A program made the translations under genes and the position numbers. The notes under the pieces were generated by a model that was not told the DNA's origin, made no database searches, and saw only the letters and a program-made list of their open reading frames with translations. From Cetorhinus maximus (lineage: Eukaryota): a stretch of DNA of 64,000 nt. Below are positions 1-64,000 of this stretch, piece after piece. Every line of letters starts with the position of its first letter. Within the stretch, counting starts at the first letter, position 1. The stretch covers positions 21,824,001 to 21,888,000 of the forward strand of contig NC_135904.1 in NCBI RefSeq assembly GCF_964194155.1, written 5' to 3'.

Positions 1-1061
1 AAACACACACACACACTCACACACATAAGACATACAACAAAGATTTTAAGGGTGAGGTAAAAACAGCTCGATAGCACCAATCTGGAGTACAGGGTTAGAT
101 GAGTTGCTTTTGCTTGAAGTCTTCCAAGTTCCTTGCAGACTTGTACTAATGATAAGAGATGATCTTTCAACACTTCCAGTCTGTAGTTTACTAGTTGAAA
201 ACCTACTTTTAATGTCTCTACTAGTGATTTCTGCCCTTTTCTCTTGACAGGTGTTTCTCAAAAAAACAGGATACGGAGATGTGAGGGATAACCAGCTAAT
301 TACTATGGCAAGATTATTGGAGTTTTACCAAAAATACAGGAGAGAGATATTTTTTAGGTCATTCCTCTTGGCAGGTTGGGATCCTTCTGCTGGCCACTGG
401 TATCACAAAACCCTGGTCACCTGGTCAGCAGCCAATCAAACGCCGTTGCTAGGTAATTCTCTCTTAAACCATGTCCTTTCCAGCACCATCGTCCAACCTG
501 CCACACGCTGCTCCAAGAAGTAGCAACATTGTAGATTTTCTCCTCCTGCTTCAGGGAATATGTTTTTTTACGTTGCAGCCATTGTAGGTATTTAAAGCCA
601 CAGTCCAAGAAAAAATAAAATTATGTTATTTACAATGTGCAGAGGCAAAGTCGAGGTGTCTGAGGGAGGGCACAACCTCCAAACAACCCATCTACCCAAG
701 TCTTCAAGCGCCACCTGCTGCGCATTTGGCAGAGTCTGCAGATTGCGCATTGGACTTATCAGCCAACTCTGGACTCATCGAACCTGGACTGGAAAGAAGT
801 CACCCTTGATCCCAAGGCACTGCCTAAGAAGGACATAGGGATAGCTAGTTCCCACCTTTGCCCCCCAAACTCAGCCATGTACCCCTTCCCCTACTGCCTG
901 GCTGGATAGGCCTGAAGATCCTTGTGGGACCAATATAGTGACACACAAGCAATAATTTTGACTTCCCCAGAGGCTGGTGCTTAAAAATACCGACAATAAA
1001 TCATTCGGTCAAATCAGGTGCCAGGCAGGGAAGCCTACCTGAAAAGCGGAGTGCCTGGTAT

Positions 1062-1285
1062 AAAACCAGAGTCATGAATCTTTGGAATCCTCTTCCTCAA
1101 AGGGTGGTGGAAGCAGAGTCTTAGAATATTTTTAAAGCAGAGCTAGATAGATCCTTGATAAGCAAGGAGGCGAAAGGTTATCGGGGTAGGTGGGAATGTG
1201 GATCAGCCATGATCTCATTGACTGATGGAGCAAGCTCAAGGGGCCGAGTGGCCTACTCCTGCTCCTAATTCATATGTTTATATGA
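1062..1285 (+). mobile_element. CR1 3' end fragment
   Basis: tggaatcctcttcctcaaagggtggtggaagc...ggcctactcctgctcctaattcatatgtt. Confidence 0.75.
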
Positions 1286-3010
1286 ATGGCCACCCTACTG
1301 CAGACACAAGAGTCAATGGGAAATTCTGATGATTCTACAACTTGGGCTGCCTTGCATCTTCTCACGATGCCAACATGATAAGCAGTAGCAAAATCTTAGA
1401 TTGTCACACAGCTAGACTAACTGTGATATAGAATAAGCCAAGTTATTCTGATGCTTGCTAAAAGGATTTGAAGTTCCGTAAAAGTCCCAAGTGACAGAGT
1501 GATTGCATCTGTGCCTAAAAATAATTTGAAACACTTTTCTTGGTGTTATTTGAGTGCGGTTACAGGTTGACTGTTACATTGACCAATTCCTTTGGCAGGA
1601 AGGGGCTAGTCTAACTTCAATGGCACTATCACGTTATTTACAATATAAGATTTTGAACACTATGACTTGAGTAAGGGTGAAATTTGCTGTCAGAATTTTA
1701 GAAGTATAGTTGTATTCTGTATGCATATTGTGACGCCACACGTTACAGAAGAGTGAGGGCACACAGCAGGCAGAATGGGATTTGACAAATGAAATCAGCA
1801 AAGGGTTTTAACACAAAACAAGTGCACTAGCCTTAATTGCCTTGTGTGAGTCTGCAGTTAATTTTGCATGACAGTTTATTGTAAAACTTGATGAATTACA
1901 GTGCTAAATCTTGTGCTTTGTTTTGGTGTTTGTCCATGAATCTGTGAATTGCTATGAATGAATAGCCTTAGCCACTGGTGTAAATAGCTTAGGAATGGTG
2001 ATGGGAAAAATAGGCCATTACAGATCACAGCTAATGGGAAATGCTGATGACTAGTACGGCTGTTATTATTAGACAGTGATAGTAATCACATGTAAATATG
2101 CCTAGTAACTTGAAATAAGCTCTTTTCCACCATTTAGTTTTGAAGAGAATTTAAACCTTTATTTTGATCCATTTCATGGTATCTCATTTATATTGCATTC
2201 AGTTCTGATTGACCAACTGAGTCACCATGTAACAGTCATTGAATGTGGATTGACCCACTGAAGGGCTTAAATCCTGTGGCATTGCACCGTGCATGTAGTA
2301 TTTACAGGTAGACCAATACCAGAAAATTCAGCTTAGGTGGGCAGGCCATATCTACCCATGGATGAGTGCAGAATACCCAATCAGATATTCTATGGGGAAC
2401 TGTCTCTGGGCAAATGACATCAAGATGGTCAGTACAAACAATACAAGGAAACCCTTACAAAGAGCCTTACAAACATCTGCATTGCAGGCCACCACTCTTG
2501 AGAAAACACTGCAGCAAACCAGCTCACGTGGAAGCAGGTACTGAAATTTGGTTCAGGATATTTCAAAGGCCATCTATGCCAAACTCACAACATCTGAGTT
2601 GCCCATAGGGAGTTCAGAGGTGACGCAGCTGCATAAGCGCCCTCAAGCAAAAAAATAAATGCAACAAAAACATGAACTACCAGTCTGTGGACATCCATAC
2701 TGATCCCATATCAGACTATTCCTTCATGAGAACACCCACAGAAAATGATGAGAGCACTTACAGCATGGACATACTCCAACAACGAGGAATTCACCAACAT
2801 TTACGTGCACATCATAACTGCAGAATAGATGCTATAACTCAGCCCAGACTACAGACTGAATCTAGGAGCTTTCTGGACAGTCTGGTTCCCCAGTATACAT
2901 ACCTCACTTACTCTCTCTTTATTATTTCAAACAGGACTTCAGTTAGGGCCTGGCTTAGTTAAGTTTTGAAAGCAAAAATGCTCATGAAGCATTAACGTAT
3001 AGTAGATCTT

Positions 3011-3425
3011 GGGCTGAATTTTCATAGTTGTGCAGAGATAGGACCAGTACGGGCTTGCCGGTAATCTTTCACTACTGGCTGGTGTGCCAATCTGTTGGCA
3101 TGTTCCCGGTTCCAACCTATTTTGAGGGAAGGTGCTTCTGAGGAGTGAGAGCTATTTGCCAGCCAGTGGCAGGTAGCTAATTGGGACTATTGTGGGCACT
3201 TTTTTTTTTAAATATTGGAAAGTCTTCTGGGGCCACTTCCATGTTGAGGTGCCCTTATGGTTTCCCACCCACTCCAGCAGTGCCCACCTCTGAACTTCAT
3301 GTGCAGGATGGCCTCCTATTGGCTACTATGAAGGCTGCCTCCTCAAAAATCGTCCTCTGGGTCCCACCACCAACATTTATGGGATCCCAATGGCAGCGTT
3401 GGGACCTGGTAATGAAAATCTGCCT
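3011..3425. mobile_element. Non-autonomous Harbinger-type MITE
   Basis: Terminal inverted repeats gggctgaattttcat / atgaaaatctgcct, similar to the Harbinger ends; GC-rich interior. Confidence 0.55.
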
Positions 3426-3973
3426 GTTGTTTTGTTGTGTGGGGTTAGTGGTTTTGGGGACAGAATTGAAGTGAAACATTAGGAAAAGAAACGCTCCACA
3501 CCAGTACTTCTGGTACCCATTCAGAGATCACAACCTCAGGCCCTCGGTCAGTTTTGGACTGACAGGTGATGGAGCTCCAATTAATAATATTGTTTGTTCA
3601 CACATATTGAGGGGTATGGTTATTAAAAAAAGTATGGATGATGGCGTGATAAGTTTCTAAATACAAGAATCCCTCCAAAATCTTAAAAAATAAGTAGATG
3701 GAATTTTCTCAGTTATGCTTGTGAGTGGGGCCTTCGAACAACTCATTGCCTGAGATTGTGGTCCTTCACCATAAAGATGCCATAGAGGGGTGTTTGTCTT
3801 TTTTAAAAAAAAACACAAAATAAGGGAACAAATGCTGATGATCATTAAAGGAATATTGAAATTATCGGATTGAATTGGATTTTTAATACTGTTGGATAAT
3901 AATCCAGTAATGTTATATAGTATGGTATAAAAATGAATTGTTTTGAAAATATAGAGCCAGACTTACAAAGGAT

Positions 3974-4815
3974 TGTTATATCACAGCAGATGGTAAATGC
4001 TGAGTACTTCCAATCCCAGAGGGAAACTTGAAATAACTATCACATCTAATTTTCAATTTGTATGTTTCGAATTGCAGGCTTTGAATTCAGTAATAATAAG
4101 ACCACCGAGTCTTAAGAGGTTTTTAGAAAACTAAATTAAACATTTATTAACAAAAGAAAAGATTATAAGCACATACATATGTCTTCAAATTACTGCTACA
4201 ATAACTTTTAAATCCCCTAGTTAATCTGATTCCCAGTTACACCTTCATTAAGGCAACAGTAAACCGCATAGGTTTTAAAAGACCCAGGCAAAGTAAACGA
4301 TACCCTGAAAAGTCAAATTCAAAGTGAGGTCTCTTTATTTAGTCCCTGGAGGCAGCGATTTGTTATATTCAGGCTGAAGACATTGAATCTTAGACTGCCT
4401 ATCCTTACATACAGCCTTTGCTCCTTTATACATATTTTCCCCTTTGAATACAAATACCCATTATTTCACTATGTCTTTGGACTTTACCTTCCTGATAATA
4501 AAAATCTTTCATAGCACTAAGTTTTACCAGTAATCTTTGGGAAAAATAAACACAGTTTCTAAACTCCACCTGGCTAGGTGACACATTTCACTCCCTCCTT
4601 TGAAAACAATCTAGTCTGGTTCATTTAAAATGCAAATGTCCATTTACACCTTACATTCTTAACTTCCCCCATATTTACCATGTTTACATCAAAGCCTTCA
4701 GGCCTTTAATCCAATTAAGTCTCACACACACACACACATACACATACAGACACAGATACCACTATTTTACAATAAATTCCAATAACATTGTGAGAATTAT
4801 TATATCTTCCTGACA
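3974..4815 (-). mobile_element. Solo LTR (TG...CA) with 4-bp TSD GGAT
   Basis: ggat|TGTTATATCACAGCAG ... CTTCCTGACA|ggat; clearly similar to 33473-34273; orientation inferred from TTTATT on +. Confidence 0.8.
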
Positions 4816-5329
4816 GGATTCAAGAGTATATTGTTTATTATAAGCTCATTGGCTTCATGAACAGTGTTTTCTGAATAATTATTTTGGAGTTTTGCATTTT
4901 TGCAATCTACTTATCAAATCATTGTCTTCAGTACTCGATCTTTACCGAATATTTCATCATGATCTGACAGCCTGCAACATTGATGGCTTAATCTCGTTTC
5001 TTAGTAACCAAACTAGTCTGGGAGAAAGGGAATTTTCTGTTTCATGTTTGCTTAAGAAATAACAGTTCTCGTATTTAATTTGATTGGCAGGCACTGAAAG
5101 GGAAGCTTAGATTCCTAACATAAAGGCACCTCAAAAGGTCTGGCGTGTCAGATATGTTACCTTCTCTGTCTCTTATTTCTGTTTCTCTGCATATATTAAT
5201 TAATGAATTGGTTTCAAAAATTTCATTAACAGTATACAAATTAAAAGGCATATTTGTTTTGTCTGCTGATTAACTTTCCACTACATTTTAACTAGTGCAT
5301 AGTTTTTCTTTCACTAGTCACTCATCATA

Positions 5330-5615
5330 AAGAAAAACTTGCATTTATATAGCGTTTTTCAATACCTGAGGTTGTCCCAAAGCACCTTCAAATATAGTCA
5401 CTGTTGTAATGTAGAAAGTGGAGCAGCGAATGTGCGTACAGCAAGGTCCCACAAACAGCAATGAGTTAATAAGCATACGATCTTTCTAGTGATGTTGGTT
5501 GAGGGATACTTGTTAGTCAGGACACTGAAAAGGACACTCTTTGAATAGTGATGTAGGTTCTTTTACATCCACCTTTGAGAGTGGACAGGCCCTCACTTAA
5601 TGTTTCATCTGAAAG
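5330..5615 (-). mobile_element. Deu-domain SINE (SacSINE1/AmnSINE-like) fragment
   Basis: acttgcatttatatagcg...acagcaaggtcccacaaacagcaatg...gatgttggttgagggata; homologous to 6810-7190 and the reverse of 53775-54145. Confidence 0.7.
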
Positions 5616-6809
5616 GTGAGTGTTGCACATGGGGAATCAAGACCCCCCCCTGTGCTCAGGCAAAGTGGAATTAGGGGGTGAGGTCGGGGGAATCTAATTG
5701 GATCAGGGCATGCAGACCCACTTCTGTCCAAATTTTAAAACCATCCATTTTGTCATCATTTTTATATAATAATTGTTCAATTTTATGTTATTATTTGTAT
5801 TTAAATAGCAAAATAGTGGTAGAGTTGCTTGGAATCTAGGAATGTATCTGAAGCACAGACTGAGAAGCTGGCAACTGCAAAGCTAAGGTGCTTTAGCATT
5901 ACCAGGGCCAGGAAAGCAGAATTATAGGCTGGAATTTCTCTTGAGCGGATGGGATCTTACCAAATAGTTGTAGAACCAGTGTGCAACCCCCATCAGTACC
6001 ATGGGGGAGGACTGACAGAATCAATGCTCCCCAGGCATTTAAGTGGCCTTCTCCCTGATTGAGATCCCTGATGGCAGAGAGATTGATGGCCTGCTGAGAG
6101 GTGCTGGTCAGTAAGAGGCCGGAAACTCTTCATTGCTGCCAGCACTAGCAGGAGTGGTGGCAACTGGCGGCAGTACACCAACCAGAGGCCCAGTGAATGA
6201 GGGCGGGTTGGGGCTCATGGGAGGGGGCAGGGTGGTTGGGGCAGGTTAGTGGCTTTCAAGCGGCCCCTCTTCCCGATGCTGGGTCCCTCGATCAGGCACA
6301 GAGTGCCTGACAATAAGGGACGCCTCCTCCACTGGGAGGCTAGTCAAACCTGATTGGGTGGCCTATCAAAGGTGCGGGAAAGCCTTGTGACACTCTCATT
6401 TAATCCCTGAGCCACCACTAAATTGTGGTGGGCTCAGGGATAATGTGCATTACTTAGCTCATCGATAACCTAATTGACATCCAGCTGGAGATGGCTGGGA
6501 AACCTGTGTCAGCCCCTTCCGCCCTCTGACTTTATTGGGATGAGGTTTTACTGCTGGCGGGAGACTGACAGGAGGGTCTCTCCCATGATTAAGTAAGCCA
6601 AGCTGCCATATTTCCCACAGCGATGGGCTGCACTGAATCTAGTCCATAGTGTAACAAGTTTACACAGGCAGTTACCATAATAAATGTGGAAATAGGAATT
6701 TATAATGGGAGATGTTGGCACAATATGATAAAAATGTGATAACAAGAAGTAAGTTCTTATGGATACAAAGTGCATATAGACATTAGATTTTTAAGATCTT
6801 ACTACATAA

Positions 6810-7190
6810 AAAAAGACTTACATTTATATAGCACTTTTCACGAGCACTGGATATTTCAAAGTGCTTTATAGCCAATGAAGTGCTTTTTGAAGTGTAATTA
6901 CTGTTTTAATTCAGGAAACACAGCAGCCAATTTGCACACAGCAAACTCCCACAAACAACAATGTGATATTGACCAGATAATTTGTTTTTGTGATGTTGAT
7001 TGAAGGATAAATATTGCTGTCTAAGGCACCAGGGATAACTCTCCTGGTCTTCTTCTAAATAGTGCCATGGGATGTTTGACATCCACTCGAGCAGGCAGTT
7101 GGGACCTTGGTTTAACATATCATTCGAAAGAAGGAACCTCCGACAGTGCAGCGCTCCCTCAGTACTGCACTGGAGTGTCAGCTTTGGTTT
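6810..7190 (-). mobile_element. Deu-domain SINE
   Basis: acttacatttatatagcac...ctcccacaaacaacaatgtgata...gacagtgcagcgctccctcagtactgcactggagtgtcagc. Confidence 0.75.
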
Positions 7191-8985
7191 TTTGATGTTG
7201 CCAATAGGAAGTTAAGACCATGTGTAACCTAAAGAGTGGTTAAAGGGTGGGAGATAATTGAACCAGTGCATACAGATGTTTTTCAGTTCATATTTTAAAG
7301 TCACGAATTCTGTCCTAATTTTGAGATTTTCATTGTAATTTCCACAAAAACTGCTTAAGTAATCTTGCTACACTATAATTAAACCCTCCTCCAATGTACT
7401 TGTGCACAGATATAAGACTGATATTTTAATATTATAATTTGATGAAAATTTGGAATTGCTGTAAGAAAAGATATTTTCTATGCTGTTGACAGCAGCTGGG
7501 CATCTGGAAAATTCATGGTAAAATATCACAACTTTTGCATTAAAATTGATATTCAGGTGTAAATTATATAAAAGATATATGGGCACCCAGGGAATCTCCA
7601 GCTGCAAATATGTTATGGAGTCTAATATTTTATTAATGTTCTGATGGTCTTATAAGGTGACACTGAACTTCTGTAGAACTTGCGTAATAAAATTGCACTC
7701 ATGAGGGAAATGAAATTAGAACCAGAGGCCAAATGGAACTATAAAGAGTATGAATGTATGTGAGACTGAGGCAATCAAAATGGGACAGTATTAGGCCTTG
7801 TATGTCAGTACATAACCTCTTAGTAATTAAGTCACTGACTTTTATCTGGCAACTTCATCATAGAAAACATCTTTAAGGATCCTGTAATGTAAATATAAAG
7901 TACTTGGTGTTAGAGGACAAAATTTGTTTCACCTGGGGTCCTAGGCTCTGATACAGCCTGACTGATAGACTGGAAATCTCCTTGCTGTATTGGTTGTAAG
8001 AGTCGTTATTGAACTTAATTTGTAACTGCAATTCAATGCCATGGGCTTCCAAGTTTGCATCTTAAAGCTGGCCAGCAATAGAACTAAATTGACAGACTTA
8101 TTGAAGAAGATGGCATAGGACAACTGGTGTGGAAAAAGGAAAGGTGGTGGCACTGGTACAGTGGGTAATATCATGACTAGTGTCATTTTCAGAAATTTTA
8201 TTGACTATGAATGGGGGGATAGAGAGGGACTTTCACTTTTTATCGAGCACCTGATATACCTGACTTGGGAATACTTGCTGCTGACATTGAGTCTACCAGT
8301 CCTCAGCGTCAAAGTCCTTAATTTCACCAAATACTTTTTAAAATTTCTGTCTCCAATTGTCTTCTCTGAGTATGTTCAAAAATCCTGGGAATAATCTGTA
8401 GATACCAGCAGCACCCTGGGATTTTATCCAAGTGGCAATACTTCATGGGCCATAACTGAATGATTTCTATTGATGCATGAGGAACATCAGAATCAAAAGA
8501 ACCACTTAATTAATTACATAATGTCTACATATCCATTCTGTCACATGCCACTGTTAATAGGGAGTGAGAAACTGAAGTGATTCTTTTCCCCCCACCCTCT
8601 CCATCCAGGTTATTGAGGCCAATTGGACTGCCCCAGCAGAGATTAAGTAATTCACCACAAACCAAGAATCAGACCTTCTGATCTGTGCTACTCAGTATGA
8701 CACCAGGCAGTCTGTCTATTTACCGGGACGATTGAAGAGCTCAACTATGAATCTAAAACCAATTTGGCATGAAATACCTTCGAAAATCACTATATTCCTG
8801 AATGAACATCCAGAATTGAAATTGAGGTTGCTAAGGGAGAAAATTTGGTTTTGTATAACCACTGGGGATTCTGTGTGGAATTACATTTATTTATTGTATG
8901 TGCTCTGAATTGGCAAAAGTACAGTGGCTTCATGATAGAGATCACATAGCACCAGGCAGTATTTTATTCTATTAAGAGGCCATCA

Positions 8986-10299
8986 GAAACATAGAAAATA
9001 GGAGGAGGAGTAGGCCATTCGGCCCTTCGATCCTGCTCCGCTGTTCATTATGATCATGGCTGATCATCTAACTCAATAGCCTGCTCCCGCTTTCTCCCCA
9101 TACCCTTTGATCCCTTTCGCCCCAAGAGCTATATCTAACTCCTTGAAAACATACAATGTTTTGGCCTCAACTACTTTCTGTGATAGTGAATTCCACAGGC
9201 TCACCACTCTCTGGCTGAAGAAATTTCTCCTCATCTCAGTCCTAAATGGTCTATCCCATATCCTCAGACTGTGACCCCTGGTTCTGGACGCCCCCACCAT
9301 CGGGAACATCCTTCTTGCATCTACCCTGTCTAGTCCTGTTAGATTTTTATAGCTTTCTATGAGATCCCCCCTCATTCTTCTGAACTCCAGTGAATACAAT
9401 CCTAACCGACTCAATCTCACCTCATATGTCAGTTCCGCCATCCCAGGAATCAGTCTGGTAAAACTTCGCTGCACTCCCTCCATAGCAAGAACATCCTTCC
9501 TCAGATAAGGAGGCCAAAACTACACACAATATTCCAGGTGCGGTCTCACCAAGGCCGTGTATAATTGCAGCAGGGCGTCCCTGCTCCTGTACTTGAATCC
9601 TCTCACTATGAAGGCCAACACACTATTTGCCTTCTTTACTGTCTGCTGCATCTGCATGCTTACCTTCAGCGACTGGTGTACAAGGACACCCAGGTCTCAT
9701 TGCACATTCCCCTCTCTCAATTTATAGCCATTCAGATAATAATCTGCCTTCCTGTTTTTGCTACTAAAATGGATAACCTCACATTTCTCCACATTATACT
9801 GCATCTGCCATGCATTTGCCCATTCACTCAGCTTGTTCAAATCACACTGAAGCATCTCTGCATCCTCCTCACAGCTTGCCCTCCCACCCAGCTTTGTGTC
9901 ATCTGCAAATCTGGAGATATTACATTTAGTTCCCTCATCTAAATCATTAATATATATTGTGAATAGCTGGGGTCCGAGCACCGATCTCTGTGGTACCCCA
10001 CTAGTCACTGCCTGCCATTTGGAAAAAGACCCATTTATTCCTACTCTTTGTTTCCTGTCTGCCAACCAGTTTTCTTTCCATCTCAATACACTACCCCCAA
10101 TTCCATGTGCTTTAATTTTAAATGCTAATCTCTTATGTGGGACTTTGTCGAAAGCCCTCTGAAAGTCCAAATAAACCACTTCCACTGGCTCCCCCTCATC
10201 AACTCCACTAGTTACATCCTCAAAAAATTCCAGTAGATTTGTCAAGCATGATTTCCCTTTCATAAATCTATGCTGACTCTGTCCGATTCTGCCATTGTT
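8986..10299 (-). mobile_element. 5'-truncated CR1 LINE (RT C-terminal half and 3' UTR), same family as 10922-15386, inverted
   Basis: ORFs 9697-10263 and 9073-9483 encode RT (MKGKSCLTNLLEFFE, FADDTK); reverse complement of ~14076-15386. Confidence 0.95.
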
Positions 10300-10921
10300 A
10301 GACCAAGTTTTGAAACTTGGTTAAGGTCACAGAAATCCTGTTTACAAACACAGTATTCATTTTTTTCCCATCCACTAGCTGATTTGTTTGTAATTATTCT
10401 GGCTGAAAGCAGTCATGGGCCTTCCTGCTCTGTGGCTTCATAGCACAATGAAACTCCTGCAATGACATTTCTTCACTGTCAACCATTTAAATACAATTTA
10501 GCCAGAAGTCTAGCAAAATGACAAATAATTATTTAATTAAGCAACTAGGGCATAAGGAGGTATAAGTAATTATGCACAAATTTATTTAACAGCTACAGAG
10601 GAATCAGTTGGAGGACACGAGTGCGGCTCATTTAATGCTGGTGACACCATTTTGTTTCATATCTTGATCCAAAGGCTATGAAGTGGCACGGTAATGACGT
10701 CAGCATCCAAGCACTAGCTCAGCAGGTGGATTGGCAACACACACATTGACGTACATATACGTATACAGAAGGTTAAACCAGTTCAAAGTTTTCAAATTCC
10801 AGTAAAAATCAGTAATACTGGAGTTCCATTTTGAGGTATACAAGACCAGTTTGGACAAGTTTTACTGGTGCCCTTCATTTCCAAGTTTTATTGTTTTCCT
10901 CCTGGCTACATCTCTGCTTTT

Positions 10922-13900
10922 AGTTTGAAGAGAGGAGAGTGTGAAAGGAGGGCTCTGGGACAGGCAGTCAGCAGCGCCTAGAGGAGAGTGCGAGAGGAGG
11001 ACTCTGGGACAGGCAGTCAGCAGCACCTAGAGGAGAGTGTGAGAGGAGGACTCTGGGACAGGCAGTCAGCAGCACCTAGAGGAGTCAGCAGTTGAAAAGG
11101 AGCGCGAGAGGAGTCAGGAGTTGAAGAGAAGCACGAGAGGACTTAGGAGTTGAAGAGAAGCTGGGAGAGCAGGGGTGACTGAGGGAGTTCGGTGAGGAGG
11201 GAACAAGGTGATCCTTTGAGTACCGTGGGTACGGCCGGGTAAGCATTTACTATTTTTATTGCTTACAGTTTTTAAGGTCTTATTTTGTGGTTCATCATTT
11301 GTAGGGGCTATATTCTGTAACAATGGGGAGCAGGGAAGAAGGGCCCAAGAGTAATTGACATTAAGTATCTTCCAAAAGGTTTAATTTAATTTAAAGGGGT
11401 AAGTCGTGGCAGGAGAGCTCAAAGCCATGGTGTGCTCCTCCTGCTCTATGTGGGAAGCTGGGTACATTTCCAGTGCCCGGGGCCAGCGTGTGTGCGGGAA
11501 GTGTCTCCAGCTGCAGCTCCTGGAAGCCCGGGTTTTGGAGCTGGAGCAGCGACTGGGGACACTGTGGAGCATCCGCAAGGCAGAGAGTATCATGGATAGC
11601 ACATATAGAGAGGTGGTCACACCGCAGGCTAAGAGTCCACAGGCAGGAAGGGAATGGGTGATCACCAGGCAAAGCAAGAGGACTAGGCAGGCAGTGCAGG
11701 AATCTCCTGTGGCTATTCTCCTGCAAAACAGATATACCACTTTTGATACTATTGGGGGAATGGCCTCTCAGGAGAAAGTAGCAACAACCAAATTCGTTGC
11801 ACTGCGGTTGGCTCTGCTGCACAGGGGAGGAGTAAAAAGTGTGGGAATGCAATAGCTATGGGGGATTTAATTGTAAGGGGAATAGATAGGTGTTTCTGTG
11901 GCCGCAAATAAGACTCCAGGATGGTATGTTGCCTCCCTGGTGCTAGGGTCAAAGATGTCTCAGAGCGGCTAGAGGTCATTCTGAAGGGGGATGGTGAACA
12001 GCCAGTGGTCGTGGTACACATTGGTACAAACGACATAGGTAAAAAAAGGGATGAGGTCCTAAAAGCAGTATATAAGGAGTTAGGAAATAAGTTGAAAAGC
12101 AGGACCTCAAAGGCAGTGATCTCAGGATTGCTACCAGTGCCATGTGCCAGTCAGAGTAGAAATAGCAGGATATATCGGATGAAGTGGCTGAAGTGACGGT
12201 GTAAAGGGGAGGGTTTCAGGTTCCTGGGGCATTGGGACCAGTTCTGGGGGAGGTGGGACCAGTACAGACAGAACAGGTTGCACCTGGGCAGGACCGGGAC
12301 TGATGTCCTAGGGGGAATATTTGCTAGAGTGGTTGGGGAGGGGTTAAACTAAAATGACAGGGGGTTGTGAACCTATGCAAGGAGTAAGAGGAAGGGGAAT
12401 TAAAGACAAGAACAAAAGACAGAAAGCGGAATAAGAAAAGTGATAATCAGAGAAATCAAGGGCAAGAATCAAGCAGGGCCTCAGTGAAAAATAGTGGGAA
12501 CAGGACAAGTAATGTTAAAAAGACAAGCCTTAAGGCTTTGTGCCTAATGCGATGAGCATTCACAATAAAGTGGATGAATTAACCGTGCAAATAGATGTAA
12601 ACAGGTATGATATAGTAGGATTACGGAGACATGGCTGCAGGGTGACCAGGGATGGGAACTGAACGTCCAAAGGTATTCAGTATTTAGGAAGGACAGACAA
12701 AAAGGAAAAGGCGGTGGAGTTGCATTGCTGGTTAAAGAGGAAATTAACGCAATAGTTAGGAAAGATATTAGCTCCGCCGATGTAGAATCAGTATGGCTAG
12801 AGCTCAGAAACACTAAGGGGCAAAAAACGTTAGTGGGGGTTGTATATAGACCCACAAACTGTAGTGGTGATGTTGGTAATGGCATTAAACATGAAATTAG
12901 AGATGCATGTAATAAAGAAACATCTGTAATTATGGGTGACTTTAATATGCATATAGATTGGGCAAATCAAATTAGTAACAATACCATAGAGGAGGAATTC
13001 CTGGAGTGTATACGGGATGTTTTTCTGGACCAATACGTTGAGGAACCAACGAGAGAACAGGCCATCTTCGACTGGGTATTGTGTAATGAGAAAGGAATAA
13101 TTGGCAATCTAGTTCTGCGAGGCCCCTTGGGGATGAGCGACCATAATATGATAGAATTCTTCATCAAGATGGAGAGTGACGTAATTGATTCTGAGGCTTG
13201 GGTCCTGAAATTTAATAAAGGAAACTACGATGGTATGAGGCGTGAGTTGGCTATGATGGATTGGGAAACGTTACTTAAAAGGATGGCGGTGGATAGGCAA
13301 TGGCAAACATTCAAAGAGCGCATGGGTGAACTGCAACAATTGTTTATTCCTGTCTGGCGCAAAAGTAAAACAGGAATGGTGGCCAAACCATGGCTTAGAT
13401 GCAAGGAAGAGGCATACAAATTGGCCAGAAAAAACAACAAACCTGGGGATTGGGAGCAGTTTAGAATTCAGCAAAGGAGGACCAAGGGATTGATTAAGAA
13501 GGGGAAAATACAGTACGAGAGTAAGCTTGCAGGGAACATAAAAACTGACTGTAAAAGTTTCTATAGGTATGTGAAGAGAAAAAGATTGGTGAAGACAAAT
13601 GTAGGTCTCTTACAGTCAGAAGCAGGGGAATTTATAATGGGGAACAAAGAAATGGCTAACCAACTAAATACATAATTTGGTTCTGTCTTCACAAAGGAGG
13701 ACACTAATAACATACCAGAAATGTTGGGGAACACAGGGTTTAGTGAGAGGGAGGAATTGAAAGAAAGTATTATTAGAGAAATGGTGTTGGGGAAATTGAT
13801 GGGATTGAAGGCCGATAAATCCCCGGGGGCCTGATAATCTACATCCCAGAGTGCTTAAGGAAGTAGCCCTAGAAATAGTGGATGCATTGGTGGTCATCTT

Positions 13901-15386
13901 CTGAGATTCTATAGACTCTGGAACAGTTCCTACAGATTGGAGGGTAGGTAATGTAACCCCACTATTTAAAAAGAGAGGCAGAGAGAAAACAGAATAATAG
14001 ACCAGTCAGCCTGACGCAGTAGTGGGGAAAATTCTAAAGTCCATTATAAAAGATTTAATAGCTGAGCACATGGAAAACAGTGGCAGAATTGGACAGAGTC
14101 AGCATGGATTTATGAAAGGGAAATCATGCTTGACAAATCTACTGGAATTTTTTGAGGATGTAACTAGTAGAGTTGATGAAGGATAGCCTGTGGATGTGGT
14201 TTATTTGGACTTTCAGGAGGCTTTTGACAAAGTCCTACATAAGAGATTGGCGTGTAAATTTAAAGCACATGGAATTGGCGGTAGTGTATTAAGATGGATA
14301 GGAAACTGGTTGGCAGACAGGAAACAAAGAATAGGAATCAACGGGTCTTTTTCCGAATGGCAGGCAGTGTCTAGTGGGGTACCGCAGGGATCGGTGCTGG
14401 GACCCCAGTTATTCACAATATATATTAATGATTTAGATGAGGGAATTAAATGTAATATCTCTAAATTTGCAGATGACACAAAGCTGTGTGGGAGGGTGAG
14501 TTGTGAGGAGGATGCAGAGATGCTTCAGTGTGATTTGGACAAGCTGAGTGAGTGGGCAAATGCATGGCGGATGCAGTATAATGTGGATAAATGTGAGGTT
14601 ATCCATTTTGGTAGCAAAAACAGGAAGGCAGATTATTATCTGAATGGCTATAAATTAAGAGGGGAATGTGCAACGAGACCTGGGTGTCCTTGTCCACCAG
14701 TCGCTGAAGGTAAGCATGCAGTTGCAGCAGGCAATAAAGAAGGCAAATGGTATGTTGGCCTTCATAGCCAGTGGATTCGAGTATAGTAACAGGGATGTCT
14801 TGCTGCAATTGTACAGGGCCTTGGTGAGACCACACCTGGAATATTGTGTGCAAATTTAGACTCCTTATCTGAGGAAGGATGTTCTTGCTATAGAGGGAGT
14901 GCAGCGAAGGTTTACCAGACTGATTCCTGGGATGGCGGGACTGACGTATGAGGAGATATTGAGTCGATTAGGATTATATTCACTGAAGTTCAGAAGAATG
15001 AGGGGGGATCTCATAGAAACCTATAAAATTCTAACAGGACTAGACAGGGTAGATGGAGGAAGGAGTTCCCAATGGTGGGGGAGTCCAGAACCAGGGGTCA
15101 CAGTCTGAGGATATGGGGTAGACCATTTGGAACTGAGATAAGGAGAAATTTCTTCACCCACAGAGTGGTGAGCCTGTGGAATTCGTTAGCACAGAAAGTA
15201 GTTGAGACCAAAACATTGTATGTTTTCAAGGAGTTAGATATAGCTGTTGGGGCGAAAGGGATCAAAGGGTATGGGGAGAAAGCAGGAGCAGGCTATTGAG
15301 TTGGATGATCAGCCATGTTCATAATGAATGGCGGAGCAGGCTCAAAGGGCCAAATGGCCTACTCCTGCTCCTAGTTTCTATGTTTC
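10922..15386 (+). mobile_element. Near full-length CR1-clade LINE, degenerate: ORF1 (Zn finger, leucine zipper, SGNH esterase) and ORF2 (APE endonuclease, RT)
   Basis: ORF1 ~11406-12352: CSSC...CGKC, LLEARVLELEQRL, VCCLPGARVKD, VVHIGTND. ORF2 fragments: GVVYRP, GDFN, SDHN, SGVPQGSVLGP, KFADDTK, LVRPHLEYC. 3' tail ctcctgctcct...tttctatgtttc. Several frameshifts and stops. Confidence 0.95.
10932..11084 (+). repeat. 49-bp tandem repeat (3 copies) in the CR1 5' UTR
   Basis: Unit gaggagagtgYgagaggaggactctgggacaggcagtcagcagcaccta starts at 10932, 10981 and 11030. Confidence 0.9.
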
Positions 15387-15539
15387 ATCAGCACCAAATT
15401 GAACCCATCCTGTTGGCATAGACTCTATAAACTTTACATCTCTTTTTCAAGGAGTCCTGAACTGGATGGATGATCTGGAACATAGAAGCACTGAGCTCCA
15501 GAGATGTCTGAACCCCAGTGATGTCTGAGCCATTGTAGC

Positions 15540-15646
15540 GCCCCAGCTTTGCGCCGGAAGTAAAGTCGCTGTCACCCGGAAGGACTGACCCCAGCAACTG
15601 GGTGCGCGTCCCTTAGCAACGGCCGGCCGCCCACCCGCCGGTAAAT
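15540..15646 (+). promoter_or_regulatory. DNAAF4 proximal promoter: ETS site and RFX X-box-like motif
   Basis: Short CpG-rich patch with CCGGAAGT (15554-15561) and GTCCCTTAGCAAC (15608-15620) just upstream of the ATG; RFX control of ciliary genes, including DYX1C1, is established. Confidence 0.65.
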
Positions 15647-15769
15647 ATGCCGCTGCTGGTCAGAGATTACACCTGGGATCAGACTGAAACTCAGTTGTTT
15701 ATAACGGTGCCACTGAAGGGGGTGAAGGCCGGGAAAGCGGATATCTTCTGCACAGAGGATTATTTAAAG
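15647..15769 (+). CDS. DNAAF4: DNAAF4/DYX1C1 (dynein axonemal assembly factor 4) coding exon 1, start of CS/p23 domain
   Basis: Translates MPLLVRDYTWDQTETQLFITVPLKGVKAGKADIFCTEDYLK, matching the human DYX1C1 N-terminus ([26 protein letters not shown]...FCTENYLK); donor AAG|gtgagg; 123 nt, phase 0. Confidence 0.96.
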
Positions 15770-16969
15770 GTGAGGGGTCGGCTTGTGTTCCTTGTTTGTA
15801 ATAATTTAAAGCTGAGGTGAGGGGCTGTCTGTACATCTGCCATTGGTCTATGGTCTTACATAACAATGTCAGCAAAGTGTAGGCTAACAGTTTCTTCTAT
15901 TACTAACAATTTTATTTTGTGCATCTGAAGTGGTTCAAAGTTTCAAATGTGAATTCGTATCAAAGGCTTTCTGAAAGTCTAAATATATGCTATCCACTGG
16001 ATAGCCTTCGTTCACTATTTTTCAAAAGTTATACTTCATTCATAAAGTACGTTGCATAACACAAAGTACAATCTCGTTCAATATCTGTCAATTATAGTAT
16101 GTGGCACTTTGAGATGTAGTAGACAAAAGTATGATGACAAAAATACATAAATAGCAGCGCTGATGTCTCCCTTTAAGATATGTAGGCTGGTGGAAAAGGG
16201 CAGCAGAATCCACTTCCTTTTTCAGCAGAAAGAACTCTCTCCTCATCTCCAGATAATATACACATATCCCTATTAATGCTGATTTTTTTAAGCGGGGCAC
16301 TAGAAAGTACACCAGAACCGACAGAATGATTCACTCTCCTTTGTAGAGGTTCGCAACCTTTGTTTGAATCTCCTCCTGATTTTACAGCCAAGATAAGGAA
16401 GTCATGTTTTAGGAACATTTTAAAGATGAAAACAGTGAAACTAGTGATGCATCATCAATATGTATGCCAACTTAAATATACCCTGAAAATGCTGCTTGCC
16501 CTGCTGCCACTGCATTCTTTATGGCATAAAAAAACTATCCTCCATCTGTGGGTTTCATACAGGCATCATTCTAGTCTGGTGCGGCCCAAAATTGGCCATT
16601 TTGTAAGATTAGAGTCTGTTACTGATCCACAAGGCAGTTGATACAATAATACCATTACTGTGACAATATCTTTATACTGTTAAAAGATCTAAGATGTTCA
16701 ACAGTTTGAATGTTCATGGTTGTAGATTGTGGGCCAACATTTGAATGTATTGTATCTATTAAAGTCACACATGAATGTGGCAGCGGGGGAACCCTTAAAA
16801 TATTATCCATCAACAAATAATTTAATGAAATTGCAGACATATTGGTACCCAAAATACATTCATGTTTTTAGTTTTTGTTAAACTAAAGAATTAATTCACT
16901 TTGTATAGTTTGGAATTGCAAATCTACATTTCACTCCAAATTTTGATTCTAAATGGATTATTTTAACAG

Positions 16970-17117
16970 GTGAACTTTCCTCCATTTCTGTTTGAGGTGG
17001 TGCTATTTGCTTCTATCGATGAGCCAAAAAGCTCAGCTAAAGTTGGCAATGGTGTTATCATCTTCGCCTTGCGTAAGAAAGAATCAGGAATGTGGGAGCA
17101 ACTTACAATAGTTGAAG
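16970..17117 (+). CDS. DNAAF4: DNAAF4 coding exon 2
   Basis: ttttaacag|[49 protein letters not shown]|gtgagg; 148 nt. Confidence 0.96.
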
Positions 17118-17283
17118 GTGAGGAAAGTGTTAGAGATTTTTGCTTTATGTTGATTCCAAGAGATGAAAATTTGACTGAAATGCGCTCACAACGCTGTTCA
17201 TGACAATTACTTTAAATCTTGTAGTCATGGCAAAATTAGTTTTGTCTTTGCATCATACAATCTCATTGACTTTTCTTTGATAG

Positions 17284-17417
17284 TTAGTAAGGAAACGTTG
17301 CAAAAGAAGAGGGAGAGTGCAATACTTGCCGCTCAAGAGAAGGCACAAAAAGCTGCAGAAGAAAAAGCAATTAAAAAACGAGAAAATAAGAAGTACTCAT
17401 TGGAAAAGATGATGAAG
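17284..17417 (+). CDS. DNAAF4: DNAAF4 coding exon 3
   Basis: tttgatag|(V)SKETLQKKRESAILAAQEKAQKAAEEKAIKKRENKKYSLEKMMK|gtaatt; 134 nt, phase consistent. Confidence 0.94.
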
Positions 17418-18401
17418 GTAATTGTTGTAAGAACTGTTAAATATTTAATTTTTCTTCTTGTGCACAAGATTATCTGTTTAAAATTAAGTTACTGACAGAG
17501 TAATTTGGTATAAAACCATTCATTGTCATAAAATTCAAACCATTATGTGCAACAAAGCTAAGTTATTAAAGACTTAAAAATGCAGTTCAAGATGGTCATA
17601 TGTGTAGTAGTATAGTAATTTAATAATTTCAGTAAAACAAGGCCATTCTCACATATACAGATTTCATGCATTTCCTGTGACATTCTTTTCCTGTCACGTG
17701 ACAACACTACAAGTTATAAATTTAAAACTGAGTGATGGTCATGGGAAATACTAGTTCAATCTCATGAATTAAAAGAATGTAAAATTGCATAGATAATCCA
17801 CTTAATCATTATGAGGCTTCTCTCATATTTGTACTATAAGGTTGTTGTATTAAATTACTTCAGCAAACCTACCAAAAATGAATACTAGAGCAATGATGAG
17901 ATGGATTCATTTATGATCGGGACAGTGGTGTAGTGGCATCGTGGGGAGGAAATTCCACTATTTTTATCTCGACAATCACAACCTCCACTCTGAATCTGAA
18001 CAGATTATCATTTCTTCTCTCCTCCACACAATATTTGCCATGCTCCAATAGCTTCCACTGTATAAAGCTATCTTCATTTCTCTATATCTGAACTATGCTT
18101 GCCGACACAGTTGGATTTTGATTTTCTATGCTAGTTACCAGCATTACACAAAGTACCAATGTAATTTTCACCTCTGCTTTCTCCACTAACATTGCAACGT
18201 GCCTCATTAGAGATGTAGACCAATCTTAAAGTGCTCCTAAACTTCACTGTGAAGCTAAGGTATATTTGGATATATAAAGTTCCCAGATGAAACTTTGATG
18301 AATGTGTGTTTTAGTTCAAGAGAAGGTTAGAAGCTATGGAAATTTGGTAGAAACATGACACACATGGTTAAGATTGATAAACTTACACTAAAACTGTACA
18401 G

Positions 18402-18660
18402 ATAGAGGAAGATAACAGAAAACAGATCGAAGAGATGAAAGAGCAAGAGCGAAGAAAAGCCACTGAAGAGTTGGAACAGTGGAAGCAGCGGAAGCATGAG
18501 GAAGAGGAACTAAAGAGAAATGAGGAACTAAAGAGAAAGGAGGAACTAAAGATTGCAAGGCAGAAGATTGAGGCAGAGAAAAGGAGGAGGATGAGGAAGG
18601 AAGAAAACAAAATACAGAATTTTGCCTCTCGAACTCCAGACAAGCATTCTGTTAAAGGAG
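18402..18660 (+). CDS. DNAAF4: DNAAF4 coding exon 4 (charged coiled coil)
   Basis: tgtacag|IEEDNRKQIEEMKEQERRKATEELEQWKQRK...HSVKG|gtaaac; 259 nt. Confidence 0.93.
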
Positions 18661-20318
18661 GTAAACCTATTTCAAATCCATGATTCAATTCCGAAGCAAT
18701 CTCACATTCCTAACCTGACAAATGAATGTGAAGTCTCTCCCTTCCAGAGAGGAACAAAATCAGCAAAAAAAAAATTAAAATAGTATTCATGCAAGTCATA
18801 AGAATATTAATAAAAGATGCAGTTTATGACATTAGACCAGATGGATTTCAGATTTATCATTCTATAGTAATTTTTCTCCCTTACTTTGGGTTCCCCCTCT
18901 CCTATGCTCTAACTCATTCTTGACCAAGAAAGTTTAGGATAGCCCCTGCTATATGGAACGATGTATCTAGATTGACAGAATGTTTACAGGTAGAGCCAGC
19001 ATGACTGTCTCCTGATTTCCTGGTAGTGGGAGAAGGTGGAGGGATGGGGTAACTTCTGTTTTATGCTTCCCTGCATGACTGAACATTGAATTTGATGGGA
19101 TGTGTGGGGCATGCTAATTGTAATTAAATGAGTAATCAGTAGTCAATCCCAAGAACATCTTTATTTTATGACATTACTTGCTGTATGTATAAAACAGGTG
19201 CTTCTAAGAATGCCTATTTCTTTCAGTCAGGTCGTTGTTTAAGTTGCATTGCTGTTTTTCTTAGCAACTGACTTCAACAAAGGAAAGACGATTTGCGAGA
19301 AGATGGGTTTTACCGACATGCCCAGGACAATAGCAACCTTGTGGTGTGTGTGAACTTGCAGCTGTAAGAAACCTTGTTGGCATAGTGCTTTATACTTGAC
19401 CCATTTAATATCCAACATGGGCAGCTCTGTGTTATAACAACAGGGCCCAGTGACTCAAAAGAAAATGAACATCCCTGTTCGTATACTAAGATCAGGGTTT
19501 GCAAATTTCCATGACTTCTCCCTTTATGGTGGTAGACCAAGTTTACAGTGAACAACAATAACAAATCCTGGCAATATAATCTATTAAGATATCATTACAT
19601 TAGTGTACTTACGCTGTTGATCTTGTGTAGCCCAAAAAAAAAAATTTCTCACTGGCTCAAGCAGTGTTTATCACCTCCACCCATGACACAGAAGAGTGGT
19701 GCTCTCCTCCAACAAGAGGCACCTTTCATTGTAGGACCTACAAAGCCTGCTCACTGAAAGAGCTAATTCTGTCCAGAACATATTTTGAATGAAAAAGAAT
19801 TAGTTTTTTAAGGATAACCAACAATCTTTAAGAGCTCTGGCACCATAAGTACTATGCCCACAAACTTGTTGCGTCACATCAAGCAGACGTAATATGCCAG
19901 GTGTGACATCCAAATATGAAAATTGGCTGACCTTGCATTATTGGGATTAGTCAACCTTGTGGCCTACAGGTGTAGGATATGTTTGGTACACAGTAGTCCC
20001 AGTGCCACCTTGACACGACCACATCATCAGCTCCAATATCTTCTGTTTAAGTAAAGTTAGTTAAGATGGATTAGCACTAACTCTCATTTTTCAGCATTCT
20101 ACTTGACAATAGATAGGTTCTATGGGTTGAAGTTCCTTGTTCTGTGCCTTCAACACAGGAGTCAGTTATTTCCTGATACATCTATAACAAGTAGAGATCA
20201 TATCACAATAAGTTTCCTTTTTCTCATATTTTAGTTCTATCTCTGCAAACAAAACGTGTAGTCATTTTTATACAGGAAAGTATTTAATAGTTAGATTCTA
20301 ACCATGGATTAATTGCAG

Positions 20319-20461
20319 GTACAACTGGCAATATATTTGCTGAAAACTCCAAGGAGAAAATCATCCCAGCTCCTCGTTCAGCTGGCAACATTCAGATACA
20401 CTTCACGCCACGAGTTTTTCCTACTGCATTAAGAGAATCTCTTGTTGCTGAGGAAGAAGAG
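20319..20461 (+). CDS. DNAAF4: DNAAF4 coding exon 5 (DYX domain)
   Basis: aattgcag|..[47 protein letters not shown]|gtaagg; 143 nt. Confidence 0.96.
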
Positions 20462-21149
20462 GTAAGGATTTTGTTAAAATGAATACGTTTCTTCAAACAC
20501 ATGCCATAATTAACTGAGATATTGTTATTTATACCTTGTTAATTCTGTTGATTTGGCAGCTCATGTAATTGGTTAAAATATCAACCTGGAGATGAATTTC
20601 AAATTGAATAAATTGAAAGGAGATCATGGTTGTTTCTTATTGATTTTTTGTAAAGCCTGTTGTTTGGAGAAGAAAAGAATAGGTAGAAGAAAATGAAGCA
20701 TCTCTGATTGGGAGTTGGGAATTAATACTGTTTCTGATTGATTCTTTTACAATTTGGTTACCTTTTTCTCCCCTTTGTAGATACTTATGCACTTACACAC
20801 ACTTCCCCATCCGCAGCATGAATAGGCAGATTGTTTTTGGGACTCTGCCAGTGCTAGTTTGTTATGGCTTGGAGGAGGTGTGCAGGAGTGCCATGATTAA
20901 ACTTACACTCAGACTTTTCTCTGATTCATTTCATGTCTCACTTTTCATCAATCGGTGGTCCAAGTAAATTCTGGAACTCACTGTGTGAGGAATCCTGAAT
21001 GTGATTCTCTGTGGTTCTGCTGGTCGATGTGCCGGTTGCTATATGTGCTTTTTGGTTTCATTTAGTCCTGTGCTTTTGTCATGCATATATTATGAGAGAA
21101 AACCTAGGATGCAATAAAACTTTACACTTAAAATGTTACTTACAGGTTT

Positions 21150-22140
21150 TTCTGAAAAAAGAGACATGATATCTAAGCTTTCCGTCTTGTATCCATCAGG
21201 GTAGCTCACAAGGAATTATCCAGTTGTAATGGGAGAACAACAATTTATACTTCATGAGAAGAGAGTGCTAATTGGTTGGCACATGGACTCTGATTGTTTG
21301 AAATGTTGCCTTGGAGAATGCAGCATGGAGCAGTTAGGTATTCGGCTTTGTTCAAATTCAAACTGGGCCAGTCGACTCTGGTCAAGGCATTGCCCTGGGG
21401 AATGAACCAGTGAATGATATTCCCTAAGCTTTTGTTTAGATGAACAAGGTGCAAAGTGTGTATTTGTTCCTTCAGTTTGCAAATGACAGGGCCCTGTGTG
21501 TGAATGTGTGTGGCTTCTCGCATGCGTAAGTGAGCCACACTGCGAACCTGACTGACAATCTTAAATTGGTTTTCAGTGTAGTTCTTAGCACAATCAAGAT
21601 TGTTTAACAGGTGTTGTACATTCACAGAATCACATCTAATGTTGGACACTATGTTTTGAGTTTTGCTAGCACGGGCTGGCAGGGTGTGTTCTGTACTTTG
21701 CCTGTTGCAAGCAGCTGAAGGAGCATGCTGTTTGATTCGGTCCAGGCCAATCTTTGGGATGTATGGCCTATATACCTGGCATCACACTGGCACTGAAATT
21801 CTTGTACTACATTGCACCTTTGTGTGATAGGCAGAACATTTTTTTGGCTTGACAGCAACATCTTGTTAGTGGAGAATATCACTTGCATTGCTACTGCATA
21901 GTAACAGCATGCAATGGCTAGCTTTACCCATTGCTCAAATTTATGAGACACCTCACCCTTCCGGGGTAATCTGAGGGAGACTAGGCACTCTTCAGGGCCA
22001 AAAGTGGCGGCCTTGGGTCCATTCATGCGTGATATACAGCAAGTGATGATCTGATCAGGGTAGCCATTATCCCGCAGGATGGCTTTGATGCGCACTATTT
22101 TGGCATCAAGCTTGCACGGTGAGCAAATGGCTTGGGCCCA
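21150..22140 (-). mobile_element. Penelope-like element fragment (RT thumb and GIY-YIG endonuclease, 3' terminus)
   Basis: IKAILRDNGYPD...LRLP...NVVQEFQCQCDARYIGHTSQRLA...QHLLNN...LRMREATHI are PLE RT-CTE and GIY-YIG motifs. Confidence 0.85.
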
Positions 22141-22146
22141 CTAAAA

Positions 22147-22480
22147 GGATGCTGCTGTCAAGCCAAAAAGATGTTCTACCTATCACACAAGTGAGCTATC
22201 CAGTGATGTGATGCCAGGTAAAAAGGCCATACATCCCAATGACTGGCAGATCGTATCAAACAGCATGTCCCTTCAGCTGTTCTTAACAGACAAAGTACTG
22301 ACTGTACCCAATTAGCCTGTGCTCGCAAAACTCAAATTGTCCAACATTAGATGTGATTCTGTGAGTGGACAACACCTGTTAAACAATCCTGATTGTGCTA
22401 AGAATTACACTGAAAACCAATTTAAGATTGCCAGTTGGGCTTGCAGTTTGGCTCACTTACGCATGCTAGAAGCTATATAT

Positions 22481-22515
<35 letters not shown>

Positions 22516-22860
22516 GCTGTCCTTTGCAGACAAAAGGAACATGTGCAAACTTTGCACTTTTTCATCTAAATAAAAGCTTAGGGAACAGTCATTACTTGAT
22601 GAATTCCCCAGGGCAATGCTTTGACCAATTACAGTCAACCTGCCTGTTTTGAATTTGAACAAAGCTGCTGCATTTCTCCATGGCAACGCCTCCCCAATCA
22701 GAGTCCACTTGCCAACCAATCAGCACTCTCTTCTCATGCAGTATAAATTGTTGTTCCCCCATTACAGTTGGGTAATTTCTTGCGAGCTATCCTGATGAGT
22801 GCAAGATGAAAAGCATAGCTTGCATGTCTCTTTTTTCAGCAATACTCAAGTTCTGTACTA
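22147..22860 (+). mobile_element. Inverted second Penelope-like fragment (GIY-YIG 3' part and terminal repeat)
   Basis: Reverse-complement homolog of ~21150-21860 (LSNIRCDSVSGQHLLNNPDCAKNYTENQFKI in both copies). Confidence 0.85.
22484..22512. repeat. (CA)n microsatellite; similar tracts at ~3-25 and ~4724-4745
   Basis: Direct inspection. Confidence 0.9.
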
Positions 22861-23010
22861 TTAAATGACTGCTTACAGTTTTGTTTCAGAATTTTTAGAA
22901 TATACATGCTGGGTTTATAAAGCAGTTCTGTACAATGATCTTACTTTGGAAATTTAAGATATCTTCTCTGTCATACCGCATGTGAACTAAGGTTCTTCAA
23001 TGGTTTACAG

Positions 23011-23120
23011 TGGTTAAGAAAACAGGCAGAAGCTAGACGAGCTAAAAATGCAAATATCCCTGATCTTAAAGACCTGAAAGAAGAGGAAAAAAATCCAGAC
23101 TGGCTGAAAGATAAAGGGAA
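23011..23120 (+). CDS. DNAAF4: DNAAF4 coding exon 6
   Basis: tttacag|[36 protein letters not shown]|gtaagt; 110 nt. Confidence 0.96.
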
Positions 23121-23189
23121 GTAAGTTTTGACATTTTAAATCATTAATTTTAATTTTAAAAGAACTTTTCACACCTCAATATCTCATCA

Positions 23190-24020
23190 GTAAAATGCAA
23201 GGAACAGCACCAACTGCTTTTGAGCTCACAAAAGCCTTGACTCTGTCAACAGTGAAGGCTTATTGAGTATCCTCCTCTAAACTTGGCTGCCCTCTGAAAT
23301 TTGTCGCCATCTTCCACCAGTTCCTTGATGACACAGAAGCTATGATCCTCGACAATGGAACCACCACAGATCAAACAAGGCTGTGTCATCACAGTAACCT
23401 CTTCTCCATTCTCCCCACTGCAATACTGCATGGGAAACTATTCAACCTATTGCCACCTTCAATTCCAAAATCAAAATCACTCCAACATTAGTCATTGAGC
23501 TCCATTATGTAGATGATGTTCGTGTGTGCACTTACTCAAAAATTGAGCTCCAGATCATTGTCGACTTCTTCTCTGAAGTGTATGAGAAGATCGGCCTTTC
23601 ACTGAATACCCAGAAAACTCAAGTCCTTTTCCAACCAGCACAATACTTCCCTCACCATTGATAAAGATCAGTGGTGAGATCCTGGACAATGTGGACCATT
23701 TCCATATCTGGGGAGCCTCCACACGACAAAGGCAGACATAGACAATGAAATTTATCATTGCCTCCAATGTGCCAGCTTGACCTTTGGAAATGAGTTTTCG
23801 ATGACCAGGATCTCAAGCCCAAGATTAAGGTCATGGTTTACCAGGCAGCAGTGATCCCCATGCTCCTATATGATTTAGAGTCTTGGACAACCTTCCGCAG
23901 GCACCTCAAAGTACTGGAGAAGTACCACCGAAGTACCACGAAGTTCCTTCGTAAGATCTTCCAAATCCAGTGGCAAGAAAGGCAGACCAACAGCAATGTC
24001 CTCTTCCAAGCCAACATTTT
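23190..24020 (+). mobile_element. RTE-clade LINE RT fragment, degenerate
   Basis: LTKA.DSVN, LGCP.KFV, KQGCVI, YVDD, FPYLGS, VYQAAVIPMLLYDLESWT.FRRHLKVLEKYH...LRKIFQIQWQERQTN.NVL. Confidence 0.75.
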
Positions 24021-24930
24021 TTATAAACTTATTCTTTTCACAGAATGTGAGCTTTGTTGGCTAGGCCAGTATTCATTGCCTATCCTTAATTGCCCTTGAG
24101 AAAGTGTTGATGAGCCCCCTTCTTGAATAGCCACAGTCCATGTCGTGTAGGCACCTCCAACAATGCAGCACTCCTCAGGACTGCACTGCTGTGTCAGCCT
24201 AGATTTAGTGCTCAAGACTCTGGAATAGGGCTTGATTGCACAGCACTCTGATTCAGAAATATTTCTTTTGTTTCTGAAATGTTTGTAGTAGTACAAACTG
24301 CTCAAGGAATCAGTCCTGAATTACTCAAAACATATACTGCTCTTCAGCTTTTCTTGTGTCATTTTTTCAATCTGCTTAATTGAAATCCCTTATGATTAAA
24401 TTCCAGCCTTTTTACAGGTTCCTTCTGTGATCTGTAAAAAATATTTTCCTTTTTATCTGCTATCCAGGTGGTTGGAACTAATTTTCCATTCAGAATTTGG
24501 GTACAGTACTACAATTAGTCTAAAAACAAAAAACTACTGCGGATGCTGGAAATCCAAAACATGCTGCCAGACCTGCTGAGTTTTTCCAGGTACAATTAGT
24601 CTAATTGTCTTTGGAAAAGGATGCATGAGTGGATGTTAGGTGATGGAAGAACATGTTCAAATAGTTTATTAACAGTGACTGCCTGGTCTCTTACATAAAG
24701 ATATGGCGCTTGGAAAACAGTGCAATGATTTGCTTATTAAATGTATCCTCTGAAAGACATTCTGGAACCTATCACATGATGTTGACTCCTAAACAATGAC
24801 TAACCGTAGTGAGAGATCTTGATTTATGGCAGTTAGCACTTTGCTAGCCTGTGAAGGTCTGATTAGCTTCTGTATAATAAACTTTAAATCAGGTTATTAT
24901 AGTTGTTCAAATATTATTTTCCTTTTTCAG

Positions 24931-25084
24931 TAAGCTGTTTGCATCAGGAGATTATCTTGCAGCTATTAATGCCTATAACCTGGGAATACAATTGAATAAT
25001 AAACTTCCAGTCTTGTATCTGAACCGGGCTGCAAGCCACCTTAAACTAAGAAATTTACACAAAGCCATTGAAGACTCCTCCAAG
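24931..25084 (+). CDS. DNAAF4: DNAAF4 coding exon 7 (TPR repeats)
   Basis: tttttcag|[51 protein letters not shown]|gttagt; 154 nt. Confidence 0.96.
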
Positions 25085-25838
25085 GTTAGTTCACATTCAG
25101 ATTAATTAGTTAACACTAATTAATTGATTAAGGCAAAAATTGACCATCGATAAAAGCAAAATACTGCGGATGCTGGAAATCTGGAATAAAAACAGAAAAT
25201 GCTGGAAACACTCAGCAGGTCTGGTAGCATCTGTGGACAGTTTTTTTTTCCAGCATTTTCTGTTTTTATTTATGATTATTAAAAATTAACCATAGTTTAG
25301 TTTATTTTTACATTGGGGCACCTACCTGTGTCAACTCAGTTTTTGAATAAGGGTCAGTCACAAAAATGAAGGCAATCCATAAACTTCCATCTGTTACAGA
25401 ACAATATGAAATAGTACCTTTATTATTGAGGTTGGTACACTTTGCTGTTTGATTATTTGTCCCATTTCTTATATCTTCTCTTTTGTGGAACACATCACCT
25501 CTTGACTCAGAGGATACACAGGCGACCAACTCTTTCCCTCATTTGTGCCAGTGCAACTCACTAAATTAAAGATGGCAAGAGCATCTAAGCCAAAATGACA
25601 GAGTTCTCTTTAAACACATGGATTAAATTCTAGTGATGTCACTGGGGCCTGATCTGCTATTTTAATCTGTGGGTTGAATTGGGGGAGCAGTGATTGCTAG
25701 GCTGGTACATGAAGCTTGAAATTACATCCCACCCTTAGAAAATTTATACATTTGGTTTTTGAAACATTAAAGGGAATCTAGCACTTTTGTATTATACCTT
25801 TTTATTTGTTTAAGTAACATGTTTATTCTTTCCTTTAG

Positions 25839-25944
25839 GCACTTGATTTGTTAACTCCTGCTGTTACAGACAATGCAAATAGCAGACTGAAGGCCCATAT
25901 TAGAAGAGGTGCAGCATTTTGTGAACTGGAACTATATGTGGAGG
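25839..25944 (+). CDS. DNAAF4: DNAAF4 coding exon 8 (TPR)
   Basis: cctttag|[35 protein letters not shown]|gtaagg; 106 nt. Confidence 0.96.
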
Positions 25945-26545
25945 GTAAGGACTTTTTAGTAATTAAGTACACAGAAATTGTGGAAACATATAATTCGCAA
26001 ATGTTGGAGTTAACACTTGGCTACACCAGTTTTCCCTTTTCCAGCTTTTTCCTGCTTACTCCTTCTGGAAATTAGTACTGTAATTTGTGAAGACCCATGT
26101 AAGGTACTAGTTAACAAAGCCTTTACGTTATTCAGAACACATTTCAAGCATTGTCATGTAGAGAACCGAATACGTTTCTTCATAAATAGTAACTGCAGTC
26201 AGCAAGACAATAGCACATAGTCTTTTCCTTCTGTTTCTCTCTGTCCATCCCTGTCTCTATCTATCTTTCTCACACAATCTCTCTCTTTAAGCTCATGCTT
26301 TATAAACCCAATGGGGAGAATTGGGGAGTGGGCGCGGGTGGGCACGGAGCCGATCGCCACCTGCGATCGGCTCCACACTGCCATTTTACATGGGTGAGCC
26401 AATTAAGGCCAGCATGAAGCGCAGCTCCCGAGGATAGTGGGAGTGGGTGGGCGGCAGGTGGGGGAGTGTAATGACCATCGGGTCCAATGGCGACCCAGCA
26501 GCCTGTTCAAATAGAGTGCTGGCAGCCTTGCAAAGGCTGTTCATT

Positions 26546-28739
26546 ATGGCCAGTAAAAAGGCTCCCCAGAGCGCTGCTCGAGAGCAGGCCAAGCAGGAGG
26601 GTAGTGCAGCGGGACAGTGTGCCCCTCGGTTTTCTGATGAGTGCCTAGCTGCCCTCCTGGAGGAGGTGGCAGCACAGCGGGAGGTCCTCGTTCCAAGGAA
26701 TGGGAGGCAGAGACTCACCTGACCAAACGTGCCTGGGAGAAGGTGGCAGGCATAGTCAGCTCCCATGACATGGTGCGACGCACATGGGACCAGTGCCACA
26801 AGCGATTCAACAACCTCTTGCACTCGGAAAGGGTGAGTACCATATTGGCAGAGGTCACTTAACTCCCCCCAAATACCCCCCCACCCCCCAACCCCAACCC
26901 CAACTCTGAGTGCAGTTACAGCATTGAATCATTCATGGCATGTTCCCTCGCTGGGTGGGATATTGCCCGTGCCTAGTTCACCCTGAGAGGGTAGTGCTGA
27001 GATGGGTTCTGCACCCGCAGCATGTATGACACTGACACCCAGAGTACTGTTTTAGGAGCAATCTCAAGGATCTGCACCTAGGCGCAGTGCGGGAACTGCG
27101 AAACATATCAAAGTCAGGATGCTGACATGCTGGGAGGGGAGCTTCCAGGTGGCGGGGAACCCATCCATCTGCTGCCCTTGGCGTTCCACGTGCTTGCTCC
27201 TTGTTGCTTTGCAAGGTTAGACCGTGTGGTGCCAAATGCGATGGAGGCAGCATGTGGAAAAGGGGGGTCAGCCCTGGCTTCTTGGTATGAGTGTGCGGCA
27301 GCTGCAGGGTGACAAATCACTGGAGCCCTGCAATGTCCCACTCTGGTTGGGGTGGCAGGGATGCGATGGGAATACAGGTACACGGTGGACTAATCAATGC
27401 TCGTCTCTCCTTTTCAGGAGAAGACCACACACAGTGCCGCCAAGCGGATGCGGACTGGCGGAGGCCAGGCCCTGTTGGCCATCATCACCAGATACGAGCA
27501 GGAAGTGATGAATATGGAGAGGCGCCATGCACCCAGGTCCACCGGTGGCAGTGAGGCTGGAGTGCCACGGGGAGGTAAGATTGCCGAGCACTGAGGCCAC
27601 CATGTGTGTCCCAGCAGCCATGGCACTGTTGAATGTTCAGTGATTGAAGCTTGCAACATGGGTTGACCATTGACTATAGAAGGATGAGCGCATACTGATC
27701 CGGGGAACAGGCATGTACATTGATGTTGTCTCCACTTTAACTGATCAAATGTCCTTGTTCTTCCTTTCAGCATCATCGGAGCAGGGCCGGGAGGAGGAGG
27801 AGGCAGATGGGCCACCTCTCACACCTGAGGGCCCTGAACAATTGGACTCACCAGCGTCACACCATTTCTGCCAGACAGGCACCAGCGCAGATACTAGCAC
27901 CTCGGTGGGAATTAGATCATTGGCTAGTATCCCGGGGCACAGCGGTGAGGGCACTTCACACTCGCTTGAGGTGCAGGTGGAGACAGAGTGCCCATGGCGT
28001 CGGCAGTCGGAGGACTGCTGGGGACCAAGCACATGCTCGGTCGGATGCTGATGATGTGCCTCTAGAGTCGTCCGTGAGGCAGCAGACGCCGGAAGTGCAG
28101 CAGGGTAGGCGGGAGGATCTGGCAGAGATACAAGAGGCAATGTGTGGCATGGTGCCCATGCTGGAGGAGTCCACGCGGAGCATCACCGATGCAATGAGCC
28201 TCATGGCCGAGCGTTATGCTTCCTCCATGGAGAGAGTGGCAACTCTCGTGGAGAGGATCTTCCAGGAGAACAATCAGGGCCTCCTGGGGTTGCGCTCGGA
28301 CCTGCAAGCCCTCACAGCGACATTGACCTCAGCTAGTCAGTGCCAGTTTGGGAGATGGTTTGGGCACCAAGTATCCCAGCTCGGTGCCCATCCATCAATG
28401 GTGAGCAAGGAGGTCCAAAGCGACCTCACGCCGGCGCAGGAGCTGCCTGTCTCTGTGGGCTCCTCTCAGGGTGCTGCAGATGAAAGCAGCAGCTTCTCCA
28501 CCCCTCTGCCAGTGACTATGGGATCCGATGATGCTGCAGTGATTGGGGAGATGCCAGCTGTGAAACTGGCCACTCCCTCCCAGGCAGGGTCATCGAAGGC
28601 TCCACAGGCCAGAGGACTCCTGCCAAGGTCATCGAGGCCAACAGGACAGCACAGTGAGCAGGCTGTCTCAGTTGCAAGTGCCAGCGAGGGAGGAGCACCT
28701 AGACGTAGCACCCGGAAATGTAAGCTTAAGGCACTTTAG
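26546..28739 (+). pseudogene. Harbinger Myb/SANT-like DNA-binding gene, 3 exons (26546-26832, 27418-27574, 27771-28739), frameshifted
   Basis: APRFSDECLAALLEEV...AWEKVAGIVSS...RRTWDQCHKRFNNL (Myb/SANT), then EK...RMRTGGG; GT-AG introns; frameshifts near 26720 and near 27990. Confidence 0.85.
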
Positions 28740-28928
28740 GCACACTCCCGGTTTCTCATTGGTGATGTTATGTTGCCCTGCTATTAGTTGATGACCACTT
28801 GGTGTGATGTGTAACACCTTTGCAATTATTTGTTTTTGTGCCTCATTTTGTTAAATCATTAAATTTTGATATGTAAGCATGGCTCAGGGTGATCCCTTAC
28901 TTCTGCAGGTGGACAGGAACCTATGATG

Positions 28929-30035
28929 TTATGAGGGACTTGTTTGACATTGGGCTTTATTGACAAGGCACTTAATGTTCCTACCCAGGCAGATTTTGCA
29001 CTCAGGTATTGAGTATGGAGCCTGCAGCTCTGGCTTGTGTTGGAGGTCTAGTTTAAGGTTTGTTGGATTAAAGCCTCCCTGGAGGATGCCCAGGTCAGCA
29101 TCTACCCCCTCAGCATTCTCCTGTGCATGCTCATCCTCGGAATCACTACTGGACTCATTGTGTGCAGCTGGAGCAACTGCGTCTCCATTTTCTTCCTCCA
29201 CTGCATCCCCCCTTTCCAGCGCCAGATTGTGGAGAGCACAGCATGCAACCACTATCAGTGACACATGATCTGGAGGGTATTGGAGTGCGCCCCCTGAATG
29301 GTCCAGGCATTGGAAGCGCATCTTGAGAAGACCGATGGTTCTCTCTGCCACAGCCCTTGTGGAGGCATGGCTCCTATTGTACCGCTGCTCAGCCTCTGTT
29401 CTTGGATGGCAGAGGGGCGTCATGAGCCACCTTTTGAGGGGATAGCCCTTGTCATCCAGCAGCCATCCATCCAGCCGGGCTAGAGCACTGAAGAGCATCG
29501 GCACCTGGGAGTGTCTGAGGATGTAAGCGTCATGGGAGCTGCCTGGGTACCTTGCATAGATTTGAAGAATCTGCATCTTATGATCACACACTATCTGCAC
29601 GTTCAAGGAATGGAATCCCTTCCTGTTGACGAAGGCACCGGGCTCACCCGCTGGCACCTTGATGGCCACATGTGTGCAATTGATTGCACCCTGGACGCGG
29701 GGGAAGCCAGCAATCGCTGTGAAGCCTCTGTCTTGCTCTGTCTGGCTGGCCTCATTCCAGAGGTAGTGGATGAAAGTCAATGCACGCCTGAACAGAGCAT
29801 CCGTCACCTTGACACAAGTGTGGACAGCTGATTGAGAGACTCCGCAAAGATTACCCACCAACCCCTGGAAAGAGCTGGAGGCATAGAAGTTGAGGACAGC
29901 CGTGACCTTCAAAGCCACTGGCATGGGGTGCCCACCCACACAGTTGGCGCAGATCTCAGGGCCTAGCATCTGACAGACGGTGGTCACCGTCTCCCTTGAG
30001 AGATGGAGCCTCCTTCGGCACTGCACCTCAGACAT
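28929..30035 (-). pseudogene. Harbinger (HARBI1-like) DDE transposase, first catalytic Asp mutated to Asn
   Basis: 368-aa ORF with FPRVQGAINCTHV (normally GAIDCTH), NRKGFHSLNVQIVCD, PGSSHDA, LLDDKGYPL, ERTIGLLKMRF, ACCALHN; N-terminal part (~30256) is frameshifted. Confidence 0.9.
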
Positions 30036-30997
30036 ATTGAGGTAGCTGCTTCGCCGCCTGTATACCCTGGCAGCAGGATAGTGGTGTCTTATGCAGCCCC
30101 TCCCGCCTTGCTATTCCTTATGGCCCTACGACCCTTGTGCCTGCGCCTCTCCTCCCAAAGGTGGCTCTCCTGGAGGCTGAATGTGGATTCCTGGCCTCCT
30201 CCTGTTTCTGGCCCTCCCTTCCTCCTCAGAGGAGGTGCCTCTAGCACAACTCCCATTCTCAGGCTGAGGGAAGGCTTCCTGAAACCAGCAAGGCCCCAGA
30301 AATGATGTTTACTCAGAGTTCTGAAGGCTGTTACTCCTGTCCAAGCAGCTGTGAAGAGTTTTGAAGTATTCCTGTTCACACAGGCAAGTATCAGTAACTT
30401 TAAGCATTAAATGTCTGACAAATAACACTCGCGACCCCACTCACCCCTCTTATCCCACCCGTGGATGAGGTTTATACAAATGTGGCCTGCCCATTGCGCC
30501 CATGCAACGACCTGAAGATCACGCGGGCTCTGAAAAATCACCATCAGTTGCTGCCTTAAGGGTCTTAAGTGGCCTGTTATTTAATGGCGGGCGCGCATTG
30601 GAGATCATCGTGCACCCGCCCATCGAAATATCACGATAGCGCATGGTAACGTCAGGACGCTCACCCGACGTCACCGTGCGCCACTTTACGCATGCCAACG
30701 AGAAAATTCTGGCCAATGTCACAGGAGTGAGAGAAGATAAAACTTCTCCTTTTCCCAACATAGCTTGTCTATCTAAACCTTTACAAACTCATGTGGGAAC
30801 ATGGATTTATGGGACTTAGGTGTTTGTGTGACTGTCAGTGTTGGTGTATGATGCAATTTTGAGGTGTGCTATAACCAACTTTCAACTTGCTATCATCGAA
30901 GATCACCCAGAAAGTGTGCAACATCTGCAACTGCTTGTTGATCATGATCTATAATCCTGACAAATTTTTCCTCTTCCTAGCCTGCTACCGTGGCTGA

Positions 30998-31228
<231 letters not shown>

Positions 31229-31598
31229 AAACCATGTGAGAAATGTCAAAGACTTGCTGAAAATGTATTTCTACGTATCACCCTTTTGTTAGGACACAGG
31301 CATTGTATTCAGGGACAGTGGTAAATCCAAAGCCTAAATCCAAACTAGCATTTGATTTCCTGAGGAAAACCTGAATTGGGATCAGTTTGAACTGAAAGGT
31401 GCTAGAATCTTTAACTAAGATGCTGTTGTGTCTTAATTGTTGGTGCATTTGCATTTCCCCTTTCTTTTGGAGAGTAGAGGCCTTTTGTGGTTTATGATAA
31501 TCCTGTTGGGAATTTAGCATACGGCTTCGCTATAATGGGAATAGAATATTTAATCATATGCCTGTTACACTACCAGATTATAGAGTGGTTTATACAGT

Positions 31599-32540
31599 TG
31601 TCACAAAACTAATAATTTTCATAATATTATCATGGTTTATTGTAAAGTAGATTTAGGGTATGAGTGGTGATGGTTCTGTTGATTTAATTAAATTGGAGTC
31701 AGCTGGAATGCAAGCTTGAAATTATGATAAGGAGTTAGATATAGAAAGGTACTTGAAATGCTAATGAGTAAACATGGATGAAGTCTTAGCATATAAGGTA
31801 TGAAGGAAATTTGCATTTTTAGATAAGTGAAGGAGTTGTTTGGATTTCAAAGGGATGGTCGAATGCTTACAACTGGAAAGGTAGGCAAGGCCAAGCAGTG
31901 TGTTTATTTTTACCACAAAGAAAGAGATCATATTGGCAACATGAAAGATTTTTATATTATGGGAAAAGTAAATTTGGAAAGACATATGGAACAATGGAAT
32001 TTACACATTAAAGAGAGAAAAATGTATATAAAGGGAAATGTAAGATCTAACAGGAGTGTGTGAAACAGCCTAGAAGAAGTCTCCAAGCATTTTTGCAAAA
32101 GTCTGCTGTGTCCAGTAACTAATGTTGGAGAAAAGCCTTTGGAATTCGACTGTTGAGTGGGTGCTGTGGTAACTTGCTGGCTTGCTTTTTAAATTTAAAA
32201 TTTATTTTGGACTGTTGTCTTAAAGGGGTGTATATTTGGGAGTTAGGTTAATTAAGAATTTTAGGATTTGCATAGTATTAAGTAATTAAGAATTTTAGGA
32301 TTTGTTATTGTATTAAGTAACTGTAATCTTATGTATATGCTTGAAATCTTTGCTTTTTATAATAAATATTTTAATTTAATTTTTAAAATATCTAAAGGTC
32401 TTACTGGACTCGTTACTTCTGAATTCAGTGCACAAATCTTCTTGTAATAAAAACAAATTGCAAAACCATTATGATAGCATGGCCAAGTTTCCCTTGTGGA
32501 TTTGGTCCGCCTGGCACACACCACCTGCCACGTCATAATA
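31599..32540 (+). mobile_element. Related, more diverged solo LTR in sense orientation just downstream of the DNAAF4 stop
   Basis: Start tgtcacaaaactaataattttcataatatt and end cacctgccacgtcataata resemble the reverse complements of the two LTRs above; AATAAA at 32361 and 32446; no clear TSD. Confidence 0.6.
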
Positions 32541-32839
32541 AGAGGATCTTCGCCTGCTCTAGAAAGTCTCCAGTCAAAACTCCAAATGGTGGATGTACTC
32601 ACCCATGTGACTTTAGAATGGCTTCTAAAGTTAAGTTCAGTTAAGAAATACTGCTATTTGAAGTTACACATTTGAGTCAGTGGACCTTGTCCCCATTATA
32701 GTGAAGCTGCACGTTCAGTTTCCAACTGGACTACCATGACTATTCAGTAACTTATTCCTAAAAGTATCTTTGTGGAAGATGAAAACAAAATAAGTCTTAG
32801 TTGTGATGCCCGTGATAAAGTAATAGCCACTAAAGTAAA

Positions 32840-34946
32840 GGGGTGAATTTTAATGTGTAGGAGCAGGTAGTGTTTAAAACTAGGGAAATGGACAGTGCAT
32901 TGGGAAGCTGACTCCAACCCACCAACTTCCACATTTCACCACAGCATGTTAGGCTGCACGCGAACAACCCCGCGGGAGAGGCAGAGTTTCAATTCCAACA
33001 TGCTAATTGGTCAATTACAGCATTATTAACATGGCTTTGCAATTTAACTGTGGATCTATGCATGTCCCAAGCATCCTGGAACCTGCCAGTCTAAGTAAGG
33101 TGAGTACACAGCGGCAATTGAGGGGGCTAAGGACATGGCAGGGAAATGTGTGAATGAAACCTCACAGCTGCTTTCTTGCCTGCTTGTGTGAAAGACTTTG
33201 TTCACAGTACTTGTGTTGAGAGGTAGCTCTGACAACTGTGGTGATTACTTTGACAACTTGGGAGATTTGTATGTCTGATCTGCATTTTGGAACTGAGCTA
33301 TCAGATTAACATGGGTGTCCTTTATGTTGTATCACTTTTATTTACTTAGATGAGGACTAAGATGACCAACACCAGCAGGAGCAGCAATAGCCTGCTTCTC
33401 TCATACCTGCAGCTCTACAGGACAGGTGGAGTTGTGAGCAAGTGCATTGGCAAAGAAGGATAGGTGTACCTGTGTTATGACACATCAGTTGGTAAAGGCT
33501 GAGTTGTTTAAATCCCAGAGGGAAACTTGAACTGTCATAACCTATATTTTCAATTGGTATGTTTGAGATGCAGCTCTGAATTCAGGAATAAGACCACCGA
33601 GCCTGGAAAGGTTTTTTATATAAAACTAAATTAAACATTTATTAATTTAACAACAACATTCACATCTACAAATTACTAACATAATAACTTTTAAACTAAT
33701 CCCCAAATTAATCACTCCCAGGTAAATCTTCACCAAGGCAACAGTAACCCATAGACTTTAAACAAACACCAGGCAAAGCACATTTGACCTTACAAATTCA
33801 AAATGAGGTTCCTTGCAATTTGGTTCCTTTGCAGACACAGTTGCAGGCTTACAGGCTGGTTAGATGTTAAATGCCACTGACTTACACACACAAACTCCTT
33901 TCTGTTCATACGTACTTTTTCCTTTGAATGTACAATTTCCATTGTATTACTAGGTTTTTTAATTTTACCTCTCCTAACAATAATCCTTTCATTCCACCAA
34001 TTTTATTAGTAATATAAACACATTGCATGGCGTTTCCCAGCTAGGTGCAAGATTTTAATCTATTCTTTTGAATGGTTTATTCAACAAATGCAAATTTACA
34101 TCTTACCTCCTCCTTATGTTTATATAATTAACATCTCAAACAACTATACATCAAAGCACCCAGACTAGCTGGCTTTAATCCAATTAAGACACACATAGAC
34201 ACAGACCCTACTACAATTCCAATTTAATAATAATTTCCAATAACATTTTAGACATTAATATCTCTTCATGACAACCTGTAAGGTAACTTGGTGTGAAGAG
34301 TGCTGTGCTGGTGTATGGTTGAGAAAGCAAAGAGGGGTTTGGGTGATACACACATCAGGATGTAGGTGAAGTGCTATTGTACTCACATTCCCTGCCCTAC
34401 TTATGTTATTGAATCCATGAGTTTAGTATCACAATCCTGCTGCTGAACACATGGGCAAGCTCCAGGCACACCTTCTTTGTTTCATTGGCAGGCTTCTTCC
34501 TCCTGTCAATAGGGAAGCGAGTCTCTTTGTTGGCCCTTACAGCCTCCAGCTTCACACCCAGAAAGGCATCACTGAAACAAGGCATAGCCTTTGAACTCTG
34601 GAGAAGAGTCATATGAACTCAAAACATCAGCTCTGTTTCTCTCTCCACAGATGCTGCCAGACCTGCTGAGTTTTCCCAGCATTTTTTGTTTTTATTTATT
34701 ATAGCCTTTGAACTTATGGATTCAATTCTGCCAGTTCCTTTCGCTGTGCTCCCAACTCCAAAATCCATCAAATTACATGGTTGGAGTGTCCCTTGGAGTG
34801 TACTGGAGTTGAAATTGACTCATCTGGGTTGTCATTAAGCTGGTTCATACTAATTGGTTGTAAAACCAAATGATGTAATGCAGTGGCTGGATTAAAAACC
34901 CGATGGAACCCTTGCTCCTAGCAAGTTGGGAACTTAAAATCTAGCT
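32840..34946. mobile_element. Second, internally deleted Harbinger relic in opposite orientation, interrupted by a solo LTR and a PLE micro-insert
   Basis: Minus-strand PCFSDAFLGVKLEAVRANKETRFPIDRRKKPANETKKVCLELA...SWIQ (34406-34585) is a Myb/SANT N-terminus; TIR-like ends ggggtgaattttaa / ttaaaatctagct. Confidence 0.6.
33473..34273 (-). mobile_element. Solo LTR of the same family with 5-bp TSD ACCTG
   Basis: acctg|TGTTATGACACATCAG ... CTTCATGACA|acctg; shares aatcccagagggaaacttgaa, ataagaccaccgag and aaactaaattaaa with 3974-4815. Confidence 0.85.
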
Positions 34947-37900
34947 GAAAGTTTCAGAGACCAGCAGAAATATACCCTAGAAGAATGAGTTATTGCAAAT
35001 TGCATTTTATGCAATCTTACTATGAGTACTAGTTCGTCACACTCTATCTAAATACATGCTAGGACCAAACAAAAGTTAAAGCTTTTGTATTGTCCTTCTA
35101 CAGCACTAATATCAATTTGGCTGTTCAGATACAATAATACTACATATGCAATTTCAGCCAAACAGTACTGCTTTGCCATTTGTAAATTAACAATAAAAAA
35201 ACCCACAAGTTTTTGAGGTAACTACCAGAATAACATAATGGAGGCTTTAGTCAAACAGGATAATAATGCAGTACTCGCACTCCTGTATTTCATTTGAATA
35301 TTATTCATCAAAAACATTAATGTTTCCACATATTGGTAATTGTTTCAAAGCCCTAGCAGAAGCTGAGACCAATGGAGTCTTTCAGTCAAACACCACAGTG
35401 TATTTGCTTCAAATGTAAATGAATGTTGCAATGATACATTGGAACATTGTATTGTTTACACTACCATTATTGTATTTTAAAGATGTTTTAAACCTTAAGT
35501 TTTGATTGAATAGTGAAATTAGATAACCCATCTGGAGTAGAAGACAGGTGTTAATGAGAATATAGAAAGGAGAAAAATAAAATTATTATTTAAAGAGGAA
35601 AGGGAATGCATCCAACTGTAACCCATGTTTTCAATATCACAGAAATACTCAGCAAAAGAAGAAATCTGCTGACAAGCCAGGAGAGAATGAGATTCAGGAC
35701 AAACTGCTGACGACACAGATTGGAGATAGACCCAGTTCCATAGAGGAAGACACAAGATTGACATTAAACTGCTGATGGACTAAGGTGATCAGATCTTATT
35801 CTGAACCTAATAAAATTTGGACAGAACTGTTCTATTGTTAATCAATACCATCTTATTTTTTAAAAACTCCCAAAATATGTACTGTGGTATTTTAGTTATA
35901 AATGTAACATATTAACATGAACTGAATCTAGCACGTGTTACACCTTGGTAATCTTATACTAGACTGTTGTGCTTTAGTTACTAAATTGATATTATCTTGT
36001 TTATTGTAGTTAAATACATAATTGTGTCTGTCAAATGTGATACCTCAGAATAGGGAAGTTTTATTGGTGGTTCACATAATGATATGTTGTACTGGTAGCT
36101 GAATAAAACTGAATGAAAATTTTCTAACCTGAATTGGGTTTATATTGAATGACTCAGAACAAGTTAAGTCAGTGTTTTATACAGTATCTTAGATAAATGT
36201 AAATTCAGATACTTCTCTTTAAATATATTCTGGCATCTCTGAGACAGTTGGTATATGATAACAATGAACATTCTGACTTTATACATTTACATTTTCAATG
36301 AACATTCTGACTTTATCAGGCATAATATAATCTAAAACAGTCAGGTTTTAGACAGATGCAAAGGATATGGGGCCCTGCCAGCTGAACAGTTGGTGAGGAA
36401 CACATCCCTGAGGAACGCTAATTAGCTGGAGCAGGGATTTCAGCCCCTTATTAGGGCGGAAGTCCTGCCTCAAGAGCTGCCAGTCAATCCGATTGGCCGG
36501 CAGCTCTATAGTCCCAGAAACACCAGCGGCCAGCACTGGGACTACAAATGCTCCCCAGATTCTATGTCCTGGAGTCCAGGGCCAGGTAAGTGCAGGGGCT
36601 CTTACGGCGAGGAAGGCAGATGAGGCTGGGATGTGGGGGTGGTGGGGGGAGAGGGGGGTGTGGGAGGCTGGGCGTTGGGGGGGTGAGGAAGCACCCATGG
36701 GGTGCTGACTTTGGGAGCGGAATGTGGAAATGGGGCCCTTGAGGGAGGTGCTCCCCACTTACTGTCTGAGGCTTGAGCAGAGTGATCTGTTGGGCTTCCC
36801 CCCTCCCCCCGCTTCCCCTGAAGTCGTCCCATCAGCATCAGAACCTCAAATACCTGATGACAATGTTAACTGGTATATCTATTGTTACACTCAAAAATCA
36901 TTTTGGTTTTGAGAATATATTGAACAATACAGAGGTATTTTATTGAACAGCAAGCTCCATTACAAATACAAAAGCATGTCTATAGCCATCTGTAGTGTCA
37001 TTTTAAAAATGTATTCATGGGATGTGAGCATCAGTGGCAAGGCCAGCATTTACTGCCCATCCCTAATTGTCCTTGAGGATGTGGTGATGAGCTGCCTTCT
37101 TGAACCGCTGCAGTCCATATGGTGTAGGTACACCCATAGTGCTGTTAGGGAGGGAGTTCCAGGATGTTGACCCAGTGACAGTGAAGGAACGGTGATATAT
37201 TTCCAAGTCAGATGGTCTAATAAATTCTGGCTGTTAGGACTTCTTTTTGATTCCAGCATTATTAATTCATAGCCTAGAAATACAGGTATTGTTTCTAACA
37301 TTTGGGTGTGCATGGTGACTGTTTATCCCATGTACATAGAACTGTTGATAATCAACTCTATTTTAAGTACCTCATGCAGAATGGAAAGAATGCTATTCTT
37401 TCAGCATCCAATGCAAAAACCATTTCAAGCAGTGCATCTTCTTAAAATAATCCATTTTTAAGTTAAGAAAAATAATACACCCAGAGAAAAGTCACAAATG
37501 CACATAAAAATTTCCTGTTTTTGTTATAACCACCTCCTAGTACCCTTACAATAATACAGTAACAGAAAAGGACCAGTGATTGGCTTCAGTAGTGAAACTG
37601 TCCTTTAACTTTGATTCTGCAATTGACAGGGGAAAGTTACTTGTTTCATTGAAAGTCAAGTTGTATTTAAACAACAGCTATCAGTCTCAGACCAGAAGCT
37701 GCAATGTTACTTCAAGTCAAGTGCACCCTGTTTTTGGTTTCTGGAACTCCAATTCTACCGCCCACAAGATAGTTTGGCAAATGCAAGTTATAGCCATCAG
37801 CAGAGGTCCTCTCATAACAGTTAGAACTTCAAATGTTTAGAATGCATGTAGGATGATGCACACTGCCTAAACATTTAAATTAACTGAATGTCACCATTTT

Positions 37901-39323
37901 TGAAACCTGCTTTGACAGCGCACTAGAGTTGTAGTACACGCAGCATCAAAGAATTGTGTACAACCATTTTGCTATCTGGAGTGCAGCCAGACACAGAGCC
38001 TGGATTTAGACTACACCTTTAGCATTGGTGCAGCACTAAAGTTGTAGGATGAACAGACACTTTGTATAAAATCCATTTAAAAGTTAAAATATTACTCATT
38101 AGCAGATCCCCAATGGCATTGCTAATGATAGTTGAATCATACGCTGTTATCTATTAGAGGAGTCATCAACAATGTATGATTGGGAAAGTGATACAGGAAG
38201 TAAGTGTGACATTTTTAGGAGGCGCATTATATATGCAAGAATTTTAATGTATTACTTAATCAGCAAGAGCAGGGCCAACAAAATGGGAGTAGGACCAGTG
38301 CGTCTTTAAATAGTAGGATGGGGCTGGAAAGTCTTTTAATTCATGGAGGTATTTTGAAGTTAAAGTAATATAAACAATAATGGTATTTCAGAGCATAGAT
38401 GATCACAGATTGGAAAGCAGTGCCTAAACAAATGGCTGACATAGAACGGGGTAGGAGCTAATATACAACTGAAGTCAAATCTGGAACTATTTTGCCAAAC
38501 TACAAGCATAAGGGATATGGGACAGAATAGAAATGAAATGGGAGTGGGGACGGGGGAAATCAGAAAGCAGGGCAGAGCAAAGATTGGAACCGGGAGGTAT
38601 TTTAAATTCTAATACACCCAAAATAGAAAGAGGAGTCAGGCAGAGCTGAGATATATTCTGCTTAAACGACTGGAAAGGAGGAGTGGGACCTAAACAAACA
38701 ATGAGAAGCAGTCAAGAACGGGAATAGAGCCTAAAGCGGGGTGTGATTTGGAAGGGAGGTATCATTCTTAAATGATTGCCACAGAGAAGGGTTATCTAAA
38801 TGGTTAGGAGGGGGAGATGGTTTTGAGCTGGGACACTTTTAAAATTCAGATGTAACAGAGCAGTTCTTCAGAGTCCTGCATTGTATTGGCCAGCAGAAGT
38901 AGAGTGCCAAGTGAATGCAAATGGAAGGTGCAACAACACCATCCAGTATAGGGGCTCTGTAAGACTTTATATTAAATGTATGTGACTGCTAGTTCTTGAC
39001 ATTTAAGATGTTGGGCCTGTCTGTATTCTTCTGACTGCTGCCCTATCAAGCATGACTGAAAGAAATTTTGACACAAGAATAAAGTTCTATACAGAAATAT
39101 ATACTGCATGAAGGATTTATAAACACATATCCATATATATGCACATAAATTCTAGTTTTGCACATTCTCTCCCAAAAATTTCCCATAAACAAAAATGAAC
39201 TGTTCTATTCACTATGCCAACTACTCAACAAATATTACCATGGTATTTCTTCCAGTTGGCTATGATAAAACCATGTGGACTCATGAACCATGCTATGCTG
39301 CCTTTGCTCTTTTGAGTATCAAA

Positions 39324-40154
39324 TCAAAATGGAATTAAATCGTGCACTCTGTTCCTGTCTGAACCAGTATTCAAGGATCGGTTACGGTACATCCCGCCAC
39401 TTTGGAGTATTGCAGAGAAGGACTGCGATAATGGTTTGAAGACAGAAGGTGCAGTTTCACAAGTTGGTTGGTTGGATCCATATGCCGCAGAGGTGGTTCT
39501 GTAAAGTGGGTTTTGAGGTTTAACGAACGGAACTGGGGAATATGAAGATGTTGGGATCTTTGCCATGCAGGAAAAGATAGGGTTTCCGGGATTCACACAG
39601 GGAGACCACAGCTTCTCCTTGGCCTCTGCCTTTGCAACAACGGCAGGGATGGGATCATCATCACTCGTTTCCTTTTTATGCTCAACTTTTGGAGCAAAAG
39701 ATTGATTGTAATCATCACGCACCAAGTCTTTACACTCATCCTTTTGAGCAAGGGATAAATTGAGATCATTACACACACTGTCTTTACATACCTTGACAGT
39801 AAATGATGGATTGAAATCATCACGCAGTTCGTTCATCTGAACCTGCTGAGCCTGGGGTAAGTTAAGATTATCACACAAAAGGTCTTTAGATTCAATCTTA
39901 GGAACAAAGGATGGATTGAGATCATTACATATAGAGTCTTCACTCTGAACCTTCTCGGGTTCAACGTTTGAAGCAAAACGTGGTTTGAGATTATCACACA
40001 CCGAGTCTTTAAAGTGAACCTTTCGAGCGAGGGATGAATTGATACGATCATTTTTGGGCTCAACCTTTGAAGCAAAGGATGGAGTCGGATCATCACACGT
40101 TGGGTCTTTAAACTGAACGTTTCGAGCAGACGTTGGAATGGGATAACGACTCAT
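39324..40154 (-). CDS. PIERCE2: PIERCE2 (C15orf65, piercer of microtubule wall 2) with an N-terminal tandem-repeat extension
   Basis: 276-aa ORF. C-terminal ~90 aa (PCVNPGNPIFSCM...KPQNPLYRTTSAAYG...FS...GMYRNRSLNTGSDRNR) matches human C15orf65 (PCVNPGNPVFSCM...KPQMIMYKTNSSHYG...GFYQNNTLNTAPDRTR). Position between DNAAF4 and CCPG1, head-to-head with CCPG1, is syntenic. True start and any small upstream exon are uncertain. Confidence 0.9.
   Translation of the reverse strand: MSRYPIPTSARNVQFKDPTCDDPTPSFASKVEPKNDRINSSLARKVHFKDSVCDNLKPRFASNVEPEKVQSEDSICNDLNPSFVPKIESKDLLCDNLNLPQAQQVQMNELRDDFNPSFTVKVCKDSVCNDLNLSLAQKDECKDLVRDDYNQSFAPKVEHKKETSDDDPIPAVVAKAEAKEKLWSPCVNPGNPIFSCMAKIPTSSYSPVPFVKPQNPLYRTTSAAYGSNQPTCETAPSVFKPLSQSFSAILQSGGMYRNRSLNTGSDRNRVHDLIPF
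39630..40118 (-). repeat. Coding tandem repeat (~54 bp, ~18 aa, ~9 units) in PIERCE2
   Basis: Consensus VxxKDxxCDDLNPSFAxK repeated; recurring gagatcattac/atcatcacac and agcaaa on the + strand. Confidence 0.85.
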
Positions 40155-40339
40155 GGTCCCCTTAAATAGGTTGATCGGATCTTTCCAGGTGGAACAGTAA
40201 CATTACACGGTCACCTTTCTGGGAATGATCACCGATCTCTCCAGCTCATCATCAGTTTGATAATGGAATGCAACAGTGTCCACAGGGAGGTGATCCTAGT
40301 TGTATCCAATGCAGTCAGCTGTCCCCTTGCCCTAGTCGC

Positions 40340-41160
40340 TGCACTCCCTTACCCTCCCGCTGTCTGGTTGCCATGGATCCATTGTGTGGCTCGAGCTGTT
40401 TGTTGTGACAGCAGTGCCTTGGTAACGGCGTCTGATTGGCCCACTGGAATGACGTGTGCGAATTCTCGAGGGGGTCCCTGGGAGCTGTAGTCCGGATGAC
40501 GCGGCGATCGGCGGTTGGTCGGCGGGGCCGGGACTGCAAGTCCCACAATGCTGCGCACGCGGCGTGCCGCCCCCCCCCCCCACACACACACTGAGGGAGG
40601 GGGCGGGGTCTGTGTTTGTGCTTCGCTCGGTAGCGTCACCGCTCGTCAGTCAAAACATCACAAGGGGGCCACGGCTGGAGGCTGTTGTTTTTTAACCAGT
40701 CAACAGTGTTAGTTATCGCTGGGTGAAGGGGAGGCAGGTAAGGTGCTAGGCCCGGCTTGGGTGCGAGTTGCCGGAGCGATGTTGTTTCCCCAGGGGCTGA
40801 GGGAAGGGGAGAACGGCCGATGTTTGCGGCGGGTCCGAGGTGTCAGATCTGAAGGGCCGCAGCCGGGAGGGGGTGAGGGCTTCGGCCTCGGCTTCTCCAT
40901 CAGGGAGGGAGGGCGGGGGGGTGGGGAGCGATGGGGCTGGAGCCGGAGATTAACCTGCCCCGAGTGACCCATTTCCCTGCCACCGTGTTTCCGACAGTCC
41001 CGAGGCTAACGTCAGGGCTGGTTTATATTTTTTTATTTTGCACCGGTGGAAGCGTCAAAAGTCACCGCACCACCGGCTGTTTGTTTTGGTTGAGCAGCGG
41101 ATTCGCTTCCTTTTGGCTTCAGATCCAGGGGTTAGTTACGCAGATTACAACCGATCGCAA
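40340..41160. promoter_or_regulatory. CpG-rich bidirectional promoter region of PIERCE2/CCPG1, probably including a non-coding CCPG1 first exon (donor CAG|gtaagg, intron starting 40738)
   Basis: Sharp local rise in GC and CpG; GC boxes (GGGGCGGGG); X-box-like GTTGCCATGGATCC (40367-40380) and GTGCCTTGGTAAC (40414-40426); inverted CCAAT (40435-40439); TGACGTG (40450-40456). Confidence 0.75.
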
Positions 41161-44100
41161 GATCTGATTGTACTCATGTAACTTCCACTTTCTCCCGATA
41201 TCTGTTGTAATAATGAATAACACACGCACTCCACACCACAAATATCGAGGGATGGTGTAATTAAACTTAAGCTTCTTCCTCAAAACCTTTCATCGCAATC
41301 AGCTATTGGGCGAGGGATAGTTGCTGCAATTATAGACACTTTCTTTTGTATTACTTTCCACATTATTTTTAACCACAGACAAGATCTATCTGCATTTGAG
41401 CAGCACTGTCCACACTTCCCTAATTTTCGTGGAAAGAGAGGTTGCCACTAAGTAAATATTCCTGAAACCTACAATTTTCCGCAACCTCCAGCGGCTATTT
41501 TATTAATCATTTCCCTCACTACTTGATCAATAATTTTTTACAGAAGTGTGGAAACAACACTCCCTATCTCTGTGGTTTGAGTGAAGCTTTACACTTTGTA
41601 CCCATTTCTCAAAGCAGAGTTACCGTGAGATATCGAGGTCCTAATTTCGGAATGGAACCGCTTTGATGTAAAAATTCAACTCCTTTGTCTTCAACGTTGT
41701 TGTGGATTTTAAATGTGCAGAACAAGTAACATTTCTAATAATCCTAGATTTCCTCCGTTGTTGTTATTAACCTACCATGGATTCAGATAGAAATCTTAAG
41801 CTTTAATGGAGCACACTGTGACTGTCATGGTGAACAGGGGTATCATTACTTCTGAATATTCTTTTTATGCTTGAGGTTATGAAACCTCTTATTTTATAAG
41901 GTCTTATAGGCTCATCCTCCTCTTCCCTCCCCCACTTGATTCCTGGTTTCTGCCTGGCATTTTCTCTCAGCAGCACAACTGAAATTGACAGCTCAACAGA
42001 GGGGAAGATAACATGATTACACCACAGAAGATGATCATTCAGGCTTGCGGGAAGACACTCTTGTGGGATGTGGGTGGGAAGACAATGCATTATCTCAATA
42101 ACTGTAATCTCAATAACTATTTTGGATTTTATTCAACTGTAAGATTTGGAAAAGGCCATTTGGTCTGTCAGGCCTGTTTCACTTTCATTGACTTCAATCC
42201 TCACTTTGTCTTATCGCTTCATCCATACAAATGTACTTGTTTTTCTTTTATATTCATTTATATTATGACTTTGGTGGCTTTTCTGGGAACTTATTTCACT
42301 GATTTATTTTTCTTTATGTTAAAAAAAAAGTTGCCTGATTGCCCCTTTTGCTTCAAATTTCCTCTTTGTTAACTTGTGATCCCTTTGCAACAGTGAACAA
42401 TTTGCCTAGATCACCTTAGTTAATCCCTTTCATCATTTATGATTATGAATTTAATCTTTAAATTTCTGTCTGGTTTGGGATTAATGGTTATTATAAATTT
42501 TCTTGCAGTAATAAAGCTACTGAAACATATGGCAGAGTATTAGCATATTTAAATTGATCCTACACTGCAAAGATTTGAAGCAGTTTTTATATAAAATAAT
42601 GACCTTTCTGCCATGTCATCTCATTTTGTTCCTATTCTGTCTTTCACTTTTTTTCTTTCTGCCCTATATTTTTATTGGCATTTTGCTGAGCGCTTGATTT
42701 TTTACCATTTAATTGTTTAAAATGCTTAGCTTGCTTTTATTCTTCCTGCTTGCATTGCCATTTCTGGAAGTGAGAGCAATGTATTTTTGTTTAAAAAGCA
42801 GGGAGGGATATTCATTGGCTGGAAACCAGCGTTAAAGGCAGGGTTCCACTAATGAAAAGCCTGAATTTGTTGACATGGTTGCATCATAGATGTGTAAAAT
42901 GAAACCCATGCAAACCAAAAAATGAAACCAGAATTCAAAATATAATGTTAACTAAAAAAAAAACCACTTCTGCTTGCAATATTGCCTTTTCTGTCCAATA
43001 TTTTTATTCTTTACCCTTTCCCATTTTTTAAGTTCTAATTTCATTTTAAATTATATTTTTAGACTTTTTTAAACCTTATCTTTTCTACGTGCTGTTTTCT
43101 TTTTAAAATGTCTTACTTTTTTCTTTCTGGTGACTGTGATCCATTCTGTATTTGGGAGCAACTTTCAAAATACACTGGAAATACTCAGTTGAAAGTCCAG
43201 ATTGTCAATGTGTGACATGTGTAAAATGCTGAAGATGCTGTGTTGTTTGAGTATATATTGTCAATCACTGGAGCTCAGCACTGGCAGGATGTGAGATCTC
43301 ATCCTGAGTGTTGTGAGAGCAAACACTAGCAAATTTTTGAGTTTAAATAAATTGGTGATTTAAGCAAAATGGTATTTGTGTTTATATATTTGTTTTGAAA
43401 TTAAGAATTTTGACAGGATACATTTAATGTAGTAGTGTAATAACTTAATTTACAGAACTATACACATAATTTTCCCTGTCCTTCTGTTTGCAGTATAATT
43501 GTTACTATGAAGCTTGACTTTTAAACTAAAAGCTTAACATTTCTAAATATATGCTCACTACAATTTGCAAGTGTATTAGGCAGTCCTTTTGGCAAATTAT
43601 GAAAGTATTGATTCAGATACTATTCACTTCACCTATAATTTATAAGACAAAAACTTCAAATAACTCACTAAACAGCGAAAGTAACTTTTGCTAGTAATGT
43701 ACATTGTGTTTTTAATGTAACCAGGAAAACAAATTGTAGCTGAACTTGATAATGTGTGTAGCATCACAGTTATACAAAAATAAATATATTTTATTAATTT
43801 ACCTAAATTACATGAAGACATATTTCAACAGTTGAAGAATCAATTGTCAAGTTGGTGTGACTCTTTGGTTTACAAAGTAACATTTTTCAAAGAGTGCTAT
43901 TAAACATATAATGTTTGGTAGTGATGATTCAGAATACAAGATCTTGGTTAATGGATAGATAGCTAAAATTAGATAGTTTATTAAAAAATGATTAATATTG
44001 TTATTATTCAGCATTTGAATTTTTAAGGAATGTCAAAGGTTGTGGTCAGTTCAAGTATGTGACTGAAAAGCTGACACATGGAAAAACATAGCAGCTGGTT

Positions 44101-46700
44101 ATACCTGGATGTAGCTGGTTATAGCTGGATATCTTGCCATTTTTCTATTACCTATCTGCCATCCCAGCTAAAGATTATTCAAAGCGATCCAGTTTGGCAA
44201 AGCTATTAATATAATTCACAATCCTGATTACATCTTCCTAATCATAGCAATTACAGCACAGAAGGAGGCAGTTCCAACCCATTGTGTTGGTGATAAATCC
44301 TTAATTGGACCTATCTCTTGTAATCCTATTTCCTTAATCTTTTCCTTGTACCCTTCAAATTCTTTCTTTTCAAATAATAATCCAATTATTTTTAACTGAT
44401 ATGGTATCTGCTTCAGAAACCTTTTGTGGGAATGGATTCTATTTCCTAAAACCACCTGCATGAGAAGAAGAATCTTCCAACTTGCCCCTTTGTCTTTTTG
44501 GTAACAATTGTGAATTTGTGCTCTCACCTGTTTCCCCCCCTTTCCCCCTCTTATTACTGATTTACGAATCAGTGAAAACTTTCTGCCCTTCCAAAACCTT
44601 TCATAATTTTCCAAACCTTTCTTAGGAATTACCTCCTTAATCTTCTTTGTTGCACTGAAAATAGCCCCAATTTTTGAGTATTTCTGAAATATATATTCAT
44701 AACCATTATATGACAATGGGATTGATAGGAGTTGGGGGTTTGGGGTCAGGCCATATCTTTCAGCTTCTGAGCTGCAACTTGGGCCTTCCGTGCACTTCAA
44801 TGAAACCTCCATGTACACCTTGGTTAGCCTGTGTCACACCTTTTACTGGGTGTCAAAAGCTGTATTTGGAATAAAGTTCACTGCATAGAATCATGCATCT
44901 CAAGATGGGTCCCATCATTTGTGGGGACCTTTTAAATTTGAACTGCCACTTCAGTGCAAGGACTGTGGTGCGGACTTGTATCAGCATTGAGCTCCAATTC
45001 AGTTATGCACCAATTATGATTATCCATTTGACTACCCTTCATTATGCTGGGTGATCAAAATTCCACTGTAATTTGAAAAGGAAGATATAATGTTGATTTG
45101 TTTTTTAATGTCAACAACATATTAGTGACTATTATTTACAAGGCATGATAATGGTTTCCTCCATTTTGATTTAATACATCCAGTACTGGATTCCTGAAAA
45201 TTGAATGTGATAGTCTGAATGGATGCTGATCTTAGGGTTCTTGATGTAAGGATTCCATTTATTAAAGCAGTTTGTAATCCCACAATCAAAATCTTTTGAC
45301 ATGCCTATCATCTAATAGTTTTCTAATGTAAAACATTGACGTGTGCTAAAATTTTGATTTGCTGCTGAATATTGATCAGTAACATCTGGGGAAAGGTAAC
45401 GCACATGAAGGTGAGGTCCAAGTTTTTGCTGTCAGTTTAAATTGCTTACATAATGACATACAATTTTAGAATAATCTTGCGAGTGCAGAGCGGCATAGCA
45501 TAATTTTGCCATCAGTGCCATTAAACATAATGGGAGGGTATGAAAGGTTTTCAACCCCTATCAAGTCCCATGCTAGTTATTGGGATACATGTTTTTTCCA
45601 TTTCATCCAAATATAGCTTAAAGCTGTATTGCTGTATAAATTTTATGACTGAAACCTGCACATGTTCAACAGTTGCAGTAAACTGGCTTAATTACCTGTA
45701 TAATCTTTTAATAGTGGCTTTGTGAGTTTCAATGTCACTTCCATTTTGAATGCAAAGTTTGACACAATTGAAAGGTTTTCTGAAATGTCAGCAAATCTGG
45801 GTTTTATGAATGTGTGAGGGTAGGGTGGGTGGTTGTGAGAGAAAAGCAAAATACTGTGGATGCTGGAAATCTGAAACAAAAACAAAAATGCTGGAAAAAC
45901 TCAGCAGGTCTAACAGCATCTGTGGAGAGAGAGAGAAAAAAACAGTTAACGTTTCCAGTCGGTATGACTCTGAAGAAGAGTCATACGGGTGTGAGAGAAG
46001 TTGGGTGAACCTTGGAAATATGTCTGGCTTTTTTTTGCATCTGGTCCATGAAAGAAAATTGAAATAGGAAGAGGTTGCATTTAATTTTAAAAAAAGTCAA
46101 CAAATGGCTGTCTTGTAGCTTTAAATTCAGGTTGATATTGGTAACTGTTAGAACACTCTTGAGTTTTAGATTGGCTTGTAGCTGTGGACTAAAGGTGTCA
46201 TCACAAGGATATATTTAACATCTATATATAAGTATATAGTGTTGAAAGCCCCACTTTTATTTTAAGTTTGTACTGTGTGCAGCTGCTTCTGTGAATAGGG
46301 AGATTGCCTTCTAGATAAAATGCAGGGAGGAAAGATGGGTCACATGCTTCATCAAACAATAACAGTCTGTTATTACAGTGCAGTCTACAATCAATCCAAT
46401 TTTTAAAAACTGGAACAAATTTTAATTATTCACTAATATGAATTAAACAATTTTAATTAAACAACATAGAAAGTTTTCCTTTGTGCACAAATTAAGAGCA
46501 AACTGTACATGTTGGCTTTTAATGGGGACCTGTCTGGTTCAACTAATGTTGTCTGGGTTTTAGGAACTTTGATTAGAAGTGTTATTAACAATAGACTAAA
46601 CCAAATGATTGTTGCATAGCAAAGTGTTGGTCTTAAGTTAAACTTTGATTTTCTTTTGCTGATTTTGATATACTTTGCTTTGCAGTTACCTTGGCTGAAG

Positions 46701-46760
46701 ATGTCAGAGAGTTCCAGTGATAGTGAATCATCCTGTGGTTGGACCATAATTAACCATGAA
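46701..46760 (+). CDS. CCPG1: CCPG1 (ER-phagy receptor) first coding exon, LIR motif WTII
   Basis: MSESSSDSESSCGWTIINHE vs human MSENSSDSDSSCGWTVISHE; acceptor tttgcag ends at 46685, donor GAA|gtatac. Confidence 0.95.
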
Positions 46761-49700
46761 GTATACAATATTTTTCTTGTTCTATCTCTTAAAGCACAAA
46801 GATAATATTTAATTGTGCACTTGAAGAATTGAGTTTTTAAAAACATGAGAATCAAGAACTGACTGTGCAATAATTTGCATTTTAAAAAAGGGAAACATTT
46901 CCTCTACACATTGTTACAGAATCATGTCTCTGGTCTTTTTACAAGTGTGTTTACAATTTTAGAATGCAGGAGTAGATAGTGGAAACCTCCCTTCCTCCCC
47001 CATCCTACCCACAGTTCTTTCAAGTTGTACACTAGTTTGCATAGTAAATTCAATTTGATATTTGCATTGTTTTCTTTGAAGCTGGTCACTTGATTAACTA
47101 TCTTGCCATGCTTTTATTTTGTACCAGGTGTCTAGCAATAGATACACATGAATAGTTATAATGTAGCATTTCAGATATATTGTGGAAAATCCCAGCTATG
47201 TTCTATTTGGAGTGCAGCATTTCTGCATCTACGCTGATGTAGCAGATGCAACATCTTCATAATTGTTTAGAATTAAAAATAAATCCCACAGTGGAAATTT
47301 TTTAAAGGGCTCCTGGTTGAAATATATCATACGTCATTAACATACAAGGGGAAGCTAGGTGTTATGTTATTTTGAGAACTAATAAAGCGTTTTTGATGAG
47401 TAAAATTTGGTATTGTCTATTCAATAGCTATTGCAAAAGTTGTTCAAAATAACACAGCAAGCTGTTTTTTTTAATATCAATAGTCAAGTCCTGGAAGTTT
47501 ACTCAACTTGTACACTTTTTCAAAAATGGAAGTAGATCCATCATGTGCAGAATTAGGGCATAATGGTTTCTGCTCACCATTGTTTTTATAGTGGCTGTCT
47601 GGTATGCCAGAACCACCGCAGAATGGTTTTAAATCTGATTATCTGCTGTATTTTTTTCACTTACAAGTATATATGTAAATGTATGTTTGAAAAAGTACTT
47701 GAACAGCAGTGAGATTAGATTGGAATAATACTGAGCATATATTGAGAGATGTGATTTCTAGTCAAACCTATTATCGTTCTTTAGCTTCTAAGGGTGCCTG
47801 TAGTTGTCTACCTTAAAGATGGAGAAGTTTGCCGTAGAAAAGAGCATGGCTTTCCATCCTTCCCAACCTGGGCGAAAAGTAGTAGGCATTTAAGCAGGAA
47901 AATATAGATAAACACCATCCCATCTGGTTAACTGACACTGATAATTTTGGTTTTGGATTCCTTAATGTTGGCAACAGAACAAGAAATTATGCTGATTTGC
48001 ATTAATTATTGATGCCCACATCTATGAGTCCCTATTTGAACAGAACTAAAGTTGTAGTTTTCTGGAAGAAGGAAAATCTGAGATGAATATCAACCACGTA
48101 GCTAATGGTGGTGACTTTTTACATTCAAAATATTTTCCCCTGCTTTTGGCTTCCCCATTTAATAAATGGAACCCAGGAATTAAAGAAACTAAAATGGCTG
48201 CTCTTGAGGATATTTTGTATTGGAAATGAAAAAAAGACTTATTCTAAGAACTGTGTGGCTTTATTCCAGTATATGGCTGTGCAGTTTTCACATACAAAAT
48301 TACCTGTAAATTTTCCTTAGCATAAACGAGAAATAGCTCCAAAAAAATGCTCTCACTGTATTTAAGCCAAAAAGCTGGATTGGCTAGAAGTTTTAGTAGT
48401 GATATTTCTACAGGAGGTATTTAATTGGAGTGAGGTAAAATTGTACCACGCACATCAACTGACACTGGAATTTCCTCGATCCTAATATTGAAATATATGC
48501 TGGTTTCCACATCAATCATGTTGACAGCAGCTGATGCAGAAACTTGTGAGGTTCTCGTTTGCATACACCAGAGTGCCAGTTTTTACAATCGGGCCCCGAG
48601 GAAAGGGTGGATTACGTGCTATCTTTCTTCTTTAAGTCCCTCCTTATCTAATTGATGTTATGAAATTTAAAATATGAATCCATCAAATTATTTATGTACA
48701 TTAAGAAAATGCAGCTGTGGAAGCTTTTTTTTTTAAAGTAACAGGCTATGATGCATTAAAAAAGCATTTAAATATATAGAAAATACTGACTTCAGTAAAA
48801 GTAAATGAAAGATCACAAAAAAAATGCTATAATGCCAGAAATAGAGGACTTTGGTCTTGCTGCTTTTAAATTTTGGATGTCAATTTATGTCTGTTCAGAA
48901 TGAGCTTTTGCTTGGGGGAAGAGCTATGTTAATGAGCTAAGTGGGTTTCAGCAGATGTATCAGGAGTAGTGCTATTGATTGAGGAAATTTGTGCGTAGAG
49001 GTTCTGGTGTAAAATATGCAGAAATTTCCTTGGAAAACACGACTTTGCTGTTGCCGTTGATGCGTCTAATGCTGTTGGTGCATTTGATGCCATTGTATAT
49101 GGATTTGGGAATCCAGACAAGTTGCCTGAAAGAATATTAGAAATAGGAATAGGCCATTTAATCCCTTGAGCTGGTTCACCATTCAGCAAGATCATGGATG
49201 ATCGGCAACCTAACTCCATATACCTGCCTTTGGCCCAATATCCTTAATACCTTTTGCTAACAAAAATATACCTTTGGATAACAAAAATAATTGGGGAACA
49301 TTCATATATCATTGAACATGGGACTGATTCCTGCTAAAACAAAATGTGCTTTTGATATGCTGATTTTGATTGAATGTTGAGGCTGTGGGGTGTGCTGTAC
49401 ATGTTTGATGCTATGTTTGATCTCCAATTATCACAAACATTTCAGACTGAGGCTAATATCCTAATGTGTCTCTTGAAAGCATTGTTTGACTGGTTATGAA
49501 AAGTACAGCATCTCATGATTTTTGTTCTGTATCTTAAAAAGATCTTGCAAAAAGTTAGTTAAGGTATTCTGGCACAGATTAGAGAATCAGGGCTCACTTC
49601 CTGCCAAAAGAGGGCCAGGGATAGTTGACTTCATGGTTTTTTGGCACAGGAACGAAGCTGCCATTTTCGAGATATAATTATGATGAAAGATGGCTCAGGA

Positions 49701-50164
49701 TGACAATGTTATTGTTTTGATATATGTAGTGTGAAGGATTTGTAAATATTGTACACTGTTTTGCGCTGAATATCTTCCACCTTAAAATAAATTGCCTAAT
49801 GGTTTGAAGCTGGACTCTTGATCTGAGAGAATGTATATTCAACTTGCCTTTTGAAGAGAGGAGAATCAGTTTGTGGCATAATATACAGTCTAGTGGTAAG
49901 GGATTTGTGGGTTTCCCCATCGATTACCTAGATATAGGGCAGACAAAGGCACACTCTGGATTGTAGGAACCATGAAATCCACTTAGGGAGAGGTCAGTGA
50001 TCCTGAACCCAAGTAAAATAGCTCGTGTAAAATGCAAGGCCATAATGTGCACATCTTCAAATTGATCTCTGAATGGAGAGTTACAAACTGTATCCCTATT
50101 GATACCAGTATTATTTTTAAATGATTAAAGTGGTACTTGTTAACTGGTGATCTCCTTTGCTTAG

Positions 50165-50264
50165 GGTTCTGATGTGGAGGTACTCAGTTCAGACAAAGGA
50201 GAGGCTGAAGGCACATCACACTCTTTACCAGATCAACAATTTGACAAACCTTTTGAATTGCAAG
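50165..50264 (+). CDS. CCPG1: CCPG1 coding exon 2 (FIR1-like GSDVEVL)
   Basis: tttgcttag|GSDVEVLSSDKGEAEGTSHSLPDQQFDKPFELQ|gtaagc; human has GSDIEML; 100 nt. Confidence 0.9.
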
Positions 50265-51609
50265 GTAAGCAACATAGCTAAGTGGAAATATCTAGACACG
50301 TTCTTATTTTTAATTTTCTGCTACAAAAGAGACGCATATAAATAAGTACATACAAAATCACTATTTTGTTTCCAATTTTGCCCTTTCCTCTCCTGCTGGG
50401 ATACAGTTCCATGAGCACTGGATACCCATCAGTAGCTTGCTCAGGTGGCTGTCATTCATGTGTAAGCCTTGATAGACGATTTCTGCGTATGGAGAGGAGC
50501 AATTCATTGTGCCCAAGTTCGTTCTTGTCTGGCATCTACTGTCCACTTTTCCTGCAAAGTTCTGTTGCCTGAGATCAGGAGTGGGGAACCCTGGCTGGTT
50601 TTTACCTTTTTAAGCAATAGGCAGTTTTGTTTCTCCATCTCATACTCTGGTTGACATCTGCTAACAGTAGAGACTGTGAAGTAACTCTGGGACTTTTCTG
50701 GTGCTTATGGCTCAGCTGTTCACTGGATAAACTTTCTGTCACATGGGGATAGCAGGATCACTATCAAACTTTTGCCAAAAGGGGAAATTTACTACTATAG
50801 TATAAATTGTGATTTATGAGTTAAGTTTTGAAGTTTTTAATTCCTTCATTTTTTTGTCTCAGTAGATAATCAGCTTCTTTGTGAATCTTATTAGGCAAAA
50901 TTACATCTTTAAAAATTTTAAGTGGAAAAACTGTTTGGTGACACGGTGATCTACATTTTAGACATTACATGTAATTTTATGCTGGGAAATGTAGGATGCT
51001 ATAGTGTAGATTTCATTTTTCTTAGTTTGAACAGAGTCATTAATCTACCTGCTCACTCTCCCTATTTTCTAGGTTGAGAAAATTTGTATAAGTAAAAACC
51101 TTGTTTAGTTTTACTACATGTCAATTAATTCCTGTGAAATGCAGGCCAATAAATGCGTCTCCGATAGTCAGATGGATTTCAAATGGGATGGGGATTCATT
51201 GGGTCTTAGGAATCACCTGGGGATGTAATCCATCCATCTTAGTTTCCACTGTCTGCTAGCAAATCTTGAGACCTGAACAGACAGTTTTTGGAAAAAGCAC
51301 TAGTAGCAAAGAAGCAACCGGCTAGTGAACAATTATCTTTCCTGCAAAGTGATATATTTAGGAGTTTAAGGCTCACAGTGCTATTGCCCCAAGGTGATTT
51401 AAATGGAAGGAGGGAATCCTTCAAATTGTTTACAGCCATATTTCCCACCAGCCATGCTCAAGGTTCCATTAGTAATGGTGTCAGCCTTGGCTTGGTGGTC
51501 TCACTCTTCTCTCCTTTGAGTCACCAGGCCATTGTGCTATGATCCCTATAGAGACCGATGGTGTTTAAAAATAAATTCCACTTCCAGTAATAGAAGCCCT
51601 TAGCTTGGG

Positions 51610-51890
51610 TGGAGGGATCTAGAACCAGGGGACAGTCTCAGAATAAGGGGCAGGCCATTAAGGACCGAGGTGAGGAGGAATTTCTTCACTCAGAGGGTGC
51701 CCCAGAGGGTTGTGGAAGCTCAGTCATTGAGTATGTTCAAGACTCCAATCAACAGATTTCTACACACTACAAACATCAAAGAATATGGGGATAGTGCAGG
51801 AAAATGGTGTTGAAGTAGATCAGCTATGATGTCATTGAATGGTGCAGTGGGCCCGAAGGGCTGAATGGCCTATTCTTGCTCCTATTTCTT
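51610..51890 (+). mobile_element. CR1 3' end fragment
   Basis: SRTRG.SLRI.G...RRNFFTQR motif and tail gaatggcctattcttgctcctatttct. Confidence 0.75.
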
Positions 51891-53774
51891 ACTGTAATAA
51901 ATGATTAAAAACACTATTAACTAAACAATATTTTGTAAGCAACTTGTGCTTTAAAGTACAGAAAGGAACATACTACTTTTATACTTTTCACACATTTCAT
52001 GCTCCATGGAATTGCAATCCTTTGTAGCAAACAGTCCACAGCGGCTCCCAGCTTGCAGTGGGTTCACGTTTCCTTGTTTCGATGAATAGTAGTGTCACTT
52101 GACCGTTTCCTGGCACTTCCCTTGGTTTTAGGAGAGTTTCCCAAATCTACTACCAAAAGAAAAGCCCGCTCTGATAATTCTTCTTTACCCCTCCCTTCCC
52201 CAAACCCCACCGCCCCAGCCATGCTAGGATGAATCTCCTGGATTCCTTACATTGCTGCAGAATGCGCCTCTGCGAGCAGAGATTGTTGTAAAAATTTATG
52301 GTTTGTGTTTTAAAATACAACTTTTTATTTTAGGAATAAATGGGACATCTGATTGAGAAACTGGTAAAAACAACTCCATAAATGCAACTCTCATACAAGC
52401 CTAGGTTTATTACAAAGTCAGAGTTGATAGTGAAAAAATTTGAACAATGAATGATCCATATGGAGAAAGGGTTGTAAAATTCCATTAGCGATACATATTA
52501 TTCATTCGGGTTGCAGAATCAAAGAGTTGTGTTGAAGTTAAAATAATTTGTTTGCATTTCTGTTTAAACTATTGCAAAGCATGCAAGTTGCCATAGAGAT
52601 AGTGATTCAGGATGGAGCCTTAGTTAGAAATTTCTTTAATTTATCTATGTATGTTTGCTGACAGAAGCAAGCAGTTCAGTTTGGGGAACAGACAGAGGCA
52701 GTTGTAACTTTGCTTTGGTGTAGACGCTGCATCTCACTGGATTGTGAGAGCCAACAGGACATGATAGTCAGTTAGGCCTTCAAGCAGAGAAACTACTAAC
52801 TTAATTGTTTACCATGTGGAATGTGAGTAGGGTTCTATCTCAGTTTGGATCTTGTGAGGGAAAAGCAGCTGGAAGATTCGCTGTAGCTTGCAGCTAGTGC
52901 AAGAGATCTACAGTGGCCCTCACAGAGCCTTGTGGCAGAAAGAAGTCAGCAGAGTTAGCTTGGAAAGCTATGGGAAGGCAGTTGCATATCTGCCAGCAAC
53001 AAGGAGTTGAGATATCCACAGTTGTGAGGCCTGTAAAGAAAAAGTGGAGGATCGCGTGACCGAAAAGCTAATGGAAGGACCTCCATAGAAACTTACCTCA
53101 GAGGATATCTAGAACATGGAAGAGAATTAGTGAATTCTGGAGAACTCTAGCATACCTTTGGGATGGCCCCAAAGAAAGTTAATGAACCTTCAAGATTTCA
53201 TAAGATAAAAGGGAATTCTTAGGGGAAAGTAACAGGTAGAAGTAGTTTATAGCACAAGTCTTTGTAAACGATATTGTTTGCTCAAATATTTTTGTACACA
53301 ATAAAGTTTGTTTTTGTATTAAAACACATGAAATTTTGTGACATAGCTCTGTCAGTTAATTATGGAGTGTTTGTATTTCTTTTTAAACGTTAACAGTCCT
53401 TAACAGATGGTAACAAGATTGTCTCCCTCCCACATCTAGTTTCAATAGCTCGCAAGGAGCCTGCAGCCTCTTCTCTCTGCTGACCGCGCCAAATGATTTT
53501 CTTTTCCTCCCTCTCTTTTCCCTTCTGCCCCAAAACCTTGGACTGGCAAGTCTATTTACTGTTAGCACAACTGTCTTTGCCCATTGTTTCCAGGGATGAG
53601 AACTTTGCACCATGCTTAGCAGGCCCCTTGACTTAGCCAGGCTTTTGTCAGGCAAGATTCTGAATAGTCACATGACCCTTTTCATTTTAAGTTAAGTTTA
53701 AAGACACAGTCCAAAACATATTCATTTTATAAACCTCATAATTGTAACAATTGGTTCAAGTCTCATTTAAGGAA

Positions 53775-54145
53775 TTAGGCACATAATCCAGGCTGACACA
53801 TACTTTGAGTTTTAAAAGAATGCTGCATTATTGGAGGTGACATCTTTCAGGTGAATCGTTAAACTAAGGCCCCATTTGCACGCTCAGTTGGGCATAAAGA
53901 TCCAATGGTGCTATTCATTGAAGAGCGTGGAGTTCTCCTGGTGTCCCGACCAATACTTGCACATCAACCAACATTACTAAAACAAAATATTTAATCATTT
54001 ATCTTAAAGATTCTGTGAATTTCTGCTGTTTGTGTTTTCCTACATTACAATAGTAACTGTGCCCTAAAAGTGCTTCATTAAATGTGAAAAAGCTTGGTGT
54101 GTTCTAAGGTCCTGAAAGAGGCTATATAAATGCAAGTTCTTTCCT
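53775..54145 (+). mobile_element. Deu-domain SINE
   Basis: gctgacac...aaagatccaatggtgctatt...gagttctcctggtgtcc...ctatataaatgcaagttctttc. Confidence 0.7.
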
Positions 54146-54184
54146 TTTCTTTCTCGCTTTCTCCTTTCGTTTGATCCTTTTTTA

Positions 54185-54625
54185 TTCTTTCATGGGATGT
54201 GGGCATCGCTGGCTAGGCCAACATTTATTGCCCATCCTTAATTACCGTTGAGATGGTGGTGGTGAGCCACCGCCTTGAACGGCTGCAGTCCATGCGGTGT
54301 TGGTACACCCACAGTGCTGTTAGGGAGTTTGTTCCAGGATTTTGACCCAGTGACAGTGAAGGAACAGTGATTATAGTTCCAAGTCAGGATGGTGTGTGGG
54401 TTGGAGGGAAACGTGCAAGTGATGGTGTCCCCATACATCTGCTGCCCTTGTCCTTCTTGGTGGTAGAGGTCGCAGGTTTGGAAGGTGCTGTTGAAGAAGC
54501 CTTGATGAGTTGCTGCAGTGCATCTTGTAGATGGTACACACTGCTGCCATTGTGTGCCGGTGATGGAGGGAGTGAATGTTTTTTGTGGCGGATGGGGTGC
54601 CAATCAAGTGGGCTGCTTTGTCTTG
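54185..54625 (-). mobile_element. LINE 3' end of another family; further copies at ~37013-37215 and ~24040-24160
   Basis: ttcatgggatgtgggcatcgctggctaggccaacatttattgcccatcc...; minus-strand translation HSLHHRHTMAAVCTIYKMHCSNS.RLLQQHLPN is an ORF2 C-terminus. Confidence 0.7.
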
Positions 54626-55582
54626 TCAAACTATGTGTTACCATTGGTTTCGGGTTCTGTCGTTCTTAATGAAACACATGATATGTTGCATTTGAAAGAG
54701 AGAGGGCTTTGTTCCAAGGGATTGCACTGCATTGTTGTGGCCAGAGCTTTCTAATTTCAACTGCTTATCTTGTTTATCCTAGCAAACAGGATGCTCCACT
54801 ATGCTGAGTTCCAAATATTGGCCATGTTAAGCAGAAGAACAGTACCTCTTCATGTTTATTGCTTTCCTATGAATGAGCCTCTCACTGGTTGGGAGCAAGC
54901 CAATCGCAGTACCTTACTTTCTAAGGGGAGAGAGACTTACTAATGGGGAGAAAAAACTCCTTAGAATATGAGAGGCTAAAATCGCTAGAAGCTACAAGAC
55001 ACTAGCAATTTTAATTGTATAATGTATATTTAATTATAATAACACAAAATTTGAGGTTAAAAGTTTTGGCACAGGGAAAACTTTTGTTATTAATATAATT
55101 TGAGTTGGCAGCATTCTTATTGAATAAAATCCTCACAATAAGAGTTTCAAGTGATTTGATTTTCAATTAATCAAATTGTCCTATGTGTGATTTAATTCAA
55201 TCCCTAATACGTTTTCTATGATATAGCATTATGAAGGGATTATAATCAGCTTCTACATTTTCATTATATTTGAATGTTAAATTGTAATTTATTAGAATAA
55301 TAACTTGCAATAATCTGATTTGAATAGTTTAAATATTGATTATTTTATTAAATGGAAATGTTGCATTGCATTCTTTGGTTTCTGCTATTTAACCCTGCAA
55401 TATGAAGTTTTTTTTAAGAACTGTGGTCAACCCTGGCATTTGTAGAAAAGGAACAGACATTTGTCTCCTGGGATTTTCACTGTGCTAACTACTTGGCTTT
55501 ATGTTTTAGAATAATTTGTTGCACTTGTTACATTTAGTAAAAGCTTGAAACACTTTATTCACCATAATTTGCTTTTCACCAG

Positions 55583-55662
55583 ATGAAACTGGGCACACAG
55601 AACTGCCAATAGAAACTCTCAGCTCCTCTGTTACATTAGCGGAAAAGGAATTACTCTCCGAG
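55583..55662 (+). CDS. CCPG1: CCPG1 coding exon 3 (poorly conserved linker)
   Basis: ttttcaccag|(D)ETGHTELPIETLSSSVTLAEKELLSE|gtgaga; 80 nt restores phase between the flanking exons. Confidence 0.8.
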
Positions 55663-56704
55663 GTGAGATTACAGTGGAACCATCTTCTGTTATGAACACA
55701 GGCACAATATTCAGTTGGTCAGGTGATAACACATTGTAGCTTTTGGGTGAAGTATAATAAATTTAAAGAACAAAACTGAAACTCATCAACAATTTGCAAG
55801 GTATTGCCATTACTTTGTCTATAAAATGATTTAATAACGATAGTAGAATTCACAAGAATTCTGATTAAAGTGATTATTTGGATTACTAGTTAGTATTTAG
55901 GAATTGATCACGCTGTGTTGCACATAATCTTTAACGGTACATAACTGATTTTAACAGAAGTTATACTGCATGCATACCTATGGGAACGATCTAAGATACA
56001 AGCACTTGAAAAAAATCTAGAGTATGGAAGGGTAAAAAAGAACTAAAAATATAGCACTGACTTTTCATCATCATATGAGGTCTGCACAGTGGGGCTCAGG
56101 AATGCAGAGTACCTGAATAGTATAAGAATCCTGGGGGTATGTCACAGCACTACTTAAGCTAATTGGTCCTACCCTCAATCACACAGGAAGTTTGAGTGGA
56201 ATATGGCTTGCTTGCATTTGTTTCTCTCTCTCTCATTCCACTCGAGCTCTAAGTATTTCTGCAAACTTCATCTCTTTCCTGAATCCTGTAATGAAATCAA
56301 GACATTGCATCATCTCTACTCCAATTCAGCCTTTCCCAAGCCAATGGAACTTATTACATGTCCTTTTATTCAACATTTTATAGGAAAATCACTAGTTTTT
56401 GATTTACTGTATTGTTTCCTTTATTGTTTTATAATTAGTGGTCTCCTATGCACTTGACAGTTTGGGAATAGACAAAAGATCTTTCTCGGAAATCAAAAGC
56501 TTTGTATTACTGCAACTCAAACTATTAAATAGTGATGAAAATCATGTTGCCAGAAGTGTTCTACCAAATGTAGCTTTAAACACCTGACATGGGTGTAAGA
56601 TAGTTAGATTCTGTTTGGCTGATTTACAGGAATAGGTTGTTGCTGATGCTGATTTTTTTTTTTAAATGAAAAGTTAACAAAAGATTCCTGTTTGCTTGTT
56701 TCAG

Positions 56705-56915
56705 GCACCGAAAGAAAAATTGGCTGATGACAGTACTTTTGTTGGTGCAACTAGTGATGATTCAGATATTGTTACCCTTGAGCCACCACCTGTGGAAGAT
56801 CTTCAAGCTGTCCAGGAGGAACCTGAAGTTGCAGCAGAAGAGCAGACAAATGATGACGAATTGAACCTAGGCTCATCTTCCAGTAGCCAGTATACCTTTG
56901 CCCCACCAGAAACTG
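56705..56915 (+). CDS. CCPG1: CCPG1 coding exon 4 (FIR2 SDDSDIVTLEPP)
   Basis: tttcag|APKEKLADDSTFVGATSDDSDIVTLEPPP...LNLGSSSSSQYTFAPPET|gtaagg. Confidence 0.96.
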
Positions 56916-58442
56916 GTAAGGGCAGGTCATTTAGGGTATAACTGTGTACAAGCTAACAATTTTGGACTGCAGTAACTTAATTCTGTATTGTAGATGTTTA
57001 GGTAAATGTGAACTAAACACTAGTATTATTTTCAACTAGTTATTTGTGTTCAGCTGTTGGAATACTATTGAGGTTAAAAGTTAATCATTTTATTATCCCA
57101 ATAGAAGTTACTTTTATTCTTCTTCGATGTTCAAGTGAATGATTTTTCTGTTTGCTTACATCAGACTTTTTTGATGCCTCCTTAATAATATAGCTGCCTT
57201 AGACTGCATTCTGCACTGCTAGGTTATTGAATTTACAGCGTTCATGATATTAAATTGAAATTACAGGCAAAGAGTAACAAATACTTGAAAATACATTTAT
57301 AACACATTAAAAGAAAGTTAACTGAACCTCAAAAGTAAACATATGTATTTTGTATGTACATTAATTGCCTTTTCTACCTGTATGTGACATTCTTGCCATG
57401 CTTCACCCACAGAGTTCAATGCAGATTTTTGTTTCTTCTATTTTTCGGGGTCTCCATCTCCCACAACATTCTTGCCTCTGTTGACTTGCTCATTAATTCC
57501 TTTGGTTATGTCCTTGATGCTTGTGCTCCCACCAAGTCATCCATTGTCTTCCACACCTCTAGTTCCTCTAGTAGAGTTCCCAGCTTACATTCAAAAGTCT
57601 GAGGGTTGCACTTGAATTTGCCTAATGCTGCACCAAAGTTGGGCTTCTATATTTGTATTGTGATCTCTTAGTTACTAAAGTAAACAGAGCTTCACAATCT
57701 TCCCAAATAAAATTTGTTTAATAATCACACTTTCTTTTTTAAAAATGAAATTAATGTGTGGTCCGCACATCAGGAAAGTGAGGTAAATGTTTTCGGAAAA
57801 CAAATGGGTGAAATGAAGTATGCAGGAGCAGCTGTGGAAGACTCTAGAACATGTAAAAGAATTGTGTAGTTGAAAGAGCATCTGTCTGGCAGTCTGATTT
57901 TCCCAAGTGGCGTGATCAAACTGAACCAGTCGGCTTTATTTATGCAGGGTGACTAATAGTGATTCATAGGACTGTTGTTTATACATTTTTTTTAACTGAG
58001 CCCAATGCAATTAACTTAGTATTCTAACCTGCAAAAGCTTTACATTTTATTTAAACCTAACTATCTAAAATTATCTATGATTTTTAGCTGTACTGTGAAT
58101 GATTGAAAAAAGCATGTTATGCAAGGAATGAGATTTTCTCATAACTTGTTCAGACTTGCCTCAGAAACTTGTATGTGGGTCATACTGATATACTATTTGT
58201 TTGTGAATTAGTGACTTCATGCTTATCAAGGTAGGAAATATTTGTACCAGAAGTGGAAGTTTTTGCAATTGCTCAACAATAAGTACACCTTAATAGCATG
58301 GTTTGGTTGCAGAGTAAAACTCCTGCCCTGGCCCAACAATAGTCTTTTTAACTCCAATTTCAGAAGAGTACTACCTTCTGAAAAGGGTAATCATCAATTT
58401 CTTATGTTGGGCATGTTGCTCATTGTGCCTAATCAATGACAT

Positions 58443-59061
58443 GGACAGAATTTAATGTCCACAACTGTGGTGAGTTTAGTGGTGCATGAATGGCATCCCC
58501 ATCCCATTGTTATTGATGCCCTTAAGTGAGCAATTAATGCCCCCTTAAGGGCATCATCCCTCTGCCACTGGTATTCACCCATTGGCAGGTGGTGGACTTG
58601 CCGTGCGAGAAACCCAAAAATGAAGCCCTGTTTGGGTTGCTTGTGGGCTTCGAGGATGGGGTCCCTTGTTGTCAGGCACTCAGTGCCTGATTGAGGGATC
58701 CAGCATCAGGAAGGGAGGACCCACTGAGAGCCACCTCTTTCCCTTGCTGCCTTCCCCACCCCGCCATCACTCACCTGTGGCATGGAATTCAGCAATGATA
58801 ATAGGCCTTGGATGGGTGTTGCTGTTCAATAGAGGTGCCAGCCCCTGATTGGCTGACAGCTCTCAGGGGGCAGGACTTACGCCCCCGGGGTCCCTGATCT
58901 CGGGGAAGGCCCACCGCTGTCCAATTAAGTGCCTGAGTGGCACTTAATTAAGTGGACCTTCCCTAAAAGAGGTGACGTGTGGGGCTATTGCTGGCTCGCC
59001 CCCTAACGGGCAAGACCCACCCACCCCCACCTCCATTAAACACCACTCCATTAATTCCACC
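58443..59061. mobile_element. Harbinger-type MITE; relatives at ~5926-6620 and ~36370-36850
   Basis: TIR-like ggacagaatttaatg / cattaattccacc; internal block gtcccttgttgtcaggcactcagtgcctgattgaggga is the reverse complement of ~6283-6320, and gattggctgacagctctcagggggcaggactt is the reverse of ~36455-36490. Confidence 0.6.
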
Positions 59062-59444
59062 ACGCAATTCTATTTAGAACCAATTGAGATCATTTCATTC
59101 TGAGTCTTTAGGAGGTAAAATGACGACAGCAGCAAACTATATTAGTGCATTTCAAATCAGTGATTTGCTAACCATTCCAGAACTTTGCAACCATTTACAA
59201 GATCACCATTTGTTCCAATTTTGTTCAAAAGTAGTCAGTAGGAGACACGTTTCATTTTAAAAACCATGATATTTTTAAAACAGAAAACTTAATTATGTCA
59301 CTGTCCAGTGTTTAATCCTTTAATTTATGTTCAGTTTTCCATTTATGTGCTCAACCCAATTAAATCAGTTGTAGATTCTTCTGGCTTTATTTTTATCAAT
59401 ACCTACATAACAGTAATTACACTTCAAAATGCAATTGATTGAAC

Positions 59445-59710
59445 ATATATGAGAAAAGGAGCAGGAGTAGGCCATATGTCCCCTCAAGCTTTCTCTGTCA
59501 TATAATAAGATCAAGGCTGATCCTCGATCTCAACTCCACTTGCCTGCCTGATCCCCATTTCCCTTAGAATCCAAAAATCTATCACTCTCAACCCTGAACA
59601 TACTTAATGACTAAGCTTTCTCAGCTCTATAATGTAGCTCCAAAGCTTCATGACCCTTTGAGTGAAGAAATTTCTTTTCATGTCAGCACTAAATGGCTGA
59701 CCCCTTCTCC
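59445..59710 (-). mobile_element. CR1 3' end fragment
   Basis: aggagcaggagtaggccat...gagtgaagaaatttct. Confidence 0.7.
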
Positions 59711-59799
59711 TGTGTGCTTTAGGACATCCTGTTTATAAACTATAAATGCATTCTTTTTTTCTTGCTTCCTAAATATTTGTATAATTTCTGCCAAAACCA

Positions 59800-60460
59800 A
59801 CCTGTTAAGCTTTTGTCTCAAACTCTGGGTGCTCATTCCTGATTCAGTTCCTTCCAACTCCTCCTTTCAGGCTGAATCTAGCAGTCTGTATCCTCAATGC
59901 TCTGCTCCATCCTGAGCCAAGCTTCAAACTCCAAATCTAGTCCATTATTAAGACCACTCATAACTACCTTTGAAACATTATTTGCCACTGTTTCATTCAA
60001 CCTCCCTCCCACTGCTTCTGGAACACATATCCATGACTTTGCGATCCCCAGGCCTGACTTTTCCAACAGGGAAAGCTTCCAAGAATCTTCTAGCCTACAC
60101 AAAGCCCCAACTTATTCAGAACTTAACTGCCACATCTCATCTGACCCATCAGCTCAGTCCTCATGAACTCATAAACCCCAATGAATTCATTTCCAAACAT
60201 TGCCCTTGTGTACAGACCCATTTGTGAACTTTCCTCATCCACCAGCTCTGAGCCCCATTTTGCAATCTGCGCTGTTACGAATCTTAATCAATATGAATGT
60301 TTCCTCCAGTGGCCCATCTGTGTGGCAGACATTTTGCTGTCATGCCCTGCACTCTGGAATTCAATTTCTTAATCCATTCACCTTGTGGCATCTCTATCTG
60401 CCTTCAAATGCTCCTTTGAAAACCTACCTTTTTGAATATTCCTTTGACCACTTCCTCTAA
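59800..60460 (+). mobile_element. L2-clade LINE 3' fragment, old
   Basis: Remnants resembling SRLDYSN and LQLIQN, plus the typical 3' UTR ...gccctgcactctggaattc...aaaacctacctttttga. Confidence 0.55.
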
Positions 60461-60814
60461 CCTGCTCAATGTCTACTACCCCAGGTTTTGTGAAGTGGAC
60501 TAGTTTGTTACTTACAAGATGTTAGGAATATAAGCTCTTAACTGAACTGAACAGGGTTATGTTTTCTTTTCCCTCTTCAATATTGAGTAAAAGCTTGGAA
60601 AGGGGAAGAACAATCCACTGGGGGAAGGAAGTTCTTTATCTTGGCAAGCTTGACTGTATTGCTTAAAAGATTAATGTGTTAACTTGTTTGTCTTCCTTGT
60701 CCAATTTTGAAATGAGCTGCACAGTGTAAATGTTATTTTGTTTTTTGCATTTGACATTTCAGTGTGTGTGTTAAGTATGACTTACTTCAGTTTTGAAGAA
60801 AGTGGATCAGGTGT

Positions 60815-61230
60815 CATAGAGTCATAAAATACAGCACAGAAGGAGGCCATTTGGCCTGTGGTATCCTTGCCAGTTCTCTGCAAGTGCAAGTCACTTAGTC
60901 TCACTCCCCTTTCCTTATCCCTGTAGCCCTGCAAATTGTTTCTGTTCAAATAATTATCCAATTCTCTTTTGAGCCTCAATAGAATCTGCCTCCACCGCAT
61001 TCTCAGACAGTTCATTCCAGATTCTAACTGCTCGCTGCATTGAAAAAGTTTTCCTCATGTCACTGTTGCTTCTTTTGCCAATCACCTTAAATCAGGGCCC
61101 TCTGGTTCTTGGCACTTCTGCCAAGATCCTCCCTATCTATTATGCCTAGACCCCTCATGATTTTGAACACCTCTATCAAATTTCATCTTAATCTTTTCTT
61201 CTCTCGGGAGAACAGCCTCAGCTTCTCCAT
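60815..61230 (-). mobile_element. CR1 3' end fragment
   Basis: catagagtcataaaatacagcacagaaggaggccatttggcc...gattttgaacacctctatcaaat; a related degenerate copy lies at ~44240-44700. Confidence 0.7.
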
Positions 61231-61517
61231 TCTAGATTGTTTTCTGAGTAACAGCTTTGTATAAACCCTGTTTGGTTCATTTCGGAGAAGGTCCTGAGCA
61301 GCCCCATCCAACCTAGTTGCTAGGATCTTGGCTAATATTTCATAGTCAGCATTGAGCAGGGATAGGAGTCAACAAGCATAGAGCCTTTTTCCTTTACAGA
61401 GCTTTATAAATGATCCCATTGTCCCATGTGATAAATTAGTAATAACCACAGGTAGACTTTATTGCATTGATGCTTATTGTACAGTATCCTATATAATCTT
61501 TATCATAACTTTTTCAG

Positions 61518-61763
61518 TATCTGCGATTGAAGGAAGCAGAGAGGAATCAAGTAGTGATGAAACCAGTGGTAGATCCAGCCCCACACTGCGAAGACGACGA
61601 ATTAGGAAAAAAACTATCTCTTCTTCTGAAACTGAGGATAAACCTGATGAGGATGTGGTGGATGGTGAACAGCAGCAACAGCATCGGTTCAATACCACTC
61701 TGAATAAATGCATTTTACTTGCACTGGTTATCGCTTTCAGCATGGGATTCGGACACTTCTATG
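61518..61763 (+). CDS. CCPG1: CCPG1 coding exon 5 (basic motif and transmembrane helix); gene continues past the window
   Basis: ttttcag|..[33 protein letters not shown]...[21 protein letters not shown]|gtaagc, matching human [21 protein letters not shown]. Confidence 0.96.
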
Positions 61764-62647
61764 GTAAGCTTAACAGAATCAACTTGCGTGTATATAGCCC
61801 CTTTGCCATAGTTAATGTTCCATAGTGTGCCACAGAAGAGAAAGGGAAGAGGAGAAGAATATTTTGTTGTACTGGAGAATTAGAGGAAAAGATCGAAGAA
61901 AGAAATTTTGAGAAGCGTTTGAAAGTGGGGAGAAAAGTAGCAACATGACAGCTTAAGGCTCTAGTATGGATACTGGAGTTGAGAGAAGGGAGAACACATA
62001 GAAGGGACAACTCAGTGAGATAATTAAGTTGTGCTGCAACATTGGATAGTGCAGTCTTGTGGTACACCAGTTTGACTTCCTTTTTATTAACTTTGACATC
62101 ACCAACTGAAACAAGACAAGTTTCTACAAATCTGCAGCTTGTGCAGAGTCATCTGCTGAGTCTCCATTTTCCTGTCAATCTTGAAGGTATGTGAGCTTAA
62201 CAAACAAAAAGGAACAACAAAAGCTTAGGGGAAAGAAAGGAAATAATAAGCCAACATTGATGTTTACAAAGGTCCAATGGAGTGCAATGTTTGTTCAGGG
62301 TAGGTGGGGGGTGGTCTTATCGGCTTGAAAGAACGTTTGCTACATCTTTGTCATTGTTGGAGGCCAGAATTTGGAGGAATGATTATTTTTAAATCTTGAA
62401 TAGTAGTAATTTTATTGGAAATTGCAATCTTGAGGATTTCCCCCCAAAAATACTGTAAGTTGAGCAATAAACAGAATTTAAAAATCTTCTGTATCAGTAG
62501 TTGAATATAGTTGATGCTGCTGGGAGCATTGAACCAGGTATAGAGATGCCATATTTTACTGTTTCCAGGTCCTGGGAAGCCAGTCAGTAGTGTAAACTGT
62601 TTTGCTTGGCAGAACAGAACTTGAGCATTACTAAAAAAAGAGACATG

Positions 62648-62682
62648 CTGTAAAAGCTTTTCATTTGCACTCATCAGGACAG
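62648..62682 (-). ncRNA. Minimal type I hammerhead ribozyme motif in a Penelope terminal fragment
   Basis: Minus strand CUGUC-CUGAUGA-GUGCAAAU-GAAA-AGCUUUU-ACAG: core boxes CUGAUGA and GAAA intact, palindromic AAGCUU stem III, CUGU/ACAG stem I. Confidence 0.55.
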
Positions 62683-64000
62683 ACACAAGAATACCAAATT
62701 TCAAAGAGTGCAACAAGTGCAAGCCAAAAAGCGTCGCTAGCATGTCTTTCTTTTCGGCAATACTCAAGTATAACCTTACTTATTGTTTGCTAAATTTTAA
62801 AGTAGAAGATGGAAAAAGACACTGCTTTTTATTAAGAACATGCATATTCTGACTGTTATAGTAGAGCATACCTTTCAAAAATCTTTCCAGTCATGAATTG
62901 CACAAGGAAATGTAGTGTCACTTGCTCACTTGTATGATTTTAGGGGACTGAGCTGTTGCATCTTAGTTGTGCATTTTGCTTGTAATGCAGTTAGTTTAAA
63001 GGCCATTCTGGTACGTTGTGTCATCTAAGTGCATTTTGGTTTATGGTTAGTTTTTTTTAATGTATTTTCAGGTGAATTTGAAGGTAAAAAAGGCAGTGAG
63101 TACAATCACCAAAGTTATGAGAATTGTGTGGAAATATTTTATCAAATTTACATGCATTGGAGTGGTAACTAGAGTCTTGGAACCTTTCTCGATGCTGCAA
63201 GTTTTATTGCTCTAATGGGTTCCTTTTGATTTTTAAAAAAAATGTCAAGACATTTTGTTTTTTAAGTTTAAAAGAAAAATTAGTGACTTCTTTCAAAAGA
63301 AATGAACACCAGCAATGTCCCAGCTGTTTACATGTGTGCAACACAGAAGTGCATAACTCCTCTTATTTTTGAATTTCAAGGGGATATTGCACCTAATATT
63401 GGACAGACATACTCAAGACTCTCCCACTGTTCTGATGGTCTCCAAAGATGTATGAGATTTTAAAGTAACACCCTGCTCCATAGGGGAATGATGGTCTTCT
63501 ACCTGACACCCTCACTCGAGCAAGCGAGACTACTAACTCAAGAGCGTGGGGTGGATCAGGTCTTCATTCTGTCACTTCACAGCACCACATGGCAGTGCCT
63601 CAAAGCGTATTCTGTAACTTGGTGCCCCTTTTCTTTGGAAGTTGTGATTTACAGTATTTGAAGAAGTTATGTACATAATCATCCACTGGAGCAAGTGGTA
63701 ATACTTGCAGTAGCCAAGATGAGGTTTTTAAATTTAGGATTTAAGTTGGTACTTGAAAGCATTACGGAGTGTATGCAGCATGTAAAATTTGATTCAATAT
63801 TGGTTGGTTGTCCACATACAGCAGCAAATGCCCCTAACGTTTTTTTCAGGTTTGGCTGGCTTAAAGCATGTACATTATTTATTGAGATTAATTAATGTAA
63901 TATATACCATTTGTAATCTGTTCACTTTTTTCCTGTAGCATGCAAAAAATTCAAGTATCTTTATATTGTAATTTGAATGTATTTGATATAGAAAAATATC

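Follow-up and report, generated by a model that had tools for sequence, protein, structure and literature searches.

A long N-terminal repeat arm with a putative PP1-docking motif in PIERCE2 of Cetorhinus maximus and other elasmobranchs

The PIERCE2 protein of Cetorhinus maximus carries, ahead of its conserved domain, a long arm (about 175 residues) of Cys/Asp-rich tandem repeats, and near the tip of this arm lie candidate RVxF docking sites for PP1. PIERCE proteins join the 48-nm inner doublet pattern to the 24-nm dynein docking pattern; the gene is of this known kind, and its arm-bearing long form stands in databases without description. Our best explanation, which we favour tentatively, is that the arm is a flexible leash or spacer, anchored by the PIERCE domain and predicted to dock PP1 through RVxF near its tip. 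The analysis started from a window of 64,000 nucleotides (contig NC_135904.1, positions 21,824,001 to 21,888,000), whose relevant features are listed in Table 1.

Results

The first-pass annotation had described one intact, stop-free PIERCE2 gene, and the 276-aa frame (40154..39324, minus strand) was confirmed. Pfam assigned aa 212-267 (39354-39521) to PIRC1_2 (PF14892) with an E-value of 1.6e-14 and 54.3 bits, the cut-off being 27. Human PIERCE2 (7ung_G, 121 aa) aligned to shark aa 175-272 with an E-value of 2.4e-17, and PIERCE1 aligned more weakly (1.1e-8). The N-terminal C-x-N-P-G-N-P-x-F-S-C motif of PIERCE2 is present in Cetorhinus, and by the ranking of PDB chains the protein is nearer to PIERCE2 than to PIERCE1. 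Its own genome contains one PIERCE2-type locus and one PIERCE1-like exon on another contig; the intron following the latter holds a long simple tandem array (L085:1661-3090) in which several frames are open. Across elasmobranchs, aa 176-276 are 70-96% identical. A public contig across 39300-40420 shows one differing base; it is possibly the source of the same assembly and hence not independent.

Table 1. Features of the PIERCE2 locus and its neighbours, in window coordinates
Feature	Position	Strand	Remarks
PIERCE2 coding sequence	39324..40154	-	single open frame, 276 aa plus stop
Conserved PIERCE2 part, aa 185-272	39339..39602	-	Pfam PIRC1_2 and solved PIERCE2 chains
Repeat arm, aa 13-175	39630..40118	-	seven clear and two degenerate Cys/Asp units of 17-19 aa, 54-bp period
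RVxF-like site 1, aa 11-15, RNVQF	40110..40124	-	loose pattern only in Cetorhinus
RVxF site 2, aa 44-48, RKVHF	40011..40025	-	meets review consensus
RDDFNPS, aa 111-117	39804..39824	-	best-conserved 7-mer of the arm
Last, degenerate unit, aa 157-175	39630..39686	-	by position, matches the N-terminus of the 115-aa Callorhinchus protein
Probable 5' untranslated region	40155..40406	-	contigs extend to 40342-40406; five upstream ATGs
First exon of divergent neighbour	40648..40737	+	spliced to 46686 in contigs
Late exons of TPR-protein gene on the other side of PIERCE2	24944..31216	+	TPR matches below Pfam cut-off

The divergent neighbour of PIERCE2 is a gene that we take to be CCPG1, and the TPR-protein gene is presumably DNAAF4. 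A putative X-box-like (RFX) site at 40414..40426, with one mismatch to the consensus, lies in a CpG-rich region common with the divergent gene. Frames at 9076-14967 and 28932-30110 presumably belong to interspersed retroelement fragments and, in one case, to a transposase-like frame of 393 aa. The mouse gene Pierce2 was formerly named Ccpg1os, as mentioned in PMC8595878. The start ATG of PIERCE2 has a purine at -3. Its five upstream ATGs could lower translation of PIERCE2; at least the one at 40374 is lost in a related organism. The contigs of the four sequencing runs described below were also found over 38800-39158, beyond the 3' end of PIERCE2, where plus-strand poly(A)-like signals lie nearby at 38971 and 39078.

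The repetitiveness of aa 1-176 clearly exceeds chance, with a best off-diagonal self-alignment score of 193; the scores of 40 shuffles averaged 33.9 and never exceeded 56. TRF detected the 54-bp period at 39686-39826. All nine in-frame units that had been listed in the first-pass annotation were located in the translation. Seven of them are clear and fit an ungapped profile with the consensus VQCKDSVCDDFNPSFAPK, a profile that was trained on the same proteins it scores and is to that extent circular. The two degenerate units (aa 31-45 and 157-175) align with six clear units at the DNA level (z 3.2-9.4, 500 shuffles each). A C-D-D and N-P-S-F core recurs in the units, and one extra unit, present in Heterodontus, is mostly deleted in Cetorhinus. 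The tendency of PSF-type and L-type units to alternate, also noted earlier, was recovered over all orders of the seven Heterodontus units (p = 0.029, in that species only).

Among species, the arm ranges in length from 180 to 230 residues, its alignment showing 31 distinct gap spans, contains 7-12 Cys and 18-30 Asp, and is net acidic in 12 of 13. Cys residues at aa 76, 128 and 141 are invariant. Cys is substituted in 30% of the profile-matched units, and its spacing is unlike between sharks and batoids. The repeat pattern itself has decayed in batoids, as judged from a self-alignment z of 4 versus 21-37 in sharks.

Comparison of the repeat with known modules by Pfam and structure searches, as proposed in the first-pass annotation, matched no described module: aa 1-211 had no Pfam match and the arm no PDB chain at E-values up to 10, and the ESM Atlas returned no usable arm match. 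AlphaFold2 gave a mean pLDDT of 39.3 and 38.2 for two orthologs, based on alignments of 10-16 sequences and with low values also over the PIERCE domain, and for most species the FoldIndex of the arm did not rise above about zero. The arm is predicted to be disordered or flexible, for which low pLDDT is weak evidence. Within its own genome, the arm DNA has a single occurrence, and a dispersed element as its source was rejected on this ground. We also rejected the idea that the units are copies of the conserved N-P-x-F motif of PIERCE2: the unit profile chose a different, weak place in all 13 proteins. Four large proteins (2081-2618 aa) matched the arm with E-values from 3.5e-14 to 5.6e-6. They contain Asn-rich 18-aa repeats without Cys, with a best unit score of 10.9 versus 32-49 for the Cetorhinus units, and kinship was rejected in favour of a common 18-aa period. 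They are probably surface proteins with weak PKD matches, one being named from a Thermoplasmataceae archaeon.

A frame +1 that overlaps the array on the minus strand (39593-40150) is also nearly open, with two stops and frames of 105 and 79 aa, and is probably a by-product of the unit sequence. With just two stops in this frame, an open frame in Cetorhinus alone says little, and the weight therefore rests on cross-species conservation. The homolog search returned nine clusters of 272-356 aa from shark, skate and ray models named uncharacterized or C15orf65/pierce2; NCBI already lists the long proteins, as models without characterization. Thirteen species were compared, namely Cetorhinus, Carcharodon, two Scyliorhinus, Heterodontus, Chiloscyllium plagiosum, Hemiscyllium, Rhincodon, Amblyraja, Leucoraja, Rhinoraja, Mobula, and Hypanus; six Logan skate-like proteins, one C. 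punctatum protein, and two truncated Chiloscyllium isoforms were kept outside the counts. The long arm is present in all 13 (8 sharks and 5 batoids), and squalomorph sharks were absent from the homolog matches. The frame is open in every one of them, with none of the frameshifts through the array that the first-pass annotation had named as a warning sign. Their first Met is common, and no internal Met position before the domain is shared by all. Four Logan skate-like forms have 34 more in-frame residues ahead of the common Met. Two Chiloscyllium RefSeq isoform models (158 and 209 aa) retain the arm, depart from the frame ahead of most of the domain, and share a short terminal tail; these are possibly arm-only products of splicing out of the coding exon.

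Relative to Cetorhinus, arm identity is 0.59-0.73 in other shark orders and 0.38-0.44 in batoids, and domain identity is 0.79-0.83 and 0.70-0.73, respectively. At an identity of 0.65, simulated neutral change left 8% of the copies free of stops, and at 0.45 it left 1%. Set against open arms at the observed identities, these rates indicate that the frame is being kept, with the caveat that the long proteins were found by being open. A search for short elasmobranch PIERCE2 proteins (59-189 aa) found none; it also missed Callorhinchus and is insensitive below about 50% identity.

Contigs of all four runs (39171-40406, 39162-40370, 39191-39730, and 39139-40146) bridge the boundary between repeats and domain without a joint. 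Splicing into an acceptor just before the domain, the other point on which the first-pass annotation had made the coding assignment depend, is not seen in any of them. The runs come from three studies and two related organisms, their RNA nature was guessed, and contigs drop rare isoforms. In all four, the neighbour exon at 40737 is joined to 46686, indicating that the runs contain spliced RNA. A contig of one further run spans 39340-39578 only, and two other runs gave no contig on the locus; stretches without coverage were not counted as evidence. The proposal of a lineage-specific, coding PIERCE2 of more than twice the usual length is borne out by long forms in 13/13 elasmobranchs, short forms in nearly all other representatives listed, and unspliced contigs. 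In the open-access literature on PIERCE2/C15orf65, shark inner proteins, and RVxF (subscription journals and supplements lie outside this scope), there was no description of the arm among the matches listed.

A profile search over 1.84 billion representatives yielded 215 matches, of which the best 150 were used. Among these 150, three matches are full-length, all from elasmobranchs. The next best among the matches listed is a 115-aa protein of Callorhinchus milii with 46% identity over aa 165-276. Frog, bony-fish, and amphioxus representatives have 108-159 aa, and the median length of the 142 other PIERCE-like representatives among the matches listed is 122.5 aa. Free variation is seen in the leaders of other PIERCE proteins. 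When the last 12 columns of the unit profile are applied to the first 12 Callorhinchus residues, the score is 10.9, a value reached by 1 of 16,867 background windows. The Callorhinchus leader aligns with the last, degenerate unit of the shark arm, which resembles unit 1 at the DNA level (z 9.4). Callorhinchus PIERCE2, with its start taken from database models, looks like a protein that opens with one partial unit, and the last, degenerate unit is a likely seed of the array. If the Callorhinchus database starts are right, tandem copying of 54 bp from the leader of the old short gene would have taken place in the elasmobranch ancestor, after the chimaera split. The PSF/L alternation in Heterodontus fits copying in pairs. 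In all eight units checked, a single step separates ATG from the codon that precedes the Cys position, which is suggestive of a repeat born from the start-codon region; GTG, the codon found there in the unit at aa 139, would serve equally well as the centre.

According to PMC5874294, the motif [KR][KR][VI]{P}[FW] is found in about 90% of PP1 regulators. All 13 species have this consensus within the first 50 residues, and of the 3000 shuffles made for each protein 0.6-2.3% contain it; RVxF was chosen after inspection of the alignment, and the 13 related species are not 13 independent tests. Site 1 matches the consensus in nine of the 13 and site 2 in six, all of them sharks; both match in two species, and there is no species in which neither does. 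Where site 1 is off consensus (Cetorhinus, Carcharodon, S. canicula, and Rhincodon), site 2 is intact, and where site 2 is off consensus (Chiloscyllium, Hemiscyllium, and the five batoids), site 1 is intact. Residues A10, R11, Q14, and F15 are invariant in 13/13 although residues 1-12 are just 34% identical between sharks and batoids. A looser RVxF pattern appears in 8-24% of shuffles, and a repeat junction yields K-V-x-F unaided, so that the RVxF sites could be by-products. Among the 142 other PIERCE-like representatives listed, two have the consensus, both from Elysia. The long PIERCE-like proteins of E. chlorotica and E. marginata (259 and 253 aa) have an unrelated N-terminal extension with KKVTF at residue 7, possibly a convergent, independent case of PP1 docking in one lineage. 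A search of the Cetorhinus genome for an intronless copy of PP1 gave none.

Among six Cetorhinus units, excluding the one at aa 104 with a register shift, pN/pS was 0.95 (bootstrap 0.66-1.52), and third codon positions of the units were no more variable than first or second positions. Given this pN/pS and the decay of periodicity in batoids, constraint on the array, taken as a whole, seems weak. A close relative shows at least 17 differences in the frame; those listed comprise 7 nonsynonymous and 3 synonymous in the arm and 4 and 3 in the domain. The resulting arm values (pN 0.017, pS 0.027) rest on too few differences to decide. The conserved positions of the arm lie mainly in RDDFNPS (aa 111-117), in ARxVQFK (aa 10-16), and at the arm end; RDDFNPS and the invariant Cys residues are not explained by PP1 docking. 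The unit at the same position was the best match for 7/7 Cetorhinus units compared with Chiloscyllium and for 5/7 compared with Heterodontus.

Discussion

As reported in PMC8595878, the N termini of PIERCE proteins bind CFAP53, and their C-terminal regions reach the ODA docking complex. The arm, which precedes the N-terminal part, would thus start on the luminal side. If mammalian structures are a guide, the shark domain would anchor once per 48 nm, with its N-terminal part on CFAP53 and its C-terminal part on the ODA docking complex. Copy junctions, at which a unit ending in K meets a next unit starting with V-x-F, may have created the RVxF sites. Selection would have kept at least one such site together with the frame, the rest of the array mostly drifting as a spacer. 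PP1 might dock in the axoneme or, before that, on soluble PIERCE2 during assembly. Enzymes, kinases and phosphatases, are anchored on sperm doublets (PMC13066092). In a bolder form, which we hold to be rather unlikely, a structural wall-piercing protein became a PP1-targeting subunit: 54 bases around the old start codon would have been copied into a long leash whose junctions serve as phosphatase docking sites, placing PP1 once per 48 nm on every doublet, with a sea-slug lineage perhaps arriving independently at the same design. The first-pass reading of a coding, more than doubled PIERCE2 stands, and it had missed both the conserved RVxF and the likely origin of the repeats.

The leash has to be weighed against a reading in which a 54-bp coding minisatellite expanded in an unconserved leader and is translated without function, its frame being kept for the downstream domain. 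We regard this as rather unlikely, but still a serious contender. A pN/pS of 0.95 among units, third codon positions that are not more variable, the 7 nonsynonymous and 3 synonymous arm differences from the close relative (too few to decide), the variable arm length (180 to 230 residues, 31 gap spans), the decayed pattern in batoids, and the free variation of other PIERCE leaders are all compatible with such a passenger. Yet large deletions would be harmless to it, and word-limited searches found no short domain-bearing form in elasmobranchs; moreover, the invariant columns cluster in motifs and the two RVxF sites cover for each other. Same-position units matching best across species likewise argue against a passenger, although plain shared descent gives the same result. 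It seems improbable to us that the units, singly or in alternating pairs of about 36 aa, grip tubulin or an inner protein along the lumen wall and so stiffen the doublet. Such a luminal binder is at odds with an arm that lacks Pfam, PDB, or Atlas matches, with copies that show no amino-acid constraint, with the loss of periodicity in skates and rays, and with a unit profile that misses the conserved N-terminal motif of PIERCE2 in 13/13 proteins. A dynein-side role, in addition, conflicts with an N-terminus on CFAP53. The multivalent tubulin- or dynein-docking tether suggested in the first-pass annotation therefore finds little to recommend it: the arm would start in the lumen, on the wrong side for dynein, is net acidic in 12/13 species, has no Pfam or PDB match, and shows a pN/pS of 0.95. 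What speaks for a luminal binder is the alternation in Heterodontus (p = 0.029), the recurrent C-D-D and N-P-S-F core, and the low pLDDT, which would also be expected if the arm folded only on the lattice. Short repeat modules are common in microtubule inner proteins according to PMC10973386, and elasmobranch sperm flagella are described as helical and reinforced in PMC11856307.

We give very little weight to a metal or redox element in which the Cys/Asp clusters would act as Ca2+ or Zn2+ ligands or form disulfides while sperm mature and are stored. The 7-12 Cys and 18-30 Asp of the arm, some Cys being invariant, invite the idea, which is opposed by the replacement of Cys in 30% of the profile-matched units, by the different spacing in sharks and batoids, and by the lack of a family match. 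Least probable of all is that the repeats are intronic or untranslated and that a short PIERCE2 arises by splicing or from an internal start. A mini-exon could run from the ATG at 40374 to a GTAAG donor at 40352 and be joined in phase to an acceptor at 39532, but both that ATG and its GT are altered in the related organism, and a transcript using this acceptor would lack the conserved motif at aa 185-198. The absence of joints in 4/4 runs, the lack of a conserved internal Met, and a frame kept in all 13 species point the same way.

If the PP1 leash is real, the arm would add a control point to the cilia or sperm tails of sharks, skates and rays; should PP1 not bind, the arm is a repeat expansion of the ordinary, tolerated sort. 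An arm found across the clade, with its PP1 motif retained, would be a small case of a structural cilia protein gaining a signalling role and of a docking motif born where repeats join. The arm is also a named target for cryo-EM and proteomics of elasmobranch sperm.

Among known systems, PIERCE2/C15orf65 itself (7UNG_G, 7RRO_G, 8I7R_N) is the closest: its conserved part matches Cetorhinus aa 175-272, and it lies divergent from a neighbour that is presumably CCPG1-like. Elsewhere, a median of 35 residues precedes the conserved motif of PIERCE2 (54 representatives in which the motif was found), compared with about 184 in Cetorhinus, and the short forms examined are without tandem repeats or RVxF sites, unlike the shark protein. 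A further parallel is PPP1R32/IIIG9, presumably the protein also called SAXO4, with a pentapeptide identical to Cetorhinus site 2. This ciliary and sperm-tail PP1 regulator has the docking motif RKVHF (PMC9600092), and SAXO4 is listed among doublet inner proteins in PMC13066092. The likeness is confined to the five-residue motif, and PP1 regulation, reported for PPP1R32, is putative in the shark arm. Inner proteins with Mn, PYG, and GFG repeats or SNYG modules are likewise built from short modules, and the PIERCE domain contains a SNYG module (PMC10973386). In contrast to the Mn/SAXO, PYG, and GFG modules, the 18-aa Cys/Asp unit of the shark has no match among Pfam models or solved chains, the two collections with which it was compared. 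Chlamydomonas FAP182, as described in PMC8595878, resembles the shark protein in joining a PIERCE-type C terminus to a large N-terminal addition; in FAP182 this addition is a nucleotidyltransferase domain, whereas in the shark it is an arm of repeats without a predicted fold.
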